In this document: positions 1 through 64,000 of the stretch, in pieces | Layout: every line of letters starts with the position of its first letter | Position numbering within the stretch: position 1 is the first letter of the stretch | Assembly (NCBI GenBank): GCA_963771045.1 | Contig: CAVYRW010000004.1 | Coordinates: 1,408,001 to 1,472,000 of the forward strand | Reading direction: 5' to 3' | Length of the DNA: 64,000 nt | Origin: Waddliaceae bacterium | Lineage (GTDB): Bacteria; Chlamydiota; Chlamydiia; Chlamydiales; SLFE01 | Notes under the pieces: model-generated | Told to the model about the DNA's origin: nothing | The model's database searches: none | What the model saw: only the letters and a program-made list of their open reading frames with translations | Position numbers and translations under genes: made by a program

Positions 1-19934: not shown

Positions 19935-20735
19935 AAAGCAGGACTCCAGAAATGAGACGCCGGATCCATTGTCCAGCGGTGTTCATCGGTAAAAACCGGA
20001 ACCGTGTAGCGGCTGTTCGGCAAGTGGCGGATAACCCAGATATAATACATTCCATAACCCGGCGCAGAACACTGCGAGTGGTCGAGTTCATCGAGAATTT
20101 TTAGCGTATCACCGGGCCTCACCTTATATACATCTTCACCGAGCTCGGCATGCCCATAGCCGTGGGGATTGGTAAAACGGTAGTGGTAAATTTCCGGCTG
20201 CGGGTGATGATGAGGAGGATAGCTCGACCAGCGGCCGGGAAAGTTGACGACTTCTCCAAGGACAAGCTGAGTGTCGGGATGGCTGTTTGATCTGTCGAAT
20301 ATAGTCCTGACGAATCTTAGAGGAAGCATTATCGACAAGCCCCTTTCCTCTATGCTCATCCTCAGTATCATCAGGAAGTAAAAACAGCAGTTGGAAAGGG
20401 CCTTTCATTGGGAGTTTGGAATCTGGCGGCTTCGCAATCGGTTATCGCCTCTAACCTAACGGGGGTATTAGCAGAAACATGAATGGCAAACGGCTGCTCG
20501 TCGAAGAGCGAATTCCTGCTGTTTTCATAGACATTGCGTCCCTTGCGAAAATTCTGATCTTTCCGTCCAAATGGAGACAGGCCATTTCCATTGGTGAGGT
20601 GAGATCAATCGAGTCTCCTGCCTTTAACTTGACAATCGAAAACGCGATGCCTGTGTTGTCTTTAGGATCACTTTCTGTCGTGATATTGGTGATCCCAAAG
20701 GGAAACCCTTCCCTGAATTTTGTAATATGGCGCAT
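19931..20735 (-). CDS. iolB: 5-Deoxy-glucuronate isomerase, frameshifted
   Basis: N-terminal piece 20451..20735 plus C-terminal piece with WSSYPPHHHPQPEIYHY and APGYGMYYIW. Confidence 0.82.
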
Positions 20736-20789
20736 TAAAACTCCCTGCTGCTATCTTTTGTAATCTATACAGGAAATTTTTTAAAGAAT

Positions 20790-21677
20790 TTATATAGATC
20801 TGTCTAGCAAGCGGGAGAAATTCTTTGCGAAGGCTTTGACATCAAATGCCGCCTCGACTTCAACCCACGGTATGATCCCCGCTTTCCATGCAGGAGGAGT
20901 GAATTTCTTGATTCGATAAATAGTTTTGATAAACATTTCGGCAATTGACGGATCCCCTCTGAACCATGGCTTCGCTTTGCATATCCACCAAAAAATCTCG
21001 CCTAGCTTTTTATCCAAAGAGACCTGGTCCTCAATCCGCATCGCTTTTTGATAAAGCTCGTCGACATAATCGAAAATTTCATTCGCATGTATTTGAACTT
21101 GCATGAATGATATACTTTTCTCTTTTTCAGAGAAAAAAAAGAGAGTCGAATGCGATTTATTTTTAATATATCCGTAAGATTGTATTGTTATTTTCGTCTT
21201 ACAGCTTTTTCTTTTAAAAAATTTTGTCTCGCACTCATCGGCGCATAAAGTTTCAACCCTTTTAGCTAATTCTTTGTATCGATTTTGCAATTTGGTCTTC
21301 ATGCGGACCTCGCTTTCTTGAATTTTATGCTTTCGAATGCTCAGGCCATAGTCATCAAAATTTAGATGGCCTAGTTTAACTGCCATCACATGCCTAAAAT
21401 ATGCCAACACTGCCAAAGTTTGCCGAAAAGTCCATCCTTTTTTCAAAATTCCTTTTTGAGCCATCAAAGTTCCTGAGCGCATATAGGAACCAAAGTACTT
21501 TTGGTTATTTTTTTCCTGTCCATATATTTTAACGTTTTCCCAACTCCTTTCTCGAATCACATAGCGCCTCCAGTATACCTTCGAATTTTTTTTAGGAAAC
21601 CGCCTGCTAAATTTCTCAAAATCGATCAGAGTACCGAAATCCAGTATAAAGTCCCGTTTGGGTCCGTTGAACGCCAT
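20790..21677 (-). CDS. Hypothetical protein with C-terminal AvrB/Fido-like motif; start uncertain (frame stays open about 70 codons upstream)
   Basis: LGEIFWWICKAKPWFRGDPSIAEM resembles the AvrB-type xxPxxRGSAAxxE loop. Confidence 0.5.
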   Translation of the reverse strand: MAFNGPKRDFILDFGTLIDFEKFSRRFPKKNSKVYWRRYVIRERSWENVKIYGQEKNNQKYFGSYMRSGTLMAQKGILKKGWTFRQTLAVLAYFRHVMAVKLGHLNFDDYGLSIRKHKIQESEVRMKTKLQNRYKELAKRVETLCADECETKFFKRKSCKTKITIQSYGYIKNKSHSTLFFFSEKEKSISFMQVQIHANEIFDYVDELYQKAMRIEDQVSLDKKLGEIFWWICKAKPWFRGDPSIAEMFIKTIYRIKKFTPPAWKAGIIPWVEVEAAFDVKAFAKNFSRLLDRSI

Positions 21678-21856
21678 CGCTGTACGAAGTGCTATGATAC
21701 TGCGTTCTGGGACCTTGTGGATATTTTCTTCTTTAACAAAGTCGCTAAGTTCATATTTTTCAAGGAGCAGGATCTCAGTTTCTGAATAGCCAAGTTTAAA
21801 TAACTTAGTAGGCAGTAGCGGGTAAAATCCTTTTCTGTTATCAGCTTCATTGATGC

Positions 21857-23056
21857 ATGAAGCTGATAGATTATCCCCGAAGAAGAGCAGAGGTCATAAT
21901 GATGGCCCTTTTCTTCCTTTGCGGATTTTCAACGGTTCTGAATACAATTTTAGCTCCTTATCTGAAGTCTGCCTTGAATTTGAGCTATACTTCGATTGCT
22001 GCGGTTTATATCAGTTTTTATCTGGCTTACCTGATTGTGTCTCCCATTGCCGGCAATCTCCTCTGTAGAGGGAAAATTCGTCAAGGATTTCGGGTGTCTC
22101 TTCTCTTTTCTGCGGCAGGCTCTCTTTCCATATCAATTGGCGGACTGGATGACTCATTCATACTCATCCTCCTTGGAATTTTCGTCATGGCAAGCGGAAT
22201 CGCTGCTTTGCAGGTCACAGCCAACCCCTATATCGTCTTTCTGGGAACCGCGGAGACAGCAGGCGTACGACTCACTTTTTTACAAGGATTCTTTGCGCTT
22301 GGCACCGTCGCCGCTCCTTTTACCGGTTCTCTTTTAATATTAGCAAATTTAAATGATCTGCCTCTAGCAAAACCTTATCTTATTTTGTCGGGTTGTTGGG
22401 CAGCGGCGTGGCTTGTGTCCGAGCTGTTTCCCTTCCCCGAAGTCAAGAAATTAAGCGATTTTGATGATGATAAAAATCCTCCTGCGTTAAAAGATCCGAT
22501 TGTCCTGATCGGAATGGCTATGGTGGCGATTGCCGTCGGCGTTGAAATCTCAGTGGGGAATTTTGTCATTCCTCTTCTGACGGATGAAGAAAGCTTTAGC
22601 CTCAGCCTTGACGCTGCGGGACAAATGGCCATGCTCTACTGGATCGGCTTTATGTTGGGCCGATTTTTTTGCCCGCTGTTCTTAAAGGCCTATCCTGCAA
22701 GAAGGGTTCTTTTCTGGCACGGCGTTGCCGGACTTTTGTTCGGACTCATAGCCGGTTTCGGCAGCGGAGCAGCATCGGCCTATTCCGCCCTTGCCCTCGG
22801 CGTGTGCACTTCAATTCTCTTTCCGGTCATCTTTACACTCATCATGGAAGAGAGCCGCTCGTCGAAAATGCAAATCTCCGGTCTATTGATGATGGCCAAT
22901 ATCGGAGGGGCCGCGATTCCTTTTCTTCAGGGAATTGCGGCCGATCTGATCGGGATTCATCTCTCTTTTGCCGTTCCCGCGGCCTGCTTCCTAGCTGTCG
23001 CTTTCTTCTCTTTGCGAAGACCGGTTTTTTTTCGGCGCGAAAATTGTGAGCTTTAG
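21857..23056 (+). CDS. MFS sugar:H+ symporter (FucP/GluP-like)
   Basis: About 12 hydrophobic segments; LQVTANPY, VGVEIS, YWIGFMLGRF, SILFPVIF, GGAAIP. Confidence 0.85.
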   Translation: MKLIDYPRRRAEVIMMALFFLCGFSTVLNTILAPYLKSALNLSYTSIAAVYISFYLAYLIVSPIAGNLLCRGKIRQGFRVSLLFSAAGSLSISIGGLDDSFILILLGIFVMASGIAALQVTANPYIVFLGTAETAGVRLTFLQGFFALGTVAAPFTGSLLILANLNDLPLAKPYLILSGCWAAAWLVSELFPFPEVKKLSDFDDDKNPPALKDPIVLIGMAMVAIAVGVEISVGNFVIPLLTDEESFSLSLDAAGQMAMLYWIGFMLGRFFCPLFLKAYPARRVLFWHGVAGLLFGLIAGFGSGAASAYSALALGVCTSILFPVIFTLIMEESRSSKMQISGLLMMANIGGAAIPFLQGIAADLIGIHLSFAVPAACFLAVAFFSLRRPVFFRRENCEL

Positions 23057-23697
23057 CTTGTTTGAAGAATCTTCTCCCTCTTCCTGAGGCTTTTCGAACG
23101 TTGTCGTCAGGGTATAATTTTTCCTACTGAGTTCTTCTTTAGTAAATCTCTTCAGCACTCTTATTGATACCGGGTCTTTTGGGTAAACTGCCCATTGATA
23201 AGCATCGGGATCTTTTTTTATGCGCTCTCCAACCTCGGCTGATAAAAGTTTTTGCTGCCTTTAATTTCATTGTCAACCCGAATCATAAGCGCGGTTTTGT
23301 TCAACCTGTCCCAGGCCCATCCGCGCTTTTTCAGCGTAATTTTTTGAGCAGTATCGGGTTCGGTTTCGTCAATACCAATCGTCATGGTCATCTGTTTTTG
23401 AAGAATCATATTCGATTCATCAATTCTCAACGTTAATGCCATGCTTTTAAATGAGTCTTTTAAAAAGTCGCGAATTTCAGTATAAAAGTTTGGGTCAATG
23501 GTGAGTTTTAACTGCCAAATATTGGTTTTAACTTCGTCGGTTTCGGTCATATAATCCGTCAATAAACCCGTCTTGAAGATCGTGCTATCTATCTTATCCA
23601 TGATATTTTGATATTTCTCTGCCAAGACTCTTTTTCTCTGTTCGGCAGCCGCCTCAAAGGGAGTCGCTTTCTGAGAACTGAGTATATTGTTAATCAT
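22991..23697 (-). CDS. Hypothetical protein, probably frameshifted at an A-run near 23250
   Basis: 159-aa ORF 23218..23697; a second frame continues KLLSAEVGERIKKDPDAYQW...REESDS* to 22991. Confidence 0.5.
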
Positions 23698-23803
23698 AAA
23701 AACCTCCGTTTAGATCCTAAAGGACTTATAATAAATCTCCTGATTAAATGCCAATGATTTGCAAGGTGAAATCAACCTCTCCCCGCAAAAAAAGCAGTGA
23801 CGT

Positions 23804-24565
23804 TTACAAACTAACCGTACTTCCACCATCGAGTGCAATGACTGTTCCAGTGATCCAGGAAGACTCATCCGAGGCTAAAAAGACTGCCGTGGAAGCAATG
23901 TCTTCGGGAGTGCCTCCCCGACCAAGCGGAATGGTTTTGACAATCTCGTCCCATTCTTTTGAGCGCTGGGTTGCCCGCTCTTCGTTCATTCCGGCGGCGA
24001 TGTAACCCGGGGCGATGGCATTCACCCGAATTTTCTTCCCGGCCAGATCAAGAGCCGAGCTCTCAGTCACCATATTGAGGCAGGCTTTAGAACTGCAGTA
24101 TCCGAGCCTCTCCTTTATCCCCCGCAGTCCCGCAATGGAAGAAATATTGATGATGCTTCCGGGAATTTTCTTCTCGACCATATGCTTTACGGCGAGCTGT
24201 GAAAGGCGCAAGGGAATTGCCGCGTTGATATTGATAATGCGGATAAAATCATCAGAAGAGATATCGAAAATGGAGCTGCGCAAAGCAGAGCCCGCATTAT
24301 TAACCAAAATATCAACTTGCCCTAAAAAGTCGAGAGAACTTTGGATAAACGACTCGCATTGCCCGTCTTCAAGAAAATCCGCATGCAAAGCAAGCCCCTT
24401 TCTGCCGGTTTTTTTTATCGCCTCAAGAGTTCTATTGGCTCCCTCTTCATTACTTCTAAAGCTGAAGGCGACATCGGCCCCTTCTTTTGCCAAGGCAATC
24501 GCTATCGCCTGTCCAATAGACTGACTTGCGCCTGTGACAATAGCCTTTTTCCCTTCTAATCTCAT
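23804..24565 (-). CDS. Short-chain dehydrogenase/reductase
   Basis: TGASQSIG, VNNAG, YCSSK, IRVNAIAPG, DGG. Confidence 0.92.
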   Translation of the reverse strand: MRLEGKKAIVTGASQSIGQAIAIALAKEGADVAFSFRSNEEGANRTLEAIKKTGRKGLALHADFLEDGQCESFIQSSLDFLGQVDILVNNAGSALRSSIFDISSDDFIRIININAAIPLRLSQLAVKHMVEKKIPGSIINISSIAGLRGIKERLGYCSSKACLNMVTESSALDLAGKKIRVNAIAPGYIAAGMNEERATQRSKEWDEIVKTIPLGRGGTPEDIASTAVFLASDESSWITGTVIALDGGSTVSL

Positions 24566-24566
24566 A

Positions 24567-25566
24567 TTAACCGCCTTTCTTTAACATTTCTTTTATCACT
24601 TCAATCACTTTTTCCGGATTATCGTAGTGGATAAAATGGCCGCTCTCTTCAAGAGTTGTCTGACGCCCGTTTGTCGATTCTTTGGCAAGCTTTTGATGCA
24701 TATTCACGATGTTAGCATGCAAAATATCGATTTCTTTCTTGCTGATATTGGGAATGACTAGCTTTTCCCTGCCGGATGTCAGCACAGAAACAGGAATAGA
24801 ACCAAGGCCGCTGTTTAATTCCCTCATTTGCTGCAGGCTTTCGATAAAACCTGCATCCTCCCTGTAGGCTGCCGACAAAGTTTTATGCTCGGAATGATTC
24901 GCTTGATAGATTTTTTTGATATCCTCGGGAAGCTTTGGAAACTTATGGGCAATGAAATTGCGGCTTAAAGCCCGGTGCAAACCCGATTTTGCCAGAAAAA
25001 GATACAAGCTGCCCCAAAGGTTTTGAGCGGGATTGGATACCTTGACCGGAAAAAAAGCGATCATATCTTCATGGGAAGGGTCCAGCAGCACGAGACCCGC
25101 CACCTCATCCGGAAAGAGCGCCGCAAAGAGGCGCATATTGAGTCCCCCAAAAGCATGCCCCACCAAAATATATGGAGGTGTTTCTCCGGCCTTTTTAAGC
25201 AGCTCGTGCAGCTCCCAAACAATATCGAGGCTCGTCCGGGACTGCTCCCGCCTTTTCGCTCCAACCATAGCCCGGGCGGTCGTAGCTGCACGTTTTCGTG
25301 ACCTTTGAAATCTCTTCCTGAATTTCATGCCAGTCCAAGGATTGAAATCCGAGACCCGAGTCAAACACGACCGTGGGCGATCCTGTTCCCTGGCAATGAA
25401 TATGGATTTTCCGCCCTTTCACCTCGATGAGCTCGCCCGGAGGAGGGGAGCGATAATAGCCGCCGATAATGCTGTCAAAAACCCTTCCGACACCGAAGAA
25501 TGCCATACTGATGATGACAATGATCGCAAGAATTTGAATAAAGAGTTTCCAGCCGGTTTTAAACAT
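24567..25566 (-). CDS. Membrane-anchored alpha/beta hydrolase, frameshifted near 25245
   Basis: N-terminal TM and YDRPGYGWS in one frame; VGHAFGG and SGHFIH in the other. Confidence 0.78.
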
Positions 25567-25580
25567 TATGATGATTATAG

Positions 25581-25626
25581 CCCAACCCGCATTTCTTACG
25601 CCAACTCGTAAGAAATGCGGGTTGGG
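25581..25626. repeat. Perfect 20-bp inverted repeat with 6-nt loop
   Basis: CCCAACCCGCATTTCTTACG-CCAACT-CGTAAGAAATGCGGGTTGGG between divergent genes. Confidence 0.9.
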
Positions 25627-25662
25627 ATTTATTTTTATTCATTCCCATGGCAGGATAAAGTG

Positions 25663-26647
25663 ATGCGAGCCATGGTTTTAAAGCAATCGAAAACTCCTCT
25701 TGTCCTTGAGGATCTGGAGATTCCCGAGCCGAGAGAGGGGCAGATACGCGTGAAAGTATCGGCATGCGGCATCTGCCGCACCGATCTGCATGTCGTAGAC
25801 GGCGAGTTGACAGAGCCGAAACTCCCACTTGTTCCCGGCCATCAGATTATCGGCACCGTTGATAAACTTGGCGATGGCGTCGGCCGTGTAAAAATTGGAG
25901 ATCGGATAGGAGTCCCCTGGCTGGGAAAAAGCTGCGGAAAATGCCGCTACTGCCAAGAAGGGCGGGAAAACCTCTGCGATAACGCCCTCTATACCGGCTA
26001 CCTGATCGACGGCGGATTTGCCGAGTATTGCCTCGCCTATGAAGAATTTAGCTTTCCCATTTCCAAAGACTACCCCGACCTGCAGGCCGCCCCCCTCATG
26101 TGCGCCGGCCTGATCGGATACCGCTCTTACCGCAAAACCGACGGCGCAAAAAAGCTTGGCTTTTATGGATTCGGTTCCGCGGCCCACATTATCACGCAGG
26201 TAGCTGCATACGACAACAAGGAGGTTTACGCCTTCACCCGCCCCGGTGATACGAATGGGCAGGAATTCGCAAAAAAACTCGGCGCTGCCTGGGCCGGAGG
26301 CTCGGATGAATTTCCGCCGGAAAAGCTGGACGCCGCCATCATTTTCGCCCCTGTAGGAGGACTTGTCCCCGCCGCCCTAAAAGCTGTCTGTAAAGGCGGC
26401 ATCGTCGTCTTGCGCCGGCATTTACATGAGCGATATCCCGAGCTTTCCCTACAAAGACCTTTGGGAAGAAAGGGAAATTCGCTCTGTTGCCAACCTCACC
26501 CGAAAAGACGGAGAGGAATTTCTTGCTCTGGCCCCAAAAATCCCCATAAAAACCGAAGTGACCACCTACCCCTTAGAAAAAGCCAATGAAGCGCTAGACG
26601 ATTTAAGAAACGGCCGCTTCAGCGGCTCGGCGGTCATTCAACTTTAA
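25663..26647 (+). CDS. Zinc-dependent alcohol dehydrogenase, frameshifted by an extra T near 26410
   Basis: CGICRTDLH, PGHQ, CGKCRYC..NLC, CAGLIGY; removing one T restores GIVVCAGIYMSDIP. Confidence 0.87.
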
Positions 26648-26692
26648 ATTAGCACCCTATTAACTTTGCATTGATGAGGTACTAGTGCTCTG

Positions 26693-27160
26693 TCAACCAT
26701 AAATGAAGAGGGCCCAGTTGAGCGACGCGGCGTAAACGACCCATGCGAAGTAGGGAACAAGCAGGACTGCCGCCCATTTCCGATATGCCCAAAACACGAG
26801 TATATTTAAAAGTATCAGGCAGCTAAGAAGCGTGAGGGCCATTAAAGCAAGGGATGGGTTCTGCCAGGCGAAATAAATCCACCACCATGAGGCGTTGAGA
26901 AGCAGCTGCACAAAGTAAACCATCATAGGAAAGATGAGGTCTGGACCCTCGGCGCTTATCCAGACAAGCCAGCCGGAGATGGCCACAAGGCCATAGACAA
27001 CCAGCCATGACGGCGGAATCAGCCAGGCGGTCTGACCCCAAAAAATGTGGGAAAATTTCTTGATCCAACCATGCGGCGTGAGGCCGGTAGCCCATCCCCC
27101 AATCAACAAAATGAGCAGGACAAAACAAATAAACACTATCAGCGAAGTTAATTTTTGCAT
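26693..27160 (-). CDS. tspO: TspO/MBR family protein
   Basis: Trp-rich, about 5 TM; QLLLNASWWWIYF, LLVPYFAWVVYAASLN. Confidence 0.85.
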   Translation of the reverse strand: MQKLTSLIVFICFVLLILLIGGWATGLTPHGWIKKFSHIFWGQTAWLIPPSWLVVYGLVAISGWLVWISAEGPDLIFPMMVYFVQLLLNASWWWIYFAWQNPSLALMALTLLSCLILLNILVFWAYRKWAAVLLVPYFAWVVYAASLNWALFIYG

Positions 27161-27161
27161 T

Positions 27162-27647
27162 TCAATCTCCTATCAAATCGTAAAGAGCTACGACAAAATT
27201 GATCGACATCGCAAATGACACCCAGATCAAATAGGGAATCAAAAGAATGGAGGCCCAGGGATTGTATTTCCAGAAGACGGTAATATTGGCGATAATGGCA
27301 AAAAATAATAAGATAATGACGATAAATCCGTAAACGGTATTTTCCATGGCAAAAAACAGCCACGGCCAAAGGGCATTGAAAAATAGCTGTACAGCATAGA
27401 TAACAAGAGGAAATGTGTCTTCGCCTCCGCGCACCTTAAGCCAAACCATCCATCCCGAAACGGCGATCATGATATAAAGAACTGTCCAGACAGGGCCAAA
27501 CGCCCAATTGGGCGGTCCCCATTCGGGCTTCTTGAGCTGAGCATACCAGTTGTCGACAGAAATATTTGTCGCTATAGACCCTTGATAGCCGATCGCAAAG
27601 ACAACTGCTAAAAATATGAGGAGACCTGTCCATTTATTGACTTTCAT
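27162..27647 (-). CDS. tspO: TspO/MBR family protein
   Basis: WYAQLKKPEWGPPNWAFGPVWTVLY, LLIPYLIWVSFA. Confidence 0.9.
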   Translation of the reverse strand: MKVNKWTGLLIFLAVVFAIGYQGSIATNISVDNWYAQLKKPEWGPPNWAFGPVWTVLYIMIAVSGWMVWLKVRGGEDTFPLVIYAVQLFFNALWPWLFFAMENTVYGFIVIILLFFAIIANITVFWKYNPWASILLIPYLIWVSFAMSINFVVALYDLIGD

Positions 27648-30600
27648 ATCCCCCGCCTCCCGGTGTGTGTATTTCCAAAATATCCCCCGCCTCAATCGAC
27701 ACTTGCGCCAGAGAGGGAAGTTCTTCAACTGTTCCGGATTTTCTCTTTAGCAAATTTTTTCCCTTCTCTGCCGGATTTCCCCCTTTGAGACCGAAGGGAG
27801 CCTTCGCCCTTCTCTGCGTTAGAAGGGTGCATTCCACCGGCTCTAAAAATTCAATCTCCCGAATGATGCCGTCGCCGCCCGAAGTGCGCCCGGAGCCTCC
27901 GGAACCTCTTCGCACTTGAAACCGCCGAATCAAAACGGGATATCGCTGCTCCATCACTTCCGGGTCGGTGATGCGGGTATTGGTCATATGTGTATGGACT
28001 GCAGAAGCGCCGTTAAAACCCGGGCCGGCTCCCGCTCCCCCTCCAATCGTTTCATAATAACTGAAGGAGTCATTTCCAAAGACCACATTATTCATGGTCC
28101 CCTGGGAGGCCGCCGCAACGCCTAAAGCTCCGAAAACAACGTCGACAACTCTTTGCGACACTTCGACGTTGCCTCCTGAAACAGCGACATCTTTCTCCGG
28201 ATTTAAAAGGCCGCGGGGGATAATCAGCTTAACCGGCGCCATAACGCCGGAGTTTAGCGGAATTTCTTCTTGAATAAGGCATCTAAGGCAATAGAGGACA
28301 ACGCTTCGGACAATGGAATAATTGGCGTTGAGGCATCCGGGATGCTCGGGGGAGGAGCCGCTGAAGTCGACGTCCATTTCCGAACCTTTTATCGTGATGG
28401 CCACGCAAATGGCAGAGCCGCCATCAAGACAATCGTCAAAACGATAGCACCCGTCAGCAAGCAGCGATATCGCCTTCCGCGTTTTGTCCTCGGCCATCTC
28501 GCAAAGATAGTCCATATAAGAACCGACAACATCCCAGGAGTGGGTCTCGATCATTTCTTTCAGGTCCCTCTCCCCGATATGATTGGCGGCAATCTGCGCG
28601 CGGATATCGGCGATATTTTCATCGGGAGCGCGGGAGGGATAAGGGGCCTCGGTCAAGTGGCGATAGAGCGTTTCTTCGTCGAAATGCCCCCCTCTGACAA
28701 GCCGCAAATTTTGAAAGACTACCCCTTCTTCTTTGAGCGATGACGCAAACGGATAAAACGATCCCGGCGCCGCCCCGCCGATTTCGGCGTGATGGGCCCT
28801 TGAGGCGGTAAAAAAGCAGAGGTCATCTTCAATAAAGACCGGCGTCATCACGGTCAAGTCGGGCAAATGCGATCCCCCTTTTCGGGGATCGTTTGACAGA
28901 TACACATCCCCCGGCTTGATATCCTGAACATCTTTCATCAATGATTTGACCGACTCGCCCATAGCTCCGAGATGAATCGGAATGTGCGGCGCATTGACAA
29001 CAAGGTTTCCCTTGCGGTCCAAGATGGCGCAGCTAAAATCGAGCCGTTCTTTCACATTTGTCGACAGCGACGATTTCTGCAGCACCGCTCCCATTTGCGT
29101 GGCAATATGAGTAAACTGGTTGCTAAATAGTTCAAGACGAATGGGATCTTTTCGGGTCGAGCGATCGACATTGCCAAGATACTCATCGCATGTCAGAACA
29201 AGATCTCCCCGCCTAGCCACTTTAGCTTTCCAACCGGGATCGACAACGATTGTGGAAAACGGTTCAGAGATAATTGCCGGTCCCGTTATTTCTGTACCAA
29301 AAGAGAGGTCTGTGCGTTCATAGAGAGGCGTTTCATATTCTTTGCTAAAAAAGATGCAGATTTTTGTTTGCCGGGGCTTGGGTGAGAAACCATTTTTGTC
29401 AGAAACGGGAAACGAAAATTTCTCTGTCTTGCCAATGACTTCAACGCGGCAGGCGGCAATCTCCACAGCCCTTCCGCTCAGCTCGTGCCCGTAAAGCTGG
29501 AGGTGCAGCCGCTTAAAATCTGATAAAAACTTCTCATAATTATTGCCTCGGACTGTGATCACGGAGTCTTCCCCGCAATACCTTAGGTCGAGCATTCTTA
29601 TAGGCTGCTCAATACAATCTGGCGCTACCCCTTCGGCGGCCACTTCTTTTTTGAGCTTTCTTTCAAAGCCTGCAAACGTCTCTTCCAGATCTTTGAGCGA
29701 TCCTTTGGTGAAGGGCTGTAGTACACTTGTTTCGGCAAAACGCTTCACATCGGCCATGCCGATTCCAAATGCGCTCAAAATACCTGCAAATGGATGATGC
29801 AAAACTGTCTTCATTCCAAGAGCCGATGCAAGTGCTGATGCATGTTGGGAACCGGCGCCGCCGAAAGAGACCAGGGCATAGTCTGCGGGATCATACCCTT
29901 TAGCGCTGCTAATGGTTTTAATCGCGCTTGCCATTGAGTGATTGGCGACATCGGTAAAGCCTTGAGTGATTTCTTTCAAAGAGAGATCTTGACCGGTTTC
30001 TTTCTTGATTTTATCGGCAATGTTTTCAAGCTCCCTTTTAGCGGCCTTTGCGTCCAGGGGGAACGGAAAGCGTTTTTCATCAATTTTTCCGTTAAACAAA
30101 TTGATATCGGTCATTGTCAAAGGCCCCCCTCTGCCATAGCAGGCAGGCCCCGGATCGGCGCCGGCGCTTTCGGGGCCGACTGAGAGTTTTTGTCCGTCAA
30201 AGCGGCAAATGGAACCGCCCCCTGCCGCGACCGTCTCTATCGCATACATCGGAGAAGAGATTCTCACGCCTGCCTTCTTTAACGAGAACTGATATTCGTA
30301 GTGCCCGTCAAAGCGGCTCACATCGGTCGATGTTCCTCCCATATCAAAGCCGATGCACTTGTCAAATCCTGCCTCCCTAGCAACATGGACGAAACCGACA
30401 ACGCCTCCAGCCGGCCCGCTGAGCAGGCTGTCCTTTCCGACAAATTTATGGGCATCGGTCAGCCCTCCCGCGGATGTCATCATCTTAAACCCGCATGAAG
30501 GAATCTTTTGATGTATAGATTGGATGTAGTCGTTTAAGACAGGTGAGAGGTAAGCGTCGACAACGGCCGTTTCGGCTCTGTCTAAGGCTTTAATCATCGG

Positions 30601-31371
30601 CGATAATTTCGACGACAGCGAAACGTGGGACACTCCCGCCTCCCCCGCAAGCCGGGCAATAGCCTCTTCACCGGCAAGATTTTTATAGGAATTGATTAGG
30701 CAAACGGCGATCGCATCCACCCCTCTGTTTTTAATCGCTTTCAAAGAGGCAAGACATTTTTCTTCATTCAAGGCCGCCCTCTCTTCAACTTCAACCACTT
30801 CAGTGTAGAGAGGCCGGTTTTTGACGATATTTAAATCAAACAGATTTAGGCGGGCTTGATTGCCGATTTCAATCAGATCTCCAAATCCTTCTGTCACAAA
30901 AAAAGCGACCTTTGCTCCGTTTCTTTCCAGCAGAGCATTGGTTCCCCGCGTTGTGCCGAGGCGCAAGTTCAGGCTGCCTAGCTTTTCATCTGCCGAGAGC
31001 CCCAGAATTTTCCGAATGCAAATAATGGGCGCCTCTTCACAAGAGCTTAAAATATAGCGGGTGTTTTCCGGCGGGGAGGCCGCCGGTTTTTCCAGTAGGA
31101 GAGAGTCCTCATGCGAGCAGAGGACATCAAGGGACTCCAGAAGATCTCCTTCATCGCTTAAAAATGTCAGTCTATAGCCTCGGAAAAAATTTTCGGGAAA
31201 CTCTTTAAGGACAGAATCAACAAGCCGCTCGCTTGTCGAGGATTGATCCGCCTTTCCCTTAAAAACCCCGGAACTCAAAATTTTGCAGGTATGAAACGAG
31301 CCGCCCGGCGACCGCGCGATGCAATCGGTAAACGTCCCCCCTACATCGATCCAAAAGTCCCATGTCTTCAT
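27634..31371 (-). CDS. ATP-dependent 5-oxoprolinase (hydantoinase A/B fusion)
   Basis: IDVGGTFTD, SGPAGG, DMGGTSTDV, NVKERLDFSCA, HTHMTNTRITDPE, TPGGGG. Confidence 0.92.
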   Translation of the reverse strand: MKTWDFWIDVGGTFTDCIARSPGGSFHTCKILSSGVFKGKADQSSTSERLVDSVLKEFPENFFRGYRLTFLSDEGDLLESLDVLCSHEDSLLLEKPAASPPENTRYILSSCEEAPIICIRKILGLSADEKLGSLNLRLGTTRGTNALLERNGAKVAFFVTEGFGDLIEIGNQARLNLFDLNIVKNRPLYTEVVEVEERAALNEEKCLASLKAIKNRGVDAIAVCLINSYKNLAGEEAIARLAGEAGVSHVSLSSKLSPMIKALDRAETAVVDAYLSPVLNDYIQSIHQKIPSCGFKMMTSAGGLTDAHKFVGKDSLLSGPAGGVVGFVHVAREAGFDKCIGFDMGGTSTDVSRFDGHYEYQFSLKKAGVRISSPMYAIETVAAGGGSICRFDGQKLSVGPESAGADPGPACYGRGGPLTMTDINLFNGKIDEKRFPFPLDAKAAKRELENIADKIKKETGQDLSLKEITQGFTDVANHSMASAIKTISSAKGYDPADYALVSFGGAGSQHASALASALGMKTVLHHPFAGILSAFGIGMADVKRFAETSVLQPFTKGSLKDLEETFAGFERKLKKEVAAEGVAPDCIEQPIRMLDLRYCGEDSVITVRGNNYEKFLSDFKRLHLQLYGHELSGRAVEIAACRVEVIGKTEKFSFPVSDKNGFSPKPRQTKICIFFSKEYETPLYERTDLSFGTEITGPAIISEPFSTIVVDPGWKAKVARRGDLVLTCDEYLGNVDRSTRKDPIRLELFSNQFTHIATQMGAVLQKSSLSTNVKERLDFSCAILDRKGNLVVNAPHIPIHLGAMGESVKSLMKDVQDIKPGDVYLSNDPRKGGSHLPDLTVMTPVFIEDDLCFFTASRAHHAEIGGAAPGSFYPFASSLKEEGVVFQNLRLVRGGHFDEETLYRHLTEAPYPSRAPDENIADIRAQIAANHIGERDLKEMIETHSWDVVGSYMDYLCEMAEDKTRKAISLLADGCYRFDDCLDGGSAICVAITIKGSEMDVDFSGSSPEHPGCLNANYSIVRSVVLYCLRCLIQEEIPLNSGVMAPVKLIIPRGLLNPEKDVAVSGGNVEVSQRVVDVVFGALGVAAASQGTMNNVVFGNDSFSYYETIGGGAGAGPGFNGASAVHTHMTNTRITDPEVMEQRYPVLIRRFQVRRGSGGSGRTSGGDGIIREIEFLEPVECTLLTQRRAKAPFGLKGGNPAEKGKNLLKRKSGTVEELPSLAQVSIEAGDILEIHTPGGGGYESQ

Positions 31372-32321
31372 TTGATTTTAAGAACGATCTTGCCCCGGGT
31401 GTGCCCTTTGCGATTTTTTTCCAAAGCCTCCGCGGCATCCTCCAGAGAAAATTCGGTGATTTTGGGCGCCTTCAAATGGCCTTGGTCAAAAAGCTCGGTA
31501 ATTTTAGCCAGCTGCTCGCCATTCGGACGGACAAAAACAAATCCGGCGCGTATGCCGTGCTCCTGTCCCACAGAGTCTTCGATAAAAAGCTTGCAGATCG
31601 TGACAAGCCAGCCTCCTTTTTTTACCAAAGGGAGGCTTTCGTTGAAAACTTCTTCGCCCACGCAATCGAGAACGACATCAAACCCTTTCGGTTCATGTTT
31701 TTTCTGCACCTCGGCAATATCTTCTGTGTGGTAGTCAATCGCCGCATCGGCTCCAAGTCCCTTGACATATTGATGATTTCCGCTGCTGGCAGTTGTGTAT
31801 ATTTTGGCTCCGGCCCATCTGGCCAGCTGAATTGCCATACTCCCGACGCCTCCTGCTCCGGCATGGATCAAAATCGACTGCCCCTTGGTCAGTTTCGCCA
31901 GATCAAACAGAGCCTGCCAGGCCGTCAGAGCTACAAGAGGGATGCCCGCGGCTTCTGCAAAGCTTAAATGTTTGGGCATCATAGCGACATGATCGGCATT
32001 TGCAGCGACGTATTCGGCATAAGTTCCCCGCTTGACGACAGATTTTCGGCAGTAAGAGTACACCTCGTCGCCCGGCTTGAAATTCTTCACTCCTTGGCCA
32101 ACCTCGGAGACCGTCCCTGAAATATCCCATCCCATAATGGCGGGAAATTCCGTCTTCACCCGTTTCTGCAGCCACCCTTCCCGGATTTTCCAGTCAACCG
32201 GATTCAATCCCGCATAGACCCCCGCGATGAGTACCTCGCCTTTTTCAGGTTTCGGGTTCGGCATATCGGCTATGCGCATTTTTTCCTTGCCGCCAAACTC
32301 GTCAAAAACCACAGCTTTCAT
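31368..32321 (-). CDS. NADP-dependent oxidoreductase (MDR, quinone reductase-like)
   Basis: LNPVDWKIREG, GTYAEY, HAGAGGVGS, GKIVL. Confidence 0.88.
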   Translation of the reverse strand: MKAVVFDEFGGKEKMRIADMPNPKPEKGEVLIAGVYAGLNPVDWKIREGWLQKRVKTEFPAIMGWDISGTVSEVGQGVKNFKPGDEVYSYCRKSVVKRGTYAEYVAANADHVAMMPKHLSFAEAAGIPLVALTAWQALFDLAKLTKGQSILIHAGAGGVGSMAIQLARWAGAKIYTTASSGNHQYVKGLGADAAIDYHTEDIAEVQKKHEPKGFDVVLDCVGEEVFNESLPLVKKGGWLVTICKLFIEDSVGQEHGIRAGFVFVRPNGEQLAKITELFDQGHLKAPKITEFSLEDAAEALEKNRKGHTRGKIVLKIK

Positions 32322-32331
32322 GTTTTTCCTC

Positions 32332-33111
32332 CTACTTATGAAACCAGGGAATAATCATACTGGTCGTTCTCTGGTATTCGCGGTAATTTTCCCCTTTTGA
32401 AGCCAGAAGCTGCTTTTCTGTCGGGGGAACCCCTGTCACACCCAGGGTAAAAAAAGCGATCAAAAGCGGCGAGAATAATCCTACATAGCCATAAGGGGCT
32501 GTCATGGCGAAAAAGGAAAAGCCGATCCAGGTGATAATCTCAAAAAAGTAGTTGGGATGCCGTGAGTAGCGCCAAAGTCCCAGTCTGCACACTTCAGTCG
32601 AATCCTCACTTTTATCGCGAAATTGTTTAAGCGACCAGTCGGCCCAGCTTTCCCCAAAGATGCCGAGAGCGACTAAAACAATTGCCGCAATATCCCAGCC
32701 GCTGAAGGGGGCGGTATTGAGCATCCCGATAGCAAAAGCAAACGACACAACAGCTGTCGCCACTCCCTGGAACATATAATAAATAAAATAATTGCGCGCC
32801 AAATTATCGGCCCAGATTTGATTCAGGTACTGATATCGTTTATCTTCCATCGCCGTCCGGACCCGAAAGAATAAATGAACGACCAAACGAGCGCTCCAAA
32901 TTACAGCGGCGGCCACAAGAACAATCTGCCTGATTCCAATTTCATCGGTGTAATAGAAATAACTCAAGCACAAAATCCCCAAACCGGCAGCCCAGCCAAT
33001 ATCCGCAAGAGACGGCTCATCCATAAGACGATAGACCCCGTAAAGGATTCCCATTACGATCAGCATAAAAACCAGTCCGAAACCAAGATAAGCAAAAACT
33101 TCCCAGTACAT
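32332..33111 (-). CDS. DUF1295 (steroid 5-alpha-reductase-like) membrane protein
   Basis: EDKRY, GLWRYSRHPNYFFE, YREYQRTTS. Confidence 0.88.
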   Translation of the reverse strand: MYWEVFAYLGFGLVFMLIVMGILYGVYRLMDEPSLADIGWAAGLGILCLSYFYYTDEIGIRQIVLVAAAVIWSARLVVHLFFRVRTAMEDKRYQYLNQIWADNLARNYFIYYMFQGVATAVVSFAFAIGMLNTAPFSGWDIAAIVLVALGIFGESWADWSLKQFRDKSEDSTEVCRLGLWRYSRHPNYFFEIITWIGFSFFAMTAPYGYVGLFSPLLIAFFTLGVTGVPPTEKQLLASKGENYREYQRTTSMIIPWFHK

Positions 33112-33182
33112 AGACGCTCCTTTCCAATCTTTCTATAGCAAGATTGCCGAATAAATACTAATTTTTTATTATTCAGTTCTCT

Positions 33183-34142
33183 ATGAATAAAAAAAAAAGC
33201 CCAGTTCTTAAAAAAAATCCATGGGGGCCAGGTATGTCAGATTGTTTCCTGCGCCGCAAGGCTGGGCCTTGCCGACCTTCTCAAAAATGGCCCCAAATCT
33301 CTCAAAGAGCTTTCACAAAAGCTGACAATTCCAGAAGACCGCCTGCTTCGCCTTATTTCAGCCCTCATCGTCCTTTTTCTCCTTGAAAAAGTCGGCAGCA
33401 CCTACCGCCTCACGGAAGAAGGGAGCTATCTGGTTAGCGACGCCGAGGACTCGCTTCACGCCATCGCCGCCTATAAAGGCTCTCCTTTTGTGTGGAGATC
33501 ATTAGAAAAACTGGCAGAAGGATTAAAAACGGGCCGCTCCCCTTTCGAGCTTGCCTACGACACCGATCAATTCACCTATTTACATCAAAATCCCGAAGAG
33601 ATGACTCTTTTTCAAAACGCTATGGCCAGCTACGAGAAACAAAGCAGCACAAAAATCGTCGATCTCTATGATTTCACATCGATAAAATCGGTTCTCGATG
33701 TTGGCGGAGGCACGGGCAGTTTTCTCAAGACGCTTATCGCCAAAAATCCGCACTTAAAGGGAGCTGTATTCGACCTTCCCTCTGTTAGGGCCGATCAGCA
33801 GACCTCTTTTATTGCCGGCAACTTTTTTGAAGAGATTCCCTCCGGCTACGGAGCCTATATTCTCCGCAATATTCTGCACGACTGGCCGGATGAAAAATGC
33901 CTGAAAATTCTCGAAAACCTCCGCTTCACTCCAAAAATTCTCATCTTTGAAACCCTCTTCGACCCCTCCCATGAAAAACGCCTGGGAAAATTCTCCGACC
34001 TGTCGATGTTCACCCTAACGCCGGGGGTAAAGAGAGAACACTCGAAGAGTTCGAAGTTCTCATTCAACCGGCCGGCTTAACAATCCAAAACATCTACCGC
34101 TCCACAAGCTCCAAATCCCTCATTGAATGTGGAACAAATTAA
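33183..34142 (+). CDS. SAM-dependent O-methyltransferase (dimerisation + Methyltransf_2), two homopolymer frameshifts
   Basis: LGLADLL, DVGGGTG, FDLP, GNFF, ILHDWPD; frame restored by A10->A9 at 33189-33198 and G5->G6 at 34023-34027 (PGGKERT). Confidence 0.85.
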
Positions 34143-34196
34143 ATCTTGTCAGAATAGGCCATCTCTATTAATTATTTTATTTTGGAGGTGGTCTTT

Positions 34197-35558
34197 ATGT
34201 TTTGTTCTTTATTCAATCAATTCGAATATCCTAAAAAAAGCCGGCTTGTCAATTTTGCCGACGTGGTATTGTCGCCATTGCGGCATATGTTTCACGGAAA
34301 AACGATCGAATGCTATCATCTCAGCGAAGACACAGCAACTTTTGTAGAATCGCGCCCCTTCAGGAGTCCATGGATGCAGACTCTCGGAAAAGTCGCAGCT
34401 TTCGCAGGAGCTCTTCTAAGCAGCCCCCTTATTATTCCTTCATTAATTGTCAAAAAAACGAATCAACAAGACGGCGTCATTGCCAAAAGATACTGCCGCC
34501 ATTCCTCAACAGATAATTTTTGGAAAGCTCCGCTTCTCAGCAATGATCCAATCACGAGTCTGACAGCAAAAATTTTTCTGAAGCTGACAGGATTTGATTC
34601 TCTGACCACATCCATGCAGATTCATGGAGACGAAATCCTTCGCAAGCTCGCTCCCGGAAACTACGAAGGAGGCCACTTTCTGCCGGTTTCAGAAATGATG
34701 CTCAAAAAAGTGAAGCTTCTGGCAGGTCATATTGATTCCGAGGTTTCCACAGCCTGCCAAAAAGCCGAAAAGTCTCTTAAAAACCTATTTGACATGTCGA
34801 AAAAAATGGCCCCGATCACCCTCTCCCATATATTTTCTATCAAATACCTGCTAAACCCTAAAAAAAGAGTGCAGGATCTTGCAGAAGACGTCGCCGATGT
34901 ACTCAAACATTTAGACATTGGCGGCTCGTTTATGATTCCCCTCAATTTCTACACATCGACTCAAGGCTTCCGCCATATCACAACAACAATCAAGCGCCTT
35001 GATAACGACGAGTATGAATGGCATATTTTCCGGGCCGACACCGGATGCGAAGAAAAAAATAAGACAGCGGGTCAATGCAAGGTCGCTGACATAATCCTTT
35101 CAGGTCTGACGCGCAGCCAAATCACCAAAAAAAAATTTCTGGGAAAAATACTCGGCTACGGAACAGCCCGCAAGCCGGATCAAGGAGAGAGGTTTTTTAA
35201 ATTTCTCAGAAAGTATGCCGGAAAATACGATAATGTCGCTATCAGCGAGGGCAAGACAACAAAAAAACTCCCTGCCTCAGACACCTTGTCGCTCAAAACA
35301 TTAAAATTTGCCTTAAAAGAGCTTATGGGAACGATCCCCTATAAAAAAGCGATGTTTCTCCTAAAACTGGACGATCTTTCCGCCCTCAAGGAAAAAATCG
35401 AAAAAGAACGGATCGCCGGCGTCAAACAAATGAAACACGCGAAAAAACTTCTTCGTCACGCCGAAGAAAAACTAAAAAAAAGGTACGAAAAAATCAAGAA
35501 TATGATCCCAAAATTTAGTCTAAGCGAAAAACAGCTTGCCTTTATCAAAAAATGGTAG
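34197..35558 (+). CDS. Hypothetical protein with hydrophobic N-terminal module and degenerate protease-like core
   Basis: GGAGG RBS; N-terminus resembles that of 45858..46775; HITTTIKR..ADTG weakly resembles the core of 35965..38181. Confidence 0.65.
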   Translation: MFCSLFNQFEYPKKSRLVNFADVVLSPLRHMFHGKTIECYHLSEDTATFVESRPFRSPWMQTLGKVAAFAGALLSSPLIIPSLIVKKTNQQDGVIAKRYCRHSSTDNFWKAPLLSNDPITSLTAKIFLKLTGFDSLTTSMQIHGDEILRKLAPGNYEGGHFLPVSEMMLKKVKLLAGHIDSEVSTACQKAEKSLKNLFDMSKKMAPITLSHIFSIKYLLNPKKRVQDLAEDVADVLKHLDIGGSFMIPLNFYTSTQGFRHITTTIKRLDNDEYEWHIFRADTGCEEKNKTAGQCKVADIILSGLTRSQITKKKFLGKILGYGTARKPDQGERFFKFLRKYAGKYDNVAISEGKTTKKLPASDTLSLKTLKFALKELMGTIPYKKAMFLLKLDDLSALKEKIEKERIAGVKQMKHAKKLLRHAEEKLKKRYEKIKNMIPKFSLSEKQLAFIKKW

Positions 35559-35658
35559 GACCTCATTCATTCTATGAGATTATGACACGGGAAAGCAGCG
35601 GCAAAATAGCCCCTCCCCGACCCACTCGCTATCACAATATAAAACAAATTTTTCTGAA

Positions 35659-35943
35659 TTGTACGACAAAGTCAAGCAAACTTGGAAAGAGGCGACAGAT
35701 AAACAACTGTTGATCAAATGCGAACAAGAATTCAATCAACTTTGCCGTATCCATAAAATAACTCCTACAGACCGGAAAGATCTCTTATCGGTTAGTCAAC
35801 GAATTCACAAAAAAGACATGGCTTTTTGTGAAATGGCAAAGTTAATTTACAAAGAAGGTTCCATTATCCCCTCAAATAATTCTCTTGTAGAAGCCAAGAG
35901 ATGGAGAGAGTTCATTTCAAAAGGGCAGCTCCATTTTTGGTAA
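35659..35943 (+). CDS. Small hypothetical protein or gene fragment
   Basis: 94-codon ORF filling the gap; TTG start. Confidence 0.35.
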   Translation: MYDKVKQTWKEATDKQLLIKCEQEFNQLCRIHKITPTDRKDLLSVSQRIHKKDMAFCEMAKLIYKEGSIIPSNNSLVEAKRWREFISKGQLHFW

Positions 35944-35964
35944 AAGGAAAACAACAAATTCATG

Positions 35965-38181
35965 TTAGCTTGCCGGCTGCTCAAAATCTGCAATAAATTG
36001 AGCAATCTTATCTTTCCCTGCCATTTGAAAGGCTGTTTTAATTCTCTTAATATAACGCTGGCCGAAAAAGTTGTATTTTGCGAGTTCTTCGAGGAGAAAT
36101 GACAAAGCTTGCTTTTTTTCAGACTGATAATTCTGAACCAGCCAATTGATGCCCCATTCAGAATGCGCTGTCGCAATTATAATATTCAGGAGTTCAGCAG
36201 CAAGCCGGGGCCAGTCTTTGTCTAAAACCGAATTTTTAACATTTCCCTTCATATTGCCAATGATTTGCCTCTGATGCTCATATTTGGCTAAAGCCAAAGT
36301 CAGATAAGGCTCAGAATGGGGGGCTTCATACTGTATCTCAAGCCAGCATTTGGCTATAGCTCCTTGAGCCTCACGCAATACATGATAACGGACAAACTGA
36401 GATTCTTTCGGCAATGACTCAAGATGATCGGCAAGATCAGTTCGTTCCAATTCAATCAATAGCTGCTTTAATTGCTTCCAGGCTTTTGAATATGTTTTTT
36501 CATCTTGCGCCATATTGACCAAAGCGATATCAGCTTCTAACTTTTTCATTTTAGTTATTGAAGCCCTCGTGATCACTTCATCTGCTTCCTCAAGCCACTT
36601 TTTTCCTGCGCGGGATAACATTTTGCTTTTCACAAGTTTATAAAGAGCATAGCCTTTTTCCGGGTTTTCTATTTCATTTTCCATAATTTGATGTCTTAAA
36701 AAAGCCATCAAACATTGCGCTGTACATGTACCTGTTGCCTGCTTTTGCTCATAATCAAAGCGATTTCCTGTAGGATCTTTTTTTACACCTTTTTCTGCCA
36801 GTTGATGGATGATTTGATAAATCTTGCCTATATTTGCGGATTCTGGAACTTCCTGAAAAAGAGTTTCCCATTTTTCAGATTGAAGAAGGGATTCTTTGGG
36901 AATATGATCAAAAATTAAAAAAGTCTGAAAGCGGTTTGTTTCTTCCCACTGATAATGCCAATTAGGGACTCCTCTTCCGGTATTGTATTGAATCAGTCTT
37001 AAATCTTCTTCCGATGTTTTTTCAATAATGAGACACATTTGATGTACCTGTGACCTTAAAGGAACAAGGATTTTTTTACCTATTTGCAGATTTTCTATGT
37101 CAAACAAAATTTCCTTAATGGCAAATGTACTATAATTATTTCTGATTGCACAGTCCCATATCATACATTGTCTGATTAAAGGAATCACATCTTCTTGTAA
37201 TTTTATATTTAAGTATGATGGTACTAACGAAGATTGTTTAATCGACTCGATAGCTCTAATCAGATTCTCTCCGGTAAAAATCATCTCAAATCCTTTATAG
37301 GCCGCCCTTGTTGGAATCATCATTTTATCGAGAAGAAAATGAAGAGCATGTTTACTATTTAAATTTACAGAAAATTCCTTTGCAATCAAACCTCTCAATA
37401 CATCGAATTCCTTTAGGGTTAAACACATATTTATTAACCTGCTCTTATTTGTACCTTGGAGGATAACCCATTGATCCCGAGGTGTAGTTTTTAATTTTTG
37501 AATAAGCGGCTGATAAGCTTCAATCAAATCATAAGATCTCACTGCCAGAATTTGTTTTTCAACCTGTTGATCAAAGAAAGATAGATAGGGTAATTTTTTT
37601 TCATTCAGCTTCTTTAAATATCTTCTTACTAGCGGCTCATTGAACAAAATCCTTTGGGGTAAATATTCATTTTTAAATGTTTCAAACCACCTTGAGAAAA
37701 GATTGACAGATTCTTTAGCAAACTGCTTTTCAAGCGATTGATTAAACGATGGCCTTTCTTTTCCGACCAATGATATGAGATGCTCACGCTGGTTATCGCA
37801 GCAGAAAACAAGACCGGTTTTGATCAAATAGGAATATATCCGAGAATCGTCTTCTCCTTGAAAATTTCTGTTATACATATGCTCAGTCAAATTTTGCAGA
37901 GCCCTGTGATATTCGGATGTCATCTCTTTTGGAACATCAAAATAGCGTATTGCTTGGAAGAATAACCGATCAATTGTTTGATGAAGCTTTCCCAGGTATT
38001 TTATACTCTCATTTGCTTGACTGAAAGCTTCTAACAGAGGGTGTATGTCTTTCTGACTTGGTTTAGAGGCAAGATATTTGCTAAATTCTTCCTCGATCTT
38101 ATCAACGTTATCTTCACTAAAATTCTTCAGTCGAAAACTTAAAGAATTCAAATTACATGAACTAGTATTGTTTATATTCAT
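35965..38181 (-). CDS. 738-aa protein with candidate Cys-protease (His/Asn/Gln-Cys, CE-clan-like) domain
   Basis: HQMCLIIEK...QYNTGRG...QKQATGTCTAQC; Asn/Ser-rich N-terminus. Confidence 0.6.
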   Translation of the reverse strand: MNINNTSSCNLNSLSFRLKNFSEDNVDKIEEEFSKYLASKPSQKDIHPLLEAFSQANESIKYLGKLHQTIDRLFFQAIRYFDVPKEMTSEYHRALQNLTEHMYNRNFQGEDDSRIYSYLIKTGLVFCCDNQREHLISLVGKERPSFNQSLEKQFAKESVNLFSRWFETFKNEYLPQRILFNEPLVRRYLKKLNEKKLPYLSFFDQQVEKQILAVRSYDLIEAYQPLIQKLKTTPRDQWVILQGTNKSRLINMCLTLKEFDVLRGLIAKEFSVNLNSKHALHFLLDKMMIPTRAAYKGFEMIFTGENLIRAIESIKQSSLVPSYLNIKLQEDVIPLIRQCMIWDCAIRNNYSTFAIKEILFDIENLQIGKKILVPLRSQVHQMCLIIEKTSEEDLRLIQYNTGRGVPNWHYQWEETNRFQTFLIFDHIPKESLLQSEKWETLFQEVPESANIGKIYQIIHQLAEKGVKKDPTGNRFDYEQKQATGTCTAQCLMAFLRHQIMENEIENPEKGYALYKLVKSKMLSRAGKKWLEEADEVITRASITKMKKLEADIALVNMAQDEKTYSKAWKQLKQLLIELERTDLADHLESLPKESQFVRYHVLREAQGAIAKCWLEIQYEAPHSEPYLTLALAKYEHQRQIIGNMKGNVKNSVLDKDWPRLAAELLNIIIATAHSEWGINWLVQNYQSEKKQALSFLLEELAKYNFFGQRYIKRIKTAFQMAGKDKIAQFIADFEQPAS

Positions 38182-38244
38182 ATTTTATATAATTTATTAT
38201 TAATGCTAATATAACGAATATTATATTAAAAATAAAGCTTTTTT

Positions 38245-39021
38245 TTAATTTAACAAACGTTCTAGATTGTCATCGATAAAGATTCCGCATGCTACAAGCA
38301 CAACATTGACTGTGGTTCGAGGTAAAAGGCCTGCGTATAAAGTCCGGGTTTTTTGTTTGAAGGGCTCTTGCTTAAGCCTTCTCCAAATTCCCCTGATTGT
38401 GCATGAACGATCTACCTGTAGATTAATGCGAAGTACTTGAAGAGGCTGTGTTGCTATGCAAGTGCCGAAGCCCGTAGCCAAACTGCTGAATAACATTGCT
38501 AAAGAAGAGTCTACTCCTTTATTGGATATCTTCCGCTGCAACACTGCTCCCCACGTCAGCACTCCGCCGACTGCAATACAGTCGCGCCCCAGCGTAGGAA
38601 GGAATCCCCTATAGAGCCCTCGGAAGCCGTCATGGCGAATGATTTCTCTGAATAAGGAAAGATTCCCTTTTCCTGTTTTATTATCTAAGGCGGCAACCCG
38701 CTCGCCCGGACAAACTGCGACGACCGACGCACCCCCGGAAATAAGTCCAATCGCTACTTCCGTACCATCAGATTGCTTCCATTTCCATCTTTCAAACCCA
38801 TTCCGAAGAGCCCCTTTACTAAGATGAGCTACACACATAAACCCGAAGTAGCTGAAAAAATTCGCAGAGGCGCCCCGCCATATATCCTGAAGACGAAATG
38901 GCATATTTTCTACTCTGCAATACTGCCAATGCAAAAGGGGATTAGTTGCAAAGGTCGCGCTTATTGCACTCATTGCTCCTTGAAAGAAGTCTCTTGAGGT
39001 GCCGGTGAATGATGGATCCAT
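38245..39021 (-). CDS. Mitochondrial carrier (SLC25/Solcar) family protein
   Basis: Three repeats: NPLLHW..IWRG, CPGERV..GFRGLYRGFLPTLGRD, QPLQVLR..LYAGLLPR. Confidence 0.8.
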   Translation of the reverse strand: MDPSFTGTSRDFFQGAMSAISATFATNPLLHWQYCRVENMPFRLQDIWRGASANFFSYFGFMCVAHLSKGALRNGFERWKWKQSDGTEVAIGLISGGASVVAVCPGERVAALDNKTGKGNLSLFREIIRHDGFRGLYRGFLPTLGRDCIAVGGVLTWGAVLQRKISNKGVDSSLAMLFSSLATGFGTCIATQPLQVLRINLQVDRSCTIRGIWRRLKQEPFKQKTRTLYAGLLPRTTVNVVLVACGIFIDDNLERLLN

Positions 39022-39076
39022 AGTTTTCCGTTGTTTTTATTTAAGCTCAAAAAAATTAGCTAAAGCGATTCCTTAA

Positions 39077-40273
39077 CTACAGCCCGATTTTCACTCCACT
39101 GCTTGTATAGCGGGCTTTTTGAAGAGCCCCTTCAAGAGTCTCTCCCAGTGCAAGAGCCACACCCATTCTCCTCTCCCCATCCACCTCGGGTTTTCCAAAA
39201 AGCCTAATCTCCGTTCCTTCTTGAGAAAGCGCTTCCTTAAGGTTGTTGAAACTGACATTTTTTGAATTTCCTCGGGCTAAAATCACAGATGACGCAGCAG
39301 GTCCCAGTTGCCTGATTTTGGGAATAGGCAGCCCCAAAATCGCTCTGGCGTGAAGGGCGAACTGAGAAAGATTTTGAGAAATCATGGTCACCATGCCTGT
39401 ATCGTGAGGCCTTGGCGACACTTCATTAAATAGAACGTCTTCGCCTTTAATGAAAAGCTCCACGCCGAAAATGCCCATCCCTCCTAAAGCTGAAGTGATC
39501 GTTTCGGCCATCGACTTTGCTTTTTCAAGAACCCTCTGAGGCATGGGATGCGGCTGCCATGACTGCCTGTAATCCCCATTCTCCTGCAGATGGCCGATGG
39601 GCTCGCAAAATGACGTGGCAATGTTTTCGCCGGAACCGGCATACCGCACGGTCAGCAAAGTGATTTCATAGTCAAAGTCAATGAAGCCCTCGACGATCAC
39701 TTTGTCCGCTTTGCCGCGCGCGCTTGTGCGGGCGGATTCCCAAGCTTCCTCAGCGTCATTCCTGTCTTTAATAAAAGACTGCCCCTTTCCTGAAGAGCTC
39801 ATCATCGGTTTCACCACGCAGGGAAAACCGATGCTGTTCACCGCTTTCAAATAGTCTTCTTGAGACGACACAATTTTGTAAGGCGTTGTGGGCAGCCCCA
39901 ATTCCTCGGCGGCAAGCCGCCGAATCCACTCCCGATTCATCGCGATGCTGACAGCTTTTGCCGTTGGAGTGACCCGAAAGCCCCTTTCTTCCAATTTGAT
40001 GAGCGCCTCAACAGCGATAGCCTCGATTTCAGGAATGATTAGATCGGGCTGCTCTTCTTCGATTAATTGCATTAAGGCCTTTTCATCGAGCATGGATACC
40101 GTGCGGGATCGATGCGCCACCTGCATCGCGGGAGCATTGGGGTATCGGTCGACAGCGACAACCTCGACGCCCAATCTTTGCAGTTCGATGACAAGCTCCT
40201 TTCCAAGCTCTCCGGCTCCCAGAATCAGAGCCGTTGTGGCATTTGACGACAAAGGCGTTCCGATAGCAGGCAT
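39077..40273 (-). CDS. purT: Formate-dependent phosphoribosylglycinamide formyltransferase
   Basis: [47 protein letters not shown]. Confidence 0.95.
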
Positions 40274-40276
40274 AAA

Positions 40277-40858
40277 CTACTTGCCCCAAATTTCTTTTAG
40301 CCGGCTGTCGCGGCCGCATAGAGTGCGGTAAAATTTGTAGCGGTAGGGGTGCTTTTTATAATATTCTTGATGATACTCTTCTGCCGGCCAAAATTTCTCT
40401 AAAGGAACGATCTGCGTATACACATGCTTTACTTTCCCCTCTTTCAAAATCTTTTCTTTGGATTCTTCGGCAAGTTTTTTTTGATCGTCATTTTCATAAA
40501 AAATGGCCGAGCGGTATTGCGTGCCCTTATCGCAAAACTGTTGGTCTTTCACAGTCGGGTCGATATTGACCCAAAAAACATCGAGAAGTTTTTGATAGCT
40601 GATCTTTTGGGGATCATAAGTGATCTGAATCGATTCGGCATGTCCTGTCGTTCCCGATGAGACCTGCTCATAGGTGGGATTTTCGGTATGCCCGCCGGAA
40701 TAGCCGACGTTTGTCGAGACAACGCCGTCAAGTTTATCAAACGGCGGCTGCATGCACCAGAAGCAGCCCCCTGCAAAAGTGGCGGTTTGCAGCCTGCTTT
40801 CTTCGGCAAATAAAGAGAGCGAGCAAAAACCGAGAAGAATCACTAAAATGTACATCAT
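40277..40858 (-). CDS. msrA: Peptide-methionine (S)-S-oxide reductase with signal peptide
   Basis: AGGCFWC, TGHAE, QYRSAIF, AEEYHQ. Confidence 0.95.
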   Translation of the reverse strand: MMYILVILLGFCSLSLFAEESRLQTATFAGGCFWCMQPPFDKLDGVVSTNVGYSGGHTENPTYEQVSSGTTGHAESIQITYDPQKISYQKLLDVFWVNIDPTVKDQQFCDKGTQYRSAIFYENDDQKKLAEESKEKILKEGKVKHVYTQIVPLEKFWPAEEYHQEYYKKHPYRYKFYRTLCGRDSRLKEIWGK

Positions 40859-41262
40859 CCTTTTTTCTCCAATACCCAAAGGGTGTCATATTGTCTTAAA
40901 ACAAGCAAAGCCCAGCAGGCTGCCAGCATCGGCCACGCGGCATAAAGCAGGGCGTTATTTTCCTCAAAAGGATGCAGGAATTGCGGGAAGAGCGAAAGGG
41001 TCGAAAAGGCATGGAGAAAAAATACCGCCCCATAGGAGATAATCTTTTTCCAGCCCAACACAAACGCGATAATAATCAACAGAACAACAATTCCTAGAAA
41101 AAAAGAAATCAACTCTGTCAAACCGGGTATGTGGTAAAGGGTTTCATAAACAAAGGCCGGACGCGTCGGCCGGACGAATTTATCAAGCGCCCACATCAGC
41201 ATAACTAAAAATATCGTCAGCCTCAAAAATAACAATACCTTCGGTAGTTGTTTCGGCATCAT
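40855..41262 (-). CDS. DoxX-like small membrane protein
   Basis: About 4 TM; LRLTIFLVMLMWALDKF, AAWPML. Confidence 0.65.
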   Translation of the reverse strand: MMPKQLPKVLLFLRLTIFLVMLMWALDKFVRPTRPAFVYETLYHIPGLTELISFFLGIVVLLIIIAFVLGWKKIISYGAVFFLHAFSTLSLFPQFLHPFEENNALLYAAWPMLAACWALLVLRQYDTLWVLEKKG

Positions 41263-41365
41263 CCTCTCCCAAAAAAAACCTTATCAAATAGCTGTTTTAT
41301 TATGAACCTTTACAAAGAATGCAAATCCTTTTATGTGTAGGTGAGGATTAATAGAGGATTTTTTT

Positions 41366-43234
41366 ATGGAGCACGATATTCGCGAAGATGAGCAAGCGGC
41401 AGAAGAAACAAAAGAAATTGCCGAGGAAGCCAGAGATTTTGCCTATGAACACCCCAGCTTCGGCGCTCAGCTCTTTATGGGCAGGTTCGCCTGGGATATG
41501 GTGTATCCCTTCCCCGAACAGGATGAAGAGGATAAGAAAATCGGCGACGAGTTTATTGAAAAAATCGAAACCCTCTTAAAAGAAAAGCTCGACCCCGAAG
41601 AGGTTGACCGCACACGCGAGATTCCTCAGAAAGTGCGCGACGAAATGGCCAAGCTGGGCGTCTTTGCCCTAAAAGTTCCCAAAAAATACGACGGTCTTGA
41701 ATTTTCCCAGATGAACTACAACCGCACCGTGATGAAGGTCGCCTCCTACTGCGGAGCCACAGCGGTTCTTATTTCAGCCCACCAGTCTATCGGCGTGCCC
41801 CAGCCGCTAAAATTTTACGGGACCGAAGAACAGAAGAAAAAATACTACCCCCCCTTCCGTAAAGGGTCGATTTCCGCTTTCGCCCTGACCGAACCGGCCG
41901 TCGGCTCCGACCCAGCCCGCATGTCGACAGAGGCTGTCCTCTCTGAAGACGGCACTCATTATGTCCTAAGTGGGGAAAAACTATGGTGCACCAACGGCAC
42001 CATCGCCGATGTCATCATAGTTATCGCGAAAACCGCTCCGAAAATTGTCAAAGGCAAAGAAAAGCAGCAAATTACCGCCTTCATCCTCGAAATGAAAACC
42101 AAAGGTGTCGAAGTTGTTCACCGATGCGAATTTATGGGGTTAAACGGTATTTATAACGGACTGCTCCGCTTTACCAACGTTAAAATTCCTGTGGAAAACC
42201 GGCTGGGCGATGAAGGAAGAGGACTGGCCATGGCCCTTGAAACGATCAATGTAGGCCGCCTGACGCTGCCCGCTGCATCGACAGGCGGGGCCAAACAGTG
42301 CTTGTCAATCGCCAGAAGATGGGGCGCAAGCCGGATCCAGTGGGGGCAGCCGATCGGCCTGCATGAGGCGGGCAGGCAAAAAATAGCCTACATTGCCTCG
42401 ACAACATTTGCGATGGAAGCGGCCAGCTGGCTGACTAGCATGTGGCAGGACATGGGAGGAGTTGATATTCGCATTGAAGCCGCTATGGCTAAATTATTTA
42501 CAACCGAAGAGTTTTGGAAGATAACTGACGAGACCCTGCAGCTAAGAGGAGGCAGAGGCTATGAGACGGGACGGTCGCTCAAAGCCAGAGGGGAGCCCCC
42601 CTATTCTGTCGAAAGGGCCATGAGGGACTGCCGCATCAATCGGATCCTCGAAGGATCTTCTGAGATTATGAAGCTCTTTCTGACCCGCGAGGCAGTAGAC
42701 ACCCATATCAAGAGGCTCATGCCGCTTCTTAAAGGCGAAGTCAAAGGGATGGACAAATACAAGTATATCGCAAAACTCATCGGACACTACAGCTGGTGGT
42801 ATCAGAGCCGTTTTTTTAAGTCGTTTAAATCCTCTTCCTACCCTGAAGCGGGCAAGCTCGAAAAACACTGTAAATTTATTGAAAAAACCGCCCACAAATT
42901 AGCCAGGAACATCTTCTATTATATGGCCAAGTATCAAAAGAAGCTCGAGAAAAAACAAATGCTTCTGGGCCGTTTGATCGATATCGGAACAGATCTGTTC
43001 ATTATGGCAGCGGCGTGTTCTTTTGCGATTAAAGAGGAAAAGAGGATAGGAAACGACTCCCCCGTCGACCTGGCCGATTATTTCTGCGAAGTTGCCAAAA
43101 GACGAGTTGAGGAAAACTTTGAGGCTGTCGAGGACAACGACGACCGCCATACAAATTCTATTGCCAAAAGAGTCATAGACAATGACTATACTTGGCTGGA
43201 AAAAGGGATCATGTGGATTGGGCCCGAAGAATAA
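41366..43234 (+). CDS. Acyl-CoA dehydrogenase (long, ACAD9/VLCAD-like)
   Basis: AHQSIG, FALTEPAVGSD, GEKLWCTNG, QLRGGRGY, RILEGSSEI. Confidence 0.92.
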   Translation: MEHDIREDEQAAEETKEIAEEARDFAYEHPSFGAQLFMGRFAWDMVYPFPEQDEEDKKIGDEFIEKIETLLKEKLDPEEVDRTREIPQKVRDEMAKLGVFALKVPKKYDGLEFSQMNYNRTVMKVASYCGATAVLISAHQSIGVPQPLKFYGTEEQKKKYYPPFRKGSISAFALTEPAVGSDPARMSTEAVLSEDGTHYVLSGEKLWCTNGTIADVIIVIAKTAPKIVKGKEKQQITAFILEMKTKGVEVVHRCEFMGLNGIYNGLLRFTNVKIPVENRLGDEGRGLAMALETINVGRLTLPAASTGGAKQCLSIARRWGASRIQWGQPIGLHEAGRQKIAYIASTTFAMEAASWLTSMWQDMGGVDIRIEAAMAKLFTTEEFWKITDETLQLRGGRGYETGRSLKARGEPPYSVERAMRDCRINRILEGSSEIMKLFLTREAVDTHIKRLMPLLKGEVKGMDKYKYIAKLIGHYSWWYQSRFFKSFKSSSYPEAGKLEKHCKFIEKTAHKLARNIFYYMAKYQKKLEKKQMLLGRLIDIGTDLFIMAAACSFAIKEEKRIGNDSPVDLADYFCEVAKRRVEENFEAVEDNDDRHTNSIAKRVIDNDYTWLEKGIMWIGPEE

Positions 43235-43239
43235 AAAAA

Positions 43240-43274
43240 GAAAGGCTGTAAGCAGAAACTGCCTGCAGCCTTTC
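43240..43274. terminator. Hairpin between convergent genes (likely terminator)
   Basis: GAAAGGCTGTAAGCAG-AAA-CTGCCTGCAGCCTTTC preceded by an A-run. Confidence 0.7.
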
Positions 43275-43297
43275 ACATCGATGCAAATGTCTTTTTC

Positions 43298-43900
43298 TTA
43301 GCGAGTTGTTTTGTTATTAGTAGACTGATTTAAACTTCCGCTATTGTTTCCATTTGCCGGTTTGCTGCTTTTGATGTTGTTGTTATTAGAATTGTGCTGG
43401 TAGTAGCCTTGGCTGTTGCGCTGATTCGGTCTCCAGGCTGGAGCAGGGCAGCTTCCATTTGCGCAAGGAGATTCCTGTTTGTCATAGTAGCTGCACTTTT
43501 TGTATTTGCAGCATGGAATGTATTCGCAGCAGTTGTCGTAGACAGTTCTTTTTCTGTATGTGCAGTAACGTTCGTAGTGGCATTTAGGAACTTTTACACA
43601 ATATGACTCATAGTAATACTGAGGAACATATCGGCAGCACCTTTTTTGCCTTGTTTGATACTCGCAAGTTTCGCATTTTTTGCATTTCCACACAGGCTCA
43701 TAGACGCAGCGTGGTTTGCAATAGTACCTTGGTTTGTATGTCACTACCGGCTGATAACAGATAGTAGGACATTGACAACAATTGTATTCCTGGCCGCACT
43801 CAACGCCGTCCCTGGCAACCTGGTGGTTGCCCCATCCGGCAAATGCAGGCAGGAATGATAGCACACCTAGTGCAAAAAGCACTGAAAAGTAACGCTTCAT
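43298..43900 (-). CDS. Secreted Cys/Tyr-rich 12-residue-repeat protein
   Basis: Signal peptide; CRYVPQYYYESY|CVKVPKCHYERY|CTYRKRTVYDNC|CEYIPCCKYKKC; Asn-rich tail; GGAGG RBS. Confidence 0.8.
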   Translation of the reverse strand: MKRYFSVLFALGVLSFLPAFAGWGNHQVARDGVECGQEYNCCQCPTICYQPVVTYKPRYYCKPRCVYEPVWKCKKCETCEYQTRQKRCCRYVPQYYYESYCVKVPKCHYERYCTYRKRTVYDNCCEYIPCCKYKKCSYYDKQESPCANGSCPAPAWRPNQRNSQGYYQHNSNNNNIKSSKPANGNNSGSLNQSTNNKTTR

Positions 43901-44119
43901 GTGTTACCTCCAAAATATATTATGTACTAAGTTTAGAACTGCCAGCGGAGAAACGAGCGTTCTTGCTTTACTGAGATTGCAGTTCTACTTGAAATGAAGT
44001 GCCTTCCTCTAAGAGGACTGATGATAGGCTAATCTTTTTGTCCTCTACAGCCCTGTTTCTTATATACGGAATTTTGTTGCAACGATTTTTTTTATTTTTT
44101 TTATTTAACTGCTATTCAG

Positions 44120-44608
44120 TTAGTTGCAAGAACTGCACTCTTGCGGACTGCACTCGCTGCATTGACTGCAATCCGGAGGATAATACTTGCACCTTTTGTA
44201 GCATTGTTTGGGAACCCAATTGACATGCCGGTTGTATTTGACGCATTTGTCATACGTATAATACCTGCTATAGGTATCAACCGGTTCATACTTCAGAATT
44301 TTCTGTGTATAAACTTTTGGTTCGTATTTGATGAATTTTTGCTCATAGTAGCGGGGAACATATTTGACTCCCCTCATCCATTTTTCTTCGGGTATGTAAG
44401 TGCATTCGGGAATTTTGCATGTCTCGCAAACATACTTCACATAAGGTTGGTAGCAGTATTTAGGCTCCTGATCGCATCCTCCCTGGTACCAGCCGACAGG
44501 CATCGAACAACCCGGCCGGCACGCCCGTTTTTGACGCCAACCGGCGTCTAAAGAAGAAAAGATAATCAGAAAAGATAAAATGATCGAAATTGCAGATTTC
44601 ATCCCCAA
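44120..44608 (-). CDS. Secreted Cys/Tyr-rich 12-residue-repeat protein, paralogue of 43298..43900
   Basis: Signal peptide; CTYIPEEKWMRG|VKYVPRYYEQKF|IKYEPKVYTQKI|LKYEPVDTYSRY; Cys-rich C-terminus. Confidence 0.8.
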   Translation of the reverse strand: MGMKSAISIILSFLIIFSSLDAGWRQKRACRPGCSMPVGWYQGGCDQEPKYCYQPYVKYVCETCKIPECTYIPEEKWMRGVKYVPRYYEQKFIKYEPKVYTQKILKYEPVDTYSRYYTYDKCVKYNRHVNWVPKQCYKRCKYYPPDCSQCSECSPQECSSCN

Positions 44609-44662
44609 AACCCCAAATTATTTATTAAACCTTACTTTCCAGATTTTGGAGTTATTTCGCAA

Positions 44663-45016
44663 TCATTTTTGGCAGGATTCGACAGCAGGAGGAGCAAAAT
44701 GATCGTAGGCAATCTCAACTGCCTCCGGTTGAAAGCTGGAGTCAATGTTCAATTTCCACCAACCGTATGTACCCACTCGGGCAAAGCTTTTGTAGAGCTT
44801 CCACTTCCCAAACCGCTCTTTAACGCAGGCGCTGATATATACGGGCATGTAGCATTGGCTATAAAAAGTCAGGGTTGATTGAAACGCACTCAAAGGAGCC
44901 CAACCCTTATATTCGACGCACACAGGGTATGGGATATTTTCTTTAACTTCTTCCTTAGCACTGACAAGGGGAAAAAACAGGACTAATAAAATCACAAAAA
45001 AGGCTAGTTTACACAT
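44663..45016 (-). CDS. Small secreted hypothetical protein
   Basis: Signal-peptide-like N-terminus, GAGGTG RBS. Confidence 0.6.
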   Translation of the reverse strand: MCKLAFFVILLVLFFPLVSAKEEVKENIPYPVCVEYKGWAPLSAFQSTLTFYSQCYMPVYISACVKERFGKWKLYKSFARVGTYGWWKLNIDSSFQPEAVEIAYDHFAPPAVESCQK

Positions 45017-45369
45017 AAATACACCTCTTTACCCCTTAATTATAACCTATTGGGATTACTCTGATAAGTTAAATTTAAAGAGGGTAAGGAGGGGCAGCAG
45101 GGTTTTTTGATTAAAATTTCTTGATAGTAATTAGATTTTCATTTGTCATTCATATCTTAACTCAACTTTGGAGAAAGATATGTGTGCAAGAGGAATCAAA
45201 AATGAACCTTATGAAGAAGAATCTAAATCAATTGATATTGAACAATTTTTTGTGTTCGTATCATATTTGGTCTCTTTGGTAAAAAAAACCAGCGGGAACT
45301 GCTGGTTTTATGATATATTTCAGAAAAACTTATGGAAAATAAGGCATGTGTCTACGTGACGGAACCGTT

Positions 45370-45861
45370 CTAACTATCGCGAAGGGTATTCATAAATTTA
45401 CTCCAATCCCTCATATCATACAGAGGTTTAAGAACATCGTAGCTTACATTGACCTTTTGGGCGAACTCACGAAGCGTTTGATCGTTGATTTTGTTTTGCC
45501 GCAAAGCCAAATTGAACGTCGCGCCGAAATCCTTGACATAGCGGTTCCAGGGCACCTTCCCGATATTTTTTGTTTTAGCCTTCAATCCCGGATTGGAAAA
45601 AATATACTGGAGGTGAGTCAAAGGATTTATCTTATTGGTTTCTCTGCCGACAGCTTCGAGCTGCTTTTTAACTCCAAGAAGACCGAACATGGACTTGCTT
45701 GAAAGAGTGTTGATTATATAATTGATATTCTGTTTGTTCTGCTCTGTCAAAGGAGTGTCGTAGCTTTTAATTTCCCGGCCCGAACTTTGTTCGTTTGCCG
45801 CAAATAAACCACTACCTGCCAAAAAACAGAAACACAAAAATAAAAATGCCGGCTTCTTCAT
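45370..45861 (-). CDS. Secreted hypothetical protein
   Basis: Signal peptide MKKPAFLFLCFCFLAGSGLFA; AAGGAG RBS; ATGA overlap with upstream gene. Confidence 0.7.
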   Translation of the reverse strand: MKKPAFLFLCFCFLAGSGLFAANEQSSGREIKSYDTPLTEQNKQNINYIINTLSSKSMFGLLGVKKQLEAVGRETNKINPLTHLQYIFSNPGLKAKTKNIGKVPWNRYVKDFGATFNLALRQNKINDQTLREFAQKVNVSYDVLKPLYDMRDWSKFMNTLRDS

Positions 45862-46775
45862 AACAACTCCTTTCTACCGTTAATCTGCCACGACTTTCCA
45901 TTTCTATCAAGCTGATTCTTGAAAAGATGAACCTGAGGACGATAAAATTTAACATACCTGTAGACCTCTTCGAAACTTTTTTTGCGATGTTTCATCAAAA
46001 AGGCGATGACGATAAGCGCGCTGCGCCCCATGCCGGCTTTGCAATGAACCAGCACTCGTCTTCCGGAATCGATCTCGGACTTAAGAAATTCGACCCCCTC
46101 TTCAAGCTTGTTGGGTTCGACTTTTTGAAGATCTTCGCTGACCACCTGTTTGTGAGCTATCCCTCTTTGCGCCCAATCATCCGGGGTTGCCGGATGCTCG
46201 AACCAGCCGAAACGGATATTTTCACAATCGTTTTCAAATGGTTCAAGTATGCTGAGAACCGAGTCGGGACGGTATTTTGAAACGAGAAAGTCGATATTAT
46301 TTTTCAGCGGGAGCGAGCCGAGGATAATCTCTGCATTGCGGGAAGGAATCACATCCCACCTGCGGTGTATGGGAAGCCCAAGCATCTTTTGAATGATAGG
46401 TTTTATCCGTATATAGAGTAGGACAAATTCAAAAAGAATTTTCTTTTTGATCGTCATCACAGAAGAGCATCCAGCGGCAAGTGGGGCATAAATTTCTTTG
46501 TGGGAGGATGATAGGCGCCTGAGCCTCATTCCCGCATAAATCAAAGGAAAGCTTATAGGGAGAGCGGCAAGAATTGCAAGAAACCAAAAAAATACCCCTT
46601 CCACCTTGCGCGAGGCAGCAGATAACCGATGATCCTTGTCAATGCATATGATCTGATATCCGAAAGCAAAGTGCACAGGCGTCAGAAGCAATCCGCTGAC
46701 CCTTTCTAAAAAATCCTTTTTCGGAGATTCGAATTCTCGAACAAACCGCACAAGATTGGAAGAATAGAGACTCAC
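45858..46775 (-). CDS. Dual-specificity phosphatase (PTPMT1-like) with hydrophobic N-terminal module
   Basis: VLVHCKAGMGRSA (CX5R), IILGSLP, EPFE, RPQV. Confidence 0.85.
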   Translation of the reverse strand: MSLYSSNLVRFVREFESPKKDFLERVSGLLLTPVHFAFGYQIICIDKDHRLSAASRKVEGVFFWFLAILAALPISFPLIYAGMRLRRLSSSHKEIYAPLAAGCSSVMTIKKKILFEFVLLYIRIKPIIQKMLGLPIHRRWDVIPSRNAEIILGSLPLKNNIDFLVSKYRPDSVLSILEPFENDCENIRFGWFEHPATPDDWAQRGIAHKQVVSEDLQKVEPNKLEEGVEFLKSEIDSGRRVLVHCKAGMGRSALIVIAFLMKHRKKSFEEVYRYVKFYRPQVHLFKNQLDRNGKSWQINGRKELL

Positions 46776-47200
46776 TTCACTTCAAGCATATGAATATCAA
46801 CAGCAATCGTTTGCCCGGCCAGGGGATGGTTTCCATCGAGAGTGACCTTATCGTCTTTAACCTCGGAAATCGTGAAATAAGCGGTAGAGCCGTCTTCAAA
46901 ACCATATTCGAGAATTTCGCCTTCAGTTAAATTCACTTCCTTCGGAAACTCTTTTTTCTGCATATCAAAGACGAGCTGGTCATCCATTTCCCCAAAATGC
47001 ATTTTGGGATTGAGTTCCACGCTTTTTTTATCTCCCTGACTCATTCCGACAAGAGACACTTCTATTCCTGGCAGAACCATTCCCTCTCCGATCACAATTT
47101 CTTCTGAATCATCTTCCGGAGATTGATCGAACAGCTCCCCTTTCTCATCTTTAATAGAAAGGCTGACTATGACAGTATCTCCCAATTTGGCACCGGCCAT
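46772..47200 (-). CDS. FKBP-type peptidyl-prolyl isomerase (SlyD/FkpB-like)
   Basis: IGEGMVLPGIE, TLDGNHPLAG. Confidence 0.88.
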   Translation of the reverse strand: MAGAKLGDTVIVSLSIKDEKGELFDQSPEDDSEEIVIGEGMVLPGIEVSLVGMSQGDKKSVELNPKMHFGEMDDQLVFDMQKKEFPKEVNLTEGEILEYGFEDGSTAYFTISEVKDDKVTLDGNHPLAGQTIAVDIHMLEVK

Positions 47201-47221
47201 AAAAACACTCCTATTTTAGGC

Positions 47222-47270
47222 TTAAGAGGGAATTGTAAAAATTTGCCTTAGTTTTGCAATTCCCTCTTAA
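47222..47270. repeat. 19-bp inverted repeat between divergent FKBP and dinB genes
   Basis: TTAAGAGGGAATTGTAAAA / TTTTGCAATTCCCTCTTAA, one G-T pair. Confidence 0.75.
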
Positions 47271-47342
47271 AACTAAAACAATTTACACTGTAGATCAATA
47301 AAAAACATAAACAACTAACCTGGCATAGGTTAAAATTTAAGT

Positions 47343-48368
47343 ATGAGAAAAATCATCCATATAGACATGGACGCCTTTTTCGCGGCTATCGAACAAAGAG
47401 ATAATGAAAACCTAAGGGGAAAACCGGTCATTGTCGGAGGCGACCCGCACGGAAGGGGGGTTGTCGCCACCTGCTCATACGAAGCCAGGAAATTCGGCAT
47501 CCACTCCGCTATGCCAAGCAAAACGGCCTATCAACTTTGCCCGCAGGCTATTTTCGCAGCCCCCCGCTTTGAAGTTTATAAAAGCGTCTCGGAGCAAATA
47601 CGGGAAATTTTTTATGAGTACACCGATCTTGTGGAACCTCTCTCTCTTGACGAAGCATTTCTTGACGTCACAAAAAATAAGGCAAAAAACCCTTCAGCCA
47701 CATTAATCGCACAGGAGATTAAACAAAAAATCTACGAAAAAACCCGCCTTACCGCTTCGGCAGGGGTCTCGTTTAATAAATTTCTTGCCAAAATCGCCTC
47801 CGACTGGAACAAGCCAGACGGCCTCACTGTCATTACCCCAAAAGACGCCCCCTCTTTTATCGATAACTTGCCCATCAGAAAATTTTGGGGCGTCGGAAAG
47901 GTCACGGAAAAAAAGATGAAGCAGATGGGGATTTTCACCGGTGCCGATCTGAAAAGAGTTGCCGAAGAAAAGCTCAGACAAAAATTCGGCAAAATCGGCT
48001 CTTTCCTCTACCATATGGCAAGAGGCGAAGACAATCGGCCTGTTAATCCGTCAAGGGAGAGAAAGTCTCTGGGCAAAGAAAACACATTCCCCTACGATCT
48101 TGAAACTCTGGGAGAAGCCCAAGAGCAAATTGAGGATCTTGCTAGGCAGCTCCAAACCTCGTTGAGAAAAAGAAAGATCATGGGGCGCACTGTGACCCTG
48201 AAAGTCCGGTACCTGGATTTTTCCACCATAACAAGAAGCCTCACACTTCCCCACCCTATCGACGATGCGGATTCTATCATCGCTTGTGCAAAAGAGCTTC
48301 TCAAAAAAACCGAAGCCGGCAAAAGAAACATACGCCTCCTCGGCATTACCCTTTCCAATTTACAATAA
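47343..48368 (+). CDS. dinB: DNA polymerase IV
   Basis: IHIDMDAFFA, CSYEARKFG, SLDEAFLD, KPDG. Confidence 0.95.
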   Translation: MRKIIHIDMDAFFAAIEQRDNENLRGKPVIVGGDPHGRGVVATCSYEARKFGIHSAMPSKTAYQLCPQAIFAAPRFEVYKSVSEQIREIFYEYTDLVEPLSLDEAFLDVTKNKAKNPSATLIAQEIKQKIYEKTRLTASAGVSFNKFLAKIASDWNKPDGLTVITPKDAPSFIDNLPIRKFWGVGKVTEKKMKQMGIFTGADLKRVAEEKLRQKFGKIGSFLYHMARGEDNRPVNPSRERKSLGKENTFPYDLETLGEAQEQIEDLARQLQTSLRKRKIMGRTVTLKVRYLDFSTITRSLTLPHPIDDADSIIACAKELLKKTEAGKRNIRLLGITLSNLQ

Positions 48369-48395
48369 ACATCTGTCTTGCTACTCTTTATTTAC

Positions 48396-49013
48396 ATGAA
48401 AACAGTATTGACATTCATCTTATTTTTCCTGCCTGCGGCACCTTTTCTTGAGGCATCGGAAATGAAGCTTCTCGCATTCGCCGGAAGCACCCGGGAAGAT
48501 TCGCTCAATAAAAAGCTTCTTAACGTCGCTGTCAAAGACGCGAGGCTTGCCGGAGCAAAAGTCACAGTCATCGACCTTCGCGACTACCCGATCCCATTTT
48601 ATGACGGCGATCTTGAAGCAAAAAGCGGCCTGCCGGAAAATGCCCGAAAAATTAAAAAACTGATGATTGAAAACGACGGGTTTCTTATCGCTTCCCCGGA
48701 ATACAACGGCTCCTATTCGGCGGTACTGAAGAATCTCATCGACTGGATGAGCCGCCCCGTAGAAGGAGAACAGGCGCTGATTGCGCTGAAAGGAAAAAAA
48801 GCAGCCCTCCTCGCCGCATCTCCCGGAGGCGGAGGAGGTGCGGGCAGCTTAAAACACCTTCGCCAGCTTTTAACAAGGCTCAAAGTTGATGTGTTTGTCG
48901 AGCAAATCACTATTCCACACGCTACAGAGGCATTCAATTCTCAAGGCGAATTGACCGATGTCAAAAAACGGCTCGAAGTCAAACAGTTCATTCAAAAAAT
49001 TTTAAATGAATAA
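48396..49013 (+). CDS. NADPH-dependent FMN reductase with signal-like N-terminus
   Basis: AGSTREDSLN, SPEYNGS, LKNLIDWMSR. Confidence 0.88.
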   Translation: MKTVLTFILFFLPAAPFLEASEMKLLAFAGSTREDSLNKKLLNVAVKDARLAGAKVTVIDLRDYPIPFYDGDLEAKSGLPENARKIKKLMIENDGFLIASPEYNGSYSAVLKNLIDWMSRPVEGEQALIALKGKKAALLAASPGGGGGAGSLKHLRQLLTRLKVDVFVEQITIPHATEAFNSQGELTDVKKRLEVKQFIQKILNE

Positions 49014-50742
49014 ACATGATATTGCTGCCATACTTGAAGAAATCGCGACTCTTCTGGAGTTGAAAGGAGAAAATCCTTTTAAAATTCGCGCCTATCATAA
49101 CGCCGTAAGATCATTGGAAGGGTTAAACGATAGCGAGTTCAAAAAGCTCATTGACGACAATAAGCTCTCAACGGTTCAGGGAATCGGAAAAGGACTCGAA
49201 GAAAAAATCGTTGCCCTGCATCAAACCGGCGAGCTCCCCTTTTACCAAAAGCTTAAAAAATCCCTCCCTCCCGGCCTGGAAAAGATGCTGGCCATCCCCG
49301 GACTTGGAGCCAAAAAAATCAAAGTCCTCTATGACAAGCTCAAAATCAAAACCATTGCTCAGCTCAAGAAAGCCTGCGAGAAAGGGAAGGTGAGCGAGCT
49401 GGAGGGATTCGGCAGCAAAACAGAACAAAATATACTTCAGGGACTCGAGCATCTCGAAGAATACAGCAGACGTGAGCTATGGTGGGAAGCTCAAGCGGTT
49501 ATTGAACCCATAATAGAGGCTCTAAAAAAAGTCAAAGGCGTCGAAAAAGTAGAGATCGCCGGAAGCTTGAGGAGGAGACTTGAAACCGTCGGCGACATCG
49601 ACATCCTTGTTGCCTCTTCGAAACCCGATCCCATCATGGACTGGTTCACGAGCCAGGACTGGGCCCGCTCAATCACAGCAAAGGGAAAGACAAAATCGAG
49701 CGTCCGTCTTCAAGAGGGATTGCAGGCCGACATCAGAATCATTCCGAAAGAGCAGTTCGGATTTGCCCTCCTTTATTTCACCGGCTCGAAAGAACACAAC
49801 ATACACCTCCGCCAAATCGCAAGAGAAAAAGGCTATTCACTAAGCGAGTACGCCATGACTCCCCTCGATGAAAAACAAAAACCCTTTTTTCCCAAAACTA
49901 AAAAAGACATCTCGGAAGCCGATATCTACAAATCCCTCGGCCTCGCCTACATCCCTCCTGAACTGAGGGAAGATCAAGGCGAAATCGCCGCTGCCGCTAA
50001 AAATCAACTCCCGAAACTCATTGAATTTGGCGACATCAAAGGAGTCTTTCACAACCATACTGTCGCCTCCGACGGCCAGAGCACTTTGGAAGAGATGGCC
50101 AAAGCTACAAAAGATATGGGATGGGACTATATCGGAATCGCCGATCACTCAAAATCAAGCTATCAGGCCAACGGCCTCGATGAGAAGCGGCTCATGGAAC
50201 AAATCGAACAGATACGCAAACTGAACCGCTCGAAAAAACCGATCGCCCATATTTTTGCCGGCACCGAATGCGACATTCTCAATGAAGGAGAGCTCGATTT
50301 TAGCGACGACATTTTAGCGGAACTTGACTTTGTCATCATTTCAGTTCATAGACGCTTTAAAATGGATGAGGAGTTCATGACAAAGCGGATCATCAAAGCG
50401 CTTGAACACCCCCGGACTACCATGCTGGGCCACATGACGGGAAGGCTTCTCCTCAAGAGAGAACCCTATGCCGTCAATGCGGAAAAAATCATCGACTGCG
50501 CTATAGCCAATGAAAAGATCATCGAAATCAACGCCAACCCCTACCGCCTTGATATGGACTGGCGCCTTTGGCACAAAGCCAAGGAAAAAGGCCTTCTCAC
50601 CAGCATCAACCCGGACGCGCACAGCACCGAACACCTCGCTTTCGTCGAAGCAGGCGTCAATGTCGCCAGAAAAGGCTGGCTCACAAGCGATGACGTCCTC
50701 AACACCTGGCCTCTTTCTAAAGTAAAAGAGTACTTGGGTTAA
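49006..50742 (+). CDS. polX: DNA polymerase/3'-5' exonuclease PolX (X-family + PHP)
   Basis: GSLRR, GDIDIL, FTGSKEHN, HNHTVASDG, DHS, EINANPYRLD, DAH. Confidence 0.93.
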   Translation: MNKHDIAAILEEIATLLELKGENPFKIRAYHNAVRSLEGLNDSEFKKLIDDNKLSTVQGIGKGLEEKIVALHQTGELPFYQKLKKSLPPGLEKMLAIPGLGAKKIKVLYDKLKIKTIAQLKKACEKGKVSELEGFGSKTEQNILQGLEHLEEYSRRELWWEAQAVIEPIIEALKKVKGVEKVEIAGSLRRRLETVGDIDILVASSKPDPIMDWFTSQDWARSITAKGKTKSSVRLQEGLQADIRIIPKEQFGFALLYFTGSKEHNIHLRQIAREKGYSLSEYAMTPLDEKQKPFFPKTKKDISEADIYKSLGLAYIPPELREDQGEIAAAAKNQLPKLIEFGDIKGVFHNHTVASDGQSTLEEMAKATKDMGWDYIGIADHSKSSYQANGLDEKRLMEQIEQIRKLNRSKKPIAHIFAGTECDILNEGELDFSDDILAELDFVIISVHRRFKMDEEFMTKRIIKALEHPRTTMLGHMTGRLLLKREPYAVNAEKIIDCAIANEKIIEINANPYRLDMDWRLWHKAKEKGLLTSINPDAHSTEHLAFVEAGVNVARKGWLTSDDVLNTWPLSKVKEYLG

Positions 50743-50784
50743 AGAATCTAATCGAGAAACATGCTTCAAAAAAACTAACTGCAC

Positions 50785-50814
50785 TTGACTTAAGTTCCTC
50801 ATTTAGTGTAAAAT
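50785..50814 (+). promoter_or_regulatory. Putative sigma70-type promoter
   Basis: TTGACT-18 nt-TAAAAT upstream of ATG 50850. Confidence 0.35.
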
Positions 50815-50849
50815 TTCATCTTAATATTACACAGAAAGGATTAATTATT

Positions 50850-51317
50850 ATGTCTATAAAAATGCATTTAAGAACTTCATTTAATCAAAGAAATTTAGAA
50901 GAAATAAAAAATTTATTACAGAAAGGAAAGCCCATCGTCACATTTTTGGGGCATCGATCGGTAAAATTGAGTCATGATAACAATGAAAAGACAATTAAAA
51001 TCAGCCGACTTTTGTCTATGGTCGAAAACTTGTCGTTGAAAACAAATTTTGATGTCAATAATCAACAAAATCTTAAAGAAAATAAAAATTTAACTGAGAT
51101 TAAATTGATTTTGATGAATAACTACGACGAGACAAAAGAGATTGTGCAACAAGCCAATCTAATTCATAAAATTTTAATTTTTATATGCGATTTCATCGGT
51201 TTTGCTAATATTCCTTCTTTCAACAACCACATTCGAGCTAATTTAGAAACTATGTTGAAGCTTCATAATGAAATCGAAGAAGCAGACAAAGAATTAGCGG
51301 TAGTCCTAAACTTGTAA
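50850..51317 (+). CDS. Hypothetical protein whose last codons are supplied by the IS1 end
   Basis: AT-rich ORF; pre-insertion end reconstructs as EADKELATLS*. Confidence 0.65.
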   Translation: MSIKMHLRTSFNQRNLEEIKNLLQKGKPIVTFLGHRSVKLSHDNNEKTIKISRLLSMVENLSLKTNFDVNNQQNLKENKNLTEIKLILMNNYDETKEIVQQANLIHKILIFICDFIGFANIPSFNNHIRANLETMLKLHNEIEEADKELAVVLNL

Positions 51318-52124
51318 TGCTTTTCTCTGGTTATAGTCACATATAAAATATTTTATCATGCCAATATGGTTCTCAATTTTCTTTGAAAATGAAAGGGTTT
51401 TTCTCACTAGCCTTGAGCATCGCTGCCTGAGCGTGTTATTAAATCTCTCAATGTAGCTTGTCTTACCTGACTCCTTTCCGACTGGGCGATGTTGTTCCCA
51501 AGGAAGGACTTCGTAGTAGATTGAGAACTTATCCGTATAAAAGACGGCTTTTTTTTTAAGTCCTCGGGGAGCTTCGCTAATAAGGATTCCGCTGCTTGCT
51601 TATTTCTTTTTCCTACATGCATAGCTAATACCTGTCGTGTACCTGAATGAAATGCGAGCCAAAGCCATATTGGATTTTTTTTCTTTCCTACATAGCTCCA
51701 CTGTTCATCAAGCTCAAGTATAGCTACCTCAAACTCTTCTTCTCCAGTGACATCCGCATTCAAATCTTCTGGAAGATCTTCGATTATTCTGTTCATAAAA
51801 TTCAAAAGCCAGGGCATGCTGACGTCAAAGATTCTACAAATACCTTCGAGAGAAACGCGTTCAAGCAATGCCTGTCTTACTCTTGATTTTGTCTCATCTG
51901 ATATTATTTTTTGCTGAGGATCGATGACGAATTGCCTTCCACAAGACAAACACCTATGATTTTGCTTTCCACTGTGAATATGGCCGTTCTTTTTGATACT
52001 GGTGGATTTACAGTTAGGACAAGTGGGTGTCATTTGGGTCCTCCATTCGTTTTAGAAACAAAGGAAAACGCACAAGGAAATCAATGTCAATTCAAAAATT
52101 GAGCATTACATGTTATGGACCACC
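51299..52124 (-). mobile_element. IS1-family insertion sequence (826 bp)
   Basis: 23-bp imperfect TIRs GGTAGTCCTAAACTTGTAATGCT / GGTGGTCCATAACATGTAATGCT (rc); 8-bp TSD GAATTAGC at 51291-51298 and 52125-52132. Confidence 0.92.
51306..52033 (-). CDS. IS1-family transposase with -1 frameshift
   Basis: Zn ribbon CPNC..CLSC, ELDEQWSYVG; A9G run near 51548-51557; shifted frame gives YTD..IERFNNTLRQRCSRLVRKTLSFSK. Confidence 0.9.
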
Positions 52125-52141
52125 GAATTAGCAACCTTAAG

Positions 52142-52744
52142 CTAATTCAACGCGTAGGCTTTTTTATCAATTTTATAGCACCTTCGGCATCTGGCTTCGT
52201 AACACTCTTCTCCTCCAACAAGTATCGTTTCATCATCGTAGTTTGCCGGCTGGCCGTTAATGAGCCTTTGAGTATGGTTAGCCTCGCCGCCGCAAGTCAT
52301 GCAAATAGCTCTTAGCTTCACGACCTCATCGGCAAGGGCCATCAGAGTGGGAACGATGCCGAAAGGCTCGCCCCGGAAGTCCATATCAAGACCGGCGACA
52401 ATGACTCGGAGCCCCCTTTCGATGCAATCGTGAATCACCGGAACGGATTCTTCCGGAAAAAACTGAATTTCATCAATTCCAATCACATCTATTGTTTCGC
52501 CGGAAAGCCTGGCGAGAGTTTCAACCCCCTCTTCGCAGCTGGTTACAGGATAAGCTTCTCTTTGCTGTCCATCATGACTGACAATGCAAGAAAAGGATTT
52601 GCGGTTGTCGATTTTGTGTTTGATCGTCAGCACATTTTTTTTCGCATATTCAGCACGGCGCAAACGGTAGAGCAGCTCTTCGGTTTTTCCCGAAAACATT
52701 GAACCGCAAATGACCTCTAACATCCCGATCTTCTCTTTCATCAC
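52142..52744 (-). CDS. tdk: Thymidine kinase
   Basis: GSMFSGKTEEL, IDEIQF, AGLDMDFRGEPF, YEARCRRC. Confidence 0.95.
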   Translation of the reverse strand: MMKEKIGMLEVICGSMFSGKTEELLYRLRRAEYAKKNVLTIKHKIDNRKSFSCIVSHDGQQREAYPVTSCEEGVETLARLSGETIDVIGIDEIQFFPEESVPVIHDCIERGLRVIVAGLDMDFRGEPFGIVPTLMALADEVVKLRAICMTCGGEANHTQRLINGQPANYDDETILVGGEECYEARCRRCYKIDKKAYALN

Positions 52745-52807
52745 CTTTCCTGTTTGTTTTTAAATTTTGACCTTATATTATGCTATATAACCATAAAGGA
52801 GGGTCAA

Positions 52808-53056
52808 ATGACAATGGATATTTTATCTTGGGTCTTTGTTGCGATGTCGCTGACAGGGAACTTTTTTGTGATCAAAAAAAATGTGCTGGGACAATGGATC
52901 TGGGCAGCAGCAAACCTCGGATGGATCGCCTTTAACTTAAGCATCGGTGTCTGGTCGCAAGCCTTCCTGTTCGCTGTGTATTTAGGCATGTGCGTATGGG
53001 GAATCATTTCCTGGTCAAAACAAAACATCAAAACACACGAGCCTAAACATACCTAA
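52808..53056 (+). CDS. Short PnuC-like membrane protein (about 3 TM)
   Basis: GQWIWAAANLGWI, YLGMCVWGIISW; GGAGG RBS. Confidence 0.6.
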   Translation: MTMDILSWVFVAMSLTGNFFVIKKNVLGQWIWAAANLGWIAFNLSIGVWSQAFLFAVYLGMCVWGIISWSKQNIKTHEPKHT

Positions 53057-53922
53057 TGAAAATTGCCGGTTTTATCTTTTTGTTTTTTTTGACCTCGTGC
53101 TTAGAGGCCAAAGTCGAACCTATCGAAAGGCTTGGAGTCTATGGAGACGGTCTCAATATTGAAGGCGGGCTGATTCCCCGCCGCTCACTCAAGAGTCATC
53201 AAATTTGGGCCAATGTCTGCTTTGTGCTCGACAGACCGCTTATTGATAAGACAGACCTCGATGAAATCACCGCTGACAATCCCTACCGTCTCAAGGAATC
53301 ATCAATCCCAAGCTATAATGAATGCCGCGCAGCGCTTATCCAGGCGCTTATTATGAAATATTATCTCGCAAAGCAAGATTGCGGCCACATTATTTTAAAT
53401 GTCCACCGCAACAGCTCGGGCCCCCGCCACCTCGATGATCTTGAAACAATTCTCATAAAATGCTTAGGTGAGATGGACATCCATAAGATCGCCCCGAGGA
53501 AATTTCAGTGCGGATCGACAACGCTTGAGCTGCAATATGGCACAAAAAATTTGAGCGGCTACGATCACGCTGATATTGTCATCTCGATCAGTCTGGTTGC
53601 CGGCTTCAATTCCGAATGGCCGGCGGGGACGGCAATCATTGCTTCTAAATTCACTCCATTCGATGTCCATAGCATGATAGTGGCGGAATCGGGCGCCTTT
53701 GAAATTGACAATCACCTAAAGTCTGCAATTGACGACCTGCTTTCCCTGCAAAGCACGCGGCTCATCGACAACATTAACCGGGAGTTTCATTCGCCCAATT
53801 TGGCGAAGTCCGGATTAAAAGCCTGCAGGCTAACAAAAAGGGATTTCAAAGAGGGGCGAATGCTGCAAGTCAGCGGAATGTTTTATCCCAAACAAATCCC
53901 TTCAACATTTGAGGTTTACTAA
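53056..53922 (+). CDS. Secreted hypothetical protein, possibly divergent nucleoside phosphorylase fold
   Basis: Signal peptide; DIVISISLVAGFNSEWPAGTAIIA resembles the PNP/MTAN strand-loop. Confidence 0.5.
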   Translation: MKIAGFIFLFFLTSCLEAKVEPIERLGVYGDGLNIEGGLIPRRSLKSHQIWANVCFVLDRPLIDKTDLDEITADNPYRLKESSIPSYNECRAALIQALIMKYYLAKQDCGHIILNVHRNSSGPRHLDDLETILIKCLGEMDIHKIAPRKFQCGSTTLELQYGTKNLSGYDHADIVISISLVAGFNSEWPAGTAIIASKFTPFDVHSMIVAESGAFEIDNHLKSAIDDLLSLQSTRLIDNINREFHSPNLAKSGLKACRLTKRDFKEGRMLQVSGMFYPKQIPSTFEVY

Positions 53923-53923
53923 A

Positions 53924-55825
53924 ATGAATTCCGTTTTTTCTTGTGGACAACAGTCTGTGCTCGATGGCTTGCCTCATAATCAAAAAGAAAGGCTTGGCAA
54001 AATCCAAAAAGCCTTCGAAACCTTGAAAAGCGACGGTTTTCCGGTAGAACAATTAAGCCCCTCATTGCGAATTGTCATCTCAAGAATTTCTTCTACGGGT
54101 GGAGGATTTTTCTCCTCCTATATGATTCTTCAAAGAGTTTTGGAAAATTATATCACTGTAAAAGAAATGAAATTTCAGGATAAGAACTGGAAACAGCTTT
54201 CCTCTCTTATTGCCAATACAGAAACTAAGATCATCAAACAATGCGCCACTTCTCTTCACGATTCCTTTATAAAAGGTAAAAACAAGCTTTTGGGGAATTC
54301 GCTTCTTGTTCTTTTGAGCCTTTTTTTAAATGACACTGTCTCTCCTCCGAATATTGATTTCTGTTCAGTTAAAAAGGTGAAAGAGGGATTAGATCAGCTT
54401 CTTAACAATTACGCGAAGGCAAAAGATACCAGGTTTATCGAGTTCTTACTGCTCGACTCTTTTGATGGCGAAGGAAAGCTGTTTCTGACGTATATCGATA
54501 ATCGACGGTTTATCGATTATATCACCGAAGCGTTAACTTCAATACCTTTTCCCAACTGGAAGAGAAAAGAAGCTGTTCTGATCAATCTTTTGTCATTGAT
54601 CGATAAACCCCATCGAATAGAAGTTTCCCAAAAATTAAAATCATCGCAAAATGAAATAAAAACATGCGAGATCGGCTGCCACTTCGTTAAAATATTTGAG
54701 TCGGCAACCTTTACCGAAGCGCTCCCCGCGCTCCAAAAAATCCCTTCTCTTCTTCCCAATTTTACAGAAACCGATTGCATAAAGATATTCAAACTCCCCT
54801 TTCCTTCCTTTCGCTCTGTCCAGGAAACCGAATCCGGACCTTCCTTTGTCCGTCTTGGGTTCAACGATAAAACAAAAGTTCTAGCGGACAACACTTATCT
54901 CTATAGCTCCTACAAATCCCTTGATAATAGGCATTGGTTTTTAGCCTATGATACTCATAAGCATTCCCTTTCCTGGGGAGTAGAAATTCCGGGAGCATTG
55001 ATCGATTTCGCTCAAAAACACGATGCGATAGGCCTCATTCTGAAATCGTCTTCTTATCAGCTTCTTTTATTGAATCCAAAAAATGGTGAAACGATCAGTC
55101 ATAACGATTTGCCGGTCCCAAAGCATATGAAAATTGAATCAACATTTATTTGCCGAAATTTTTGCTACCTGACACTATACGACTACGACAAGAAGCTTCT
55201 TTACGGCATATCCTATAGAAAAGAGATTTGGAGTGAATCTTTTAAAAAAACCTTTCCCCACTCCAATATAAGACAAATTGACGATTTTATCCTTTACCGA
55301 GATTCCAAAAATTCAAACTTGCATGTCGTCAATCAAAAAGGAAAAATTCTGAAATTACCCCATTTCCATGATGCCTTGTATCATCAAGACAAATTATATG
55401 CTGTGAAAAAGAAAGGAGGCAGGTATTTTATATGTCAATACGATGCCCCTAAAGGAACAAACTTTAGACTCGGCCATCATACAAAAAAATTTGGAATTTC
55501 GGGTCTGCCTCTAAAATTCCTAGGGATCACACAACCAGGTAAAGCTCTCTGCTATGCAGATGACTACCGCCTTTGCTTTATAGATTTCAATTATCAAACG
55601 ACCTCTACCAGCAATTTCATTATGGAGCCCCACAAAACTATCATTTTTAATCATGAATCCGATTATTGCTACTTGTGGAATCCCGACACAAGAACAATCA
55701 CAAAAGTTGCCCCCGGAGAATACAGAGACATCATAACCTTTAAAGGAAACGACAGTAAAAGCTTTGTGCATGCCGATAATATCTGCGTCTATACTTTAAG
55801 TCTCAATAGTGATACAGTGAGTTAA
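53924..55825 (+). CDS. Hypothetical protein, helical N-half and beta-rich (propeller-like) C-half
   Basis: Long ORF; FLAYDTHKHSLSWGVEI and LLLLNPKNGETI resemble PQQ-type blades. Confidence 0.65.
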   Translation: MNSVFSCGQQSVLDGLPHNQKERLGKIQKAFETLKSDGFPVEQLSPSLRIVISRISSTGGGFFSSYMILQRVLENYITVKEMKFQDKNWKQLSSLIANTETKIIKQCATSLHDSFIKGKNKLLGNSLLVLLSLFLNDTVSPPNIDFCSVKKVKEGLDQLLNNYAKAKDTRFIEFLLLDSFDGEGKLFLTYIDNRRFIDYITEALTSIPFPNWKRKEAVLINLLSLIDKPHRIEVSQKLKSSQNEIKTCEIGCHFVKIFESATFTEALPALQKIPSLLPNFTETDCIKIFKLPFPSFRSVQETESGPSFVRLGFNDKTKVLADNTYLYSSYKSLDNRHWFLAYDTHKHSLSWGVEIPGALIDFAQKHDAIGLILKSSSYQLLLLNPKNGETISHNDLPVPKHMKIESTFICRNFCYLTLYDYDKKLLYGISYRKEIWSESFKKTFPHSNIRQIDDFILYRDSKNSNLHVVNQKGKILKLPHFHDALYHQDKLYAVKKKGGRYFICQYDAPKGTNFRLGHHTKKFGISGLPLKFLGITQPGKALCYADDYRLCFIDFNYQTTSTSNFIMEPHKTIIFNHESDYCYLWNPDTRTITKVAPGEYRDIITFKGNDSKSFVHADNICVYTLSLNSDTVS

Positions 55826-55828
55826 ACT

Positions 55829-56470
55829 ATGTCAAATTCCCAACCGATAAACACGCAGCACCGTTGCCATCCATGGCACGGTTTATCTATCGGCGAAAAA
55901 GCCCCTGAAATTGTCAATTGCTATATCGAGATTGTCCCCTCGGATAATGTTAAATATGAATTGGATAAAGAAACGGGTATTCTCAAAATCGACAGGCCGC
56001 AGCAATATTCGAGCATGTGTCCGACACTGTACGGTTTGCTGCCTCAAACATATGCCGGCACAAGAGTTGCCGACTACTGCAGCCAAAAAACCAGAATTCA
56101 AAATATTGTTGGAGACAAAGACCCCCTAGACATCTGTGTTCTGACAGAATACGACATCCCCCGAGGCGATATCTTTTTAAAGGCGAGGCCCATAGGGGGA
56201 TTCCGCCTGCTTGACGGAAATGAGGCCGATGACAAGATAATTGCTGTCATGATCGGAGACTTTCTCTATCAAGACTTTCGAGATATTCACGAGTGCCCCG
56301 AGAACCTGATAGAGCGTTTGCGCCATTATTTTTTAACCTACAAAGATTCTCCGGGAAAAAAACACAGTAAAGTGCGGATCACCCATACGTACGGCGTAGA
56401 TGAAGCTTATAAGGTAATCAATCTCTCCCGTCAGGATTATGATTCTGAAATAAAATCCAATAAAAAATGA
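55829..56470 (+). CDS. ppa: Inorganic pyrophosphatase
   Basis: HPWHG, KYELDK, YGLLPQT, DKDPLDI, DDKII. Confidence 0.93.
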   Translation: MSNSQPINTQHRCHPWHGLSIGEKAPEIVNCYIEIVPSDNVKYELDKETGILKIDRPQQYSSMCPTLYGLLPQTYAGTRVADYCSQKTRIQNIVGDKDPLDICVLTEYDIPRGDIFLKARPIGGFRLLDGNEADDKIIAVMIGDFLYQDFRDIHECPENLIERLRHYFLTYKDSPGKKHSKVRITHTYGVDEAYKVINLSRQDYDSEIKSNKK

Positions 56471-56617
56471 TCCCGATCCTGCCTTGCGGTCAAGGAGAGT
56501 CCTGCAGCCGGATTCTTACCTGAGGGAATCGTCACTCATTCAATTTCTTAAAGTAGCTCTCTTTTTTTTCAACAGCTTCCGCAAGATCCGAGTCGTTCAA
56601 CAAAAGGATCAACGGGA
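56471..56617. repeat. Degenerate palindromic intergenic element
   Basis: Nested arms TCCCGATCCT/AGGATCAACGGGA, CTTGCGG/CCGCAAG, GAGAG/CTCTC fill the gap between convergent stops. Confidence 0.45.
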
Positions 56618-57106
56618 TTAGACTCTGGCATCTGCTTTCGCCGCCCAAACGTATGCAAGAAGTGACAAGAGAATAATCGGAATGATCAGATCATTAAACC
56701 AGATGAACACACCAATGTTGAGCGGAGCGACATCTCCATGGTGCCACTGTATAATATGGACTACAAAAGCGCCTACCACCAGAATGCTGAATCCAAGAAT
56801 AGTCGCCACCCAAAATTTTCCCCGAAGCCAAACCGAAAGCACGCCCAACACCCCATATGATAGATTCGCCATGCCGATTTCGGATTGAAAGGGGCTTCCG
56901 GCGGCCCAGCCAATCTGCCTTGCTGTCGCGTCTGCGTTAAAGAGGTGGACATAGAAAGCCAGAAGCGCCATCACCCCGACATTGAAGAAGAGAATATACA
57001 CCAAAAAAATTTCTGCAATACGGGGCCCTCGAGCCTTCCCGACAAAAATATGGATAACTGCCAAAACGACCGCAACGATAAATAACCAAAATGAAAGCAT
57101 ATTCAC
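56618..57106 (-). CDS. Membrane protein (DUF6790-like)
   Basis: About 5 TM; IGWAAGSPFQSEIGMANL; AAGGAG RBS. Confidence 0.7.
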   Translation of the reverse strand: MNMLSFWLFIVAVVLAVIHIFVGKARGPRIAEIFLVYILFFNVGVMALLAFYVHLFNADATARQIGWAAGSPFQSEIGMANLSYGVLGVLSVWLRGKFWVATILGFSILVVGAFVVHIIQWHHGDVAPLNIGVFIWFNDLIIPIILLSLLAYVWAAKADARV

Positions 57107-57212
57107 TCCTTGTAGTTTTTCAACTCCTTTATTAAATAAATATTATGAGACGATTTTTCAAGATAAATTTTTAAAGCCCCTTCCCTTTATAATAAACTAA
57201 CTATCAACCGGT

Positions 57213-57368
57213 TTAGCCCTAATCTCGTCTGCCAGCATTTCTTACAGGATCTCGAGCCAGCTCAAGCAGGATGTTGCTCCAGATTAAGTCACAATCACGG
57301 GTTTGAGGACGAAGATGGAGTAACAGACTGTCACAATTATCTGAGAGAGTGTGAGAAATGCGGGCTAA
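57213..57368. repeat. Palindromic element related to the 25581 inverted repeat
   Basis: TTAGCCC..GCATTTCTTACA and TGTGAGAAATGCGGGCTAA ends; inner stem TGTTGCTCCA/TGGAGTAACA. Confidence 0.6.
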
Positions 57369-58918
57369 CTTCTCTTATGCCAGACGACGCTGAAAAGGTC
57401 ATGCCGCCGGTCGCTTAAATTGATAACGCTTCCCGACATGCGCGATTCGTAGAGGCTGCCTAACCTTAGATCTGCAAAAATGATGGTTTCCACATTAGGC
57501 GTGCTGTCGGCTGCGATCCCGTCGCGGGAAAACGCAAAATCGCAAGGGGTCAAAATGCAGCTTTGCCCGTATTGTATATCCATGCTTTCGACTTTGGGAA
57601 GGTTGCCCACATTGCCTGCCAAAACAACGTAGCATTGGTTTTCTACCGCCCTCGCATGGGCGCAGTAACGGACCCTTAGGTAGCTTTGCCGCTGATCGGT
57701 GCAAAAAGGAACGAAGAGAATATCGGCTCCCTGATCGACAAGATGCCGGGCCAGCTCGGGAAACTCGGAGTCGTAGCAGATGAGAACGCCGATCGTGCCG
57801 CAATCGGTATCGATAGCCTCCAACTTATCGCCGCCGGATATGTTCCACCAATACTTCTCATCAGGGGTTGGATGGAGCTTGGGCTGTTCGAAAATAGAAC
57901 CATCCCTCAAAAACACATAGCTGATGTTGTGGACCAGGTTTTCTTCGACTTGCACCGGATGGGATCCGGCAATGATATTCGTGTTATGCCTGATCGCCAG
58001 ATCTTTGAAAAACTCTTTCAAATCTTCAGTATAGTCGGCCAGCTTGAGTATCGCCTTCTCCGGAGGGAGCTTTTCAGTTTCTATCGACAAAAGCTGCAGG
58101 GTGAACAGCTCTGGGAACAAGACAAAATCGCATCTGTAATCATGAACGACGTCGACAAAATAAGTGATCAGTTTTTTGAATTCGGCAAACGAGCTGATGG
58201 GCCTTTGCTGGTACTGCACCGCCGCTACGCGGACAGATTCAGATGCCTGTTTTCCATTCTTTGGGGCTGCCGCTTCCTTGGCCGCGACTTCAGGGTTGTA
58301 CCACACCATATGGACGGCGTTTCCCATAGAATCTTTGTCTGTGGGAAGATAGTCCTTGAGAACGCCGATGATTTCAAACCCCTGCTTGATTTGAAAATTG
58401 ATCACTGGATCGCGGATTTTTTTATTCAAAACCTGCTGCAAATACCCTTCAGGCGAACCAACCTGCCGGTAACGTTTGCGAAGAAAAGGCATCCGTCCGG
58501 CAAAAACAATGCCTTTAAGACGCAGATATTTGCACAAACTGTTCCTTTCTTTATAAAAACGCTCTCCAATGCGCATCCGTCTGCTTTCCGGATCGACAAA
58601 AATATCGACCCCATAGAGGAAGTCCCCTTTCGGATTATGAGTCGAACAATAACCATTTCCTGTAATTTCCCGCCAACCATGCCTCCTCATCGCTTTTTCT
58701 TCCGATATCACGATAGAAGCGCAGTAGCCGACGACCTTGCCGTCTAAAACCGCGACAAACTGTCCTTCAGGAAAATGTTTGATCTGCCCGCGTATCTCGG
58801 CTCTACTGTAGGCCAATCGTTTAGTGTAGACTTCTGCAGAAAGAGCTATGATTTCAGGGATATCCGTCAATTTGGCATTGCGAATGACCAGTTCCGGCTT
58901 TGCTTCTTTTTTAACCAT
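57365..58918 (-). CDS. GNAT acetyltransferase / carbon-nitrogen hydrolase fusion
   Basis: FPEGQFVA, VDPESRRMRIG; nitrilase triad FPEL, QPKLH, ICYDSEFPE. Confidence 0.9.
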   Translation of the reverse strand: MVKKEAKPELVIRNAKLTDIPEIIALSAEVYTKRLAYSRAEIRGQIKHFPEGQFVAVLDGKVVGYCASIVISEEKAMRRHGWREITGNGYCSTHNPKGDFLYGVDIFVDPESRRMRIGERFYKERNSLCKYLRLKGIVFAGRMPFLRKRYRQVGSPEGYLQQVLNKKIRDPVINFQIKQGFEIIGVLKDYLPTDKDSMGNAVHMVWYNPEVAAKEAAAPKNGKQASESVRVAAVQYQQRPISSFAEFKKLITYFVDVVHDYRCDFVLFPELFTLQLLSIETEKLPPEKAILKLADYTEDLKEFFKDLAIRHNTNIIAGSHPVQVEENLVHNISYVFLRDGSIFEQPKLHPTPDEKYWWNISGGDKLEAIDTDCGTIGVLICYDSEFPELARHLVDQGADILFVPFCTDQRQSYLRVRYCAHARAVENQCYVVLAGNVGNLPKVESMDIQYGQSCILTPCDFAFSRDGIAADSTPNVETIIFADLRLGSLYESRMSGSVINLSDRRHDLFSVVWHKRS

Positions 58919-59161
58919 AGTGATTAAGCTGGATCTTAGCGTCCCGAGCCGGAATTTACAAGCTCATTACAATAGCCTGACCTAATTTTTTGCTCTTCAA
59001 AGACATATGCCTTTTTTGACTTGCCGATTGGAGACTCTGAAAAAGAAGCAAAAGATGAGCGTCCGCAGCTTGTTGATTTGATATCGATGACTTCCCCTCA
59101 ACTTCCTGCTGCTCAAGATCCCTGAGAGGGGAGCTCCTTCAAACGGTGAAAGGATTTTCAA

Positions 59162-64000: not shown

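Follow-up and report, generated by a model that had tools for sequence, protein, structure and literature searches.

The mitochondrial carrier family is regarded as a hallmark of eukaryotes with a few exceptions in bacteria, among which LncP is the only one with a measured substrate in the literature covered. A sequence-only reading of the DNA analyzed here, a 64,000-nucleotide stretch from the genome of a Waddliaceae bacterium (the window), pointed to a gene of this family and proposed that it was derived from the host and encodes an effector for host mitochondria, perhaps an ungated transporter. The locus raises the questions of whether a chlamydia truly carries such a gene, how it was acquired, what its product may transport and in which membrane the product would act.

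Identification of the carrier gene

The ORF, which runs from ATG to TAA exactly over positions 38245-39021 (minus strand), encodes a protein of 258 aa (P0001). A profile search matched it to PF00153 with 71.3 bits (E 5.5e-20; cut-off 22.3), repeats 2 and 3 being the two stretches that pass alone. A PDB sequence search gave 10 matches at E<=1, every one a carrier or a fusion with a carrier, the best being UCP2 (E 2.9e-6). The AlphaFold2 model (115-row alignment; pLDDT 93.5, pTM 0.88) has three repeats, with six long helices and short matrix helices (Table 1). Foldseek returned 14 matches to this model at E<=0.001, with UCP1 and ADP/ATP carriers at the top; the listed matches comprise two chains of Tetrahymena complex IV (TM 0.81) in addition to these ADP/ATP carriers and UCP1 (TM 0.77). 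The ESM Atlas gave generic carrier clusters only, and a word-indexed protein search only 4 matches. The assignment made from sequence is confirmed: this is a true mitochondrial carrier family (SLC25/PF00153) gene in a bacterium.

The details of that reading were largely correct. The three repeats and the Pro kinks of the odd helices (P28, P105 and P193) are present, as are [YWF][RK]G-type motifs before the even helices (WRG 48, YRG 137 and YAG 229), although the full GLYRG...R form described for them occurs in repeat 2 only. The PX[DE]XX[KR] signature, described as degenerate in all three repeats, is indeed complete in none: (i) H1 has P-L-L-H-W-Q, (ii) H3 has P-G-E-R-V-A (acid only) and (iii) H5 has P-L-Q-V-L-R (base only). 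The matrix loop of repeat 1 is short, with 23 residues from P28 to G50, compared with a median of 40 in 84 canonical carriers.

Table 1. Positions of the carrier gene, its structural elements and its two neighbors in the window.
Feature	Position	Strand	Basis
Mitochondrial carrier family gene, 258 aa (P0001)	38245..39021	-	PF00153, PDB matches, AlphaFold2, Foldseek, 89% orthologue
N-terminal 16 residues, S/T/P-rich, candidate type III secretion signal	38974..39021	-	S+T+P 0.33
H1, residues 7-37, weakly hydrophobic	38911..39003	-	AlphaFold2; maximum 19-residue hydropathy 0.93
Signature 1, P28-L30-Q33; acid position hydrophobic, base position Gln	38923..38940	-	Motif and pair analysis
H2 (51-78): N54, uncharged contact point I S57/Y58, conserved K69	38788..38871	-	AlphaFold2, alignment
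H3 (85-116)	38674..38769	-	AlphaFold2
Signature 2, P105-E107-A110, acid kept	38692..38709	-	E107 in 7/7 clade members
H4 (140-167)	38521..38604	-	AlphaFold2
Contact point II R146-D147, amino-acid-carrier type	38581..38586	-	RD 7/7; class rule from PMC6769469
H5 (172-203)	38413..38508	-	AlphaFold2
Signature 3 and glutamine brace, P193-Q195-R198-Q202	38416..38445	-	Q195, R198, Q202 each 7/7
H6 (232-257): R235, N239, D250 conserved; contact point III Arg replaced by V238	38251..38328	-	AlphaFold2, alignment
purT, upstream neighbor	39077..40273	-	55-bp gap to carrier; 420 bp in G001
738-aa protein, no known family, downstream neighbor	35965..38181	-	63-bp gap; no Pfam, NCBIfam or PDB match

Genomic integrity and setting

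The ORF might be mis-assembled or contaminating eukaryotic DNA, or else a decaying pseudogene; the genome (G000; 90.6% complete) appears to be metagenome-derived and has an estimated contamination of 2.09%. The gene, however, is intron-free, is flanked by bacterial genes and lies on a 2.29-Mb contig of the 2.57-Mb genome, and its G+C content (0.47) corresponds to the 61st percentile of 2252 crudely called genes. Its closest relative is an 89%-identical orthologue in an independent genome of a Waddliaceae bacterium (G001), which shares the gene order msrA-purT-carrier. The dN/dS value between the two orthologues is 0.18, a sign of purifying selection (0.12 for the last 259 codons of purT), and six of the seven nearest relatives of the protein form a bacterial-looking clade, far from eukaryotic sequences. 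Because of the chlamydial contig, the syntenic orthologue and the dN/dS value, the gene is not a mis-assembled eukaryotic fragment, the one artefact that the sequence-only reading had named; mis-assembly and decay are rejected, and we regard an explanation of this kind, refuted by the independent syntenic orthologue, as extremely improbable. Run X1 may be the source sample and is therefore left out of the support; parts of the gene are covered at a minimum of 99% by its contigs, none of which spans it.

The genome encodes a second, distant carrier paralogue of 260 aa (G000:C4 ~2105250-2106030; L003 1231-2013, plus strand), which groups in the tree with signal-peptide-bearing Babeliales-like proteins, yet has no such peptide. 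Five TLC nucleotide transporters are also present, as expected of a chlamydia. No relatives of P0001 were found among the plasmids and viral contigs searched, and an Rfam search of the window gave no match.

Three de novo purine genes occur in the window or elsewhere in the genome: purT, and purC and purD (G000:C4 1316123-1318263). Since the loss of such genes in the chlamydial ancestor has been reported (PMC9816063), these were probably regained.

Distribution of carriers in Chlamydiota

In a sample of 400 scored genomes drawn across Chlamydiota (one further genome was left unscored), PF00153 matched 118, of which 116 exceeded the cut-off; the matches covered 85 of 212 genera. Family f35, which has small genomes (1.0-1.2 Mb for those listed) and is probably Chlamydiaceae, gave no match in 29 genomes, nor did 14 control genomes, and the sample of relatives gave matches in 10 of 41. 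A profile built from the clade of the window's protein (see below) matched 60 of the 400 genomes. The window's own family comprises 6 genomes, five of which (all except G000) are in 50-280 contigs.

These counts, together with the second paralogue and with a published mention of bacterial carriers in "a few Chlamydiales" (PMC5621508), do not agree with the earlier view that bacterial carriers are rare. The cited mention concerns the same kind of gene in the same bacterial order, and gives no count, subfamily or mechanism; another paper (PMC4378268) lists carriers in Babela. No phylum-wide survey of carriers in Chlamydiota was found in a full-text literature search. The word "carrier" is absent from the main text of PMC9816063 and occurs once, in a reference, in PMC8242063, and there was no carrier match in the supplements covered (one small file of the former and 11 of the 16 files of the latter). 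The presence of carriers in 118 of 400 genomes and their absence from the 29 genomes of f35 make them a regular part of environmental chlamydial biology. The window's gene is one member of a chlamydial carrier group, not a unique event; it is a known kind of gene, a bacterial SLC25, in a variant form with an amino-acid-type site and a rebuilt gate, in a chlamydia with type III secretion.

Relatives and origin

A HMMER search with P0001 retrieved five other full-length proteins at 37-48% identity, after which the values drop to about 22-35%; the nearest eukaryote-like relatives share ~22-29%. In the tree, P0001 belongs to a clade of seven full-length proteins, including P0002 (SH-aLRT 95), of which only two come from genomes with known taxonomy. 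The sister of this clade is a carrier of genome G003, from the same family as the window's genome.

The clade is part of a larger branch of carriers with a short first repeat, which is separated from 10 canonical carriers with an SH-aLRT of 100 (66 of 155 rows at 99 in FastTree). This branch contains (i) the majority of the retrieved chlamydial carriers, a share that is in part a selection effect, as the clade's profile had found many of them, (ii) proteins with signal peptides, one of them named Babeliales (MGE0207086.1; P0084), and (iii) eukaryote-like proteins, including one of Fonticula alba (XP_009494278; P0049), the other eukaryote-like rows being classed by appearance. P0086 was placed in the signal-peptide group. 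The marks of the branch, common to P0001 and to the protist and Babeliales proteins, are 23-25 residues in the first matrix loop, hydrophobic residues at the H1-H3 pair and an R[DE] site; these proteins also share with P0001 an Arg at +6 on H6 and the lack of the canonical cytoplasmic network. The window's clade differs from them in having Q-Q for D-K, K swapped for R on H5, Q swapped for N in the H3 brace, and the added residues K69 and D250. The Babeliales-type members, for their part, have signal-peptide-like N-termini. A literature search found no substrate assigned to this short-first-repeat subfamily.

The chlamydial members form several sub-branches. A single origin of the chlamydial short-type carriers was neither rejected nor shown by the AU test (p 0.194; 57 rows and a quick tree, with 16 long-branch or near-duplicate chlamydial rows left out). 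Given the broad occurrence of the family in eukaryotes, a transfer from eukaryote to bacterium is the direction that we infer. The proposal of a host-derived gene is upheld as regards eukaryotic ancestry, but not as regards the present host as donor: since the eukaryote-like relatives are only ~22-29% identical and the G+C content of the gene is ameliorated, the sequences point to an old transfer from a protist subfamily.

The matrix and cytoplasmic gates

In the ADP/ATP carrier structure, the matrix network pairs H1 with H3, H3 with H5 and H5 with H1. The same pairing fits our data: at each pair, a salt bridge is scored for 64-69 of the 84 canonical carriers. As these bridges join different helices, the signature motifs have to be considered pair by pair. 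The network links domains, with a glutamine four residues after the basic residue acting as a brace, and its partners often change together; paired substitution and uniport through a weak network have been described (PMC7611774).

Read in this way, the E107-R198 pair is ionic in all seven clade members, and the brace Q202 is also kept in all of them. The second pair, Q195-Q33, is Q-Q in six members and Q-H in one, with V or I now at its brace position; the 11 eukaryote-like relatives all have D-K here. The third pair, L30-A110, is hydrophobic throughout the clade (7/7) and likewise in the relatives (11/11), so only one bridge was changed within the window's clade, and on both sides. In sequence, as distinct from geometry, P0001 keeps one of three ionic pairs with its brace, and the other two are changed pairwise. 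The suggestion of an ungated transporter is not borne out by this pattern, which argues for a gate that is weakly latched, not absent, and rebuilt in matching pairs rather than lost. By the rules established for carriers, the matrix gate would close through the braced salt bridge E107-R198 (Q202), a hydrogen-bonded pair Q195-Q33 and a hydrophobic pair L30-A110, with a predicted strength of ~2 units on the Ruprecht-Kunji scale, on which the ADP/ATP carrier has 3.5.

The cytoplasmic network ([YF][DE]xx[KR]) is variable in the carrier family (PMC7611774), and its canonical form is missing from P0001, which has K69-G70-R73, G158-A159-Q162 and D250-D251-E254 at these positions. This absence does not exclude the protein from the family, since the protist-like relatives also lack the network. 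The position of K69 is occupied by K or R, and that of D250 by D, in all seven clade members. These are the brace positions of H2 and H6, and the two residues may form a pair that partly replaces the network. Because the canonical cytoplasmic network is absent, the carrier is predicted to be able to work as a uniporter.

The same residues bear on the idea that P0001 perturbs host mitochondria as a pore with no gate, or as a pseudo-carrier that transports nothing, in the manner of MTCH2 and SLC25A46 or as proposed for Lpg1137. That only one of three matrix bridges is ionic, that both the canonical [YF][DE]xx[KR] network and the Arg of contact point III are absent, and that P28 is replaced by Gly in 4 of 8 aligned members would all fit such a protein. 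However, the cytoplasmic network and one of the bridges are also missing in the protist-like relatives, and E107-R198, Q202, R146-D147, R235 and N54/T143/N239 are each conserved in 7/7 sequences that are only 36-89% identical. MTCH1/2 and SLC25A46 lose charged network residues (PMC7611774), unlike P0001, in which the braced E-R bridge and the R-D site are conserved (7/7), and Lpg1137 is far more divergent. We consider a pore or pseudo-carrier improbable. The gate, rewired by nature, is also a test of the model in which salt-bridge energy decides between uniport and exchange by carriers.

Predicted binding site and substrate

Contact point II of P0001 is R146-D147, and RD is found at this position in all seven clade members. 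According to PMC6769469, R[DE] at contact point II marks the amino-acid class, and nucleotide carriers have G[IVLM]; by this class rule, the comparison with LncP drawn at the outset does not extend to ATP transport. The same source describes glycine carriers as having RD together with an uncharged contact point I, and GC1/2 as lacking the Arg of contact point III. In P0001, contact point I is uncharged (S57/Y58) and contact point III is V238 (V, I or L in 7/7 clade members). The missing Arg tells against a textbook site, though GC1/2 lack Arg there too. R235, one turn before contact point III (+6), is kept in 7/7 clade members and in all 44 other short-type rows; it was considered as contact point III itself and rejected, as counting from the YxG motif puts the true position at V238.

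The substrate of P0001 is likely to be a neutral amino acid or a related compound, as judged from these residues; R[DE] is only a class rule, and carnitine carriers share it. The alpha-amino and carboxyl groups of the substrate would bind R146-D147, helped by R235, and a neutral side chain is predicted because contact point I is uncharged. Eukaryotic amino-acid carriers with partly similar features are described in PMC6769469 and PMC8598871: SLC25A38/Hem25p, GC1/GC2 and SLC25A29 share R[DE] at contact point II, GlyC the uncharged contact point I, GC1/2 the missing Arg of contact point III, and SLC25A29, which has high uniport, the missing cytoplasmic network. The likeness concerns the way of working only, and the tree places P0001 outside the canonical carriers sampled.

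Secretion signals and predicted location

The genome encodes SctV (898.9 bits; NCBIfam cut-off 692.25) and SctU (385.2 bits; cut-off 358), and the type III export gate, judged by these two proteins alone, is intact. No match to PF03135 (VirB4) or PF03743 (VirB10) was found in this 90.6%-complete genome, and F-type TraC occurs only as short-frame pieces. P0001 has no signal peptide, unlike five of its Babeliales-type relatives. Its residues 2-16 have an S+T+P fraction of 0.33, above 88% of the 2252 crudely called ORFs (genome mean 0.175); enrichment of these residues marks type III signals (PMC2669295). The signal is modest (88th-95th percentile), with only ~8 residues before H1. In 37 chlamydial carriers the mean fraction is 0.305, above that of 77 eukaryote-like carriers (0.223) and of 128 polytopic membrane proteins of the genome itself (0.162), a clear trend for the group. 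The window's clade by itself does not clearly exceed eukaryotic carriers (p 0.07); group p-values are overstated, since related sequences do not count as independent and starts were only crudely called. The mean hydropathy of H1 is 0.46 in the clade, compared with 1.24 in eukaryote-like carriers; in the own-membrane control set, hydrophobicity is biased upward by selection.

The reading to which we give most weight, at somewhat less than an even chance, is that P0001 is an intact, six-helix, gated carrier of the amino-acid type, which reaches the host by type III injection and is then taken up into the inner membrane of host mitochondria. SctV and SctU, the S/T/P-rich start and the lack of a signal peptide would fit type III secretion. 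Import could then follow the host TOM/TIM22 carrier route, by analogy with LncP, for which this route has been shown (PMC3252375). The host cytosol, on which the bacterium would feed, would then receive a net flow of an amino acid leaking from mitochondria; such a secreted carrier would give symbionts a direct way to draw on host mitochondria. Waddlia recruits mitochondria (PMC13021175), which is only an analogy for the window's carrier.

Legionella LncP and the carriers of L. longbeachae and Neorickettsia sennetsu (PMC3252375) resemble P0001 in their PF00153 domain, six helices, three repeats, presence in an intracellular bacterium and presumed lateral transfer from a eukaryote. LncP is a substrate of the Dot/Icm type IV system and a transporter of ATP, both shown experimentally. 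Compared by features, P0001 differs in its genome's type III system, the absence of VirB4 and VirB10 matches, and its R-D amino-acid-type site.

A gated amino-acid carrier could also reside in the chlamydia's own inner membrane, importing a host metabolite, e.g. glycine for the purT/purD/purC purine pathway. Gene neighborhoods point in this direction. Among 43 chlamydial carrier ORFs (Pfam run on 53 of 81 neighbors), 12 lie within 35 bp of a same-strand neighbor, many of these being genes of amino-acid metabolism or transport, and this tight linkage suggests use in the bacterium's own metabolism. Among the tight neighbors are genes for MFS transporters, an aminotransferase IV, TauD, a 2OG-Fe dioxygenase, a PALP enzyme and a Na:alanine symporter; carriers overlap or abut their neighbors at seven loci (L006, L007, L012, L043, L047, L052 and L055), one of which (L047) has two carriers in tandem, and at another (L046) a carrier lies between arginase-family and AdoMet decarboxylase genes. 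In the window's genome, purD and purC are present, and the carrier follows purT in both of the genomes in which the orthologue was seen. The gap between them, however, grows from 55 bp in the window to 420 bp in the closely related G001, and the neighbors of the two further clade relatives with known context are unrelated to the purT setting (L056, on a bacterial metagenome contig close to an aro operon, and L028). A promoter scan gave 6 sites (4.6 expected), none of them in the purT-carrier gap. Operon coupling to purT was considered as a candidate and is weakened by the unequal gaps.

The protein itself is compatible with a bacterial membrane in several respects. Its short N-tail would allow N-out insertion, its K/R residues (19 in the matrix-side loops and 10 opposite) fit the positive-inside rule, and the genome encodes a two-domain PLD-family protein that is a candidate cardiolipin synthase. 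Yeast mitochondrial carriers work in the membrane of L. lactis (PMC8961550). Against this stand the lack of a signal peptide, in which P0001 differs from the Babeliales-type relatives, an H1 that is less and not more hydrophobic than that of eukaryotic carriers, and N-termini of chlamydial carriers that differ from those of the genome's own membrane proteins. We give this location a lesser, though real, chance; if correct, it would mean that organelle transporters have been domesticated by bacteria.

Secretion followed by insertion into the inclusion (vacuole) or another host membrane, which would let metabolites into the vacuole, is a further possibility that we regard as doubtful. The N-terminal composition fits it as well as it fits mitochondria, but an insertase able to place a six-helix carrier in the inclusion membrane is not known to us. 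Chlamydial type III substrates do include inclusion-membrane proteins (PMC13021175); carriers in the eukaryotic cytosol, however, are routed to mitochondria by internal signals, as was LncP (PMC3252375).

Host mitochondria are the favored location, with the bacterium's own membrane second, and the group may contain carriers of both kinds. A more general proposal, which we put forward tentatively and consider on the unlikely side, is that the ~30% of Chlamydiota species with carriers, many of them from one protist amino-acid-carrier subfamily, use these, the first carriers delivered by type III secretion, to draw on the amino-acid pools of host mitochondria. The gate of the window's clade would have been rebuilt (D-K to Q-Q, with a new K69/D250 pair) into that of a weakly latched uniporter, and the same subfamily would be routed otherwise in other symbionts (signal peptide, own membrane). 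If true, this would be a natural experiment in re-addressing an organelle transporter.

Other genes of the window

The 738-aa product of the gene downstream of the carrier, which lies in a low-GC stretch (0.34-0.40), contains motifs (His, NTG and Q-x-x-G-x-C) whose order may resemble that of permuted papain-like effectors; it and the 458-aa neighbor are not detectably related. Two large ORFs (624-3257 and 60538-63606, minus strand; 877 and 1022 aa) have no Pfam or NCBIfam match. Eukaryote-like signaling domains were found in three effector-like ORFs (minus strand): (i) a weak protein kinase match, below the cut-off (13958-15391), (ii) a weak PP2C match, also below the cut-off (8924-11149), and (iii) a dual-specificity phosphatase (45858-46775; E 4e-18). 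A plant-pathogen effector-like domain is present in this chlamydia: the C-terminal 95 residues of a 295-aa ORF (20790-21677, minus strand) match AvrB/AvrC (PF05394; E 2.8e-9, 37.1 bits, cut-off 23.2), and the ORF scores 44 bits with NCBIfam XopAH/AvrB, far below the cut-off of 220. Two adjacent Cys/Tyr/Lys-rich proteins (43298-43900 and 44120-44608, minus strand), with signal-peptide-like starts and no family match, are conserved in G001 and are possibly envelope proteins.
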